Of a DNA stretch of 64,000 bases, positions 1 through 64,000 are shown piece after piece (positions within the stretch are counted from its first letter, which is position 1; every line of letters begins with the position of its first letter). The position numbers were made by a program, and so were the translations under genes. The notes beneath the pieces are model-generated. The model ran no database searches. It was not told the origin of the DNA and was given only the letters and a program-made list of their open reading frames with translations. This stretch comes from Peribolospora baueri (lineage: Eukaryota), in contig JAMDHS010000046.1 in the NCBI GenBank assembly GCA_029717555.1, positions 1-64,000 on the forward strand, read 5' to 3'.

Positions 1-3000
1 GGCCCGACTCGGACAATCCCAAGCGCCTATCTCTCCCCCCTGGACCAAAAGGTCTACCTTTCATCGGCAACGCGCACCAATTGGGCGGCGTGAGCCTACG
101 CATCTTTGCTGTGAAGACCAGCTGAACTGAGTTGGAGGCCTCACTCGGTCCCGTCGTTTCTCTTTACATTTCGCTGCACCAGTACCCTTGGCGCAAATTT
201 GACAGTTTGATCAAGCAGTTTGGTCCCATCGTCTCCCTCAATGTCGTAGGGACCGTGAGCTTCTGCACCTCGGTAGGCGGCAAACATTTTGGAGGACGTC
301 TCTTGACGTCCTTCTCCTATTCTTCCTTTCTTCTTCCCTAATGGGAACAGCCCCTGATTCTCATAGGCGATGCTGAAGTCGCTAAGGACATTCTGGAGAA
401 GGATGGTGCCAATACTGCCGACCGTCCGATCAGTCACATCGTGAGCCCTGTTGAGATCTTTTCCGCATCTTTGAGCCCCTCATACCTCCCTCCGTTTTTG
501 CTGACAGGGAAAAATGTCCAATAAACGCGCGTTCCTATTATTTTCTTCGTTCCCTCTTTTCTCTCTCTCTATTGCCATGAATTTTCCTTCCTCGGTGACA
601 GTTTTACAAATACGGCTCGAAAGAGAAGATGTCCATCATCGCTCCCGATTACGACGACCAGGTGAAGCTCAGCCGCCGGCTTTTGACGGAGGCCATGTCC
701 ATTCTCAAAACGGGTGCCTCCGAGCCTGCGCACGAGACGCAGATGAGGTTCTGCTTGAAGAGGATATTGGACCAGCCGGACGAGTGGGCCAAGAATCTGA
801 ATATGTGAGTAGGTGGGAGACGGAGGTGGAACTTTACTGGAAGGCAGAACGATGAGGATAGGCCGGCACCTGAATACTCCGAGCATACTTTCTCTGCACG
901 TCGGAACCCTCGCAGCTACACCGTGGCCGTGCTCAAGTCAGTCGTCTTCGGCGACCTTTGCGAAGATGGAGAGCAGGCCTTTGAAGCGGCCGAGAACAAT
1001 CAGATGGTGTGTAGGCGTTCATACCCTTCTTTTTCTTTCCTCCAACTGGAAACGACCGTCTAACTGAATCGAATCTCACTCGCCCGTTTACACCTCCCTA
1101 ACTCGTCCTTTCCAACAACGCTCACCAGTTCTGCGACATGGTCGACGACCTCGTCCGTCCCGGCGCCACCATTGCGGACTTCTTACCCGTCCTCGACAAA
1201 CTTCCCTTGCCGAGGTCGTGGTGCGCCTGGAGGGCAGCAGGAGATGATGTATACAGGACGTCACTCGAAACCTATTCCAAGCTCATCGAGCCCGTTCAGA
1301 AGGATCTCAATCTGCACGGAGCGAGCGCTATGAACTCGTGAGCATCGCTCTATTAACCCTCTTCTTGTCTGCTCCCGCCTGACGGCGACCTGGTCGCCTT
1401 CGACGCTACCGGTACGGAACGCTTGATGACGCTCGTGCCCGCCTATCTTCAGCGTCACAAAGGCCATCATCGATCATCCCCAGGCGAAGAACGTCAAGGG
1501 TGGCATGGAGTTTCTTCTCGGCGCGCTCTGGCTTGCCGGCCGCGACACGGTGATTACCTCCACATGTCACTATGTGTTTACCTGGCGGACGTCGATATCG
1601 CGTAGATAGGGACCTCGCTCACTCGGCTCGTTGACCACGTCCTTTGCCTCTTTTCCCTCACCTGAATCTTGTAGACGCACACCACCCTCCGCAGCTTCGT
1701 CCTAGCTTGGGTCAAGTTCCCCGAGGCGATGGTCGCTGCACGCAAGCAGATCGACGCCGTCGTTCCGGCCGATAGACTCCCCTCGTTCAGCGACCGTGCC
1801 AACTTGCCCCTTGTAGAGGCCCTGATTAAAGGTATGTGCCCATTGGCCGAAGATGCCATGTTTTCTCCTCTATTTGAGCGAGACCGTTCCGGTTTCTTGG
1901 ATATATTTGTGGTGTGGTCACGAGGCAGTCTCGCTCATGCAGGCCGTTCCTCCATTGCGCAATGTCTCCAGAGGTACAGCGCTGGCGCAGCATTACACCC
2001 AACGGTGAGAGCCGTGAACGGTCCTTCCATGTCCATAAATATTTTTTTGTTCGACTGTTGAAAGAACCGATTGATTATTCCTCCTTGCCCGTCTCCTTCT
2101 CTCGTCGCCTGACGCGCTGCACGCGTAGGCCTGCCTCACCGATCGAAGAAGGCGACTGTCTATGGCAATTTCTATATTCCCAAAGGGTCCATCATCATCG
2201 GTAACACTTGGTGGGTCGGCTACTCTGCCCGTTCCCGTGGTTCCGCTCACACAAAGCAAGGCTTTCCATCAAGCATTTCCATTCTGACCGACCGGCTGAC
2301 GTCGCCACTAATCTCCCTTCCTTCTGGCTCCTTAGGACTATCGATCACGACCCCAAGCTTCACCCTGATCGTGAGCATGCCGATCTGCTTCTTTCGCAAC
2401 TGCCGGAGTCTAGGGGGAATTCTTTTAACTTTTTTTTTCTTTGCGTATCGCGAAACGATCTCTTCTAGCCGAGGCATTCAAGCCAGAGAGGCATTTGAAC
2501 GATGACGGCACCCTGAAGAAACTCGACAACATCTTCACTTTTGGCTACGGCCGTCGCGGTGAGTCGTCCCTTATCTTTTCTCTCTGAAGACACGAGGTCT
2601 TGGTCCAAAACTATGGAGACGATGACCGTTTCGATCTAACCGATCCACTCATCGGCACGGCTCGCTTGGACCGCAGTTTGCCCCGGCCAGCCCATGGCAG
2701 AGCGCTCGCTCTTCATCATAATCGCCGGCTTCCTGTGGGCGTTTGACGTCAGCAAAGCCCGCGACGAGCATGGGAAAGAGATTGACGTCGACGATCTCAG
2801 CTACATGGTGCGTCGCTGCTGACGGTTGCGATTCGTGTATGTGGCCGTGGGGCAGAAGAGGACGCTCAGTTCCACTTGTTTGAATCGCTCTCTTTTGACG
2901 TCGCAGGACGGCCTCAACCCGCGCGCCAAGCCCTTCCCCGCCAATTGGAGCGTCCGCGACGAGGTGCGAGCTCAGACGATCAGGAGGGCACTCAAAACCG

Positions 3001-3032
3001 AGGTGGCATGTGTCGGTCTCGCCTCCATGTGA
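1..3032 (+). CDS. Cytochrome P450 (multi-exon, 5' end outside window)
   Basis: Spliced exons give the proline hinge PPGPKGLPFIGNAHQL, I-helix GALWLAGRDT, K-helix EALIKEVQRW (ExxR), PEAFKPERH and heme motif FGYGRR|VCPG (split by an intron near 2559-2676). Stop at 3030-3032. Confidence 0.93.
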
Positions 3033-3269
3033 TTCGGTCCGTACTTCGCCTCGCCTTACAGCGCTTTCCTGCGAGCCACCTATCACTTTCATTCGTGGGA
3101 AGCATGGTTCGGCACGTTCCATCCCTGAGACGGATTTGGCGACCCGTCCGTCCATCTCCCTAAGTCGAGCGGCCGATACGTATGTCGAGTCCTTTCCCTC
3201 CGTCCACTTCCCCCCTTTTTTTCCTCGCGTTCTCCGTTGGCCCCAGTCCCTCATCCCGGGCACCGTTCG

Positions 3270-3480
3270 AACATCTCAATTGGCCCGATAACTTTTTCTT
3301 GACTCTTCTTGGAGCTCGAGCATTCGCCCAGACCTCGTGCTCACCAGGAAAGGCCCATCCTTCTTCATTTCCTCATGGGCCCTGTAGTCCGATTCAGTTC
3401 GATCATTAGCCCATCGTCTTGAAATTCAGTTTGCTCGCCAAGTCCTTTACAACCCCTTCTTGGATACGAATTTCTTAATA
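3270..3480. repeat. Copy A of a degenerate direct repeat (partner at 8451-8580)
   Basis: catctcaattggcccgataact...ttcttggagctcgagc.ttcgccca and ccatcgtcttgaaat.cag.ttgctcgccaagtcctt.acaaccccttc occur here and at 8453-8555. Copy A carries an extra ~75 bp between the two blocks. Confidence 0.85.
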
Positions 3481-4100
3481 GGGGAAGCGAGACGTTCCTA
3501 CAGTGAGATGTCCTTAGATCATGCTGAGTGAGCGCCTCTTCAGGTACACCAGCCGTAGTTCGCTCAACGGTGGCGAAGGAACTTAAGAGCATAAAATACG
3601 GATCCAGTCGTCTTCGTCGCAAACCTCGACGGTTTTGCTGGCTTAAGAAAGATGATTTAAGGGACGGCTCTAAGCGAGAGCGGATACTCAACTCGTCAGT
3701 ATCACGTAATCCGCTCAGGCAGTTGGTCCGTGCGCTCCGAGCCCCATGGAAGCGGGCCACCGTCAGTGACTGGCTGGCAACCAATCCCCAGATAAGTCGA
3801 CGAAAGGTTTCCAAGGTGGCAAGGGGGACAACCTCTTCTTATCTTGGGCCTATTGGGGTTGACGTAGCCTCCGGCCGGCTCGTTACCGCCAATGTCGCAC
3901 TAGTCTTCCGTCTCCGATCGGAGGCACTGCCAAGTTCCTGGCAGCGGCCGCTCATTCCGTCAGATGGTTGACCAATTTTGCTGGCGAATATCCTGGTGGG
4001 ACGCGGGCTGTTGTCCTTTGGGAAGAGCATGCTGCCAGCTGTGGAATGTGGAGACGAAAATCTCTAGGTCCTGTATGTGATTAAGCCAACTGTCAGTGCC
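3280..4100 (-). pseudogene. Possible decayed gene relic of unknown family
   Basis: Protein-like stretches between splice-like signals are interrupted by in-frame stops (e.g. SKTVEVCDEDDWIRILCS*VPSPPL; QQNWSTI*RNERPLPG). No family recognised. Confidence 0.25.
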
Positions 4101-4633
4101 AAACTCCTTCGTATCTACTGCGGCATATCGTAAAGTAACGTCACGGCCGCCAACCTTCGAGTCCGTCCCCATATGTGTCTCCATAGAGCCCATGTGACTG
4201 GCAATGCATGTGCGCCCGCTGAGGGCTTCGCACATAATCCAACACTATGTCACGCTCCTGACTAAGAGCGTCCTGTCATTGGTTCACTGGAGCCAACGGG
4301 ACCCCAGTGATGGCCCAAGTCATGACAGCGTGGCTACAAGTCACACTGGGCGCTTCAACCATCGAGATGTCGTTCATACTGTATTTGTTTCATTTCAAGG
4401 CTGGCCATCGATTTGGTGCTCCACATCCCGGCAAGCGCGGAAGGCGCTGGTTAGCTGGGACTGAACGCCACCAATCGAAAAAGGGTCCATAGCCTCGGCG
4501 CGGGAAGTGGCGATCGGCGGAATGGATTTCTTGGCTATCTCCTCCTGTCACGCGGCCGAGCATTCCGCGGGGTGGGGTAGAAGGCAACCAACCACCTGGG
4601 AGGTCTTGCGTGGCGGTGTGCAGTCCGCTGAGG

Positions 4634-4640
4634 CTATAAA
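4634..4640 (+). promoter_or_regulatory. TATA box of the secreted Cys-rich peptide gene
   Basis: TATAAA about 80 bp upstream of the ATG at 4718, which has a caaaATG context. Confidence 0.6.
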
Positions 4641-4717
4641 GACGGGTTGCCGCCGGCTCCCTCGCCAGCTTCGCTCTCAACCTTTCGTCGCCAGTTGCCA
4701 TTATCAACTCAGTCAAA

Positions 4718-5340
4718 ATGCGCTTCTCTGCCCTCGCTGCCGTTCTGGCCGCCTCGATCGTCACGGCGTCCCCCGCCCCTGCGCCTGCACCCTGCCAGAC
4801 TTGCGTGAGTGATGACTAGTTGCGGATGGCTTTCCCTCGTCCTTCTTTCCCATGACGCTTCCGCCAATATCTTCTGGCAGCTTGGACTGGTCTAAGCCCA
4901 CGCTTACACGTTATTCCTTCAATCGTACTACTGCCCTTCATTTGCCAATTCCGCGTCGGTCCTCGACCATTAACACCGGCGACTCGCTCAGGAACAATGT
5001 GCCCGCTTCGGACTCTGCACCCGTGACCTCACTCTCGCCCAGCGCGACGGCATTGCCGCCGGCCTCTACGGCAAGCGCGACCTTGGTTTCGAGGACGTCG
5101 AAGAGCGCGAGCCGAAGCCATGCACGACGTGCGAGCAATGCTTCTGCTTCGGCATCTGCTCGCGCGATCTGACGGAGGTGAGTTTCGAGTATCCCCAGGC
5201 TATAGTACCGTTCGCATTGACGGCTTGGCTCGCTGGACTGACGGAGTGATGACCTGATTGGCTCCCTGCTGCTTATCTTCTACCAGATTCAGCTCCGCGA
5301 AACCATAGCCGGCGTCCATGCTGCCGCCTGCAGGAAGTAA
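4718..5340 (+). CDS. Small secreted cysteine-rich two-repeat precursor (KEP-like), 108 aa
   Basis: Exons 4718-4804, 4992-5177 and 5287-5340 with GTGAGT donors and CAG acceptors. Protein: MRFSALAAVLAASIVTASPAPAPAPCQTCEQCARFGLCTRDLTLAQRDGIAAGLYGKRDLGFEDVEEREPKPCTTCEQCFCFGICSRDLTEIQLRETIAGVHAAACRK. Splicing restores the internal repeat, which supports the model. Confidence 0.85.
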
Positions 5341-5489
5341 AGCACAATCCTTCTTGGCTTCCGGTCGTGCCGTGGGCTTGGGTATACGTCGGAACTATGT
5401 TGTGCCCATTATTACGAAATATACGCGAAATCGAATCAGGCATGCGCGTAAGATGCAAGCTTCAGTCCGTGTGCTTGCTGTACTTCCGT

Positions 5490-5990
5490 CTCTCCATGCC
5501 ACGTCCTGAGCCAGCCAAGGAGCGTCGGTAGTGCTCCACGAGTGCTTCGTCGTTCGAATCGAGTCTCTCCGCGATGGCACTGAAGCGGGTGGAGTAGTCC
5601 CTCGCTGAGCCGGTCTGTCGGAGAGCGAAGAGCTGCTCGGTCGCGGTCCTGGACGAGTGCGGATCTCCGAAGCGCGAGAGAAGCTGCGCGGTGAAGCCCT
5701 CCCAAGTGCGCAGCCATGCGTTCTTGCGGAGGGGCGCGGGACCGTCGATTTCGCTGCGGAAGGGAAAGATCCATTGAGCGGCGTCCCCGTCGAACCAAGT
5801 GATGGCAAAGTCAATCTTTTGCTCATCCGAGAGTTCGTAAAATTTGAAGAAGATATCGAGGGAGAAGACGAATCACTCTGTGATGGCCTGTGATCTTCTG
5901 GCGGCGGAAAACTTGTTGGGTTGGGTGGATTCGGGAGCCTTGACGAGGTGAGCGCCGCTTCGCGGCGGATGGCAGCGACCACCGGGGCGG
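5490..5990 (-). mobile_element. Ty3/Gypsy retrotransposon Gag (capsid) relic
   Basis: A frame absent from the ORF track reads ...QAITE*FVFSLDIFFKFYELSDEQKIDFAITWFDGDAAQW...TWEGFTAQLLSRFGDPHSSRTATEQLFALRQTGSARDYSTRFSAIAERLDSNDEALVEHYRRSL. This fits the Retrotrans_gag pattern (LxQxGS-x-x-DY-x-x-x-F). In-frame TGA at 5873-5875; no pol follows. Confidence 0.8.
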
Positions 5991-6212
5991 CGAAGCTCTT
6001 GATGGCATGTTGGTGTCATCGGTCGGAGATGTCCAGATCCAGTAGCCGCGAAAGGATCTGGTCGACCTGAAGGTCCGAGAGGTCGTTGGTGCTGGACATA
6101 GTGGTGCTGGCTCGGAGCCTAGTGGTTGGATCAGATATAGAGAAAGCGAGGGCGAGTCGATTTTTTCGAGTGGAGCAAGGGGGACGAGTATGCTAGAAGC
6201 CAGCAAGCAAGG

Positions 6213-6670
6213 TGTAACAAGGTTCGAGGTTATAGCAATGGGGAGCGAGGCGCTGTTGTCATTCTTCATCCGAGCAGGGGGGAGAGGGGCTGTATATATA
6301 CACTGGACAACCCTACTGCGGTAGTCCGTGACAGCGACGCCCACCTCATGCGTACCGTGACACGAGATCACGACGAGAGCGAGAGCTAGACGAGGGGAGC
6401 CAAGACGAGGGCAAAGGCGAGGACACGGGACGAGGCAAGAGTCAAGAGCAAGGACGGGATACGAGATGGGGATGAGGGTTTGCTAATGAGATATCCGATG
6501 AGGGACCACTTCCTACCCAAGACTGAGAGCCTTAATACGCGGAGGGGATCCCCACAAGACCGGGGAAAACCATACCAGAGTGCGGGGCTATGGGGGGAAG
6601 TGTTGAGGCAGACGGAGAAACCATAACCCGAGCGAGGAGGGTGCCGACCTCGGGCACGAGCGCCGTGACA
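6213..6670 (-). mobile_element. Putative 5' LTR (or nested LTR fragments) of the Ty3 relic
   Basis: On the minus strand, TGTCACGG starts at 6670, 6362 and 6333 and GTTACA ends at 6213 (TG...CA inverted termini). TATATATA lies near 6293-6300. The segment is directly upstream of gag; the true boundary is uncertain. Confidence 0.45.
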
Positions 6671-7595
6671 GAAACGGGTCTTCAACTGGGAAGGAAGATA
6701 AAGCAGCGAGAAGAAACGGTCTTCCAACAGGGAGGCAGGATAAAGCAGCAAGAAGAAATGGTCTTCAACAATGGCATGCCACGTAGCAAAATGGAAAGGC
6801 GTGGACGGAGGATAAGTGCGGGAAGATTAGCAAGATGAAAAACAAGGACAAAGGGTCTGCAACGGGGAGAGAATATAAAGCAGCGAGAAAAAACGGGTTT
6901 TCAACAAGAAAGCGTTGAACAGGGAGGGAGGATAAAATGGCAGGAAGATGAATAAGAAGGAGAAAAGGGTCTGCAACGGGGAGAGAAGATAAAGCAGCTG
7001 GCAAAAACGGGTTCTCAACAAGAAAGAAACGGCTTTTGAACTGGGTGGGAGGATAAAACGGCAAGAAGAAACGCTTTTCCACAACGTCGTGGCACGTGTC
7101 GAAATGGAAAGACATGGAGGGAGATTAGCGAGATGAAAAACAAGGAGAAAAAGGTCTGCATCGGGGAGGGAAGATAAAGCAGCAAGAAAAAACATGAAAG
7201 AAACAGATCGTCGAAGGGAGGGAGAAAAAACGACGGCAAGAAACGGTTTTGAGCAGTGTCGCGCCACGTGGCAAAATGGAAAAGCGTGGGCGGAGAATCA
7301 GCGGTGGAAGATGAAAAATAAGGAGAAAAGGGTCTTCAACAAGAGAAAAACGGTCTTGAACGAGGAAGGAAGATAAAGCAGCAAGAAAAAAAAGAAAGAA
7401 ACAGGTCGAAGGGAGGGAGGAAAAAACGGCGGCAAGAAGCGGTTTTCAGCAGTGTCGTGCCACGTGGGAAATTGGAAAGGCGTGGGCGGAGAATCAGCGG
7501 GAGAAGATGAAAAAACAAGGAGAAAGGGTGTTCAACAAGAGAAAAACGGTCTTCAACGGGGAGGGAAGATAAAGCAGCAAGAAAAACAGGGAACA
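6671..7595. repeat. Purine-rich degenerate tandem array (satellite-like)
   Basis: Recurring GATAAAGCAGC (about 8 variants), AAAACGG..TTCAAC, GGAGAAAAGGGTC and GCCACGTG..AA.TGGAAA.GCGTGG blocks. The last occurs near 6778, 7091, 7263 and 7459. Confidence 0.9.
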
Positions 7596-7603
7596 AGAAC
7601 GAA

Positions 7604-7709
7604 TACTGGCGGAGGAGGGTGGAATGTTGCACTGGCGAGGGAGGCGGGAAGTGGAATATTGTGCTGGCGGGAGAGGCGGGAAGCGGAAATTGCACTGGCG
7701 GGAGGTGGG
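7604..7709. repeat. Short tandem repeat, ~30-bp unit x3-4
   Basis: Variants of ACTGGCGGGAGAGGCGGGAAG(T/C)GGAAT(A)TTG repeated head to tail. Confidence 0.75.
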
Positions 7710-8034
7710 TGTCCCGTTTATCCTCGTCTCTGATGCTAACTCCGGCCCTAGCTGCTTTAATCTTCACCAGTTCGGCAATCTTGTCGCCGAGTTCCTCTAC
7801 CGAGCCGTCCAGGGTGAGGCCGAATAGGTCGGGTTTAACCTGCCAGCCCATCGCTGCATCGCCCATCGTGAGGGCTGTCTTGAGGTCGTTGTAGAGCTCG
7901 CTGCCAACCTCCCTGGTCTGGTTCGGGCCTTCGTCGATTAGGTTGGCCACACTCCCCTTGTCCCTGGAGTCGTCGCACGTGAAACGGACAACAGTGCCAA
8001 GGAATGTATCCCGGTCGTGGTTGTTGTTGCTCAT
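7710..8034 (-). mobile_element. Ty1/Copia Gag N-terminal (UBN2-like) relic
   Basis: ...LYNDLKTALTMGDAAMGWQVKPDLFGLTLDGSVEELGDKIAELVKIKAARAGVSIRDEDKRD resembles the copia gag pattern L..L.L.GSV.E...KI.EL......AG..I.DEDK. It is truncated where the tandem repeats begin. Confidence 0.55.
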
Positions 8035-8450
8035 GCTGGTAAGATCGATGTGTTGGTTTCTTGGCGGTAGTCCTGCTCGAGGTGGGTAGCTATTGTCGTT
8101 GCTGTCTTAGCCCAGGCGTAGGCTAGATGGGAGAGGATACAGCGGCTCGACACTTCCTATTCACGAGGGCGACATCACCGTGGCCCACATTCCTTCGGAC
8201 AGAGCCAAGGTTACCTGTAGGATTCTTAGCTACAAATGAGAGGGAAAGACGATGACTTCTCATTGCTGCTCCCAAGCTCCGCGGCTGATCGTCGGGGCAA
8301 TAAGGATCAGCGTACCTGGTCTCGCTCGTCGCCTCGCCGTGCCCTGATTCTGGCCACCGCTTTTCTATTCATCCTGTATCCCTAACCCCGGGCTGAACCT
8401 CCTCGCGCGCACCCGTTCCCAGGCCTGCCTTCCTGCTGCGCTCTCCGTTA

Positions 8451-8580
8451 GAGCATCTCAATTGGCCCGATAACTACTTCTTGGAGCTCGAGCGTTCGCC
8501 CACACCCATCGTCTTGAAATCCAGCTTGCTCGCCAAGTCCTTCACAACCCCTTCCCTTTTCGATGGGAACGACTTCATTC
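8451..8580. repeat. Copy B of the degenerate direct repeat (partner at 3270-3480)
   Basis: Same two sequence blocks as at 3272-3330 and 3411-3460, here contiguous and in the same orientation. Confidence 0.85.
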
Positions 8581-8634
8581 GGGTCGAGTAGGAATAAACA
8601 ATATATACGACCCTTCGGTCCGTTCTTCCACCGT

Positions 8635-10253
8635 CTAAGCCCGCGCGTCCTCTTCTTCAGAAGTGTCCAACTGTACGCCTCTGCCGCCTCTATGCCGAAT
8701 TCTCGAGACCACACCATCCCAAAGCTGTCTCGTCCCTTTAGCAACGACTGTGAAGAAGCCACTGTGTTTTGGGAGGATGCGATCTGGCCGGATTCGGTGC
8801 TGTTGATGTGGGTTTTTTGGTGCAGACGAGGAGACGGGCGACGCACAAGTCAGTTGGACTCGCTTACTTACCTGCAAACGCCAGCTTTTACGCGTGCCTC
8901 GGATCGGCCGTCTCGCGAACCGAGCCCACCCACCTTGTCGTCGACCAACACTCGCAGACTGGCCAGGATGCTGAGCAAGACGGAGAGGGCAGTCGAGGCT
9001 GAGAGAATGAACATGATGATCGTCTGCAGCTTCGTCGCTTGGTCTACGGGCGTGCCGGAGAGGAGGGCACCGGTCTTTTGTTGGGGTGAGGGGAGTAGGA
9101 CGACCAACGAAGATGGAGAGCGTGCGAACGGTCAGAGCGCAAGCTTTGCTTGGAAGACGAGGAGACGAGCGTCCTCGAAATCTGTTCAGCTGTGAGGCGA
9201 CATGCTCTCTAACGCACCATCATGCCTGGGATGGAGATGAGACCAATGATGCTACGGCGCGAGACACGAACGGGGTGAGAAGACGGTGGAAAATATGGAC
9301 GAAAGGACAGGCTCAGCTGTCGTTTCCACCGAAGTGTCTATGACCATTCTCTTTCCTCGCCCATTTTCGATGTCATCCGACGTCGTTCAACCTCGCTCAC
9401 CTCATCTGATTGATGATCGGCAGCAGCGCGATCCTCAACGCGTCGATGGCTACGGGCCTGCTCGCTTCGAGGCGCGTCGCGCCATGGGCGAGGAGCGTCT
9501 CGATCTTGTCCTTGTTCTCGCTGCGTGAGAGGGACGAGGACGGGCGCGACGAGCGACCCAGAAACGACTTGAAAGATGAATCCGAGCGCGAGAGCGAATG
9601 CATCCCGGGACTTGTTTCGACCGAAGAGCGGCTTCGGGCAGACGTCCACTCTGGCCGGCGCACTCACCTAAACTGAGTGAGCGTGTACCCGACGCCAACG
9701 CCGATGCCGCCGATGGCGTTGCCAAGGATCATGCCGAGCGTGGGCACGTATCGCATCGGCTCCCAGAAGGGTCTTTGCGACAATGCGAAATGGGAGCCGA
9801 CGGCGGAGATGGGCAGGGTGGTGATGAGCATGGAGAAGAGTGTGGTGAAGAACTGGCATAGATGTGGGGAGGGTGGACGAAGGAGAGAGAAGACGTCAGC
9901 GACGGACTGAGGCAAAAAAATAGACTCGACAGATTCACCATGCCCTTGTGCCTCCTCTTGCTCTTGCTGAAGACGACCTCCCACGCCCCGAGCAAGTTGA
10001 GGAGGACGGAGACGGCGGCGACGGCGAAAATGTTCCTGCTCTCGAAGACGCTCTTGAGCACGAAGCCCATGAGCCAGAGCTGGACGACGCATCGGAGTGC
10101 GGCGATGAGCAAGCTGCGCTCGATGCGGAGGCCGAGGGCGAGGGAGAGGAGTGCGTCGACGAGGACGAAGCCGAAGCCGAAGAGCACGTTCCAGTAGGTG
10201 AGCGTGACGGCGGGCACGTCTGGCGGGCCTGGTGACGCCGAGGGGCTGTCCAT
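8635..10253 (-). CDS. UPF0014-family membrane protein (FetB/YbbM/STAR2-ALS3-like ABC permease subunit)
   Basis: Six exons: MDSP...LLIAALRCVVQLWLMGFVL; ...RYVPTLGMILGNAI; ENKDKIETLLAHGATRLEA...ALRIALLPIINQM; SIIGLISIPGMM; TGALLSGTPVDQATKLQTIIMF...DDK; HRIRPDRI...EDARA*. The GMILGN, GAT and G-I-S-IPGMMTG motifs are UPF0014 hallmarks. Confidence 0.9.
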
Positions 10254-10608
10254 GTTGCTCCAGCCGTTGCTGGCGGGCGTGGAGGAAGGCGTGGAGGTGG
10301 TAGTGGGAGGCAAGAGGCAAGCAAGGACAGAGGTCGCTCGACGATGGCTTCTTGTGCTCGGCTCGGCATCTCTTCTTTCTATCTCCATCCACCTCGCCCA
10401 CGTGCCGGACCATCCATGTCCATGTTCGGCAGGGACGACGACGGCGGCGATAACAAACAGTCGCGATAATTTGATATTCCTTCTCCCTCCTCCAACCCCC
10501 TCGTCGTCGCCATCCTCCACAACGCCCGCTTGCCGGTCGCCGCCACCTCGATCCTCATCTCCCCGCCCCCCGCCGACTACGCCAGACGAACACCCGGAAG
10601 CGAGGACC

Positions 10609-11884
10609 ATGTCGCCGCCCGCCTTCTTCGTCGCCGAGCACATCACCAAGCTCCAAGAGGACGGGAGGCCTCTTTTCGAGGACGTCTCCTTCCAGCTCGA
10701 GCGAGGCGAAGCGGTTGTCATTAGCGGAAGGAGTGGATCTGGGTGAGTGGCGTGGTCGACCGTGTCCCGAGTTTACGTCGTCCCCGTAATGAGGCTCTCC
10801 CGTGATCTCTGCCTTGTTCGTCGCCGTCGCGCTGTGCAGAGCTCACCACTTCCTTTTTCTCTTCCCCTGGGGACAACGGCGACCACGACGACCGCGACGA
10901 GCAGGAAGACGACGCTGCTCAAGTGTCTCTCTGAGCTCACTCCTTACGACGCCGGCGGCTCTCACTTCTGTGGGCTGTGAGTCGTACTCTGTCCAACCAG
11001 TCCGGTCCTTCGGTGTGCTCACCGCCCGCTTCTCGTCTTCGCCTCTCCCTTCACATGAACCTACTCGCGGCCGACGGTCGGACTACTAAAGCTCACCGTC
11101 AGACCTGACGCCGCCCGTCTATCGGACGCACGTCCTCTACGTCCCACAACGACCCGCCCTCCTTCCAGGCACGCCACTCGACTTCTGGAACCGGATCACC
11201 TCCTTCAACGCCTGGCAATCCGACAAGGCCTCTGCAGCGACGGAAGCGACGGCTCATCTTCCAACTCGTGCACCCGCCAACGGGAGTGTGCCGGCAGTGT
11301 CGGGCGATGAGGACGAGTCCCGTTGGCCTCCCATCGAGGCCGACCCCATTCAGATAGCCAAGGGTTGGGATCTGCCGGAGGAGGCTTGGAACAGAGAATG
11401 GATGCAGCTGAGCGGTGGAGAGGCGCAGAGGGCCGGCCTGGCCATCTCCGTCGCCCTCATTGGCGGTAAAAGAAAGGGGAATGGCGTGTTGCTTCTCGAC
11501 GGTGAGCCTCGCCGCGCACTCATATCTCTTCCTATCCACCTCCGTCATGACCCCATCCACGCTCACGCATTCCCCTCTATCTTTGCAGAACCCACTTCCG
11601 CTCTCGACCCATCGACCGTACACCTGGTCGAAAAGACACTCCTAGGCACGGCGGCGGCGCCGACGGCCGCGCTCGTCGACGCCAGCACCGAACCCGAATC
11701 TGGCTCAGCGCGGCCGATCAAAAAGAAGGCCGGCGGCGGCGCTGGCCCTCTTACGCTTGTGTGGATCACCCATTCGGACGAGCAGGCCGAACGGATCAAG
11801 GCCAGTCCAGGCGGAGGCAAGCTCGTTTACCTCGGCGGCCAGCAACAGCGGAAAGGAGGACCGTCGTCGTCGTCGTCGGACTGA
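10609..11884 (+). CDS. Stand-alone ABC ATP-binding subunit (FetA/YbbL/STAR1-like)
   Basis: Walker A GRSGSG|KTT (split by an intron), Q-loop YVPQ, signature LSGGEAQR, Walker B LLLD|EPTSALD and H-loop WITHS. No transmembrane domain. Confidence 0.9.
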
Positions 11885-12128
11885 ATGTTACTTTCTTTAA
11901 CTGGCATAAACGAAATGGCGCGCGAATAAGAGGGATGGGAGGGTTTGGGCTTTCATACAGTAGATGCAATTTTTTTTGTTTTGTTTTTGGTTCTCACTCG
12001 CGCCGCGCTCGTCCCGCGACGGCGGGACGACCGGTGCCAACGGCTACGTTAGATAGATATATCCATCCACCTCACTTCACTTGCACTTCGAAAGTCAAGG
12101 GTTTGGGTTAGGAGAAGAGAACGGCGTT

Positions 12129-13672
12129 TTACCGGAACCAGAAATTCACGCTCGCGCTCGTACTCGTACTCTTCACGCCGTGTAGCCATCCCTCAGGAAT
12201 GAAAAGCGCTTGTCCGGGATGGAGTTTGGTGACGAGCATGGCGTCTGCGTCGGTGAGCGCTCGTGATAGGCGTGGGTAGGGAGATTCGATGTCTGGGGGT
12301 GAAGAGGAGGAGGAGGAGGAAGAGGTGGGATGAAGGAAGGGCTCTTCGGAGGGAATCGTGGTCGTGTTGCGCTGGAGCGGGTGGGTGGATAAGTAGAGCC
12401 AAGGCGCACAGGTGGGCGGAAATAGGTGGATGCGCTTCGTCCCGACGACTGGAGGTGAGGAGGCAAAAGTGAGCTGGCGGAGCAAGGGAGGCACGAGGCG
12501 AGCCTCGACATAGGGAGCTTTCTTTTGTACCCTCGCCCGATTGGACTGCCGAAGCGCTCACCTTGGACAAAGAGGTTGTGGTACGCTGCAAGGCCAACGA
12601 AACGCAGCATACGCCGTTTCGACCTATTAGATGGCCCTTGTCTCCGGCTCTCGTTCGCTTCGCTAGACGGAATCTATCCTTTGTACTCACGATCTCGATG
12701 CACAGGAGTCCAAGTTCCCTCCGGACCTACCCAGACGTTGCTCCGGTATTGGTGTCGGTCCGTGTTGGGCCCTGCAGTCAGATGAGGGATCGCAGGTTGG
12801 CAAGACGCTGCGAGGAGAGGCGACTGAGAGGGGCGCGGCGCGGGTAAGCGAAGCGCTTGACGAATGAACGGCTCAAGAGCGAGACCATTCCGGATCCCCA
12901 GCCGACGCCTGCGAAAAAGCAACCACATACAGCTGACAAGAGATCAAACTGCGCGACGTAGCCGAGCGGAGGAGACGGCGATCCGGGCGACGATGGAATC
13001 TTGCGAGCGACGAAAGCGTCCAAGAAGAGACCTGCGTTGAGCGTCCGGTACGAAAAGATGGAATGGGTTTCGCAATGAGTTAGGACGGTCTTACGAAGGA
13101 CTCTTCCGCTGCGCTGACAAGCCCCCGCTCCGAACCGTTGAAAGACGAGGAGACGCATCCTCACCAAACGGCATCTCCACCTGCTCCCAGCCGCCGGCGC
13201 CCTCCCTGCCAGCGACGCCGCCGACATCGCTGCTACTCCCCGTCTCCTCTAGTCGATCCATGTAGCTCCTACCGGACCTGCTGAGCTCGACGGGGACTAG
13301 CAGGTCTTCCGTCTCCGCGTTGCGCATGCCTTGAAGAGTCTCTGCTTCCCGACGGGGCGCTTCCTCCCCGGTACGTAGACGGCGAGAAGACCAAGCCCGA
13401 ACGGCGGGCCATTCGTCCACCAGACCCGAAATCACCGCCGGACGAGAGGGCAGGAGATGTTCCTGGACAAACTGCTCTGGAGTCGGCTTTTCCAGGTGCG
13501 GCGGAGGCGGTCGGCGCCCGGCCGGAGAAGAAAAGGAGGACGTGGTGAGCGCTCGTCGGTCGCATCGTCCAGCGACGGGTACGCCTCGACGCCCGGGCTT
13601 TGTCTGCCGTGCGAGCGGTGCCAGCCAAAAAAGATGTCGGCCCGTCCCGTACAGGACATGAGGGGCCGACAT
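12129..13672 (-). CDS. JmjC/cupin_8 2OG-Fe(II) oxygenase (JMJD5/FIH-like)
   Basis: RPAVISGLVDEWPA, VPVE, YVAQFDL, NVWVGPEGTWTPVHRD (HxD), NLFVQ|VVGTKRIHLFPP and LHPGQALFIPEGWLHGVKS...SVNFWF (distal His). Confidence 0.9.
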
Positions 13673-14749
13673 GGACTGGTGGTGGGCCCGTTTTCGTTAA
13701 TCAGATGGTAGCAAGCGACGAGGTGATCGCTGGTGAGAAGATGATCGACGGCGATCTCGATCATTTATCTCTTTTATCTTCCGACATAGTCCAACATTCA
13801 ACATTTAACACCTCCATCGACACGACACGTGCTCTCTCTCTCATCCTCTTCCACTCGGTCCACGGGATGAGCATGCAAGGCCGCCAAGAAGCCGTCTTGC
13901 TCCTCGGATGGCCCAAGCCCAAGCCCACATACATCGTCTATCTCACGGCGTTCTCATCCCGGTCCTACAGGGCGCACGTTGCCTGTCGTTTTCAGATTTC
14001 ACGTTTCTATTCGCCATCTCCCACTCACCGCGGTCACCGACCAGCTTGCCGAGAAAAACACCTCCGCTCGTGCCCCGCAGTGTTGAGTCGCCGTTGTTCT
14101 CGAGAGCGACAGCGGCCGTTCCCCACCGGGCAGCTTGAGCCGCTCAGGGCGCAAAAGCATCAGCTGCCCGTTTGCGCCGGCGAGTAGGACGGGCATAGGC
14201 CATGCTTAAAAGCCCGCCAAGTTGATAGACGGGCTCGTCGAATGATTGCCGGCCCCGGGTCCGTCGACTTGGAACGCAAGATGGAAGCGGCTTAGAGCCG
14301 AAAAAGATCCTCTTGGGCCAGCCGGACGGTATGAAGCCAGGAAGGGTGGGCCTGGGCCTGGCGGAGAAGATGGCGCGCGAGGAGCAGAGGTGGTCCGTGC
14401 GACGGCGACCAGTGGCAACGACAATGCGGTGATCAGAGTGATGAAGCTCGGGCTGATATTTTGATTAGAACTTAGGCAACCAAACTCGGGAGCAACGCGG
14501 AATGCGACACACAAAAAAAAAAGTCCATAACGTCGTGGGAAATTCTGCAGCGCAAAAAACGTCGATTCCAGGTCGCCGTCTTGTTCGCAGTTCGTTATTC
14601 GCCGCCTCGTTCATGGCGCTCATTAGTTCATGGCTCCTTGTTCGCCGCCTCGCTCATTACCCACGGTTTACCGTCCATGAATGGATGACGGGAAAACTCG
14701 GGGAGGGGGGAGATACGGAGGAAGAGCCGACTCAGAGGGGCCTGTCGTT

Positions 14750-14757
14750 TATAAAAG
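14750..14757 (+). promoter_or_regulatory. TATA box of the Fe/2OG dioxygenase gene
   Basis: TATAAAAG about 140 bp upstream of the ATG at 14893. Confidence 0.55.
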
Positions 14758-14892
14758 CGCAGGCTCCGAGTCGGCGGTCGTCGACGCATCAAGTCGCTGT
14801 GCGCATCTGGCTTTCTCTGTCGCTCTATCCCCTCTCTCATCTCACTTCCTCTCCATCATAGACCCCGCTTCTCTCCTACACGGTCATTCAGT

Positions 14893-16785
14893 ATGGCCAT
14901 CGCCACTGTCATGCCGTCTCTCGACGCTCACGTCACTCAGAAGTCCTTGCCCGCGGGCGGTTTCGACCCGAATCGTCACCTTCACTTCAAGCAGCCTTCG
15001 AGGGTGTACACCATGGACGAGCTCGGCCTCGGCGGGCAGAGGTGCACCGTGAGTTGGGAATGTCCTCGACGAGGCTAACATATCCCCAAACTATCCTGTG
15101 ACAGGTCCGAGCTGTTTCGTCTCTCCCTCTCTTCTCAGAGCAATGTAGCCATCACCGATCCTTTCCCTCTCGTCTCGCGCGACGGCATCCGTGCGATGAG
15201 GGCTGAGATCCTCCAACCAGACGTCATTGACGAGTACGCCGTACACTCTAAGTGTGAGCCCTTGCGTATGCCGTATAAGCCCTTGGCAGTCCGCTACTCG
15301 CTCACGCTGACGCGTCCGGTGCCTGTCCATATATTCGTCATTGCCGCCGCTCCTTCAGTGTCCGCTTTCCAGATTCGCGGAATGTCCGCCGCGTATACTC
15401 CTTTCCTTCACCAGTGAGTATATCTTGTCCTCCCCGCCAAAAGGAGGTAGGTACGGCTCAAGCGGTGCCACCTTTCTCTCTCCCATAGGTTTTGGAAACA
15501 CCCAGCCACACTAGCGGCGGTCAGTCAGGCGGCTGGTTTGGATCTGGTGCCCATCATGGATTTCGAGCTGGCCCATACGAACGTGAGCGCCGTTTTTCTG
15601 TCATGCTTCTCTCCCTCCTTGAACATCTACGTGCATCCGCCTGACAAAAGAACGAGCCACTGTGTGACGCTGCTCTGCTTGCTTTGCGCCGCCGTCACAT
15701 CTCACAGATTATGGTAAAGAAAGGTAGCACCCGCGAAGATACTCTCGCCTCCCTCACTCCCGAACCCCTGCCCGCCCACCCGCCTCTCGACTCGGAGCTG
15801 TCGGACGCGTCCGAGAGCGACGAGGATGATGTTCCCGCCGTCGTGGGCTGGCACAAGGACAGCTATCCTTGGGTCTGCGTGTGAGCAGAGGTCGTCTGAC
15901 GCCTTACTGTCTATGTCGCTCGATGCGATGCTGAGGTGACGAACCGTCTTTCTTCACCACTGACCGTTCAACAGTCTCATGCTCAGGTGAGTTCCCCGCA
16001 TGCTGACTCGAACGAGCGGGGACCGTCGAGAAAAGCGACGAAAGTAGTGATTCTAAAGCGCCTCCAACGCGCTCGCTTTTCCCATAGCGACGTGTCCAAT
16101 ATGCGAGGAGGCGAGACGGCCATCCGCACCGGCTACGGCTCCATTATCAAGGTCCGTGGACCCCAGCTGGGCACGGCGGTCATGATGCAGGTGAGCTTTC
16201 TTTGTATTCCCCCTTCCTACGAACGTTTACGCTTAGCTGTCCCCGGTTCGATCTCCTCGGCAAATTTGAATAGGGCAAATACATCGAACACTGCGCGCTT
16301 CCCGCGCTCGGCTCCTCGGAGCGGTTGACCATGGTCTGCTCCTTCCGCGCCAAGGAGCCCACGCTGCCTGATGATTCCCATCTTGTCACCGTCCTCTGCA
16401 ACAGCAACTGGTGAGGACGGCCATCTTTTGCACACCTTTTGGCAAGCCCTCGTTCGAGGCCGGTCGTTCAAATCTCCTTGCCATACCTCATATCTTGCCT
16501 CATCTTCTCCCTTTGCGGCCCGCCAGGAACGACCTCTTTTACCAGTGGACGGCCTACCGCCTGCGTCTTCTCTCGGAACGCTTTTCCGTCCTAGCTGATA
16601 CCCTCGACGCCCGTGCCACCTCCCAGGATTCCGTCAAGGCTGGTGGACCTCCCCGGTTGCCGGTCGTAAATCTGGAAGAGTTTGAGTTGTGGATGCAGGA
16701 GCAGATTGCATACCTTCGGAAGACGAGGACTGAAATGGACGAGTATGCACACGCGCCTAGTTTCGTCAAGGTCCGTCGCGCTTAA
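14893..16785 (+). CDS. Fungal Fe(II)/2-oxoglutarate dioxygenase-like protein
   Basis: FDPNRHLHFKQPSRVYTMDELG, DPFPLVSRDGIRAMRAE, VVGWHKDSYPWVCV|LMLS|DVSNMRGGETAI (HxD) and MMQ|GKYIEHCAL...ERLTMVCSF (His plus RxxxxxS). Includes a 12-nt micro-exon at 15975-15986. Confidence 0.85.
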
Positions 16786-17672
16786 GGGTTTCGGTCGGTC
16801 ATACAGACAGACGGGTTGTCTGGGGTATTCACAGTGCAGTCGACGGTTTGAAAGGGCTGGGGTCTCTGTCGAGCCTTTGTTTTGGGATTTTGGTCTTGTG
16901 TTTTTGTCTGACTGTCTCTATGTTTACTTCTCGATTGCGCTTCGACATCTCTTCCCCTTTTATTTGGTTCTGTCTTCGTTGCTCTCGAGATCCGTTGCGT
17001 TTCTAGTCAGCCAGCCGGTTTGTTTGTCACCATCCTGGAGTCGCGACTGGGTACATGTATACACATATGTGGTCGGGACTGAGCACTCGCTCCCAGAATT
17101 GTACCGCCTCGTGCACAGTATACGATCTTGCCGATGGCCTTCCAGAGCGTCTGAGCGTCCCAACGACGGTCCCACCCGCCGCTACGAGGAGTCATGACTC
17201 GCTTCCGTACTTCTTTCCGCTTAGTTATCGCCGGCACCGTCCTTCCCCTCTCTCTCCTCCTCTTCAACCGCTGTGTGATGAGCGGGGCCCATATTTGGGC
17301 AGGGGGTTATAGACTTCTACGCAAACAAGTGATTGTTATACGTAGTACTTGAGTCGGAGAACGAAGGAGGGTGCGGTGGTTGGGGCGTAAGGAATGGACC
17401 ACTTCCGTACAATCGACGTTAATGATCCGCTTCATCCGGGGACGGGCGACCACTGTCATCCTCCAGGTTCCTTCGGAGGGAGTTGTCCTGGGTCGTGCGG
17501 GTAGCCCTCCCACTGTGAGCTCCACCACTGCTGTACTCGAGTTTATTATACCTTCTCGCCATGGAACGTATGTGCGTTTGCAGTCGATGTGACCTTGGTC
17601 GGCCAAGGGGAGAGGTATTGCCACTATAATATAATTGGACAGAACAATGGGAAGTTGTCGGCTCGATACCTG

Positions 17673-20600
17673 TCACGCTTCCGCTGCCATTCCTCGCTCC
17701 TCCTCGTCTTTGACGACAACACCTTCCACATCTTCCTCATCCTCGTCCTCAAGGAACAGTCGCCTCTCCTTCGCCCTCGCTCGTTCTTCGACCGTCATGG
17801 GCCTCTGAACTTGCGAAACATCTTGCACATCGTCGCCGTAGACAAAGTTGACATCTCTTGGATCGCTCCCACCTACGATGGATGGAAGCAGAGGCGTTGG
17901 CTGCCTTGGCCGGTCCTTAACAAAGCTCTTTGGTAGCCTTTCGACGACTACCTCCACCTCCATGTTGGGCCGTACCAGTCGAACAGGTGTAGCCGGCACG
18001 ATCGTCTCGGTTAGCGAGCCGGCTTGGGTCCGCGTTACTCCGTGCCCTGACTCGTGCTGGGGCATGACGTCGGCGTCGAACAGGTCTCTTCCGACGAAGG
18101 CTGAGTGACGGAGACAAAGAGAGTGCAAGTTACGGCTCGCCTAATTATCAGACTTGCTACACCGGTAGTGGGAATACCCGATCTATCGAAAAGCGACTCA
18201 CCGCGCAATACCGCCAGCCCTCCGACTTTGCTTGTCACCAAATTACCTTCGCTACACGCCTGACTCGACACGCCTGCATGCGCACAGAAAGATCAATTAA
18301 TCCGGGTCTCTCAAAAACTACCGCATCTATATCCCGAGCATGCGAAGATACGAAAATGGTAAGACAACTCACAACTGGGACAGCCGTCCTCGCAAGCGCA
18401 CTTCTCAATGACCAGGATGGCAGTTCGAAGCATGGAGTCGAGGTGATCAAATGCTTTCGCGCAGATGCCACCGTTTTGGCTGGTGGCGTCGTACAACGTC
18501 AATCTGGTGATGATGTTTATCGGTGAAAGCAGGCATGAGAATACCGAAACCTCAGCACTAAATAGCCGCCTTGCTAGCAGGAGCTCACCTAGCAGGTCGC
18601 TTTCGAGTCGTCTGTCTCGATCCATACTCCTTCTCCGGTGCCTTGCACTCTGTTCGCACGTCTCCCTGAACACTCATGACAAACAAGGGGGTGAGGCCAA
18701 GTAATGCGTGTTCGGCGGCATGAATAGCGGCGGCGACGTTAATCTCCTTGTCGATGAGGCCGTCGATAACCGACTTGGGCAAGTCCAGCCAGAGCCCATG
18801 CGTGTCGCGCACGAAAGGAGGCATGTCGACGTCGACGACGTCCAGAATATTCGCTCGTCGGTCCGTTTTGAAATAACCGAACACGACCGTGCTCACTGGA
18901 TGGCCGACGTGTGTACAGAATGCAGTCAGCCACAAGCACTGCTCGCATAATAAGAAGCTACATTTGCGCTTACCGACGATGCGCCCATAGAATGCCCGAC
19001 ATGAAGAACTTCGGAGAGAGCGCATGCGGTAGGTCTCCATCGGGTCGACATCCCTATGTCGAAGGCAAACGAGCAAGCTATTAGATAACTTGGGATGCGT
19101 GCAAAAAGTTCACAGGAGGAGCATGAGACCCACGTGAAATCGCTGCAATGGGAAGAACGGCGAACAGGAAAGTCCGTCACTATATTCAACGTAGGAGTGC
19201 ATGCACACAAAGCTCTTACTTACCGTGATCGGGTGATATAATTCACGTCCTTCTGAACGACAGTCGCCATACGACGATCATGGTTCATTTCCATAGCGAG
19301 ATACGTGATTCCTTGATGCATGAATACCGCTCCCTCGTAAACTTCAAAGATGGCTCGCTCAAGCTCGATCTCTTCGAGTACTTTGGGGTTTCCAGGAACG
19401 TTCGGCGTATCGTCCACGACCGAATACGTTTCTTGACGCGCGCCGCGTATAGCTACCTTTCGGGCGGGATCCGGTCGCATTCGAGGGTGGCAGTGGTAGA
19501 ATTCTGCCTCGTCAACGACGAGACACTTTTCACAGAGCTCCGGAAGGCGGGGCCCAAAGAAAGGCACGTCGTCCTTGGGATGCACCGGCATCTCCTCTGC
19601 AGCGCACTGCAGGTGCGCCTCGAGGACGAACTCGTTCTCGAGGTCCACACCAAGGTCCGCATCGGGGGAGGTGAAGATCTCATCGGGATTGCGCATGTAG
19701 TGTTGGTCAAGAGGGAAGGGGTCCCCCATCAGCAACGCAAGCGAATCCTTTTGACGCCGACCAGCTCGTCCGGCTTGCTGACGCTGAGGAGCAAGACAGT
19801 ATGGTGTATGAGTACCAGCCGTACAAGATCGGGGAATTGCATCTTCAAGGCAGGCATACCATGCTTGAGATAGAATACGGGAAGCCAAGCATGATAACGG
19901 CATCAAGGCTGCCAATATCGATGCCAAGCTCAAGTGCAGAAGTCGCGATAATTCCTAAAAGACGACCGGAGAACATATCCTGCTCGATCCGGCGGCGGTC
20001 TTGAGGAGAGTAGCCGGAACGATAGGACATGACTTTGGGGACGATGTCGTCTCTGCCTTCAACGACAAGGTCTGTCCGGACTTGCTTCATCACTATCTCG
20101 CACACCCGACGGATCTAGGGCACGCAAAGTGCGAGCCAGCAAAGGTAAGTGATCTCCTGTTTACGAAATAGGAAAGCAGATAGAAGGAAGTTGACAAACC
20201 TTGCAAAACACGATGGTGCGAGCGCCGCGTTCTACTAAGTACCGGAAAACCCTCGACACCTCCTGAAAGGTGCTCACACGGCCTTGATTGCGGTCGTCCG
20301 GATCGATGTATGGCGGGTTCCATATCACCCATTCCTGTGCTCCAATGAAAGAAGGGGAAGAAAAACGAAAAAGCGAGCATGAGCGCATGTATGGTGGCAA
20401 TGGATACCACCTGCGCTCTAATGCGGGCTTACCTTTCTTCCGGCTGGAGACCCGTCGACATTGACGAGCTTCACATCTTCCACTCCAAAAACGGTCTCCA
20501 TATGCTTAGAAAATGAATGAGCGACATGTGAAGTCAGATCTTCCGTCTAGTTGGCGGGCGCGCTGCCGCGACGCAACTCACTTTCTCAGGATTAGCCACC

Positions 20601-22907
20601 GTCGCGCTGCAGCTGATGAACTTGACCTTCCTGTTACCGAGGGCACAGCAGATGCGTCTCAATCGCCGCATTATGTATGAAACATGAGCTCCGAACAGGC
20701 CATTATAAATATGCAGTTCATCGACGACGATGTACTTGAGATTGCGCAGGAACCGGCGCCAAAGATCTTCCGACGGTAATACGGAGACGTGCAACATGTC
20801 CGGATTGGTGAAGATGACACTCGCACGCTCTCTGATCACCTTGCGCTCTTGCTGAGGTGTGTCTCCGTCGTACGTCGCCACGACGACGTCCTCTAGCCCC
20901 TCGCAGTTTCGGAGCAAATCCTGGAGGGAACGTTTCTGATCTTGCGCAAGCGCTTTAGTGGGAAAGATGTAAATGGCGGTGGAAGCAGGATCGGCCTGAA
21001 GCGCTTGGAGAACTGGAACCTGGTACTTTAGATGAAGTCGAGCGACATGACTGAGGATCGCACCTCTTAGCCGGGATGCAGCGATGCGGACGCGTCGACT
21101 CACGATCAAAGATTTCCCAGAGGAAGTGGATGTAGAGACGATAACGTTGGACCCGAAGTGCAGATGGTTCAACGCCTCGGCTTGGTGAGCGTAAAACTTG
21201 TCTATGCGGCGCGTAGCGTAGAGGGCATCGACAAGCTCTTGCGAAAGCTGAAACTCCAAATCGCCTGTTGCGAGAAGTTGCGCACGGGTTAGCTCAAAAG
21301 AATTCCAGAAGCGGACTCTTGACCCACCGTATTGCGCCTCTCGAGCCTCGAATACGCGATGACCGTTCTCCACAATCTGGTCGTTCCACCACTCCTCCGT
21401 CTTCATCTCCTCGATTATGTCCGCCATCATCGGTCGCTCGTCCGGGTGAGCCATGAGGTGCTCAAGCTTGATTCGTTTCTTGCGCGGTGTCTCCCCGTCC
21501 CGGCCTAGGGGGTCGAAGTCGTGATCGACCGGGATGTGCTCGTTCGCCGCGTCGATGACCAGTTGCACGGGATCCTCGCCCTGCCATGCGTGCGTTCGGA
21601 ATCACGGTGCGGACTCATGTGAGCTTGTGTACTCCGACCACGCGGTAGCGTCCCAGGTGTTCCCGGTCAGCACGACTCACCTTCGCCCTGCAGGCTGTGA
21701 GAAGCTCGAGTACGGCTTGTTCAAACTTGAAGTGCCTCTTCTCGATAAGCTTCTGCATGCTAGCCTGCGATGCCGTCTTCTTCGGATCCGTGGCTCCCTG
21801 CTTCCTCCTATGAGCAGAAATCAAACGTTAAATAACACATCAGAATGAATTATGGACGTTGACCTGCCAGAGAGAAAAGACTCACTGGATCGCTCTCGCC
21901 CTCTTGGACCTAGCGGGAGCCTTGACGCTATGCAGCTCTCCATCGTTGAAATCGAGCAGCAAAACACGTTGCGAATCTCTCTCCCTCTCCTTTCCCTTTC
22001 TCAAAGCTCCCTGAGCTCCTTCATCAAGTCTCAAAGCAGCCTCTTCGAACAGATCGTCCTTGTACTGCGTCCGAGCCCTCGCTTGTTCAGAGGGGTGATC
22101 GTCGACGTGCAGTGGGAGGTTGTTTTCGTCGACGTACGCAAATGTAATCAGGTTCGGGACTAGCGACTTGATCTGTGCAATCTCGAACACGTCGAGTGGC
22201 CTGGCAAACGAAACGTGGGAGACGGAAAACGGAGACGGAGGGGAAGTGAATGGCGCCAAGCCATGGCCGGAAGTGAGCAGATACGATCGAGAATGGGCGA
22301 CTCGGGAGCTCGAGTTTAACTACGACGCTCGCTCGGGCCTTTCCCTTGCGCTACCAAACGAAGATACGTACCTCTTCAGCAATCCCTCAACGCCACTCCT
22401 GATCGTGTCAAACGTAGTGGCGAGGTGCTTCCTCGCATTGCAGAACACATGCACCGTCGAAACGGCCTTGAACACCTTTTCCAAATTGACAAAGTGTTCC
22501 GGCCATGGAAAGTTGCGCGTGAGGGGCGGTGGAGGCGTAGACGTAGTGGAGTGGTTAGAGGAGGATGCGCCAGAGGCAGCGGTGCGGCCGGTCACGGTGC
22601 GGCGGTTTTGTCCGCTGCGAGAAGAGCGGGCGCGAGGTGGCGCAAGAGCGGAGGCGGAGGATGAGGGCCCGGCGCAACAGAGATCTGGATCCTCCTCTTT
22701 GGCCTCCACCTTGACAGCCACAGGAAGATCAGGATCGGAACCCGCAAAGCGTTCTCTTGACGCGCTCCCTGTCGCCGCTTGCGAGGAGCTGCTATGCCCA
22801 TGCCCCGTCTCCCTTTCGAGGGCTACTTGGGCGGCATCAGCTTGGCGCTGAGCTTTGCTGCGCTCGTGCACGGCCGCCTTCTGTCCTCTTCCCTTCAGAC
22901 GAGGCAT
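17673..22907 (-). CDS. HRQ1: Hrq1 RecQ4-like DEAH helicase with C-terminal DUF1998 Zn-binding domain
   Basis: YAHQAEAL, TSTSSGKS, PTKALAQDQ, DELH, SAT, YRSGY, ATSALELGIDIG, QQAGRAGRR, and the C-terminal HAAEHA...C...CACEDGCPSC motif. Confidence 0.93.
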
Positions 22908-23488
22908 GGTGAGACGCGGGTAGCTCGGGGACAGAAGGGCAGATGGTGGTGGCCTTGCTGGCGGTGAGAACGGGTCGTCCGTCCGATTTGTGGTCCGCGA
23001 TCATTTACGCGCTTCCTCGATCGCGCAGACCGCCGGGCATATGGCAATCACACTGGTAGGAGGACCCTTCAGCTTGGATCACAAGCCATATCCCAGACGG
23101 TAGACTTTAACCTCCTTCCTATTACCAAAGTGAGCCCCAACAGGAGCATAATCGCTTTTTGAGCGGTACGCTAGAGATACAGATACAAAGTGACCGAGCT
23201 GCTGAGCAGGGGGGAAACATAATCCGAAAACGAAAACGGAGCTGCTGGCAAGAAGAGCAGGTGGGAAAGAGGCAGTTGCGTAGGAGTGGTGGTGGTTCAG
23301 ACTGGCGAAGGGACAAGGACAAGGAAGAGCGTCGAGGCGACCAGGCGCCGACGGCGCCGACAAAAGCAGCACGGCGAACAATAAATAAGATAGTAGGCTG
23401 GCAATGTCGGCAAAAGTTTTTAAGAGAGAACTAGCGCGGTCCCAGCGGGGCGCAAACAAAAAGTCTATGAAGCGGGCGTGTCTAGCGC

Positions 23489-25251
23489 CTAGAAGTCTTC
23501 ATCGGTCGTAAATATCCGCTCTCCCGCACCACCAAGACCTGCGCCCTCGTCTTTGCGCATGACGCCGGCCTTGGCATAGTCGGACACTCGCTTCTCGAAG
23601 AAGTTTGTCTTGCCAGAGATGGAGATCCTGCGGTGCCGTTGATGTCGTAGAGGGGAGGAAAGTCGGGGGCAATTAGTGAGATAGGTAAAATGAGTGAAAC
23701 AGATGAGATCTGCCCCACAAACTCACATCTCCATAAAGTCGAACGGGTTGGTGGCGTTGTAAACCTTCTTGTTCCCCAGCGCCACGAGAAGACGATCCGC
23801 GACAAACTGCAGTAAGAGCCGTCAAGAAGGCACGGCACGACTTGAGCGGTGTGTGAATCTGGCGGACGTCGCAGGACCACCATAAGAGCGGCTCACCTCA
23901 ATGTACTGGCACATGAGCTTTTGATTCATGCCAATGAGTGCCACTGGAAGAGCGTCGGTGAGGAACTCCTGTTCGATGACAACGGCCTCGCTGATGATGC
24001 GCTTCACCGTCTCGGGATGCGGCCGTCTCCGGAGGTGGCTGAAAACGAGGCAGGCAAAATCGGTGTGAAGGCCTTCGTCGCGAGAGATGAGCTCGTTGGA
24101 GAACGTGAGGCCCGGCATCAGGCCCCGCTTTTTGAGCCAGAAGATGGAAGCGAAAGAGCCTGCAAAGACGACGACACGATAAAGGTTGAAAATTTTAAGG
24201 TCCGAGGAGTGAGCGCCAAGAACTCCACTCCATGTCCTATCCCAAGCATTCACGGGTTCGTTGGACTCACCAGAGAAAAAAATCCCCTCCACAGCGGCAA
24301 AGGCGACAAGCCGCTCAGCAAAGGTGCAGCGTTTGTCGGAGATCCACCGAAGAGCCCAATCTGCTTTGGTCTTCACGCACGGAATCGTGTCAATGGCGTC
24401 GAAGAGGAACTGGCGGTGGGCAGGGTCGCGGATATAGGTGTCGATCAGGAGGGAGTACGTCTCAGAGTGAATGTTCTCGCTATATAGGAAAGGGCAAGCA
24501 CAACGCGGACGTGAGCCGTCAGCCTGCGGTTGCGCTTGACAGACATCGGCCAAACCATGCTCGCTCCTAACAGCGTCCACGCGGACATGTACTCACATCA
24601 TAATCTGGAACCCGTAAAAACATCGCGCCTCCGCCGCCTGCACCTCTGCGCTAAATCTCTCGACGAGGTTCTCGTTGACGATGCCGTCCGAAGCGGCGAA
24701 GAAGGCGAGAACATGAGAGATGAAGTAACGCTCATTGTCGTTCAATTTGATCTCCCAGTCTAGCACGTCCTTGGACAGATCAATCTCCTCCGCCGTCCAG
24801 AAGGAAGCCTCGGCCTTTTTGTACATTCGCCAGATCTAGGCCATCCCGTTCGGGGTCGGATCAGATGGACGAGCGCTGTGGTCAACCTCCACCGCTCACC
24901 TGCCGGCACTGATGCCGGCTAAGCCAAGAGCACTCCATATGTGCTCACCTCATGGTATTGAATCGGGAACAAGACGAATCGCCTGTCGTTCGGCTTCAAA
25001 AGCGGCTCATCCTTTTCCATCAAGTCCACGTCTCCCACGAACAGGTCCCTCGTGGTATCTGTATCCCCCGCGTCCGACGCCTTTATCCGGTCCGCCTCAT
25101 CGTGCGTTCCTGATAAAGAACGAGGAGAGAGAGGCGCCCCTGTTGAAGGTCTTGAACGAGCAGCCTGGTGTTTATCGAGGAAGGAGGGTGTATCGAAGTC
25201 GCTCTCTGGATCTGACAGGAACGAGGAAGATGGAGGCGAGTTGATCTCCAT
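23489..25251 (-). CDS. RNR2: Ribonucleotide reductase small subunit
   Basis: [86 protein letters not shown] and C-terminal FTTDEDF*. Confidence 0.97.
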
Positions 25252-25854
25252 GTTCGCAGGCGCTGTCAGCTGTCTGTCTGCGACGTCTTCGACCCTCGGA
25301 GACAGCGAATGGTGGCAGTCGAGGTCTGAGCGATGATGATCTGTGCGTGGCCCAAAAATATCGCCGCGCCGCGTTGAGAACGCGCAAAGATCGGCCGCAG
25401 TCGGAAGATCGCCTTCAGCGACCGACGGTCATATCCGTCCCTTGCTTGCTTTCACTTGACCGCCGCCGACGACGACGACGCGGTAACAACCAGTGGAAGG
25501 TGACTTAAGGAACAAGGCTGCTCACATCTTCTCATCGCCAGTAGCAGTGGCAGTGGCAGTCAAGGGAGAGGACCACACTCACGTATACGTTCCACTTCGT
25601 CCTCGCACCGAGCGAGCAAACGCCTTGAGCGGCTTCCATGCTCGATCGACGTCGTCCCTATTCCAACCCGAGCTAACCCTAACTGCTCCCCCGCAGTGAC
25701 CACCGACTGAGCCCTGCCCAATCTCGACGACGAGGGTGCGAGAAATTACTCCCCGTCCATCTTCTCTTCCCGCCAACAACCCGCGACATCCTCGCCGCCG
25801 CCGACATCGCCATCGCTCTCGAGCATCGTCCGCGTAGGCCCATCAGCCTTCGAG

Positions 25855-28800
25855 ATGGCCTCCTCCGCCGCTCCGGCCGGCTCCGACGAGCAGCTCGACG
25901 AGCTCCTCGCAAAGTTCGAGGTCGAGAACAAGATCAAGGACGGCGCGGAGAACCTGCTCAAGGTGTTCGAGACCAACTTGCACTCTGGCAGGGAGATGCT
26001 CAGGCATCAGGTAGAGGCCGAGCTCACCACGGCCAACAACAAGATTGCTGATCTCAAGAGGCAGATCGAATTATTGCAGAAGAATGGTGAGCTTGGTGGA
26101 GAAGGTGAAAGGAGAAAGGGCGAGGTCGGGAGCGTGGTGGAGGCGAGAGCTGCGAACGACGGGACGGATGCCGCCGCGAGGACGGCGAGGAGCGTGCGTG
26201 CGAGTCGTGCCGGTCTTCTGGTTGATTGGTGAGGGCGGCGGCCGGAGAGCGCAACGGTGCGAGCAGATGGGGATGTGTGTTGGAGCCGGCTTGCCGTGCC
26301 CGGAAGCCAGTCACGAGAGAAGTACGGCAGCGAAACCAGTCCGCCGACGTTGAACGACTAGTCATGCAGTCTGACCCCCGTCCTCCACCATTCTTCATCA
26401 GGCGCCTCGTCTCGCACCAATCGCCCGCGCAACCTAGCCACCCCAAACGCGGCTCCCTCCGGTCTCGGTCTGTCCGGCTTCCCACCCATTCCCTCAAGGC
26501 CGGGCAGTTTTGACGAAGCGCCCATGTCAACCTCAGGTCCGACTCCTGGTTCAGGGCCGGTATCAAACTCGGCCGTGGCTAGCGCCTTCAGCTCTGCTGG
26601 ACGGAGCCCCTCGAGATGGCCCCCGCCGTTGGAGGGCCGTGGGTATGCGAGCTTGGACTATGGTCCCAGTGAGAGGATGACGGGCCGTGGTGAAGTGGTG
26701 GTGGACGACGGCGTGTTCACTGAGGCAGGTAAGTGGGACCAGCAATCGAGCGCTCACGCCGAGCATGACTCAGGCCGGGGCGGACAGGCCTCGTTTCACT
26801 AATTGTCATGCTCTCGCCTTTATGCATCTATATGTGCTCACAGAGGACGCCAAAACGTCTCGCGCGCTTGCTCAGACGCTCCTCAAGTCGCTTGCCAATT
26901 TGTCAGTCCCTCCAGTGGCACCGTCTGGGGTCCCAGCTGTGGACACCACCACCACGTCACCTGCCGGTGGAGATATACTGTCCAACGTCAAGCTTTCGTC
27001 CCCCAACCTGAACGCCTCCCCTTCCCGCGTCCGAGTACGAGCAGCCGCCCTAGCCGCCTCCGGACCTGCGCACGTCCGCACGCCCAGCCTGGCTCCCGGA
27101 ATGACGGATGTGGCGGGACAAAGGATTGGCTTGATGGAGCGGTTGGTGGATTGCTTGAAGAAGAACGATCGGACCAAGTATGAGCTTGACGCAGCTGAGG
27201 CGGCGGAATGGTGAGTGGCATGCACGTTACACGCTGTTTGTCTTGCTTCTGTCACACGCTGCTTGTCTCGGCTTCTGTTCGAATGCGTTCTCGTCGGCGA
27301 GGCTCACTCCCTCGTTTCCATGTTCGGGACTATACAGCATTTTACCCCTCCTCTCGGACACCTCCGGAAAAGAGGTCCGGTCGGCAGCGTATCGTCTGGT
27401 CCGCCACCTTCTTCTCCTCCCGCCCTCTCCGAACCCCCTCATAACCTTACTCCGGTCCCGCGGGCTCGATATCTACCTGGTGCGAACGCTAGCTCGGGAC
27501 GCTAGGTTCGATATTGAGAAGGAGCAGGCGATTATGCTCGTTCGCAAGTGTTTGGAGATTGGAGCTGCGATGGGCTTGGACGGTACTGGGACGGGCACGG
27601 ACACTGCAACGGTGGGCGGAACGAGCGAGAAAGGAAAGGAGAGAGCCGAGGAAGGGGACGATGGCGCTATGGTCGGCATCGAGGTCATGCGCGCCCTTGT
27701 TGCCGTTGCTGAGCATGGAGAAGATAGTTTCAGGCTTGTCTGTCTTGAGACCTTGGCCGAGTGCGGTAAGCGTCGCGGACCGTCGTCGGGGTGGCGCTTC
27801 TTCGAAAGGCATTGATCGTCCGTTGTCCGCCTCGTCTAACTCACGTCTTTGCCCGCTGGCATCTACATCTCCCCGTTCCTTCCTTCCTTAGCCATCCTGT
27901 GTCCTTCCCTTCTCTCCCGCTCCGGCGGCCTCCGAGTCCTGCTCCCGACCCTCGTTGACGGGCCATATGACTTCTCACCCACGCTCATAAAAGCCTTTCT
28001 CTGGATGGTCGACGCACCCGATACGCGACGCTGGCTCCGTCCGGGCATCGATCTGGAGATTGCGCTAAGCGGGTTCACAGAACAGGTCGCGCTCAAGGGC
28101 GCCGCGCTGGAGGATCGTGTGAAGAGCACGGCGAGGGTGTGTAGCGTCATGCTTAGAAGTTGGAGCGGTGAGCGATTCTGATCCCTGTCTTCGCACATTC
28201 CGTCTGTCTTTGTGTTGGTGACGCTACAAATTAACCCTCGCGCCGTTTTTGGCGGATTTGTAGGCCTTCTTTATCTCTGCATGAACGACAAGCAAGCCAT
28301 CGTTTCTCTTGTCAATGCGCTCGCCATTAACAACAAAGAAGTTCGGGTGAGATGCACGTCTTCGACTTTTTAATGTCCTCCCTTCCGACTCCGTTAGCGG
28401 ACAGTACGAGCTGAGCACTGGTACCATTTGGTTTTCGCCCTGTTGCCCGTCATCAGGATATCATGCTAGACATGTTCTTTGAAGCCTTCAACATCCGTGC
28501 TTCTTCATGGTATGACGCCTTTCTCGAAGGCAGGCGACTGACGAGTACGTAACGCAACCCCCCCATCCCCTCTCCGCGCTTCCTCTCATCATTTCGCGGT
28601 AGTTAACGTGCTCAAAATTTTGTTGTCGCCCATCGGACAGTGTACAGGGGCAAGGATGGCAAGCCACCAATACCCAACGTGCCCTCCACAGAGGTCGAGG
28701 CGGAGCAGCGACCACCAGAGCGGCTCAACGTCGTCGACCATTACTTGAGTTTGCTTCTGATCGTATTTATTGAGGCCGGTCTAGTGGACGTGAGTTGAAT

Positions 28801-31800
28801 GATTGCCGTGGTGGCAGCTCATGGCAAGAGATGTGGAGCTCATTCAGCCTATCTTATCCTCAGGTATTGGCCAGGATCGTCGAGGAAGGTGATCAGAGCT
28901 CGACGCGCAAGGCTACGCTGCTCATGGGAGAGATTCTTCAAGTGTCTAACCGAGTTTTGCCGGCGAGCTACGGCGTGCGGGTTCATGTGAGAAGCGGGAT
29001 ACCCCAGCTCTGTCTTGCATTTCGCGGCTCCCGCTGATCAAAGATGCCTTCGTCTCCATGTCATCAGGCGCTGCCTCGTCTCTTCGCCCTCGCCTCCTCT
29101 TTTACGGCCTCCCTATCACGTCAAGCTGCCTCGTCTGCCCTGTCATCGATCGATAGCTTTAACCGAAACAGGGCGCGTTTGGAGCCAGAAACGAAGAAGG
29201 CCGGTGCGGGAGCGAGGAAGCGATCGAACAGCATTGAAGAATCGATGCGACGAGGCCAACGGAGCGTGGAGAAGGCCAAGGTTCGGATGGGCATGCAGAT
29301 CGACGATGCGGCATTCAGGAACTTGTTGATCGAGACCCAGGTGAGCGTTCGTGGTGCCGTAGGGAGGCAACGTATGGTGCGATCTCGGGACAGGTCGCTG
29401 AACTAGCCGTTTGCAACGGTATCGTAGGTTTTGAACACAAAAGATCACACGAAATGGCACTTCGACACGCTCATGGAGACGTTGGAAGGGCCTTTGCTGA
29501 ACTCGCGCCGCCTAGAGGAAGCCATGCGGGCCACCAAGTTTGTCCGTCGCCTCCTCTCCTTCTTCCACCCCTTCGAGCACCGCTTTTCAGATGTGCGCAA
29601 AACCAAGCCAAACCGACGCTACGTCAAGCTCGGCTGCACTCTTTTGACAACACTCTTGGCCCAGCCGGACGGGGTCAGGTTCTTGGCGGAGGACAAGCTG
29701 TTGAAGCAGATAGCGGAGTGCTTAAATCAGCTCGATCCGGTGCGTTCAACGGGGCTTTCTGTCTGGCCGGCGTCTGTGGTTTGTATTGATTTCCGTACAT
29801 TGCATTCCGTGCAGCTGAGCGGTTCTGCCGTTGCGGAGCCTTTGTTCTCGATACAGCGGATGGAGGACACCCTCACCTACGGTTACTTTGAGATGCTCGG
29901 CACGTTGAGCCAATCGCCTGAGGGCATCGAGTGAGCGCATATCGATAAGACTATGAAGACGAGTAGATCGCGTTGTCTCATTTCACAATACTTGACGTTT
30001 CCGTAAATAGGCTCTTGGAACGCTTCAAGATCTTCACCTCGTTCTACCATTTGAGCGAGCTCAAAAGTAGGGAGGATCTCATCAAGGCTATCATCGAGAA
30101 CGTTGATTACACCATGTGAGTGGTTCCACAGGCTTTTGTGCCGGCGTTTTTGACATCCCACTTAACTCGCAATTTGTCTCTCTTCGAAGTGATGGGCACC
30201 CACGTATTGTGTTGTCGAAGGCGTTGACGTCGAGCTACAAGGTGAGCATTGCTTCAGCTATGTTGCCCATATGCTTCACCACAGTACACTGGGAGACACT
30301 CATCGTTCTCGCCATCGTCCCTAGCACATTCGCCTCTACGCCTCACACCACCTCGCCGAGCTTATCCGCCGCTACTCTGCACCGCCCGAGTGGATGATCC
30401 GACTTCTCCTCACGCAGCTCTATGACCCCTCCATGGAAGTGTGTGAGCTGGCGGTGCACATCATTGAGGAGGCTTGCGAATCGCCGGAGATCCTCGAGAC
30501 GGTTGTCCGGATGCGGCCTACATTGGATCATCTGGGAGAGATCGGCCATCCGCTCCTGCTTCGTTTCCTTTCGACGAGCGTCGGCTTCACCTACCTTTGG
30601 CAAGGAGAGTACATAGATCGTGAGATGGAGGACTGGTTTCATGTGAGTGAGCGCTACCGGTTGAGCGGTAGGTCGGCGGAGCATTGCTGATCGGACAATG
30701 TTCCGCTCCCCTCGGGTTTTGCAGGACCGCAACCATCGCTACGTGGTCCAGCTCGAGGTCTTCTTGGCGAAATCTCTTTGCCCGGACCGCACCCGTGGGA
30801 ATCACGATGAGATAATGTGAGCGCTCTGTGCATGGCTGAGCCTTATCCTGTGTGTCTTTGGAGTTGAGCTGACCGTCTCCCGACCTGTTCTTCCCTTATA
30901 ACTTGCCCAGGCAATTCGACGGGATGGTGCCTCCGCACTTCTATGGCGAGCTGGCTAAGACCAACGAAGGCTGTCAGGTCCTGCAGGAGAAGGGCCACTT
31001 TGCCGAGTTTGCGCATTTCATAAGACAGAACGGGTTCGAATGCCGGGATGTTGAGGTGATCAGCAAGCTAAAGAGCGTGCTTTGGGCCGTCGTGAGTAGC
31101 GTCTATTCTGACGAAACAGACTTTGAGTGGCAGAGTGGACGGCTGAATGACCGTTCTTGCACATGGCGACACACAGGGAAACATTGGGTCAACAAAGGGT
31201 GGACTCCCGTTCCTGGAGGCAGAGGACGTCGTTTCAGACATTGTGCAGATCGCCGAGAAGTCATTGGTGCTCTCAGTTCGAGGGTGATCATCTGTTTACT
31301 CATCATAGGAAGACGGACGACTACGAGGAGTAAAGGCTAACTTGTGCCTCGTTCTTGTCAACTTTTCTCTCGGCGCTTGCAGGACTTGCTTCTTCGTTCT
31401 CGGTCTGATCTCATCTACGCAACAGGGTGCTGATCTCCTAGAGGAGTACGGTTGGGAGGCCGTCTGCACCCCGTTGGGAGCTCCAATTGGCTTGTGTGTG
31501 CCGGAGAATCTGAATCAGTTCGTGAAGGTGCGCGCATGGCCTCCGATCTGGTCTGCACGAAGTGGGTCATGGTTTTGCTGATCCACCGCCTGCCCTCCGG
31601 CGTTCCATAGATTCCGCCTTGGACGACGGAGGAACATGCACCACCTTTGACGCTGGAGCTCGCTGGGCCGGAGAGCGTGATCGAGCGAGAAATCATGACG
31701 GCGATAGCGAACCTGAGCAACTCGATCCTGGCCAACAACACATCGCGCACGCTGGCCCGGCTCAAGACGCGACATCGCCGTCACTTTTCCGACGTCACGC

Positions 31801-32198
31801 TCTTCGCTCGTGCGCTTAGGCTCCTAGGCGATTTCCACTACCGCCTTCCCGTCCGGCGGTACATCATCGAGCTGTTCGATGTCAAGCTCGACCAGCACAC
31901 GGTCGCAGCTGTGCAGGAGCGCTGGAAGAGGCTGCGGGAGAAGAAGCTGTCCGGGAAGAAGGCCGCTCCGTCGTCCAACGGCACCATCCCAGCCGAGCCA
32001 GCAGACGAAACGACGCCGGTGCGCCCCGTGGCCCATTTCGGCTCGCGACGATCCAGAGTCTTCGCCGCCGCGCCGGTCGACGACGGCATAGAAGGCGCCA
32101 TGAGCACGAGCGACGAGTCGGCTTGGGAGCCGGAGGTGCCTGACCTCCCGAAGAAAGTGACGCTCGAGCCGAGACAGAAGATCGTTGGCTTTGCGTGA
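25855..32198 (+). CDS. AVO3: TORC2 subunit Rictor/Avo3 (Tsc11/Ste20) with N-terminal HR1 domain
   Basis: HR1-like VENKIKDGAENLL; EVRSAAYRLVRH, EKEQAIMLVRK, CLETLAE, RRLLSFFHP, LLTQLYDP, PPHFYGELAKT, LKSVLWAV|GNIGS and RTCFFVLGLIS; many GT-AG introns. Confidence 0.92.
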
Positions 32199-33282
32199 AG
32201 TGAACATCAGTGATGCGCGACGGCGGAAGAGCCCAGCTGGCGTTTGGGCTGCCTTGCCGCCAAGTCGTCTTCTCTTCCTTGCTTGCTCCATCTCACAATT
32301 TCATTGATATCGCCGTACATTCTCATTCTCTCGCATGGATATACTTGTGATACCCTGCCGTTCCAGCTGGCCTCCCTTCTTGTATTCCCGCCCATCTTTC
32401 TCTCTTTCTCCCACCTGTCCGTTTGATAGGCCCACCACGGGTCACATCCAACCCCATTGAGACGTTTGGGAATTGAGTAAAAGCCTTGCTTGGGTAGTCC
32501 TCATTTCCGCGTACACCTGGGCTACCATATCGACGTCGGCTAGTATGTCAGCATATTTCCTGTTCATGCGTGCGCAGATGGGAGCTGCACGGACTCTGGA
32601 GTAGACGCACAGTTCGAGCAAGGCGATTCGGCAATTCCAAACTGTGGCGGAAATCACGTGACTTGTACCCCGCCGCAGCTTTTTGCGAAGGGTAGAAAAG
32701 CTGGCTCGCTCGCTCTTTTTTCTTCTTCTCTTCTTCCTTACGGGCGCCGGCGCAGAAACGGACCCTCCCGCCGGGGGAAACCTCAGCGAGCGAGAGTCTC
32801 ATTTCGCGCGACATCGACTGATTGGGAGCGCCAACGTCGACGTCGGTCCCTCCGGACTGGCCGACACCGCACCTAGAGCTTCGCGGCTCCGGGCCATGGC
32901 GTATAGTCCCTGTCGGCGGCAGCCCAGAGGTTGCAACCTGAACGTGCGGATGATCGACCAAGGGGGAAACTCCTTCGGACGCCTGCACGAGAGGGGCGAA
33001 ACTTATTCCTAAGCCTTGTCGGGAACGTGGTCTTCATGTAGGCGGCTATGCCGCCATTCCGAGTTTGGGCAAAACCAAGTTTCGTACATTCGTTTTTTTT
33101 ATTCTTCTCTTTTTGTCATCTTCCGTCGTCGGTCTACGCTTTGCTCATTCGACGGTGGAGAACGTTCGCTAGTTTGAATGCAAATTCAGTTCAGATGATG
33201 GATAGTCTTGCTGGGGTCCGCTTGAGGCACCGCATGCCTTCTCCCAACTGCTTGGGGGTCAACTCCTAAGGACGTGACCGCG

Positions 33283-33318
<36 letters not shown>
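33283..33318. repeat. Poly-C homopolymer (36 nt)
   Basis: Uninterrupted run of 36 C in intergenic DNA. Confidence 0.95.
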
Positions 33319-33512
33319 AGTTCGAAAGGGCCCTGCTCCGATGCATAAATTACAATAAAGAACCTTGAGAATACTCTACACATGCGTTGCGACGCGAAAG
33401 AACCAGCCAGAGACGACGACAGCGGCGAAAGAGGATAACCGGCAATCTATAACCATGGAAAAGCACGCCCACGCGTCGGACGGCAGAGGCGACGACGATG
33501 GATGGAGAGCGG

Positions 33513-34923
33513 TCAGAAAGTCTGCTCGGCTTCCGCCTCTCGCAGAAGTGCTTCCTCGTCCTCGTTCGGTTCATAGTCTTCTTGGTTCGTTCGAAGTGGT
33601 GGCGAGAGTGGAGGCGGTTTCGGCCGGACGTCCACGTCGCTCCGAGCCGGACAGCGAACCCCTTGGGCTTCCCCTGAAGCGTTAGACCCTTCCTCCCCAT
33701 CGCCATGATTTCGCTGCTCGCCCTCGAGCATCTTCTCCAGCGCGCCAATCGTGCGCTCCCTCGCCACCAAGAGCCTCTGAGCTCTCTCGATGGTCAGGTC
33801 TTCATACTCGTTCTTGCCCTTTGTCGCCGTCGTCGCCGTCCTCTCACCCGTCCCATCCTTCCTATCCGACCTTGCAGCCGGTCGTGCTCCCGCTTTGATT
33901 AACTCCAGCTCGCTTCGCAGTTCGGCTATCCGGACGTCGTGGGAAGCGAGGCGAGAGCGTAGGGGTTCGACAGCCTCCCCGAGAAGGAACGCCTGGACCG
34001 CCGATCGGGCGCAGGTGAAGATGTGTTCGAAGCGAGCCGGGCCCAAGAGTTGGCCGCCGTACCAACTGCAAAAAGAGGGGGGCCCACGAACCAGTCAGCT
34101 ATGGGCGACGACGACAACTGCGGAGAGCCTGACAGGAAAGGGCACAGCAAAAGGGGACGACTTGACAAAGGTGGATGATTCGAAACCAAACCCGTAAGAA
34201 ATTATGCGAAAAAGGACGACTAGGCGAAGGAGGAAGGGGTAGCTCGGTCGGCTGGCGCGGGCCCCAGCAATCGACCCACAATGCCATCCTCGTCTGATAG
34301 CATTAGCACAGGCCAAGACAGGCACATCAAACGTAAGAGAAGAAATAAAGATACAATACGACACTCTGAGGGCGTGGAAAGAGAAGACCAACAGCTAGAC
34401 GAAGGTATACAAAAGCGGAGACTCACCGGCTGACAATGACCAAGCAGTCCACCGCTCCCTCGTCCGCCATCGCCCTCCTCACCTTGCTCCCGCCCCACTT
34501 CTCCCCATCGTCCTCCTCCGCCTCCCTCAGCACAAAGTCATCCGGCCCTCCGAGTCCGTCCCTGCCGTCCCTGAGCACGAGACACCTGTACGCCCACATG
34601 TTGTGAGTGGCCGCTTTACTCTTCGCAGGGATGGACTGTGCGGGAACGGTGGAAGGGTGGACGACGGTGATGAGGTGATGAAGGATGGCATCAATGTGGG
34701 ACTGGGAGGCTGTGCGGAAGGGGTAGGCATAGCCCACGAAGAGGGAGGAGCGGTCGACGACAGGCGGGGACGAGACGGGGAACGGGATGGAGCCGGTGGA
34801 AGGTGGGGTGGGAGAGCGCGGAAGGGAGAGCCAGGAGCGAAGGGTGCCGTCGGCGGTGGGTTTGGCCCGCTTCTTGGGAGCAGGGGCATCTTCTCCTTCT
34901 CGTGGATGACGTTTGAGCGACAT
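33513..34923 (-). CDS. IMPACT/UPF0029-domain protein lacking an RWD domain
   Basis: DRSSLFVG, AATHNMWAYR, EDDGEKWGG and VIVSR|WYGGQLLGPARFEHI; two exons separated by a ~360-nt intron; coiled-coil-like tail. Confidence 0.88.
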
Positions 34924-35193
34924 ATTTGATTTTGCTTTCTTCTCTCTTCATCTTCCAGCAGTCAGACGCTGATCGCCGTCCGACGTCGTCCACGGCGGTG
35001 GGGGTGGTGCGGGGCGATCGACTGCGGCGACATCCACGTGGCCCGGCAAAGGTCAGGCCCGAGCCGAGTCGGTCTTCCCCGGACGGGCTTCAGGCGCATC
35101 TCGTCGGGTCAGCGTCGGTGAAAAGGTTCGGCCAGCTTCTTCGTTCTCTACACCACCTACCTACCGTCTCTCCCCCCTCATCGTCCCATAGCC

Positions 35194-37067
35194 ATGGCCT
35201 CTGCAAGCTTCAGAAATGCGTTCATTGTGGCAAGCAAGCGTACGCCCTTTGGCGCCTTTGGCGGCAAGTGAGTCTGCAGCGCTTCCTCCCTTGCCGTTGA
35301 CGCCGCCCCGCCCAGTTCTTTCCGACTTGGCCCCCTTCCATCTTGACATGAGCTCAACGCGCTGACGTCCTGCTTCCCATTTGTTTTGTCTTTTCTTCTG
35401 CTCCTCTTCTCGTCTCTCTCGCTCAGGCTGAAGGACCACACGGCCTCTCAGCTCGGCGGCATCGCCAGCAAGGCCGCCCTCGCGGAGCTTCCGGAGAACA
35501 TACAAGTGGACAGCGTCATCTTCGGGTGCGTTGCAATCGCTGGGGATCGCCGGTGTCAACGGCGTGGTTATCCGTTGCTCGTGTTTGAGGCCATGAGCGA
35601 GGTCTCACCGGGGTCCCACGCGCTGACGTCTCCCTGTTTTCTACCACCGCCACAGCAACGTTCTCCACTCCGACAACGCGGGCGCCTACCTCGCCCGTCA
35701 CGTCGGACACCGCGCTGGTCTCCCCGTCACGGTGCCTGCTTTGACTGTCAACCGGTGGGATATTCTCCATCCGTCATTTCTTGCACAGTGGATGACGATG
35801 ACGACGACGACGAGACTGAGCGCTGACGGAACGTGGAACTTTGTTTCGTCGTGTTTTCGCCCCGCTCGCAGACTTTGCGGTTCGGGTATGCAGTCTCTCA
35901 TCAACGGCGTACAGGAGATTCAGCTCGGTCAATCCGATGTCGTGGTGCGTGTTTCCCAGTCCAGTCCCTTCCGAAATGCGATCAGCTGCCGACGAGGTCG
36001 ACCGCGGCGCTCATCTCGCCGTTTTCTTTTCTTTCTCGCTCGCCTCCTCGCCTCCTTCATCGCACAGCTCACCGGCGGAGCAGAGAACATGTCCCTCTCC
36101 CCTTATACGCTCCACGGCGTCCGATTCCCTCCCACCAAGTACGGCGTCGATCTCAAGCTCGTCGATTCGCTTGCCACCGCCCTCGTTGACCAGGTGCCGA
36201 CGCCGACGCCGATGGGTGAGCAGGTGGTCTCTTCCTCCAGCGATTAGGCCCCGTTTGACCGGGGATCTTGACGTCGTTTTTTTTTTCTTCCATCGACGGC
36301 CGCACCTCTATCGTTCAGGGTGAGTTTGAAGACGGACAGTGACCATTCCAAGGCCAGGCGAGACCAGCGCTGCCCACGCCACCTACTGACGCGACCGCGC
36401 CTTCCTCCGCGTCCTCGAACAGCATCACGGCGGAAAACTTGGCAGAGAAGTACGGCATCACGAGGGAGCAGTGCGACGAGTTTGCGCTCAAGAGCCAGCA
36501 GAGGTGGCAGAAGGCGAACGAGGAGGGCGCGTTCAGGGACGAGGTGGTGCCGGTGGAGGTCAAAGTGAAGAAGGTGGGTGAAGGGCGGACGGGCGTGGAT
36601 GGCGTGGTTTCGACGGGCACTCATACATACGATCACGTCCTCTCCCTTCCTTTGTGTGGCTCGCGCAGGCGACAGAGATGTTGGCGGTGGACGAGCACCC
36701 GCGGGCCAAGATGACGATGGAATCGCTGGCGAAGCTGCCGTCGGTGTTCAAGAAGGGAGGCGTGGTGACGGCGGGCAACGCTTCGGGCATCAACGACGGC
36801 GCTGGCGCCAACGTGGTCGTCTCTGAAGACGCACTGAAAAAGTACTCGCTGACGCCCAAGGCGCGCGTCGTGAGCTACGGCATCACGGCGTGCGAGCCGA
36901 GCATCATGGGCATCGGGCCCGTGACGGCGATCCGTCTTGCACTGTCTCGCGCCAACCTCAAGATCGAGGACATTGACCTGTTCGAGGTCAACGAGGCCTT
37001 TGCTGCTCAGTTCCTCTCCGTGCAGAAGGAGCTCGGCTTGCCAGAGGAGAGGACGAACGTGTTCGGA

Positions 37068-37099
<32 letters not shown>

Positions 37100-37223
37100 A
37101 TCCGGGGCGAGGATCATGGCGAACCTGACGCACAACTTGCACAGGCTCCAGAAGAGGTACGCTGTCGGCTCGGCCTGCATCGGCGGCGGGCAAGGCGTGG
37201 CTGTCGTGCTGGAGCGTGTTTGA
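35194..37223 (+). CDS. Acetyl-CoA C-acyltransferase (3-ketoacyl-CoA thiolase, ACAA2-like)
   Basis: [19 protein letters not shown] (catalytic Cys), [25 protein letters not shown] and CIGGGQG. Confidence 0.96.
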
Positions 37224-37828
37224 GAGGGCGGCCCCCCGTTGTTCGTTTGCGTCCGTGAGGTGCTGTTGTCCCGCATAGAAAGCATCTCGTGTTCGTCGTC
37301 AAATCCGATCCCGATAAGTAGGAGGCGTGAATGAACATGAATGAAGATGAATGTGACCGACGACGCCTTGCTGACGTTGGATAGCGTGTGATGTGATCCT
37401 TTTTGCGGGGCCAACTCGATCGACTGCATTGACGACGCTCCGAAATAAGAATAAGAGCGGCGGCGGCGACAACGGCGACGACGACGATGACGACGACGTT
37501 GTCTGTAACCTTGTCTATAAACAACGGCAACGGCAACCGCAACCGCAATATCACCATGGCCACGACCTAAGACGACGACCACGGCAGGCGGGGCTCACCT
37601 TTGTCGTCCTCGGCTCACATCGGCGGACGACGTGATTAATTTAGTTAATGCATTACCAAGAGCATTAATATTTTTGGTATCTAATTCATAATAATGTTTA
37701 GTTTGGTGGCTCTGCCCAGTAGGAATATAGTAAACGAATATCCACGATACTGCGAGGTGGGTTTCCGAAGTTCAAAGAGAAGGGATAAATTTACTGCGTT
37801 TCCTGAATTATCTTCTTCCCGTTTTCAG

Positions 37829-38156
37829 ATCCTCGACCTCACAGGCGTGTGGTTACACGCTGCTAGTTTCGAAAGATTTTGTTGGGATCCAGTTGGAAAA
37901 GACCCATTTCCGGGGTCGCCTTTGTCATCACCTCCTCCGGAAGGAGGTGAGCGGGCTGTGCACTTCAGAGAGGAGCATCTCGGAGAGTCGGAACAGACGT
38001 ATCAAGACATGGAAGACGTGATGCTCCAAGAGCCGCTCATCAGGCCAATCACCCAGACCCTCCTCCTAGACGACACGTCAGTTGGCGATGACGCTCTCAA
38101 GCTCTCCCCTTGTCGCGAACTCAGGGTCCTTAGCTTGGCCAGGACCAAAGTGACAG
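37829..38156 (+). pseudogene. Isolated exon encoding leucine-rich-repeat-like sequence
   Basis: AG/GT-bounded segment reading ILDLTGVWL...TLLLDDTSVGDDALKLSPCRELRVLSLARTKVT. No matching upstream or downstream exons were seen. Confidence 0.45.
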
Positions 38157-38238
38157 GTGCTCGTCCTTCTTTCTCTCACACCGACCTCGTCCTCGACCCA
38201 ACCCTACACCCTTTCTCATCCCACTTCCTCCCCCCTCC

Positions 38239-39390
38239 ATGGCTCAGCCCGCCTCCACCGCCACGCCGTCCCTCGCGGCGGCCCCCACCTTCTCCCTCGC
38301 CCCCATCGACGTCACCGATGTACCACGCCCCGGCACCGAGGACTATGCCGCCTTCCTCAACCGCTACTTCGACACCGCCCAGTCCATCGTCGACTCGGTG
38401 CCCAGCTGGAAAAAGGGCAAGGTCTACGGCAATCACCACCTCCAGACCCAGACCTACGACAACGGCAGGGAGGGCAAGTTTGGCTGGCACGCCAGGGAGA
38501 GCAGGCTCGACTCGGGACAGGACGACACGTTGGGCTATGACAACTTCAGACATATCTTCATGGTCGGTTATACGTATTGTCAGGAGCAGTATATCGAGTC
38601 GCTCACCGAAGTCAAGTGCTTGGAGAAGGTCGAGGAAGGCGTCGCCGAGAGTCAGTCTCCTCCTTTCTTTCTCCTTTCTCCTTTCTCCCTTTGCCTTGTT
38701 CCCTTCGCCTCACTCCCTCTCCTCCCTTCCTCCCACCCCACTCGCACGCAGTCTGGCTCCTCTCCTACACCTTCCCCCGACCCGTCTCTCCGCGCAACTT
38801 TGTCCAACGCATTCTCTCCTACGCCTTCCCCCGACCCGTCTCTCCGCGCAACTTTGTCCAACTCATTCTCACCCGCGAGACCTCGCCCACCCCAGAGCGC
38901 CTGGGTGCCTTCCTCATCGTCTCTGTCCCCATTCACCATCCCTCCGCCACTAAGCCGAAAAGGAGGCGGCAGATCAAGCGCGCGTATGCGAGCGTGGAGG
39001 AGGTTCGTGAGGTCACCACCGAGGACGGCAGGAAGGGCATCCAGTGGAGGTGAGTCGACCCGCACGACGAAAGCCATAGCTGAAGGAACGCTCGCTCCAA
39101 CCCCGCCTTTTTCTTTTCTTTCCCTCTCTCTGTCTCGCCTGTCACATCAAAGAGCGGCCACCATCTCCAAGCCTGCCGGCTGGATTCCAGCTTTCCTCTC
39201 CGAAGGTAAAGATGTGACAGCGCTTCGAAGAGTCCACGCTCCGACTCACCCCCTTTCGCAGATGAACTGAACTCATGCTTCGCTCTCTTCTCCATCGTTT
39301 TAAATAAAAAACCAAGACGTCAGCTCCTTACTCTGGCGCTTCCATTTCATAGTTCCCCGAGCCTCACATTACCTGAAATCACCTGAACAC
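38239..39390 (+). CDS. DUF3074-like (START/SRPBCC-type) protein, possibly degenerate
   Basis: WHARES, EQYIESL, YTFPRPVSPRNFVQLI, FLIVSVP, YASVEEV, QWR and PAGWIP motifs. Contains an internal 54-bp duplication; the last exon is unclear. Confidence 0.65.
38760..38867 (+). repeat. 54-bp tandem duplication in coding sequence
   Basis: 38760-38813 and 38814-38867 differ at 2 positions (LSYTFPRPVSPRNFVQRI / LSYAFPRPVSPRNFVQLI). Confidence 0.95.
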
Positions 39391-39512
39391 GTATCGGTCT
39401 GTAAATGGTGCAGTCCGAACACAGTCTGTAATGGTACAATCTGAACCGTCTCGACGGTCCCGCTTCTTCGGTCCGCTCTTTGGACTCCAGATGATCCGAT
39501 CTGATCTGGCCT

Positions 39513-42500
39513 TCATCGAGCCCATCGAGGAGGTGGAGCTCCTCCGCCTCGAGGAGGAGGAGGAAGGTTTCCTCGAGGAGGAGGAAGCCCCCCTCCTCCT
39601 CTGCTTGCTCTCTGCCCTCCTCCGTGCCCTCCGTATCCGCCTCCGCTCGCACCTCCTCTGCTCCCATACCCTCCGCTTCTCCCAGCCTCGTCGTAACCTC
39701 CATACCCTCCGTAACCGCCATACGAGACTCCTCCGCCTGAATGCCCTCCGGCCGCGCCGCCGCCGCCGTATCCCCCATACGCACCACCGCCTCCCGACGA
39801 CCGGCTCGTCGCCCCTCCATAGCCTCCATAGCCTCCGTAGCCTCCCCCTCTGCTCCCGCTCGTCCCACCCCCATAGGCGCCGCCACCATATCCTCCACTA
39901 CCCCCGTACCCTCCGTACGAGCTGCCGCTCGAGCTTCCGTAGCCACCATACCCCCCACCGCCGCCACCGCCACCGTACCCTCCTCCATATTCCCTTCCTC
40001 CTGACGAGCGACTCGCGCCGTTATAGCCTCCATGGCCTCCATGGCCTCCATAGCCTCCCCCTCCACCTCCCCCTCCACCGTATCCTCCACTACCGCCGTA
40101 ACCCGCATACGGACCTCCTCCCGATGACCGGCTTCCGCCTCCATAGCCTCCTCCATAATCACCGTGACCTCTGTAAGGACCACCTCCCGCTTCACTGCCG
40201 TATCTCCCGCCACCGCCGCCGCCGTACCCTCCGTACGCCCCTCCTCCAGGTGGCCGACTCATGGCGCCCCCCCGACCGCCCATCCCCGGTCCGCCGCCTC
40301 TCCCTCGACCCCTACCGCGCTCGCCACCACCCCTGCGCACCCAATCTCGGTCGCCCTCTGTGAGCATGCGCTTGGGCAGCCGAACGCCGCGCAACAACAC
40401 GCTTCTGTGCGGCGTCTTTTGGCGAGGGAAGAAGTAGAGCACCGAGAGCGAGCGGTCGTTACGGATGTCCTGGAGATCCTGCGAAGTCAGCGGGGACGTA
40501 AACGTCGAGCCGGGCACGCAGACTGGGTCTGCGAGCACCTCGCCCGTGATACCGCCGCTGCGTTCCGGATCGAGGGGGATCCGCTGGCCAGATGGTGATG
40601 AGTGAATGGATCGCTCCGTCAGTGGATGCCCTCTTGGTCAGCGAACAGCCACGCCAAACAAGACTCACTTCCGAGCTCTTGCGCTTGGTGTACAACCCAC
40701 AAAGGAGGTCGTACAGCTTGTGCTCCTCGCTGACAAAGAGCGTGTGATTGCCAAACATATTCCTCCGCACCTCGTCCTCCGTCAGTTCCTCGTACTTGGG
40801 CAGCAGGGCGGTCAAAAGCCTCTTCTCGTCGATGAACGGCAAGAGCGCGACGCCTTGCCAGGCCATCTTCTTCCCATTCATGTCGATCTCAAACTCGGTC
40901 GGGTAAAAGTCGATGATCTCCGAGTCGTCATCCATCATCAGAGGCCTCAGCACCGGCGGGATGCTGGCCCGACTGGCGGCGGGAAGGACGCCCATGAGCT
41001 GCTCGAATGGCTTGAAAGGTGAACCGAGCTTGAAGGTGATATCAAGCGAAGCGATGTCGGTGAAGTCGGCGGCAAACGGCGAGAAGTGGTAAGGGTAATA
41101 CCACTGCCACGAAGGACAACCCTGGTAGTAGTAGGCCAACACCCAGCAGAGACCCTCCATGTACGATTTTACAATCGCGCGCCGAGCCTCGGTGTCGCTG
41201 AGGTCCAGCCCGAATTTTTGTTGGTAGTACCGCTCCTTGTAGCCCGGCTCCCAGAGTCTGCCGATGGGAGAGAAATGGTGAGAAAGCGGGAACGGTCAGC
41301 TCGATTCGTACCTCGCCGCGTACTTTCACCTGGGAACATGCCACTCACTTGACGGTGTCCACGTAATCGACCGTGCCATCAGCATTGATCTTTCTCGTAA
41401 GTTTAGCAGCTGCAAAGCTCTTATCGGCTGCATCTTCGTCCTCCTCCTCTTCCTCCTCCTCCCCTTCCGCTTCCTCGTCCCCACCGGGCGTGACGTCGTC
41501 GTGCTTCCGCTTGACGCCGTGAGAGCCCTGCCCATCGTCGTCTTGCGCCTCCTCTTCGGCCGCCTTGGGCTTCTCAGGTGCATCGCTCTTTCCGATACCG
41601 TCAACGTCGTCGGAGACGTTCTCGGAGCCGCCGTGCACACCTGCACCCTTGCCGTCCGCATTGGCGTCGTCATCGAGTTTCTCCTCGACGCTCTGAGGTG
41701 CGTTCTCTTCAACAACGGTAGAAGCCTGACTGGAAGCTACGCCGTTGTCTTTGGCATCGACATCGCCTTTGGCGCCGTCACCTTCGCTCATAAGCTCATC
41801 TCTGAGCCGATCAGCAGCGCTCTGGTTTGCACCATCGACGTCGAGATCATCTCTGAGCCGATCAGCAGCGCTCTGGTTTGCACCATCAACGTCGAGCACC
41901 TTGTGCTCCAATTCTTGTGCTTTCCTTGCATCGCTCTCCAATTTGCGCCGTTTCGAGGCCGCGTCTTGACGCTCTTCGGCTGCGATCGTTGGAGAGCAAA
42001 GACAGAACGAACGCGGGAGGTCAGGTACCGGCACAGAAGCGAGCGATGATCGCAAGAATCCACAAGGCCCTCGAGGGAAACTCACCTTCTCTCCTCCTTC
42101 GAAAGATATCGTCCTCCTCCTTAGCCAGCCCATCCAGAATCAACTGCGCCCTGGCCAGCTCTACCTTACCATGTCTGGTGAGATACCCTCCCATGCGCGC
42201 CAATTCCCTCTTCCAAATTTTGACAAGGAGGTCGATCGCTCCCTCTCGGATCTCCAGACTGGGAAGGTGGGGCAGGAAGTCGTTTCCGACGAAGAAGATG
42301 AGGAACACCCAGTCGTCGATTGCCCGTTCAAGGTCCGACGGGAAGGGCAGACCAGGGACGTCGAGCTCCACCTCGAGATATTCGCGCAAAATGCAGACGT
42401 CAAGGAAGATGAAGGGTTTCTTCTCTGGTGCACCTTTTTGGGCGACATCATGCTCATCAACTTTATTCTTTTTCTCGCCTGGTCGGGAGCAAGATGAACA

Positions 42501-43895
42501 ATCGAGCCCAGGAGAAATGGGTGAGCGAGACATTCCCAACGAGAAACAAACGATTAGAGCTGAGCTGCCAGAGTCCTAAACCCACCAGTGCATTCAGCAG
42601 CGAAGTGCCCAACCTGCCCGCAGATGCGACAACCTTTATTTTTGGCGTCCTGGGCGAACACGTCCTCACGGAGGACTTTGAAGTGGGGCTCATGAGTGGC
42701 GAGGGAAAGCATGATCAGGTCGGCATCCTGTGGTCGTGTTCCGCCAAGGGAGAGTTCAAGGGAAGAGACAAGGATTGCTTAGTAAAGTGTATGAAGAACA
42801 AGGACTCGTAAGCCTTCACGGCATACGAAGGAATACACTCACGAGACCATAGATGACATGCTTGGTGTTGGGGTCATGCTCTGGATGACTGCGTTGTCGG
42901 CGGATGTGCTCCATGATCTTGTGCTCTCCCTCTCCCGGCACGCTGGCGTCAGACAAGATAACTTGTATCTGTGGGGTACAACAATCCGAGATGAAAAGAT
43001 ACAAGGAACGTGAGCCATCTGCGACGGGGAATTCGGGGCCTCTACAGCGCAAGAAGGCCGGCGCGTACACTAACGTTTTTCCACCCGGGATCATCATTAA
43101 GCTTTTGAGCAACCCAATATCTCAAACTTGCCGCCAAAAGGTCCATAAACGGCGTTCCAGGCGTGATGGCGTTACTGTCCCAACTCTTCTTTCCAGTGTT
43201 TGGGTCTTTGAGCTCCTTTCCCATAGCCTTCCACTCCTCCAACGCAGCCTCCATCTCATGAGCCTTGATCTCCGCCTCTTGGGCCGAACGAAAACGTCGA
43301 GACCGTTGCTGGTTCATCTTAGCTCGCGGTGCTACACCGTCGATGGCCATGAAGAGAAGTTTGCGAGGGCGAATCATGTTCACGACGCGCTCAGTGTACT
43401 TGAACACTTCTACCATCATCTCTTCTTCCGTCTCTGGGGCAGGCTGCGAGAGGTGAAGGATGGAGTGAGATGAAGGAAAGCGCTTAGCGATTTCTGAACA
43501 AGACTGGGAGTTGCGACGACATCACGCCACCAGCCCGTCCCGATCGAGATCGGCGAGCCGAGAAAACACTCACCTTTCCCTCAGGGTGCGTACAAGGATG
43601 TACGATACCATTCATGTCAAGGTAAAGACAGTCGAACTCCTCCCCATTTGGATTAGGCCTCGAAATGTCCACGGGTAGCTCCGTCTCCGTCCCATCTCGT
43701 TCCGGGACCTTAACGGGCTCCTCCTCGGCCACCGAAGCAACGATCCGAGGGTATTTCTTCGAGAGCCATCTGAACAAAGCGGGAACACCCTATCAGGAGA
43801 AAGGTGGAGGAAAAGACAGATGAAGGCGATCAGTTTTGTCCTTTCGTCTCAACTCGCCTCGTATCATGCGGAGCTCAGAACTAGAAACTGACCAT
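39513..43895 (-). CDS. RAT1: 5'-3' exoribonuclease 2
   Basis: [63 protein letters not shown], Zn knuckle [33 protein letters not shown], and a long Gly/Tyr-rich tail. Confidence 0.97.
41796..41896 (-). repeat. 51-bp tandem duplication within XRN2/RAT1 linker
   Basis: [34 protein letters not shown]; near-identical DNA units start at 41796 and 41847. Confidence 0.95.
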
Positions 43896-44276
43896 GATGA
43901 AAGCGCCGAAATAACGCGCTTTGACGGATCTCCTTGCCGCCTTGACGACCTATAGCCTTCGATCAAACTAGTGATGGAAAGATGGATGGACGGAGGACAG
44001 CGAATGATTGAAATTCCTTGCGGAGACCGCGACACCGTTCCCAAAGCCTCGTAGCTGCGGCAATCATACCACGTGACCGTTGACAGACCGATGCCGGACA
44101 TGGGATCAGTGATCGAGAGGAAGCCAATGAGGCCTACTTTGTACCTCCAGCCATCCCCTTCCCCCAGCACACAAGTAGAGGACTAACTGTGCTGTGGACG
44201 AGGATCCTCGCAGCTTTCGCATCTCTTCTCCCTCTTTGACCTCTCTCTCGTACGCATCTCCCTCCGAAGCTCAAGC

Positions 44277-45581
44277 ATGTCCACCCAAAGCTCCCCGATG
44301 GAGAGCCGCAATCGCCCAGGCCACCTCTCTGAAGAGACGGCTTCGGAGGGTAACGCCCGATATGCTGCCTACGCTATGCGATTGCGAACACTTATCAAAG
44401 CAACTAGTCGGTGAGCTGCAGTATTCGAATATAAAATGGAATCGTGCACTCAGACCGCGAGGGCTTGCAAAAGTCGATTTCAGTCCGAGCTTACGCTTGC
44501 TCACTACCCTCCGTCGTTATCCTTTCATCTCATTTTCTTCTTTTTCCCTCTCTCCCTTCTCCCTATTTTCTACCTCTCTCCCTTCCCCCCTTCCCCCCCA
44601 GCTATCTTGCATATACCTCCGACGTGGGCGAAGCCTTCCGTCCGCTTACGCACCCCAATGTCGTTCGAGGTGCTTACGCGGTATCCTGGGCATACCTCAT
44701 CGGCGATGGTAAGTCCTTCTCTCTCTAGAAGACCTCAGTGTTTTTTTCTTCTTTGGCTCTTTCTCTCAAGCTTAGCACGTCCATTCTACCTGTGCACCCA
44801 CCTCTGTCCCTTTTTATATCGCAGTTAGCTACGCCGGCTACATGGCTCGAAAGGCGCCATTAGGCCGGCAGGAGACGGAGCGAGGCTTCTCGGAGAATGA
44901 GCGTATCGCCTTGGTTGTAACCAAACGCGCACTCTTCCAGGGTGTCGCGAGCATGGCGTTGCCTGCCTTTACAATCCATTCGGTGCGTCGAGAGGTTGGC
45001 TTCTTTTGGAGTGGAAGCGGAGGCGAGAGGGGAGGAGATGTGGGCAGAGGAGTGCCTGTCATGTGAATGCGGGGAAGAACGTTTCTTTGACGGCTTCTTC
45101 TTTTATTTCGAATCCTTAATATACGGACTCACGTCGACCTTTGCCCTTCCTTCCTTCCTCCCTCTTCAGATCGTCAAATATTCTGCGCCCCTCTTCGAGA
45201 AAGTAAAGAGCACGCGCGTACGGTCTGTTGGACCCACTGCTGCCGGATTGTTGGTCGTGCCATTTTTGCCGTACATGTAGGTCGAGCTGTCCTCCCCGGC
45301 TCAGTTCGACTCGGATGGGACACTGGATGCAGCGGACCTGACCATGCGATTGATCTCCTTTCATCAATTTCGCTCTCACCATTTCCCCCATCCCCCACAG
45401 GTTCGACCACCCCGTAGAAGTAGCCGTCGAACGGGCCTTTGATTGGATTGAAGATCGACTGGCCGAGAGCAAACAGAAGCGCGGAGCTCTCAATGCTGCT
45501 CAGAAGAGCCGAACAGCCGTGGACGACGGACCAGAAGAGAGTCCGGACGCGAAGGCTGGCAGGAGGGAGAAGGATCTTTGA
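44277..45581 (+). CDS. MTP18: Mitochondrial fission process protein 1 (MTP18/MTFP1)
   Basis: RYAAYAMRLRT, YLAYTSDVGEAFRP, AYAVSWAYLIGD, FQGVASMALPAFTIHS and PFLPYM|FDHPVE. Confidence 0.92.
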
Positions 45582-46005
45582 TAATAGAACTAAGCTGGGC
45601 TCGGATGGCGAGATTAAGGTGGTCTTATCTCTCTCTTTCTTACCCCCCGCATTTGCTACTTTTGATTTGACGACTCGGTGCTGGTGTTGGCTATTCCTTC
45701 GCAATTGTATGGCACTTCCTCTGTACACGTGTATGTAGGCGTCCAAGCTGATGAATACAGCAACATGGAGACGAGCATGCATCACCTTGTCCTATGACGG
45801 GATGGGTCTGTCCCTCTGGCAATCATCACGCCTCCGATCGATTACACGTGATCGCACATGGAACGAACGTCAGGACGCCCATCGACCTCCTCTATCGTGA
45901 ACTAACACAATCGACCATTCTCCTCCCCGCTCGCTCGCGTGAGGCCCCTGCACGCCCGTGCGCACGGGATTACCGGTGCAGTGTTGACCAGCCTCTGCGT
46001 ACACA

Positions 46006-49000
46006 ATGCCCTCAGACTGGCTGGCGCGGCGAGTGCGCTCGCTCCGCCAGACGCCCGGCCTGGAGGACTTCGACCGCGCCATCTTCCTGTCCGTTTTGCT
46101 CTGCCTCGTCGTCGGAGAGCGACATTTGCTCCTGAGGACTTATGATAAAGACATTGAGCGTGTTGCGTTGGAGGCCGGGAGGGTGAGTGGCTTTCAGCTC
46201 GGTTTCCGGCTCACCTTCAAACGCTTTCTTCTGTGACTTGCCTCCCTCATCCTCATCTCCTTTGCAGGTTTGCTCCGCCATCTTCGGTCTGGCTACCCAC
46301 GTTGCACCTCCGTGCGAAAGGCCGAACACCACGTCTGACTTTGTGCGCAACATGTTCCTGCTCCCCGCCCCTGCTTCCCGTCGCGTCACATCTCCCCCCA
46401 CCAATGTCGCACCACACGAGGAGCAGGAGGGCTTAGTGAGGAGGGAAGAGAGGACAGGACGCGAGTTGGCTCTTTCCGACCCATTTGCGGACACGGCTTC
46501 GGGCGCTGTCTGCTCCAACTCGTCTCAAACGTCCAAGCTCTTACCGGATACGGCGAGGAACCTTTCTCGCCGCGTGTCTGCGCCTGCAGATTCGAGTGGC
46601 CGCCCTGCTTCAAGCGTACCACATTTGACCGTTGCCGTGCCGCCTGTTGTTCCCTTCGGAGCTCATCAACAACCCTCCTTTACTTCGTCTCCGTTTGTTT
46701 CTTCCCCTGTCTCCTTGGACCTCTCCGGTGCTTCCTCCTCTTTCTTCCCTGACGACGCAGCGGCTGGGACCAGCGGTGACGGCGGAGACCGAATGAGCAG
46801 TAGCCGCCTTCCGTCTTCCGTGTCCAATTCCAAATCCACCGTCCCTTCTTTTCTCGGCCTCGGACAATCGAGGTCCAGCAGCCTCGCTTCCGCCGCGACC
46901 AGCCCAACCGTCCTTGGAGGAGGAGGGAAGAACAGCCTCACAAACAGTCGGAGGACGAGTCCCGCCCTTAGCCGAGCTGGCACTTTCATGGGTCCCCTGC
47001 CGGACTTGGATGTTGAGGATGGCGGAGAGAGGATGGATGGGAGGGGAGCGAGGAGGAGGAGACGGGCGCGTAGCGCTTCTTCATATTACTCGTTCAAGAC
47101 GGCCACGAGCGGATCTTCTTTGTCCGACTCTGATCGTCCTTCCTCGGACGATGATGAGTATGGGAGCGCAAGTCCTTGGGGAAAAAACGAAGAATCCGAG
47201 GGCGAAGGCGAAAACGATCGCCAGTCGGGAAGGCGAGACCGTAAGCCCTCTCGCGCACGAGGCTCCGGTCCAGCGCTGAGGAGGAGGGAGCGAGAGATCT
47301 GGGCGGAAGCCTCCGAGGACGGATGGGCGACTCGGAAGGACGACGCCGAGTTGCAGAGAAACCAGCCGGGTATGGCCCCCGCCAACACCGGTCGACCTTC
47401 CCTCTCTCCCTCGCACACCCTTAGCAAAGGCGAACAAGAGCTCACTTCAACGCATCAGGGCCGGAGTACAGACTTGGGGCCGCATTCGCCGTCTTCTTTC
47501 GAGAATTTGCTCAATTCTCCGGTCGCGCAATCTCATTCTCAATCCCAAGTGGTCGCCAACAGGATGCCCGAGCCGAGCCGTTCCAGCACGCAACCTGCGC
47601 CTGTTCCACCGCGTTTCAACTATCGACATGCCACCGCCATTGAGCCTACCCAGGACCACGCCGCTGAGTCGGGCAATGGTTCCCGTCCGATCTCCGAATC
47701 TGAGCTGTCTTCCTCTTCCGATGATGACCTGCCCCAAACACAGTCACACCGCCTCCCTCAAGCTCTAATCCTCCCCAATCTCACCGAACCCCACTGTCCG
47801 CCGAGTGCCCAGCACGGCCTGCTCTCCATCCTTCGTTCTGGACAAGTCACAGTGGAGGAGGCAATGAGTGTGAAGGAGGCTGTGGAAATCATTGAAAAGT
47901 TTGGCGCGTTGGAGAGCGCAGAGGGGTTCGGGAGGGCAAAGATGCCTGCTGCCGTCGATGATGTGGCAGGTGGTGTCCGTCGAGGTGCTTCCGGGAAGAT
48001 CGGAAAAAGAAAAGCGACGTTTTCCGCCACCAGGGATCTCTTCGGCTTAAGAGGCAATCAAGGCGGCGATGGCGCGGAGACGAGTGGGCATGACGGTAGC
48101 AGAAGGAGGCGGCGACGCGACGCGGACGATGGGGGGAACAGTCGGGTGAGCGATCCTCGTGACGAAATCAAAAGACGAGCGAGGAGGCTTCTCGCTCGGG
48201 CAGCGCGGGTGGAGGCGGAGGAGAGGCGAGCGCAAGAAAGCGGTCAGGCAGGTCAGGGTCCCAACAGCGTGGATGAGGAAGAAGAGGAGGAACTGGCAGC
48301 GCTGAAGATGAGCGTACCTGAGGGCACTTATAACTTGCCGGATGGATTTATGCTTATTGCCGTCGTCGGTGGGGAGGGGAAGGAGGATAGCGGAAAGCAG
48401 CGCTTGCCTATGGAGAGATACTTGGTGAGTGTTATCCGGTCTTTCGCCCACGTCCCTTCGCCGCTGTGGGCCTCTCATCGTTTCCTGACCACGCTTCTCG
48501 TTCCTCCGTCGCGTCGTTGCCATGATCTCGCTCTCATTCTCCAGCTTGACCGCTTTTCCATCTTTTGCACCGTCGACCTGACGCAAACTGCGGAGTCGGA
48601 ACTCGACTCGCGGTCCGAAGCAGAGTCCGAAGACGAGGTATTGGAAAGAGATGCGCGTAGCGACAACAGTTCGACCACCACCAGCAGGGCGAGGCGGACG
48701 CCGGCGCGGCTGCAAGCCTCTGACGACGATATACCAAAAGCGGTTGACCGATTCGGCTGGAAGGTGAGCGGAATGCTTTGACGGATATCGTTCCTCCTCG
48801 CTGTCATCTCCCACAGTAACTGACTCGTTCGCTCCATTGCATTACTGTCTTCAGCATCTGCGCGCTCTACGCGCCCTCAGCGATAAGACGTACATCGCCC
48901 CACGCCTTCATGTCTATCTCTCCGATCTCACCTCCAACATCCGCCACCACCCCCGCATTGACGGCTGCATGCTCACCAGTCGTGCTAGGAAGGAGCTGGA

Positions 49001-49559
49001 AGCTTTCACAAAAGCTTATGCCGCTCTCATGGAGTATTCGCCACTGCCTGACGATGATGCACCCTCTGTCGGTGCGGTCGTGCGCTCTCATGGGACTGGC
49101 AGTCGGGGCCAAGGAGTGAGCCCAAGCACAGCAGCTGGTCACCCTCTCATGGACGATGTCAACGCCGATGATAAGCGACGTCTGCTCGCAGCCGCCCCTT
49201 CCTCTCCTTCGCTTCCTTGGCAGATCCTGTCTGACCACCTGCCCACGCCTCCGGCAAGTCCCAAGCCAGGAGCAGTTGCGACAGTGCATGTGCGTCCAGT
49301 CGCTGCGGAGTCCACACCTGCACCGACCGCTCCGTACGCCACGCCTTCCCACGCCGCACGCGTCCTTTCGAGGGTGTACGCTCACCGGGTCAAGATGCGC
49401 GATGGGCCCTGGGATGAGGTAATGGGCGCGCTTTGCGGTCCGCCATGGGCTTGGTGGGACGATCAGGATCGCAAAGTCGGTGTCAGCGTGCGGCCTGTTG
49501 CCGACTATGGAGATGAGACGGTGGCGGACGTGCTGCTCGATATAATAAATCGGATTTAG
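46006..49559 (+). CDS. Uncharacterised protein with degenerate MoxR/chelatase-like AAA+ elements and large disordered insert
   Basis: LLCLVVGERHLLLRT; LPQALILPNL...QHGLLSILRSGQVTV; YNLPDGFMLIAV; YL|LDRFS; lid-like YLSDLTSNIRHH...TSRARKEL...TPSHAARVLSRVYAHRV; C-terminal TVADVLLDIINRI. Confidence 0.65.
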
Positions 49560-49853
49560 ACTGTGTGATTTTGTGCGCACCTTTTCTTTCGTCCTTCGTC
49601 TTTATTTGCTTCCTCACACTTCGGTTGTATGTCTATGTACACGTAGTAATGTCGTGAATAATGCAGTCTTCAGTGCGGCGGAGGTGAGGACGCCACCACG
49701 ACCAGGCTTTTTCTTTTTCTTTTTCGATTAGGTGAACAACTATGACGGTCGAGCAGGGCGTGTCGCCTTCAAGGAACACGTACTCCATCGCAATATGGTA
49801 TGTCCAGAGTTACAAAACATGAAGAAAAGAATGACATCGATGTCGAGCCCGTT

Positions 49854-52800
49854 CTATTTCTTCTTCTTCTTAGCCTGGGCCACATGCGCCCTAAGCTTCT
49901 TCTGTTTATCCCGTAAGCTGGCCGTCTTCTTCCCCCTAACCCGCTGACTGTATTGAACCATCTTGAAATTCTTGGTAGAATGCGCCTTCTGCTTGTTGGT
50001 GCTGGAGCTCGGTGCCTCCTTCTTCTTCTTGCCTTTGTTGCTTCCAAACTTTTCTCTACCCTCACGACCTTTCTGGATGGACGCCATGCGCTCCTCGTAA
50101 TCCGCTTTAGCTTTTTTCCGAGGTCCTACGATATCGCCTTCCGTCAGGAATTCCTGGTTGTCGGCACCGGAGGAGTGTCGTTGCGCCTCCTTCAGAGCCG
50201 CCAACTTGCGCTTCGCTGCCTTTCCGCCACCCTCTTCAGCCTCTTTCTGGGCAGCTTCTAGGCGTAGCTCATTAAGCTTGGCAAAATCGGCTGGGGTGAG
50301 AATCTGGAATGGCGGATGGTGAGAATGAGTGTCGTCAAGGTCAGCCAAGTACAACGGGAAAAGCGTCCTAGAGAGGGATCGCCTCACCCTCTCTTGCGCC
50401 AACGTTGACATCTTCTTCTCCTCTGCCTCAACAGCGCTCTCGACCCGAGATAACTCTCCGTCCTTGTCCTCCCCACCACTGTCCTCACTGGCGTCACTCC
50501 CAGCGCGTCGCTTCCCTTTCGATCTCCTACCCTTCTCCTTCACCTTACCCTTGGGCCCCTCTTTCGAGTCCTCCTCCTCCGAATCGCTAATTTCGAAGCC
50601 ACCGTCGCTTTCGTCCCCAGACGAAACTTCCATCCAGCCAGATGAGTCGGAGTCCGAGCCCGAGTCATCCGACTCCACATCCCACCCTTCCCATTCATCG
50701 CCTTCCTCCTCATCCTCCGATCCTGAGCCGGCGGCAGCTTTTTTGGAGGTGAGGTGCTCTTCGAGTAGTTCCAAACCGTCGATACCAGTCACCGCGTCGG
50801 CTGATTCACCGAACTGACGTACTCGGGTCCCAATCAGGCCCATCGTTGCGGCTTTACCCTATAGATCGAACGCACGCAAAGAGCCGTGAGCATTGACGCC
50901 TGACAAAGGCCTTCTGAAACGAGATATTCCAAGCACAACTCACTCTTTCCTTCTTTTTCAACATGCCCGGATTGACTTCCCTGAACAACGCCAATATACC
51001 CCTGGCAGCCGTAGTGACGCCCTTGTCCCTACTCTTCCGATATTCCACCAAATCTTCCAACAGGTCCTTCTCCATGCACCACGGTTGTCTTCGGCAAACT
51101 TCTCGGATCCCGTTGATCCCTGCCGCCACGACTTCGGGGCCCACGCCTGGGTGAACGAACTCGGTCGCGATCTTGCGGATCACCGGCGTAAGGACGTCTG
51201 GTGGCGTCAAATCGTGCACGGACTGGGCAAGGGAGACCAGGATGAGCGTGATGCGCAGTTGGTGGTAGGTGAGGTATCTGAAGCGGTGTCGATTCAAAGG
51301 GGTCAATCCGACCTTTGGTTAGCCATTCTGTCGTTGGGACAAGTGGATGCAACGACTCCAAAGCGCCACTAATCTCAACAGGCCCGCACTCACTTTGTGA
51401 TGTAACCGTAGAATCCTAGCACGGTGAGCTTGTGCGAGCCCATTAGTCGGCTGAGGAGCTGCATGATGAGAATCTTCTGGTCCAGGCTGTGGTGCTTGTC
51501 GTACCGCGAGAGATTCGCGTACAGGTTCTCGCCGAAACTTTGCGGGTCGTTTAGAAGATGCAGCGCAGAAAAGTTTGCTGACCCGGATTCCTCCGCTTTT
51601 GCTTTCCGCTTCTGTTAGGTCGAGCACGAAACAGGTTTAGGCTGACCCCCGCTGGAGTCGATATAGCAAGCAAGGGGCACCATCCAGAACGCACCTTTTT
51701 TGCGATATGGGAAGCCTTCCTGACAGCCTTGTCTCTCGACCGGGACTTCTTGTTCACCTTCCTCGCGTGCAGGATCTGGTCTATGTCTGGAACGTCGTCG
51801 TCGTCGTCGCTATCGTCCGACGCTTCGCCTGCCTCGTTTTCGTCGCCGAGGAAAAAACGGATCGCAGAGGCTTGAACGTAAACGTTGGGGTGGAAGCACG
51901 CTAGCTCGACTAGAGACACCGTCTTGGCATCGTGCCTGTGGAGTGGTCAACAAGAGTTCATGAGCTTTGCAGCAGATCGTAATGTCGGGGGGGGGGGAGG
52001 GATGGACACGGTCACTCACCACACATCCCTTCGCCACAGCTCCCTCGCCAGCCTCACAGCCCAAAGTGCCTCCTCCCTCTTCTTTCCCGTTGTCACAATA
52101 CCTCTTTTTCCACTTTCAATCCCTCCACGTCCACCATCCTCTCCCTGCCCCTGGACACCTCGCTCGATCATACCGAAAAGGAGACCCTGAACAACTCGAT
52201 TGAGACGATGGTTTTTGGATTTGGCGTTGGCAGAACGAATGTCGGATGTGATAGTAGCTTGGAGGAATGTCCGGAGCGAAGGGGAGATATTAGGAACCGA
52301 GAGGAGGGGGAAAAGCGTCCGGAGCAAACTGAAGAAACCAGTAGAAGTTGCAATGCGTTAGATAAGCCTACAATCAGAACAAGGGCCATGCCGTCAGGTA
52401 ACCCACTCCTCGCTACTTATGACACCTCGGTTCCGCAACAGAACCAGGCTCCTGACAAGCGTCTTGCGAACATCCGGCGTCAAGGTTGCGTGATGCTCGA
52501 GGAGCAAGGTCGAGATATGAGAAGGAAACGCCGCAGTGATGTCGGGATAGGATGGGGCAAGCTAAAGCATAGAACAAGATAATGTAATAGAGGTGTTTGA
52601 GGTCAACTTCCTTCCTGCCGCGCTTGCTCTCCTTAGGTCACAGCAGTAACGCTCACCTGAGCAATGAACCCAACCAAGCTCTCGAACCGCTTCGCCTCCC
52701 CCGCACCCATCTTACCCGCACCAGTACCAACTCCAACGTTACCAGCTCCCATCCCGACGGCGGCACCAACATCGTACGCAAAGATGCGCCGCAAACTCTC

Positions 52801-52956
52801 GTAGTGGTTCCACTGGCTCCGAAACTCGTCCACGTACGCCTTCGGGTCGCGCTTGAGGAGGTTCTGGAGGGCGGGCAGGTTGCTAGTATTGAGCAGTCCT
52901 CGACCTTGCCTCTGTGGCAGGTCTTCCGAGGGCATCTTGTCGAACTTGGGCGCCAT
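49854..52956 (-). CDS. SDA1: Sda1 pre-60S ribosome biogenesis protein
   Basis: [71 protein letters not shown] and [21 protein letters not shown]. Confidence 0.95.
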
Positions 52957-53175
52957 CTCGAGGGAATATCCTTGCGTCGACGACGGCGGTGCAAGGCGTT
53001 GGACCGGCCAAAGATTCTTTCTCAACGATCGTGAGTAGAAGAGCGAGGGAAACGCTGCGGCACTGATCCCCCGCAGCCTCCAGGTCGCCGCAGTCTTTCG
53101 AAGTCCATGTCCCTTCCGTCGACGAGTCTGTTGTTCCTCGTTCCGATCTGTTCATCTTCACCTAAATTGCCCAAG

Positions 53176-56165
53176 ATGGACGCCGATGATGACAGTATCA
53201 TGCTCAACTTTGCGTCTTCAGGGACGGCCGGAGGCTTTGTTCCTGGAAAGGCGCCGGCAAGGAAAGGCGGCAAGTGGAAGGATCGTCTGAAGGACAAGAG
53301 AAAGGCCGAGCACGCAGCCAAGAAGAGGCAGCGCGGAGAGATGGAAGACGGCGGCGATGCGAAGGATACCAACACAGCTTCAAGGTGAGTATCTGCGCTT
53401 TTTGGAGATGCAGTATGCCTGTTCAACGTCGCTGATGCCGGTGCTTCTTCACAGTGCGCCAAAACGCGCAAAACCCGCGAGTCAAGCACCTCAAACCAAG
53501 CCCATCAACGGTTCGGCTGCACAGCGGGCGACGTCTACCCTGAAGTCTGGCAGCGGCAATGTCTCTTCCTCTGCCCCTGTTATCTCTTCCCTTTTCTCGT
53601 CTAACCCCGTTATCAAGGCACTGGAACCTCAAAATTCAATGCCCCAGAAAGCCGGGCCGGCCTCCAACGCCCCTCTCAAGGACACGTCCTCCTTTGAGGG
53701 GCTCGGGCTGGACCCTTTGCTCGTCCACCATCTCCATTCTAAACTCAACGTTCAACGTCCTACATCTATTCAGCGCATGGCTCTCCCCTTCCTTCTCGGT
53801 TCCTCCGCGTCAACTGCGTCCAACCCGTTCCGAGACGTCTTCATCCAGAGCCAGACGGGTTCTGGAAAGACGCTCACCTTTCTCCTCCCTGTCATCCAAA
53901 CCCTGCTCCCTCTCTGCTCGGAGAGCTTTATCGACCGTTCCATCGGCACTTTGGCCATTGTCCTCGCCCCTACCCGGGAGCTGGCCAAGCAGATATACGA
54001 CGTCTTGGAGCGCCTGTTGAACATGTCGCTATCACTTCCGAAGAGCGAGGAGCAAAGCGCCGAAGAGGACTCTGTTGAACCGCCCCGACGTGCGAGGTGG
54101 ATTGTCCCGGGTCTCTTAACTGGAGGGACGGATCGAAACCACGAAAAGGCTCGACTGCGCAAGGGTTGCCCCATCGTGGTCGCTACCCCCGGTCGGTTGC
54201 TCGACCATCTGCAAAATTCGTCCTCATTCGATGTAAGCAAGTGCCGATGGCTGGTTCTTGACGAAGCCGACCGGCTGATGGAGCTCGGCTTTGAGGAGAC
54301 CATCAATGGAATCGTCAAGGCGCTTGATGGACGGAGGCGGATCGCTCTTACGGCAGCCAAGGAAGCCGCGGGCGAGGACGGAGAGATGGGTACGCTGGGT
54401 GTCAACTGGTGGGAAGGACGAAGACGCACGGTGCTGTGCTCGGCAACGATCAGAGAGGACGTGCAAGTGCTAGCGGGCCAGACACTTGTGGAGCCCGTCA
54501 TTCTCAAGGCCACGGCCGGGAGAGATTTCGGTGCAGATACCCCGAAGGTGGACATTGTGCCGGCCTCCAATGCAGCTTTGGATAGTCCTCAAGCGCACGC
54601 AGATAGCAGCACTGCGAAATTTACGCCACCCAGTCAGCTCACACAGAAGTACGTCATCGTTCCTGCTAAGCTTAGGTTGGTCACGCTGTTGGCTCTCCTG
54701 CGCTCGGTGCTGCAAGATTCGGGGAAGCAGAAAGGCAAGGAAAAGGGCACCCGAATCATTGTCTTTCTTAGTTGCACCGACTCTGTTGACTTCCACTGGA
54801 AGGCTTTGGGTGGAGCGACCATGAGTGATGGCGGTAGCGACGATGAGGGAGAGGCGCAAGGAGAGCAGAACGTAGCGGGTGTGAATGGCTCCGACGAAGA
54901 GGACATGGCAGGCGCTTCCAATCGCTCTAGGCCGACGAAAGGAGATCAGCCTCAGCGAAAGAAGAACCGAGTGGCCGCCTATTCTCAGCTGATTCCTCAC
55001 ACGCCGGTCTACCGACTGCACGGTTCGCTATCGCTTGCAGAACGCATGGAGTCGCTGAACGCCTTCACCGCCAAGCCCAAGCGGAACGTCGGGGATAAGG
55101 GCAAAGGGACCTCTGCAGATTCGGATTCGTCAGAAGACCACGGCGCCATCTTACTATGCACCTCCGTTGCTTCACGCGGCCTCGACCTTCCACTCGTACG
55201 ATGCGTCATCCAGTACGACCTGCCCACCGAAGGCGGTGCGACGGAGTACGTCCACCGTGTCGGCCGAACTGCGCGAGTAGGCAAAGGCGGCGAGGCGTGG
55301 TCGTTCGTTTTGCCATCCGAAGAAGCTTGGGTGTCGTGGATCGAGGAAGGAATGGGGGGCGCTGAGAAGGAGACATTTGGGAAGGAGGGGGAGAAAAAGG
55401 GATTAGTGCAGGTGGGCGTGCAGGATGCAATGAGGCGTGGATTCGGAGGCCGAGGGGATGAGTACGAGGCCAGGGCGACAGACGTGCAGCTCGCTTTCGA
55501 GCGATGGGTTGTGAAGAACAAGGATGTGAGTGTCTCGTCGGCATGGATTTCTTTCGCTTCCTCATCTTGTCTTCGTGGTGCCTGCTCGTCCGTTGATCCG
55601 TCTGACGAATCTTCTCGTCGGTTTCGGCCACCCTCAGGCAGGAGCTCTGGCCCGACGAGCGTTCCTCTCCCACATCCGTGCGTACGCCACGCACCCTTCG
55701 AACGAGAAACACATCTTCCACGTCCGCAACCTGCATCTGGGACACTTGGCCAAGGCTTTCGCCCTCCGGGAAGCTCCAGGGAACATCAAGGCCACGAAGG
55801 CTTCGGCGGGGCAGAAGGATGCTGCTACGCGTGCCGGCAAGAAGAAGACTGGAAAGGCTCACAAGAACAGAGTTTCGGCGGGCGCCGCCTCGGATGACTC
55901 CTCGGAGGAGGACAAGGAGGACGTCCTTCAGAAGCGGCCCTTCAGACACAAGCAGGGAAAGGAGGCACAGGACGCGGAGAGCAGGATGTACGCAAAGGTC
56001 CGAATGCAGGGCAAGTTGACCAAACGGGCCGGCGTGCTAGGCAGCTTCGGAGGCGGCCGCGGGGCGGCGAGCGGCGAGTTTCAGACAATGGGGTTGGGAG
56101 AGGTGGAGAAGCTGTTGGCGGGACAGGCGGGCGATGGTGGCGAAGGGAAGAGAAAACGCAAATGA
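53176..56165 (+). CDS. DBP7: DEAD-box RNA helicase Dbp7 (60S biogenesis)
   Basis: IMLNF...[10 protein letters not shown]-terminus; [48 protein letters not shown]-terminal [16 protein letters not shown]. Confidence 0.95.
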
Positions 56166-56334
56166 TGGTCGTGTGTTTGCTTTGCGCTCTTGTCGATTTG
56201 TGCTGTTTCTGCCACAAAGAAATAAGATTATGCAATTCTTGGTCGGGAACGACCATACAAGTACAGATGTTCATGCCTCCGTCTTCCTCGCCGCTCGCTC
56301 GCGCCCTCATTTTTTTTAAATTGGACGAATATTA

Positions 56335-58196
56335 TCATTCCGACCGAACGGTTTCCATCGTCGTGAGCCCGATTTCGTCCGGCCCTCCCACCCCCTCCTC
56401 GTCCTGATTGAGCGGCTCATACGCCTGGCCGCCGCTATTGCCAGCCTTGACACACTCCCACTCTATGCGGAAGAAGACCCACATCCACCTCCTCAGCACC
56501 TCCAATGCCTCCATGACAAAAACGCCTCCCTCAAACTCGATAACATCATGCAAATGGGAGGAGAGCTTGAGGGACCAGGTCAGTCGGAGGATAAGGTCGA
56601 GAAAAATGGAGAGATGATATGCTGAAACGTCTGGAAAGAGGAGCACGGGGCGGAGGCCGAACAAAGTAGTGGAAGACGGGGATGAGAAAGAGGCGTGTGG
56701 TGAATGTGTTTTTGATGGGGAAGGGGGACGGGCCGCTGTACTCGAGCCAGTCGCTCTGCTCTTCTCTCCTATGTCATCATCATTCTCCGCCGCAGGTCGC
56801 GGCAAAGGCGATTCTAACGCCGAGCGAACACTGGCCCCAGAAAACGATGAGAAAAGGCGGGCGGCCACAGACGTCCCTCTAGCGTGGCCTCGGCCTGGCA
56901 AGGGCCAGTCGCTGAAGGTTGGGTTGGGGTTGGAGAGCCAAGTGGAAGGAGCTAGGATGGAGAAACCCCAATCGTTCGTGATATCCCACCAGAAGGAATA
57001 GAGAGAGTTGACGAGCACAGCAAGGACCCTTTGCATATGGAATGCATTAGAAAAGAGCATCGTAATGAGCCTCTGAGAGTATAACAGTGCTGCACTCCAA
57101 AACGGTAACTCACCACAGCTGAAATGGGGAATCCGGACCAAGCCAGCCTCCCCTGCTCTCCGTCCCCTCAGAGCTCTCGTCTCTCTTCTGGAGTACGGAG
57201 AACAAGATGACGGGAAAGGCGGAAGCGTATTTGAGAGCGTTGAGGAGCGAACGTCTCTGCTTGAAGTCGGATGTAACGTATTCGGCAAGGCATTGACGAA
57301 ACCTAATGCAGTATGGCAAGCTGAAGGCCAAGCATGGAGAATATGTGCACATGAGTTTTCAGAGCAGCCATAAAAAAACCAAGAGGCCGGACTCACGTGG
57401 TCATTAGAGGCACCATAATGTCACGATGGCATGCACTCGCCCGCCACCCCGACCGTCCTAACGTGTCCGCCGACCCAGCGGCTATGAGCAGGCAGCCGGC
57501 GACCCAAACGTCACCAAAGACTTTGGCGAAGGAGGTCAAGACATCGGCCAAGATCACGTCGGAGAAGGAGACTCTTCGACGCAGACTTGGATTGACCACG
57601 CGCCACACCGCGCTGGCTCGCACAACAAGATCAGAATTGCAGGTCAGTGACAAAGCCGATCTCAACAACTCCAGCTTGGAGAGAGCTCACCGGAGAAACC
57701 TGTACCGTTGAGCTCGGTAGAAGATGTTCCCAGGCCAGACGAGCATGACGAGCGGAACGAGAAGGACGAAACACTGCAAGGTAATCAAGTTGGCCCGCCA
57801 CATAATGATCGAGTCCACTGCGCCTCCTGCCAACAGCCTGAATGCCCACCATCCTGCGAGGGTCCAGGCGGCCAAGAGAGCGGCTAGCTTGTACGCGGGT
57901 GCATACAGCGTCTTCGGGTGAACATACGTCTGCGCGCCTAGTGGCGGGGGAGCACTGGTGAGCGCTCTGGACAACGACCAGTGGTGGGAGGGTTCTGTGC
58001 GCACGTCGAGGACGCGAGGTACGTCGATGCCGAGGAAGGCAAGGAATTGAACGTTGGACGCCCAGCCGAGTATACCCAGCGAGACGAGGGAGAGCACGCG
58101 GAAGGGCAGGGGGATCACCTCCGAAAATGACGGTCCGCCAGCAGAGGCACCATCCGTGAGAAGGGAAGGGGCGGGGTCAAGTACTTCGGAGGCCAT
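56335..58196 (-). CDS. ERD1: EXS-domain membrane protein, Erd1-like
   Basis: PLPFRVL, FSDVILADVLTSFAKVFGD, LPYCIRFRQCL, NALKYASAFP, NSLYSFWWDITNDW, DLILRLTWSLKLS and EVLRRWMWVFFRIEWE; no SPX domain. Confidence 0.88.
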
Positions 58197-58379
58197 CGCC
58201 GGTATAGGAGGCGATGGCGATGAGGAGGGCCGACAGTTGTGGTGGTGGTGAGAAGAACGAAGCCGGGTCGCGGAGCACGCACGTGTATGCGCCCTCGTTT
58301 CACCAGCCGCAGCCGATCGTGGGGAGCACAGACCAGCTGGTTCGTCCTTGCGCTCGACTGACTTCTCCCCTCAACGACC

Positions 58380-61300
58380 ATGTCCATGATATCCTCCGGC
58401 TTACCGTTGTCTTTCGACGGAGAATCGGGCTCTATAGACGAGAATGCTCCTCACCGGTCGTCTACGGGAGGGCAGTCCTCCACCAGTCCCTCCGAACGAC
58501 GACCGCTCATCCTACCCAAACATCGTCAGCAACGGAGGTTTCCGCTTGGCGACTTCTTTCAGAACAACCCCTTCCAGGCTCCCAAGTCTTCTTCCTGGAA
58601 CGATGGTTCGATGCGTAAGCCAGAACAGCCTTTTGCCAGTAGGGGTCCCGCTTTCAAGCGACCCCTATCGCACGATTCCGATGCGAACGACGGCAAGTCT
58701 AAGATGGCGAAGCTCCCAGAGTATGCCACGTCGCCTCTCGTCGGCAGTCCCGTTGGCCACGACGCAGTCGAGACATACCACTCGACCAAGGCTTCCACGC
58801 CAATGCCTTCCACTTTTGCCGCCCTGCTTGAGCTCAACAAGCAGGCGGTTGCAGACTTTGAAGCGCTGAAGAAAGAGTTGAAGGAGAAAGTAAGCCGTGA
58901 AGTGGCGGCGGGAACACGACGTCGAAGCGGTGACCGAGTGTCATCGTATCCACCGTGCTCGTGTCTATCCAGGAAAATGAAGCTATCCACCTTCGCACGG
59001 AGCTCAAGGATGCCCAGGATCTCGCGAAGCAGCGGGAGATCAAGTTCAAAGGCCTTACAGAAAGAGCCAAGCATGGTTTGGAGGGGTAGGCACCGGCCGC
59101 ACCATACCTCCTTCCTTAATCTCCCTCTTTCTTCACTTTGCTTTCCGTTAATGCTCACTCTTGTATGCGGGACACATTCAGTCTTGATGATGTGAAGCGG
59201 AAGTGGGACGATCACAGGGCAAAGTACCGCGAAGTCGTCGATCTTTTTGACAAGGAGAAGATCACCATCGACGAGGTTCGCGGCGCGCTGAGGGAGGCAC
59301 AGGAGCGTTAGTATTCCAGCACAAGCGGCATCGGGCTTGATACCACAGCACGGGGTCTCTGAATTCCTTTCTTATGATTGTTCGTAGGCGTTGACGAGGC
59401 GTTGAATGAAGACGGCGGTCGGCTTCGCAACCTAGCCGACAGGAGCAAGGCCATCCTGCAGAGGTACGTTTTAGTCTTCAGCGGAGAGAGCCTCAAAGCA
59501 TTAATTCCTACGTCTAATTCTGGATTTTTTCTTTGGAATAGCTACGAGGAGCACTTCGCCACTCGTGAGACCTTCCTCATTGGTTGATCAAGTTGCACGC
59601 GCATATACGCACCTTGTCGAGGCATAATCTTTTTCTTATATCTCGCAGTGGACGAGCGCTACAATTTGCAGAAGGAACATCTCTCGCGAGCTCTGGGTGA
59701 CCTCTCTGAAGCGAAGGACAGAATTTCTACTCTCGAGAAGAGCTTGGAAACGGCACATTCCGCGTGGGAGAAGGAAGCGGAGGATATCAAGACGCTTCGT
59801 GAGCGGATGCTCATAGCACGATAGATCTTCCATCTTGTCCCACCCCTGACCTACCTGTGTTTTTTTTTGCTCAGATCTGCAAAAGGACAAGCTACGCGAT
59901 GACCTTTTGACCAAGGAGCGTGCACTGCAGGAAGCGCTACTCGACGCCGCACGTTTGGAATCCGAGCAGAGCAAGCTGCGGGACGACCTCTCAGCGACGC
60001 AGCGCGAACTGCAGGAAGCTGTTGACAAAACGGCTCATCAAGAGGACCAGCAGCACGATATGCAGAAAGATCTCTCGAAAAAAGAGCGTCTTCTTCAGGA
60101 TGCGCAGCTCGAAGCAGTGCGATTGGAAGAGCGCATAGCTATGATCGAGAAGAGCTTGGAGACAACGCATACATTGTGGGCAAAAAACGCTGAGGATCTT
60201 AAGGACATTTGTAAGTCGCCGAATTGTCGAGTGCCTGGTGAAAGTCGGGGAAGTTTGCCTGAGCAGTATGAGATTGCCTTACTCGTCCCTTTCGGCGCCT
60301 TTCAGCTGACCAGAGGGACAAGCTGCAGAAAGATCTTTCGGCGAAAGAGAGCGAGCTACAGCAAGCTTTGTTAAGAATGAAACATCAAGAAGGCGAGAAC
60401 GACCGACTGAGGGGAGAACTTTCGGTGAAGGAGTCCGAACTACGGGAGGTGCAACTTGGCGCGGTGCGGCAGGGGGAAATGCTCCAGGACAAGGAGAATC
60501 GGTAAGTCGCCACCATTTGCCGTACGCTTATGCTTATGGTGCTCGCGGACTCTGTCTATTCTCTGGGCTTTCTTTCCGACCCATGGCCTTCTTGGGCCAG
60601 ATTTTCTTAGCATTCTGCAGCTCGAAAGCCGAAACGACGCCCTCCTCGACGAGGTGGATGCGATTAGGAAGAAACTGGAGGATTCCAAGCAAGTCTCATA
60701 TATAATGAAGCAAAGAGTGGGCACGAACTGACGCGCTCTCGCATCCTCCTCTCAGCCTCAGGAACGACACTCTCCAGCAGTCTCTTAATGATACGAATCC
60801 GACACGCGCGGGACTTGACAAGCACGTTGAGGACCTTAAACGTAAGCTCGACAACCTTGCGGGGGACAAGGCAAGGGCCGAAGAGCTGTGCGCGAGCCTA
60901 CAGAAGGACCAGAAGCAGCAAGCACATGAACACCAGCAACTGCTTGACGCGGAGAAGGATGTCCACCATCGGCTTCAGGAGTCCCAGAAAGAGGTTGGAG
61001 AGTTGAGCGCAAAGATCGCTTCCCTGGAGGCGAGCAAGAAAGAACTCGAAAAGGCAGTCCAGGAAAGCACCGGCCTCACCGCCAGCGTCCACGAAAGGCT
61101 CGCCCGAGATCAGTTGGTTCGTAACCTCACCTGCCTCCGGTCACGTCTTTTTCTTTCTTATGAGGCAAAGTTGACAATACTATCGGCGGCACATTGTCAT
61201 ACTTCCAGACCGAAAGCGAGAAGGCACTGGCGACGAAACTTCTCAGCGATTTCGAAGACCAGATGGAGAAAGTCGTCGCGAGCAAGGACAACATCATCAA

Positions 61301-61868
61301 GCAGGTAAGAGCAACGATACCACGAGCACCTCCGTCCTGGTTCCGCATTGTTCACGTAGCCGCCATCGCTTTTTCTAATCTCTTTTCTCAGAGAGAAAAC
61401 AAGGTACGCCAAAACGAAAAGAGGACGGCTCAGCTTCAGAAGGAACTGGTCTGTACGATTTCCCGGCCACATTTTCGACCTCCATTTCTATGCCCAATCG
61501 CTGAAACACTTCAAATATATGCTTTGTTGTAGGCAGCGCTCAAGTCCAAGAGTGGTCAGAGAGCTCGGGACCTCACGCAAGCTCTGGGGATGTCGTCTCC
61601 GGTATCTACCATGTCGACCTCGTCTGCTCTTGTGGGAGATGGGTGGAGCATGGCAGTCAGTGTGAGTGTTTTATTTCGCCGTTCATGGGCGCTCGCTTTG
61701 AAAGGACGTAAGGACAGGCTAGACCTGAGTCGAACTATACCGAGCCAGAGAGAAGAGGGTCAGGAAATCGGTACCACCGCCGCTGTCGGGTCAAGCACGA
61801 GCATCAATGCGGATCCGATCTCGGTCCCCGGTGTCAAGACAAGGACTGGTAAGAGGACGAAGCGTTGA
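58380..61868 (+). CDS. Hypothetical long coiled-coil protein (multi-exon)
   Basis: Low-complexity N-terminus, then many GT-AG-bounded exons rich in E/K/Q/L with heptad character. No family recognised; the 3' end is approximate. Confidence 0.65.
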
Positions 61869-61934
61869 ATGGGAAAAGGAGCAAATCAGTCTGCGCCTCG
61901 TCTATGCGTAGTCTCTCCCAGGTCTAGGTCGCTT

Positions 61935-63864
61935 TCATTGTTCATTGTCAGGAGCATGAAAGATCCGCAGTAATCGTACATCTCCGGTTTGTGCATCTTC
62001 ACCGCCTACAAAGACGGGCAAAGAGCCCGTACGCAATGGCGTTTTCAACTCAACGGGCTCGTGGGCCAGGTCTGCCCGCGCTGTGAATGGGGAAGGTTGA
62101 TTGAGCGCATCATCGAGTGTCGTTTCCAAAGGCTGCGCAGCGCTTACCTAATCCATTGAGGAACGTAGCATACGTCTCTGCGTTGCGCACCGTCGAAGCG
62201 ACATACGCCTCCGGAAGCGGCCTTAGAACGCCGCCATTGGTCGAGCGTGAGCTCGATTTGCAGAGAGCGAGGTGGAGGACGGAGTGTAGCTCGGGAATGA
62301 GGGAGGGGTCATAGACCTAGAACAGACATGAAGAACGTAGACGTTGGCTTTCATCAAGAACGCATCTCCGATTGGGAAAAATTGCCGGTCCGACATTCAT
62401 TTAAACATGTGCTCACCACGTCAGCAGCAACGATCACATCCGGCTGTACTTCCTCCTGCAACCATCTGGCCATGTCGGTTCCTTTTCGATCTTCACCCGA
62501 TGCCTCGCGCATCGACCCTTCTTCCGCGTCGGAGAGACGGAGATGGGTGGCGACGGCAAGCCAATCAAGTGAATGGACAGTTGTGTTAGAGGAGAGTTGA
62601 TCTGTATTTTACGGCAGGATGAAGAGAAGAGGGTTGGAGGCGTGAATCGAGAGCCAACAGTCGATGGCAAAGGCAAGTAACAGCCAAGAATGCAGATGTC
62701 CTCATACTGACTGATTTCCACGTTCTCCCGACACCGCTTCAGCACCTCTTCGTTCACATCAGTGATCCACACTTGTCCTCTTCCCACGGGATCGTCTCTT
62801 CCTACTCGGAAGTCCTTGTCCTCTGACTGATCGCAAATGGACTGGAGCTGCGCTATGAGCATGCTCAGGAAGCCGATACCTCCACCGAGTTCGAGGACCC
62901 GCTTGCCCCTGATAGGAGAAGGGTCAGAAAGGAGATGTGTCGCGAGCGTGAAGCTAAGAAGGGATGGAACATGGACGGGCATGAGCACATGAACACCCGC
63001 TTAGAAAAAGGGTGCGCGGTCAGGTTGCTCACCTAGCCTCCCATGTCCTCAGCCCGGTCGTTCCTCTCGATATGGTCATCTTCTCTTCCAACAGAGTGAT
63101 CCTTCCGTATCCACCCAGAAGGTCGTCTTGGTTAGTTGACGATCTCTGTTGGCCGAAGTGGGACAGAAGAGGATAAAAATAGGTAATATAAGAGTTGGAG
63201 GGAGCTGGGGAAAAACTGGGGGAGGGAAGCGCATCGCCCATGGCCGGGAACAAGATTAAAGGGGATTTGAGCTGGGGTACAACAAAGCAGTGAACAAGGT
63301 CACCGAGACCAGTCCAATGTCACACCCACTCCATGGCGCCGCGAGGGGAAAGGGTGCAGGAGGGGTTCGGGCAGAGGGTGTCCATGTAACGAAACAGGAG
63401 GTCCTCATCCAACTCCTGGAGGAATTTCGGTCAAAAGCATGAATAGAGAGCGGACAGACGAGAAAGAGAAAGGAAATGTGCAGTGATGTGAGCAAGAGTA
63501 GATTTCCCTAGTACTCTTTGATCTACGTACAGACGACCGCGCAGATGGGGAGACAGACACGCACAAACTCCACCTCGCCGGTGTCATCTCTCCCAGCTCC
63601 CTCCAGCTCCCTCTCCAGCCTGCCCACGAGCTCCTTCAGCCATGCCCTGCGGTACTCTGAGCTGGGAGGATAGGCAACCAGGCGAGGGTGGTCCAACACG
63701 AGCGAACAGATGTGGCGCTGAAGCGGAACGAGGGGACAGGGGGGCCACTGGACGAAACGGAGGGGCCGGGAAGAGGCGTACTGAAGGAGGAGCTGGCGGA
63801 GGGCCTCCGCCTCTGACGCCGAAGGGGGCGCCGGTGTGGCGTTGGCTTGGAGGGCCATATCCAT
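61935..63864 (-). CDS. EFM3: Protein-lysine methyltransferase, EEF2KMT/FAM86 (Efm3)-like
   Basis: FAM86-like YPPSSEYRRAWLK; ISRGTTGLRTWEA, motif I VLELGGGIGF, ITDVN, LDW, AADV|VYDP and STVRN. Confidence 0.88.
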
Positions 63865-64000
63865 TCGGTCGACGACGGGACAGACGTTGCCCTCGACCTC
63901 GGAGGTCGTGATCGAAGGCGAGAGCGGATAAGCGCGGACGCAGACGGCGACATCAGTGGCGCACGGCTGAGCTGGCGCTTCTCGCCATGCCTCCTTCTTT

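Follow-up and report, generated by a model that had tools for sequence, protein, structure and literature searches.

The short, intron-split gene at 4718-5340 (+) of the window, i.e., of the whole stretch of 64,000 nucleotides that was analyzed, is tentatively read as encoding an alpha-factor-like prepro-polyprotein, which would give rise to two disulfide-constrained peptides of 14 residues that are ligands of a specific protein target. We give this reading a probability of about 0.45. It builds on the observed gene structure, sequence motifs and conservation in one homolog, and expression, secretion, cleavages, disulfides and function are predicted from these. Why basidiomycetes retain precursors of the alpha-pheromone style without a mating use is described as an open question in two publications (PMC6339444; PMC9769878). 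The gene is a compact test case: it has two defined cores that recur in a distant relative, N-termini predicted to the residue, and a putative multi-disulfide scaffold, for which no description was found in the searched literature. Precursors of this layout are common, and the gene is so far without a link to a phenotype.

Gene architecture

The precursor ORF has three exons on the + strand and encodes 108 amino acids. In the splice model, exon 1 (4718-4804) carries the signal peptide, the X-Pro run and residues 1-4 of the first core (core A), exon 2 (4992-5177) carries residues 30-91, and exon 3 (5287-5340) carries the remainder of the second tail (tail B), a lone Cys106 (5329-5331), the terminal RK, and the stop codon, which ends at 5340. 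Intron 1 (4805-4991, 187 nt) and intron 2 (5178-5286, 109 nt) are both of the form GTGAGT...CAG and both in phase 0. A TATA box (TATAAA) is present at 4635-4640 (+), 83 nt 5' of the ATG at 4718. The original prediction of a three-exon gene with a TATA box is borne out by these features.

Between 4700 and 5400 only two GT[AG]AG donors exist, at 4805 and 5178, both of them GTGAGT. For intron 1, three alternative AG acceptors were tried, and they lead to proteins of 33, 40 or 91 aa in which most of core A is lost. The metagenomic homolog P0003, which is described below, is contiguous at this junction, and its eight residues there have BLOSUM62 scores of 36 with the 3' end of exon 1 and of -10 with that of intron 1 read in frame. 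For intron 2, the acceptor at 5287 scores +12 against the tail of P0003 and +7 against the gene's own first tail, compared to -10 and -9 for the rival acceptor at 5293 and -22 and -16 for intron retention; of all 14-codon stretches of the + strand that lack a stop and are preceded by AG (3004, including the true site), 7 score as well as 5287. P0003 supports both splices, matching across the first junction and favoring the second, and at the sequence level the three-exon model with GT-AG introns is confirmed.

Repeats and processing sites

The protein starts with a hydrophobic, signal-like stretch (hydropathy windows of up to 2.6), as does P0003, so that the proposed signal peptide is predicted here as well (residues 1-17, 4718-4768). 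Its cleavage after Ala17 was placed by eye with the -3/-1 rule of signal peptidase. There follow four X-Pro dipeptides (residues 18-25, 4769-4792), a candidate run for trimming by a Ste13-type dipeptidyl aminopeptidase, which ends at Cys26. Core A (Cys26-Cys38) has four Cys and an Arg at core position 9, and it is split by intron 1 (4793-4804 and 4992-5018). The tail A segment (5019-5078) comprises LCTR|D, a candidate monobasic Kex2 site, a tail of 16 aa, and the only KR (5073-5078). An acidic spacer that ends in VEER and two X-Pro dipeptides (5109-5120) together occupy 5079-5120, and lead to core B (Cys73-Cys85, 5121-5159), which has five Cys, one of them at core position 9. The candidate monobasic site ICSR|D and the start of tail B take up 5160-5177. 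All of these features lie on the + strand.

The cores begin at residues 26 and 73, i.e., 47 residues apart, and are identical at 9 of 13 positions, in line with the two repeats of about 47 aa that had been proposed. The two variant cores of the original prediction are indeed related, and are better described as two conserved types, A with four and B with five Cys. Their proposed consensus, CxTCEQCxxFGxC, was too narrow, as EQ is not conserved; the shared pattern is C-x2-C-x2-C-x2-FG-x-C, which occurs twice per precursor.

In all four units, two in the window protein and two in P0003, the X-Pro run is even and ends exactly at the first Cys, so that an X-Ala/X-Pro run ending at the mature N-terminus, as in alpha-factor, is found in 4/4 units; for core A the register depends on the by-eye cleavage after Ala17. 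Likewise, the core is followed by [LI]-C-[TS]-R|D in 4/4 units, with Leu or Ile at P4 and Thr or Ser at P2. There is no pro-region ahead of core A, and core and tail alternate. The X-Pro run of core A directly follows the signal peptide, and that of core B follows a single Arg (VEER). The single KR of the window protein (residues 57-58) adjoins neither core and is followed by DLGF, not by X-Pro; apart from the terminal RK, the other sites are monobasic. The proposal of a secreted precursor with Kex2/Ste13-type processing is supported by the X-Pro register in 4/4 units and by KR-EPEP at both cores of P0003; its details need correction, in that the KR of the window protein lacks X-Pro and the site ahead of core B is monobasic.

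A distant homolog

A phmmer search with exon 2 against 1.84 billion protein representatives (E <= 0.001) resulted in three matches, and only P0003, from a metagenome, shares the cores (E 3.3e-13). The core pattern itself had 0 occurrences in 200 shuffled windows, but as the pattern had been derived from the repeats themselves, the match to P0003 is the real chance test. The second match, P0004, corresponds to the spacer only, and the third, P0005, is an unrelated repeat protein. P0003 is a single-member cluster and stems from a JGI/IMG contig of 2246 bp. It reads straight across the position of intron 1, has 50 additional N-terminal residues ahead of a Met that begins a hydrophobic signal, and has 72 residues between the cores, compared to 34 in the window protein. 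Judged from the protein, it resembles a eukaryotic gene that was read through its introns, and it may have been cut short by its gene caller. The upstream read-through contains G-Y-K 32 codons ahead of the likely true Met, and the codons of Y-K could spell TATAAA.

Both cores are kept in P0003, with 11/13 and 8/13 residues identical to core A and core B, respectively. The two types are in the same order in both proteins: the first cores have Arg at position 9, the second cores have Cys. P0003 contains three KR, and KR-EPEP stands ahead of each core. The signal and the acidic spacer have diverged between the two proteins, whereas the processing sites are kept. The original prediction had named as refuting evidence homologs that conserve the spacers and lose the sites, and P0003 is the opposite case: across the four units the pairwise identity is 8-11/13 for the cores and 4-8/20 for the tails. 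The conservation of the cores over diverged tails and signal, together with the retained A/B order, is consistent with a specific partner that selects for the core. RDLT, Gln8 and Gly15 are present in the tails of 3/3 readable units, and the length of 20 aa to KR is equal in tail A of the window protein and tail B of P0003. The tails are thus partly conserved, beyond what a disposable spacer would need.

Word-index protein searches retrieved a homolog among 0/37 candidates of 50-160 aa with exon 2 and among 0/1 candidate of 30-108 aa, and only P0003 itself among 51 candidates of 109-349 aa; proteins of more than 349 aa were covered by the phmmer run alone. A pattern scan of metagenome DNA had 0 matches, and an alignment scan of viral DNA had 0/35. 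One of 115 candidates of the metagenome alignment scan (L001) turned out to be a chance match in what appears to be a bacterial NRPS-like coding stretch, without repeat or processing sites, and one of 79 in the scan of prokaryotic genomes (L002), which comprises 10 residues immediately behind a stop codon, was likewise rejected. As the searched collections contain few small spliced genes, the small number of relatives is not a measure of rarity.

Pfam yielded no match for exons 1 and 2; a weak zinc-finger match on the exon-1 ORF was below the Pfam cut-off, and two Pfam matches on P0003 were disregarded (E > 0.5). The PDB yielded a single match by sequence (E 1.7). In the ESM Atlas no usable match was obtained with exon 2, and the leads obtained with P0003, at 0.80 and 0.78, are below 0.9; the 0.78 lead is a cluster named 'Pheromone 1'. 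Four motifs of the core occurred in 0 papers of the searched literature, and among publications on Cys-rich or Kex2-cut peptides secreted by fungi, no title or opening of an abstract described such a core; a relative may be catalogued in the sequence tables of the KEP surveys, which lie outside this range. Within it, the original remark that the core was not recognized from any described family holds.

Maturation and likely role

Under the alpha-factor-like reading, the signal peptide would direct the precursor into the ER and would be removed after Ala17, and the Cys would be oxidized to disulfides. In the late Golgi, Kex2 would cut after the Arg of LCTR|D, YGKR|D, VEER|E and ICSR|D, a Ste13-type dipeptidyl aminopeptidase would strip the X-Pro pairs up to the first Cys of each core, and Kex1 would take off the C-terminal Arg. 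Two 14-residue peptides would result, made in a ratio of 1:1. Peptide A would have two disulfides, and peptide B two and a fifth Cys, perhaps being still linked to the Cys-bearing C-terminal piece. The calculated monoisotopic masses of the 14-mers with two disulfides each are 1557.6 and 1539.5.

Published work on these proteases describes that Ste13 strips X-Ala/X-Pro pairs following Kex2 cleavage (PMC6339444), and that Kex2, for which Arg at P1 is essential, accepts Thr or Glu at P2 and favors aliphatic residues at P4 (PMC8528282). According to another study, acidic or small aliphatic residues are over-represented at P1'/P2' of cleaved Kex2 sites, and predicted sites can be blocked by structure (PMC2515848). 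Ste13-type trimming of basidiomycete KEPs has support at the peptide level in a further publication (PMC9769878). Against the 14-mers stand the facts that in the window protein 3/4 cuts would fall at monobasic sites, two of them with a probably disulfide-bonded Cys at P3, that the register of the tails is conserved, and that the support comes from one homolog. The N-termini of the predicted peptides are better supported than their C-termini. The proposed length of 13-15 aa is accordingly less sure than the cores themselves, as it needs a monobasic [TS]R|D cut right after the Cys, Gln8 and Gly15 are retained in the tails, and the fifth Cys may pair with the C-terminal Cys.

The peptides would most likely be extracellular, shape-specific ligands and not membrane-lysing, and the target might be, e.g., an own receptor, a competitor protein or a host protein. 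A specific target is suggested by the precise N-terminal trimming, the conserved Thr, Phe and Gly, the two fixed core types and the near-neutral charge. A lytic action is disfavored by the net charges of the 14-mers, 0 and -1 in the window protein and +2 and +1 in P0003, and by the tails, the amphipathy of which is not significant (12-82% of shuffles are as high). Among the ORFs scanned in the window, none near the precursor was recognized as a receptor or target gene. Le Marquer et al. proposed that KEPs with a STE13 signature are hormone precursors. Peptide-GPCR signaling outside of mating is described for smuts in a study on Pit2/Gpe1 (PMC13652807), where the Pit2 peptide is freed by host proteases.

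Other interpretations

The processed unit could instead be a mini-domain of 31-36 residues or a two-chain product, in which a Cys-rich head is joined to a helical tail; [TS]R|D would stay uncut, or would be cut with the halves remaining joined, and unit B would have a third disulfide from position 9 to the C-terminal Cys. We regard this as rather unlikely, but it has specific features on its side. In both proteins, unit B combines the Cys at position 9 with a lone Cys, 21 (window protein) or 23 (P0003) residues past the core, and this joint occurrence suggests the third disulfide. Unit A of the window protein has neither of the two, core A of P0003 also lacks the Cys at position 9, and cores and C-terminal Cys add up to 10 Cys in each of the two proteins. 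The conserved register of the tails points in the same direction, as does one AlphaFold model that places a helix on tail A, but both models have such low confidence (pLDDT 45 and 42) that they are unusable. Furthermore, the Cys pattern was noticed post hoc with n = 2, the last residues of P0003 may be intron read-through, and its probably intronic middle contains one more Cys. R|D-L is also found after the true KR site, and it is the spacer signature of P0004. P0004 is a KEP of Cyclocybe aegerita with 391 aa, which has long Gly/Ala-rich cationic repeats and monobasic xR|DL spacers.

A more elaborate version, with a lower probability still, would be an undescribed family of paired ligands in fungi of the smut lineage, with A as a two-disulfide peptide and B linked to its own cleaved tail, an insulin-like layout in miniature, used as a non-mating signal or as a two-component antagonist. 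Less likely than such a pair would be a ribosomally made thiolate metallophore that is secreted.

Quite improbable in our view are secreted thiolate metal binders, in which the four Cys within 13 residues would surround one ion for the scavenging or detoxification of Zn, Cu or Cd. The core spacing C-x2-C-x2-C-x5-C is similar to that of structural zinc sites with four Cys and to one half of a CXXC zinc finger, disulfides formed by neighboring C-x2-C pairs are strained, and a gene of the UPF0014 permease family lies about 3.5 kb downstream. However, passage through the ER normally oxidizes thiols, and metallothioneins and Cys4 zinc-site peptides are cytosolic and carry reduced thiolates, so that the predicted signal peptide argues against the cytosolic metallothionein class. 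The invariant Thr, Phe and Gly would be unnecessary for chelation. No zinc-finger or metallothionein match was found in Pfam for exon 2 (E <= 0.01), none was significant for P0003, and a promoter scan with metal-response motifs resulted in 0-4 sites versus 0.02-1.9 expected, without clear enrichment. Of the three roles originally offered, i.e., toxin, signal and metallophore, metal binding would be the least likely for a protein that crosses the oxidizing ER.

A similarly low probability is given to membrane-active gamma-core antimicrobial peptides. Each core ends with G-x-C and has an upstream Cys, and thus all 4/4 cores resemble the gamma-core triad, and the gene is part of an island of 5 kb that is marked by transposons and looks variable, as would be typical for accessory antagonism genes. 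Yet the definition, as given in PMC11395145, comprises net cationic charge and amphipathy in addition to the G-x-C triad, which is very degenerate. The class also has an amphipathic antiparallel beta-hairpin, on which the AlphaFold models (pLDDT 45 and 42) are too poor to bear. The cores of the window protein are neutral and -1, those of the two proteins together are not consistently cationic, and there is no sequence match to any such family.

A silent relic or a wrong splice model is very improbable: a dead gag fragment abuts the 3' end, and codon usage is not discriminating (exons are not separated from one frame of each intron), but the reading frame is intact, the splice sites are consensus, a TATA box is present, GC3 is 0.77 and P0003 fits the first junction and favors the second.

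Relation to known fungal peptides

The closest known parallel to the alpha-factor-like precursor are the alpha-pheromone precursors of ascomycetes, i.e., MF(ALPHA)1/2 of S. cerevisiae and the two-Cys type of Sordariomycetes and Leotiomycetes. According to PMC6339444, they share a signal peptide, X-Pro/X-Ala runs and repeats with the window protein, have a Kex2 site and such a run ahead of each short peptide, and MF(ALPHA)2 likewise contains only two repeats. In contrast, the window gene comes from a host of basidiomycete type, a group that mates with a-type pheromones, its cores have 4-5 Cys and no Trp, it has no pro-region before core A, and cores and tails alternate. Homology to MF_alpha or to known pheromones was not detected, Pfam giving no match to MF_alpha for exons 1 and 2 or for P0003 and the ESM Atlas giving the lead at 0.78 only.

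The KEPs of Basidiomycota with a STE13 signature are, according to three publications (PMC6339444; PMC7329392; PMC9769878), also secreted repeat proteins with basic sites, X-Pro trimming and unknown function. The published definition (Le Marquer 2019; Umemura 2020) comprises a signal peptide and at least three repeats between dibasic KR, RR, KK or RK sites. By hydropathy, the window protein has the signal peptide, but two cores are present in it and two in P0003, which may be cut short, and the dibasic sites are one KR plus the terminal RK in the window protein and three KR in P0003. The proposal of a KEP precursor is therefore acceptable as to its way of working, which is that of alpha-factor or of a STE13-signature KEP, but with two repeats and one internal dibasic site the gene lies outside the published definition. 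For the same reason both KEP survey pipelines would skip it. Two-repeat, monobasic, intron-split precursors thus escape both of these pipelines as well as ORF-based annotation, which constitutes a blind spot. The KEP peptides detected in PMC9769878 are linear, and the words 'cysteine' and 'disulfide' do not occur in its text, whereas the window cores are Cys-rich.

Rep1 of Ustilago maydis is also a Kex2-cut secreted repeat precursor of the smut lineage, but it is reported to yield 11 amphipathic peptides that form amyloid and to be without the STE13 signature, in contrast to the two Cys-rich cores with the signature described here.

The dikaritin RiPPs (ustiloxin, phomopsin, asperipin-2a) have a signal peptide and Kex2-delimited cores in common with the window protein, but their cores contain Tyr for ether cyclization, whereas the window cores are devoid of Tyr and core B of P0003 has one. 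Dikaritins are defined by a DUF3328/UstYa gene within 15 genes, a range of which 4.7 kb on the upstream side lie inside the window. No DUF3328 was found among all 146/146 ORFs of at least 75 aa below 19 kb, nor among 140/198 ORFs of 90-199 aa beyond 19 kb and 38/45 ORFs of at least 200 aa. The search motif of DUF3328 is HxxHC, and both of its matches lie within the span of a DEAD-helicase ORF. Within these ORFs and cores, the comparison with RiPPs is not supported.

Surroundings of the gene

The window is fungal and intron-rich, with split genes for RICTOR, XRN, HRQ1, a thiolase and others. The precursor sits between a P450-like gene (about 1-3030, +) and a UPF0014 gene (about 8870-10770, -). 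The former is a cytochrome P450-like gene with many introns, the 5' end of which is outside of the window (1-3030, +; one exon has a Pfam match just under the cut-off), and the latter encodes a membrane protein (8871-10772, -) and is followed by a Cupin_8 (JmjC-like) gene (12132-13696, -). The sequence context gave no sign that the P450 gene or the cupin gene (12.1-13.7 kb) acts on the peptides.

A direct repeat of about 110 bp (3263-3459 and 8445-8554; 50 nt at 94%, 72 columns at 79%) brackets a segment of 5.1 kb that contains the precursor gene, a gag relic and a tandem array. The left copy has extra segments of 10 nt and about 75 nt, and the repeats do not have TG...CA ends. The segment looks like a variable island. 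In the upstream region (3460-4717), GTCAC/GTGAC occurs 6 times versus 1.7 expected, although the motif was picked by eye and this is not a fair test. Next to the 3' end of the precursor gene is a broken Ty3/gypsy gag (5465-6099, -; Retrotrans_gag, E 4e-13), which has an in-frame stop and a frame change and is truncated near 5515. Upstream of gag, a possible LTR-like stretch of 149 bp with TG...CA (6214-6362) contains TATATATA. An ATG ORF of 232 aa at 7336-8034 (-), for which Pfam had no match, looks protein-like over its first approximately 105 residues and then runs into the tandem array. This array (6670-7705) is purine-rich and nested, with periods of 21, 32, 42 and 196 and a strong strand skew.

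Follow-up and report, generated by a model that had tools for sequence, protein, structure and literature searches.

A bacterial system is among the closest known counterparts of the transporter considered here. In E. coli, FetA/FetB (YbbL/YbbM; b0490/b0491), a putative iron ABC exporter, pairs a UPF0014 permease with a short stand-alone ATPase, and both subunits are encoded in a co-directional, overlapping operon. Salmonella ybbL and ybbM mutants are reported to be peroxide-sensitive, in a study that also cites a role of the E. coli system in iron balance (PMC5719062), and fetA and fetB have been described as acting jointly, with a benefit under nickel (PMC6338753). A eukaryotic ABC transporter that is likewise split, with the ATPase and the membrane part on separate subunits, is known from plants, namely STAR1/STAR2 in rice and AtSTAR1 (ABCI17)/ALS3 in Arabidopsis; ALS3 has been described as a ybbM homologue (PMC6168647). 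A review presents ALS3/STAR1 as a tonoplast complex of undefined specificity that is tied to aluminium and iron, and derives the plant genes from soil bacteria, by transfer into streptophytes (PMC11528361), which would make a fungal system a separate acquisition. The cargo of the family is disputed, with iron discussed for E. coli and UDP-glucose or metals for plants.

In fungi, one half of such a system has been catalogued before. The ABCI3 group of ATPases was listed in 2015 as a group of unknown function, and its entry carries no membrane partner (Kovalchuk et al. 2015, PMC4692070). According to a table in that survey, Rhizopus and Rhizophagus have ABCI3, as do 20 of 21 Agaricomycetes, and it is recorded for neither Ustilago nor any of the 13 ascomycetes; S. 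cerevisiae lacks it as well. The same source gives an induction in mycorrhizal tissue for three of the seven fungi tabulated (3.6-, 2.0- and 1.7-fold), which ties ABCI3 only loosely to plant-fungus nutrient exchange. An account from 2010, in its treatment of bacterial-type fungal ATPases and the YDR061W branch, names no membrane partner and calls such systems questionable (PMC2848647), and the main text of PMC9408558 does not mention UPF0014, FetB, YbbM or ALS3. Our literature search, which left most subscription journals outside its scope, found neither a link between ABCI3 and UPF0014 nor a study of the pair in fungi, and for UPF0014 it returned three papers, all of them plant studies. An earlier note on this DNA had known of no functional characterisation of the complex in fungi. 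Within the scope of the search we agree, adding that the ATPase itself already figures as ABCI3.

Here, we describe a locus of Peribolospora baueri at which a UPF0014 permease gene and an ABCI3-type ATPase gene lie head-to-head. This assigns a probable membrane partner to the orphan fungal ATPase, and much of the fungal kingdom would possess a two-part bacterial-type ABC transporter. We regard it as rather probable that the two genes specify a FetAB-type split transporter with a metal-type cargo, and that the system goes back to one early uptake of an operon, followed by rearrangement to head-to-head and by later separation. The pair is a fungal representative of an already known kind of transporter and not a new system.

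Results and discussion

Gene models and genomic setting

Within the window, that is, the whole 64-kb stretch of DNA that was analysed, the UPF0014/FetB-type permease gene occupies positions 8635..10253 on the minus strand. It is predicted to consist of six exons (10253-9939, 9852-9668, 9520-9401, 9251-9218, 9074-8934 and 8799-8635) encoding 319 aa plus stop, interrupted by five GT-AG introns of 86-149 bp. An alternative last intron with a donor at 8871 was ruled out, because the conserved HRIRPDRI segment would be lost. Four of the exons were scanned singly, and each exceeded the cut-off of Pfam UPF0014 (PF03649), with the order of the profile kept. A word-based search with exon 1 returned no matches; homologues were obtained by a HMMER search. 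The deduced protein shares 54% identity with the Naematelia orthologue, 38% with the bacterial permease of locus L101 and 26% with E. coli FetB. Exon 3 (9401..9520, minus strand) carries a conserved E-x-x-L-A-x-G-A-x-R-x-E-A segment that is likely to form the ATPase-coupling helix, a role which we presume from its likeness to the EAA-type motif. A scan of 33 permease homologues, all longer or of full length, showed no ABC ATPase domain fused to the permease within the searched lengths; the split architecture claimed earlier was borne out in the proteins seen.

The stand-alone ABC ATPase gene (10609..11884, plus strand) is predicted to encode 303 aa plus stop in four exons (10609-10742, 10905-10976, 11092-11501 and 11589-11884), and its three introns (162, 115 and 87 bp) are again all GT-AG. 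The catalytic motifs are complete and comprise Walker A, Q-loop, an LSGGE signature, Walker B with the catalytic Glu, D-loop and H-loop. Both gene models are based on splice signals and homology only, and judged on these both genes are intact. The earlier description of the pair proved accurate, with a permease start codon at 10253 (minus), an ATPase start codon at 10609 (plus), 355 bp in between and intron-rich genes on both sides (five and three introns).

Because the two families have a bacterial character, an origin of the locus by contamination with bacterial DNA or by recent transfer had to be weighed. The eight spliceosomal introns speak against it, two of them lying at sites common to other fungi: the Walker B intron site of the window ATPase recurs in 18 of 25 fungal loci and the Walker A intron site in 10 of 25, which supports long vertical inheritance. 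A scan of 92 reading frames revealed eukaryotic housekeeping genes in the neighbourhood (Hrq1, RNR small chain, Rictor, thiolase, DUF3074, Xrn, Sda1, a DEAD-box helicase and an EXS protein), and such ordinary eukaryotic neighbours identify the host as a fungus. In the trees, moreover, the window pair falls within the fungi, with Agaricomycotina as its neighbours (100/99); it adjoins the sampled Agaricomycetes and Tremellomycetes but stays outside them. Introns, neighbours and tree position together refute contamination or recent transfer, the probability of which is practically negligible.

Family assignment and bacterial relatives

The fungal genes fall into the two families of E. coli FetA/FetB (profile matches with E 2e-38 and 4e-30). 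The window ATPase shows 32% identity to E. coli FetA (E 8e-20) versus 24% to PstB (E 4e-8). With exon 3 of the ATPase as query, 44 proteins were returned, every named one fungal, and 27 of them went into a profile. When E. coli was searched with this fungal profile, FetA ranked first among 126 candidates with a narrow lead over PstB (121.7 vs 115.7 bits), and the FetB-adjacent ATPase was the top match in six of seven bacterial genomes (E. coli, Kolteria and four of five others). The exception was genome G004, in which a different ATPase scored above the FetB-adjacent one. The NCBIfam FetA model ranked first or second for all four fungal ATPases. A phylogeny with FetAB had been proposed as a check; in trees that use PstB and YbbA to represent the outgroup, the window ATPase falls among the fungal sequences, inside the clade of FetB-partnered ATPases. 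The published Rhizophagus ABCI3 sequence carries the signature motifs of the family, as compared by eye with the consensus and not by alignment, and the published range of ABCI3 fits our matches. By its sequence, the window ATPase belongs to the FetA type and to the fungal ABCI3 group. Profile ranks, NCBIfam models and trees agree on the assignment to the FetA/FetB family, as the earlier note had it.

Membership of the family does not extend to the narrower models. Against the FetA equivalog NF007601, fungal orthologues, which were scored in place of the spliced window proteins, reached 97-113 of 292 bits; against the FetB equivalog TIGR00245, fungal orthologues, again in place of the spliced window proteins, reached 95-125 of 410 bits. 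These scores lie far below the curated cut-offs and mark the proteins as members of the wider family and not as certified iron exporters. The fungal pair descends from another bacterial subfamily than E. coli FetAB, with which it shares 26-32% identity. Given these scores and the large distance to E. coli FetAB in the tree, iron export is not simply transferable.

Permease and ATPase genes go together almost without fail in bacteria. Among 42 loci fetched by permease alignment, an ATPase gene lies immediately upstream on the same strand in 40; of the two exceptions, one is a eukaryotic contig placed in the wrong bin and one a fragment. Conversely, the permease follows downstream of the ATPase in 29 of the 29 top loci of one phylum sample (that of genomes G002 and G003) and in 10 of 12 loci from the Planctomycetota, Pseudomonadota and Bacteroidota samples. 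The former phylum is labelled Myxococcota here after G003, which is ranked as Myxococcota; G002, labelled Enterobacterales, draws the same phylum sample.

Both genes point to the same bacterial source. The trees of either gene alone, which agree with the concatenated tree but are less well supported, unite the eukaryotic sequences in one clade (SH-aLRT 94 and 90 for the ATPase, the latter from a quick tree, and 100 for the permease), with the same bacterial neighbour group for both genes. Concatenation gave the same picture with 47 pairs and, after 11 long or redundant rows had been dropped, in a bootstrapped tree of 36 pairs: the eight eukaryotic pairs form one clade (100/99), which is joined by a Myxococcota-rich group (99/99). 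The nearest sampled relatives of both genes are FetAB-type operons of the Myxococcota phylum (L048, L064, L100-L110), and the sister group also contains one locus from Planctomycetota (L130). These operons share the ATPase motifs of the fungal type, which E. coli FetA lacks; in contrast to the fungal genes they are co-directional and free of introns. We know of no function for them. Of the 201 genomes in the Myxococcota sample, 10 gave profile scores above 200 bits, versus none of 201 Planctomycetota, 301 Pseudomonadota and 201 Bacteroidota genomes, with 9-14 candidates scored per genome. The position of the fungal pairs as one clade inside a mostly Myxococcota FetAB subfamily suggests one ancient operon capture, and a single capture from a myxobacterial-type source is likely. 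The identity of the donor is provisional, since bacterial sampling covered four phyla, the tree was rooted on E. coli and Bacteroidota, and near look-alikes of the ATPase in the Atlas fall in cyanobacterial and Thermodesulfobacteriota clusters. The uptake would have been a single event, no later than in the ancestor that fungi share with Fonticula; the operon would then have gained introns and been inherited vertically.

These results bear on whether the two proteins work together at all. Surveys, in the parts concerned with ABC-I proteins, treat the fungal members as soluble and give them no membrane partner (PMC2848647, PMC4692070), and the two genes are unlinked in most fungi, as would suit an ATPase that acts alone as a soluble ABC protein next to a permease with a separate task. 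Against this stand the near-obligate pairing in bacteria, the common bacterial sister group of both genes, two cases of head-to-head arrangement, and the intact coupling and catalytic motifs. We therefore consider independent action highly improbable. The gene pairing argues instead that permease and ATPase very probably bind each other. The permease would then be the membrane subunit and the ATPase the ATP-hydrolysing subunit, probably with two copies each.

Head-to-head arrangement and linkage across fungi

The region between the two start codons (10254..10608; 355 bp ATG-to-ATG) is a candidate shared promoter. Four other head-to-head pairs occur in the 64-kb window, their start codons (placed by eye) lying 219, 270, at most 487 and 603 bp apart, so that short head-to-head gaps are routine here and the geometry alone is no proof of a shared promoter. 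What goes beyond chance is that the adjacent genes are two halves of one transporter family. The motif CACGTG, which we take to be a Pho4-type box, is present in the window gap and in the gap of a second head-to-head pair from a metagenome contig (L031, see below). As a pair-specific signal it was rejected, for it also occurs in two of the four control gaps and, in a set of 20 other fungal ATPase genes, upstream of just one, with 1.5 expected. GATAA was counted 23 times upstream of 20 fungal ATPase genes versus 15.3 expected (p 0.027, a weak signal from one of five motifs tried, on which we base nothing). The consensus of iron-type GATA sites is ATCWGATA; upstream of the fungal ATPase genes it was found in 0 of 20.

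The earlier note had proposed a survey of conserved divergent linkage, and this linkage turned out not to be general in fungi. In none of 11 named species were the ATPase and permease genes linked, the genes being located on different contigs or far apart, a count that compares the permeases located and leaves room for a second paralogue beside the ATPase. The species were three Kwoniella, Abortiporus (possibly compared across two assemblies), Trametopsis, Agrocybe, Umbelopsis nana, Kickxella, Coemansia sp. Benny D115, Dipsacomyces and Mortierella alpina; for Abortiporus, Trametopsis, Agrocybe and Umbelopsis nana the separation was read from the locus tags or the lengths of the contigs. A motif scan of metagenome contigs yielded 46 loci, all with a fungal-type ATPase, which fell into 25 clusters, 20 of them informative (at least 700 bp upstream); the same scan of viral contigs gave no loci. 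Among the 20 informative clusters, which are mostly Agaricomycotina, HMM and tblastn searches detected a permease in the flanks of L031 only. By best match, the remaining clusters resemble Agaricomycetes or Tremellomycetes, which makes the metagenome sample narrow.

L031 is arranged as in the window, with 245 bp between the start codons and only half of the permease present. As it represents the deepest-branching eukaryotic pair in the concatenated tree (96/92), the head-to-head arrangement may be ancestral. In a further case, a eukaryotic contig in a bacterial bin (L073), the permease gene instead lies head-to-head with an Sm D2-like gene, as judged by eye. One independent recurrence in about 31 lineages compares with about 0.003 expected by chance, an estimate that assumes 8,000-10,000 genes per genome, and it reflects either shared ancestry or repeated selection.

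It had also been proposed that a bidirectional promoter takes the place of the bacterial operon. The part of this idea that stood is the arrangement itself, which recurs once in a distant eukaryote; the substitution did not, because most sampled fungi lack divergent linkage and run the system unlinked, so that a bidirectional promoter is not a needed replacement for the operon. One may go further and regard the two proteins as true partners whose genes came to lie head-to-head by a late or neutral rearrangement, of the kind found in compact genomes, with no co-regulation. The four further head-to-head pairs of unrelated genes, the CACGTG motif in two of their gaps and the missing linkage in nearly all fungi sampled are consistent with this. 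Bacterial operons, moreover, are co-directional, hence the head-to-head order is not a plain relic of them. Yet the recurrence in L031 needs shared ancestry or selection, and we judge a neutral origin unlikely. That the 355-bp gap acts as a shared promoter balancing the two subunits in Peribolospora baueri appears fairly probable to us. The captured operon would have been rearranged to a head-to-head unit, and the genes would have separated later in most sampled lineages.

Candidate cargo and permease fold

For the working of the complex we propose that two permeases and two ATPases would assemble via the conserved coupling segment of permease exon 3, and that ATP binding would close the ATPase dimer and thereby drive the membrane domains. 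Solely by analogy with the bacterial and plant systems, ATP hydrolysis may remove iron, another metal or a metal chelate from the cytosol, either out of the cell or into the vacuole, and so lower peroxide damage, a proposal to which we give an even chance. The permease alignment contains several near-invariant methionines; our guess is that these would fit a soft-metal path.

A real complex could also serve a non-metal cargo such as UDP-glucose, another small metabolite or a lipid, or could be an ATP-driven membrane mechanotransducer. The rice STAR1/STAR2 system is reported to move UDP-glucose (efflux) (PMC6168647), and the iron-type GATA site is missing upstream of the 20 fungal ATPase genes. 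The predicted fold of the permease may add to this. A first, shallow model (pLDDT 67.6) was superseded by a model of the Abortiporus orthologue with a pLDDT of 91.6. Its best fold matches are the membrane cores of RND, NPC1, Dispatched and SecDF proteins, several of which handle lipids (Z 8.6-11.2 in the top 24 rows, rmsd 3.5-4 A over about 165 residues), although values of Z below about 13 may reflect a mere common arrangement of helical bundles and a shared fold shows no function. MacB/LolE-type ABC membrane domains scored Z 5.7-5.9 against the model. A Foldseek search with the model gave no match with E <0.001, and a search of PDB sequences with the permease profile gave none either; among solved structures we found no member of the family. 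An RND-like fold, if real, would hold for the whole family, with fungi no exception. Since the bacterial phenotypes indicate peroxide, iron and nickel (PMC5719062, PMC6338753), a non-metal role is possible but doubtful, and we retain a metal-type cargo as the preferred reading.

A more far-reaching synthesis can be formulated, in which ABCI3 and UPF0014 constitute, in fungi, a genuine ABC transporter of bacterial type with several subunits that stems from a myxobacterial operon acquired before the split of fungi and Fonticula and apart from plant STAR1/STAR2, with an early head-to-head unit that survives in Peribolospora baueri and L031 and a permease fold that RND/NPC1 cores resemble more closely than does any ABC membrane domain of solved structure. 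With all of its parts taken together, this picture is tentative and would more probably fail in some element than hold throughout.

Occurrence in fungi and relatives

The ATPase was found in Agaricomycetes, Tremellomycetes, Mucoromycota and Zoopagomycota. Among the best 120 of 445 matches, the permease occurs in these same groups and in Glomeromycotina and Basidiobolus, and further in Saitoella, a chytrid, a blastoclad, Neoconidiobolus and Fonticula alba. In Fonticula alba the permease is present and the ATPase was not found. The fungal pair offers a tractable system for the disputed cargo, as the genes could be deleted in non-pathogenic basidiomycetes or Mucorales, and S. cerevisiae, being devoid of ABCI3, provides a clean background for expressing both fungal proteins. 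Some fungi possess two permease paralogues (among the best 120 of 445 matches), and some automatic annotations of fungal UPF0014 proteins among the matches listed already read ABC transporter permease.

Results and discussion

A second head-to-head arrangement of the ATPase and permease genes, with a gap of 245 bp, was found on a distant eukaryotic metagenome contig (L031:1-1857). L031 formed the deepest eukaryotic branch in the concatenated tree of pairs, and the intron sites of its ATPase gene differed from those of the window ATPase. The start of an Apn2-like exonuclease gene was read by eye downstream on L031. Between the window genes are located a CACGTG box (window:10399-10404) and two GATAA motifs (window:10449-10469); the L031 gap, too, contains CACGTGCC. 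Specificity of these CACGTG and GATAA motifs was not borne out by controls comprising other window gaps and the upstream regions of other fungal ATPase genes. Within the 64-kb window, four further housekeeping gene pairs were arranged head-to-head with short gaps, namely RNR small chain/Rictor (window:25251-25855), UPF0029/thiolase (window:34923-35194), Xrn and a gene that we take to be MTP18-like (window:43789-44277), and Sda1/DEAD-box helicase (window:52956-53176).

As judged from the structure model of the Abortiporus permease orthologue (P0255, model mce4235ebcc6a), the UPF0014 membrane core appears to resemble RND/NPC1/SecDF repeats more closely than solved ABC membrane domains, a likeness that may provide a lead for the entire FetB/STAR2 family.

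Among the best 120 of 445 permease matches listed, Cytidiella melzeri (P0221/P0253) and Chiua virens (P0254/P0307) each possessed two paralogues on equally long contigs. In a further homologue, P0146, one complete permease domain and half of another are found in a single protein. We read the paralogue pairs and P0146 as tandem permease duplication in some fungi.

On L073:1-1424, a contig assigned to a Saprospiraceae bin, a UPF0014 gene with introns and an Sm D2-like gene are arranged head-to-head (read by eye); the contig is eukaryotic and was probably mis-binned. The genome G002 measures 9.2 Mb, and the G+C content of its FetAB-type operon locus (L064) is 70%. The phylum sample obtained for G002 is identical to that for a record ranked as Myxococcota; the Enterobacterales title of G002 is probably wrong.

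Elsewhere in the window, positions 6650-7620 displayed a strong purine skew, and their translations revealed repeated units of about 25-130 bp. Pfam gave no match in the two frames examined, and the region has the appearance of a degenerate repeat. A gene of the EXS family, a family linked to phosphate export, is located at window:56338-58370, some 45 kb away from the permease/ATPase pair.
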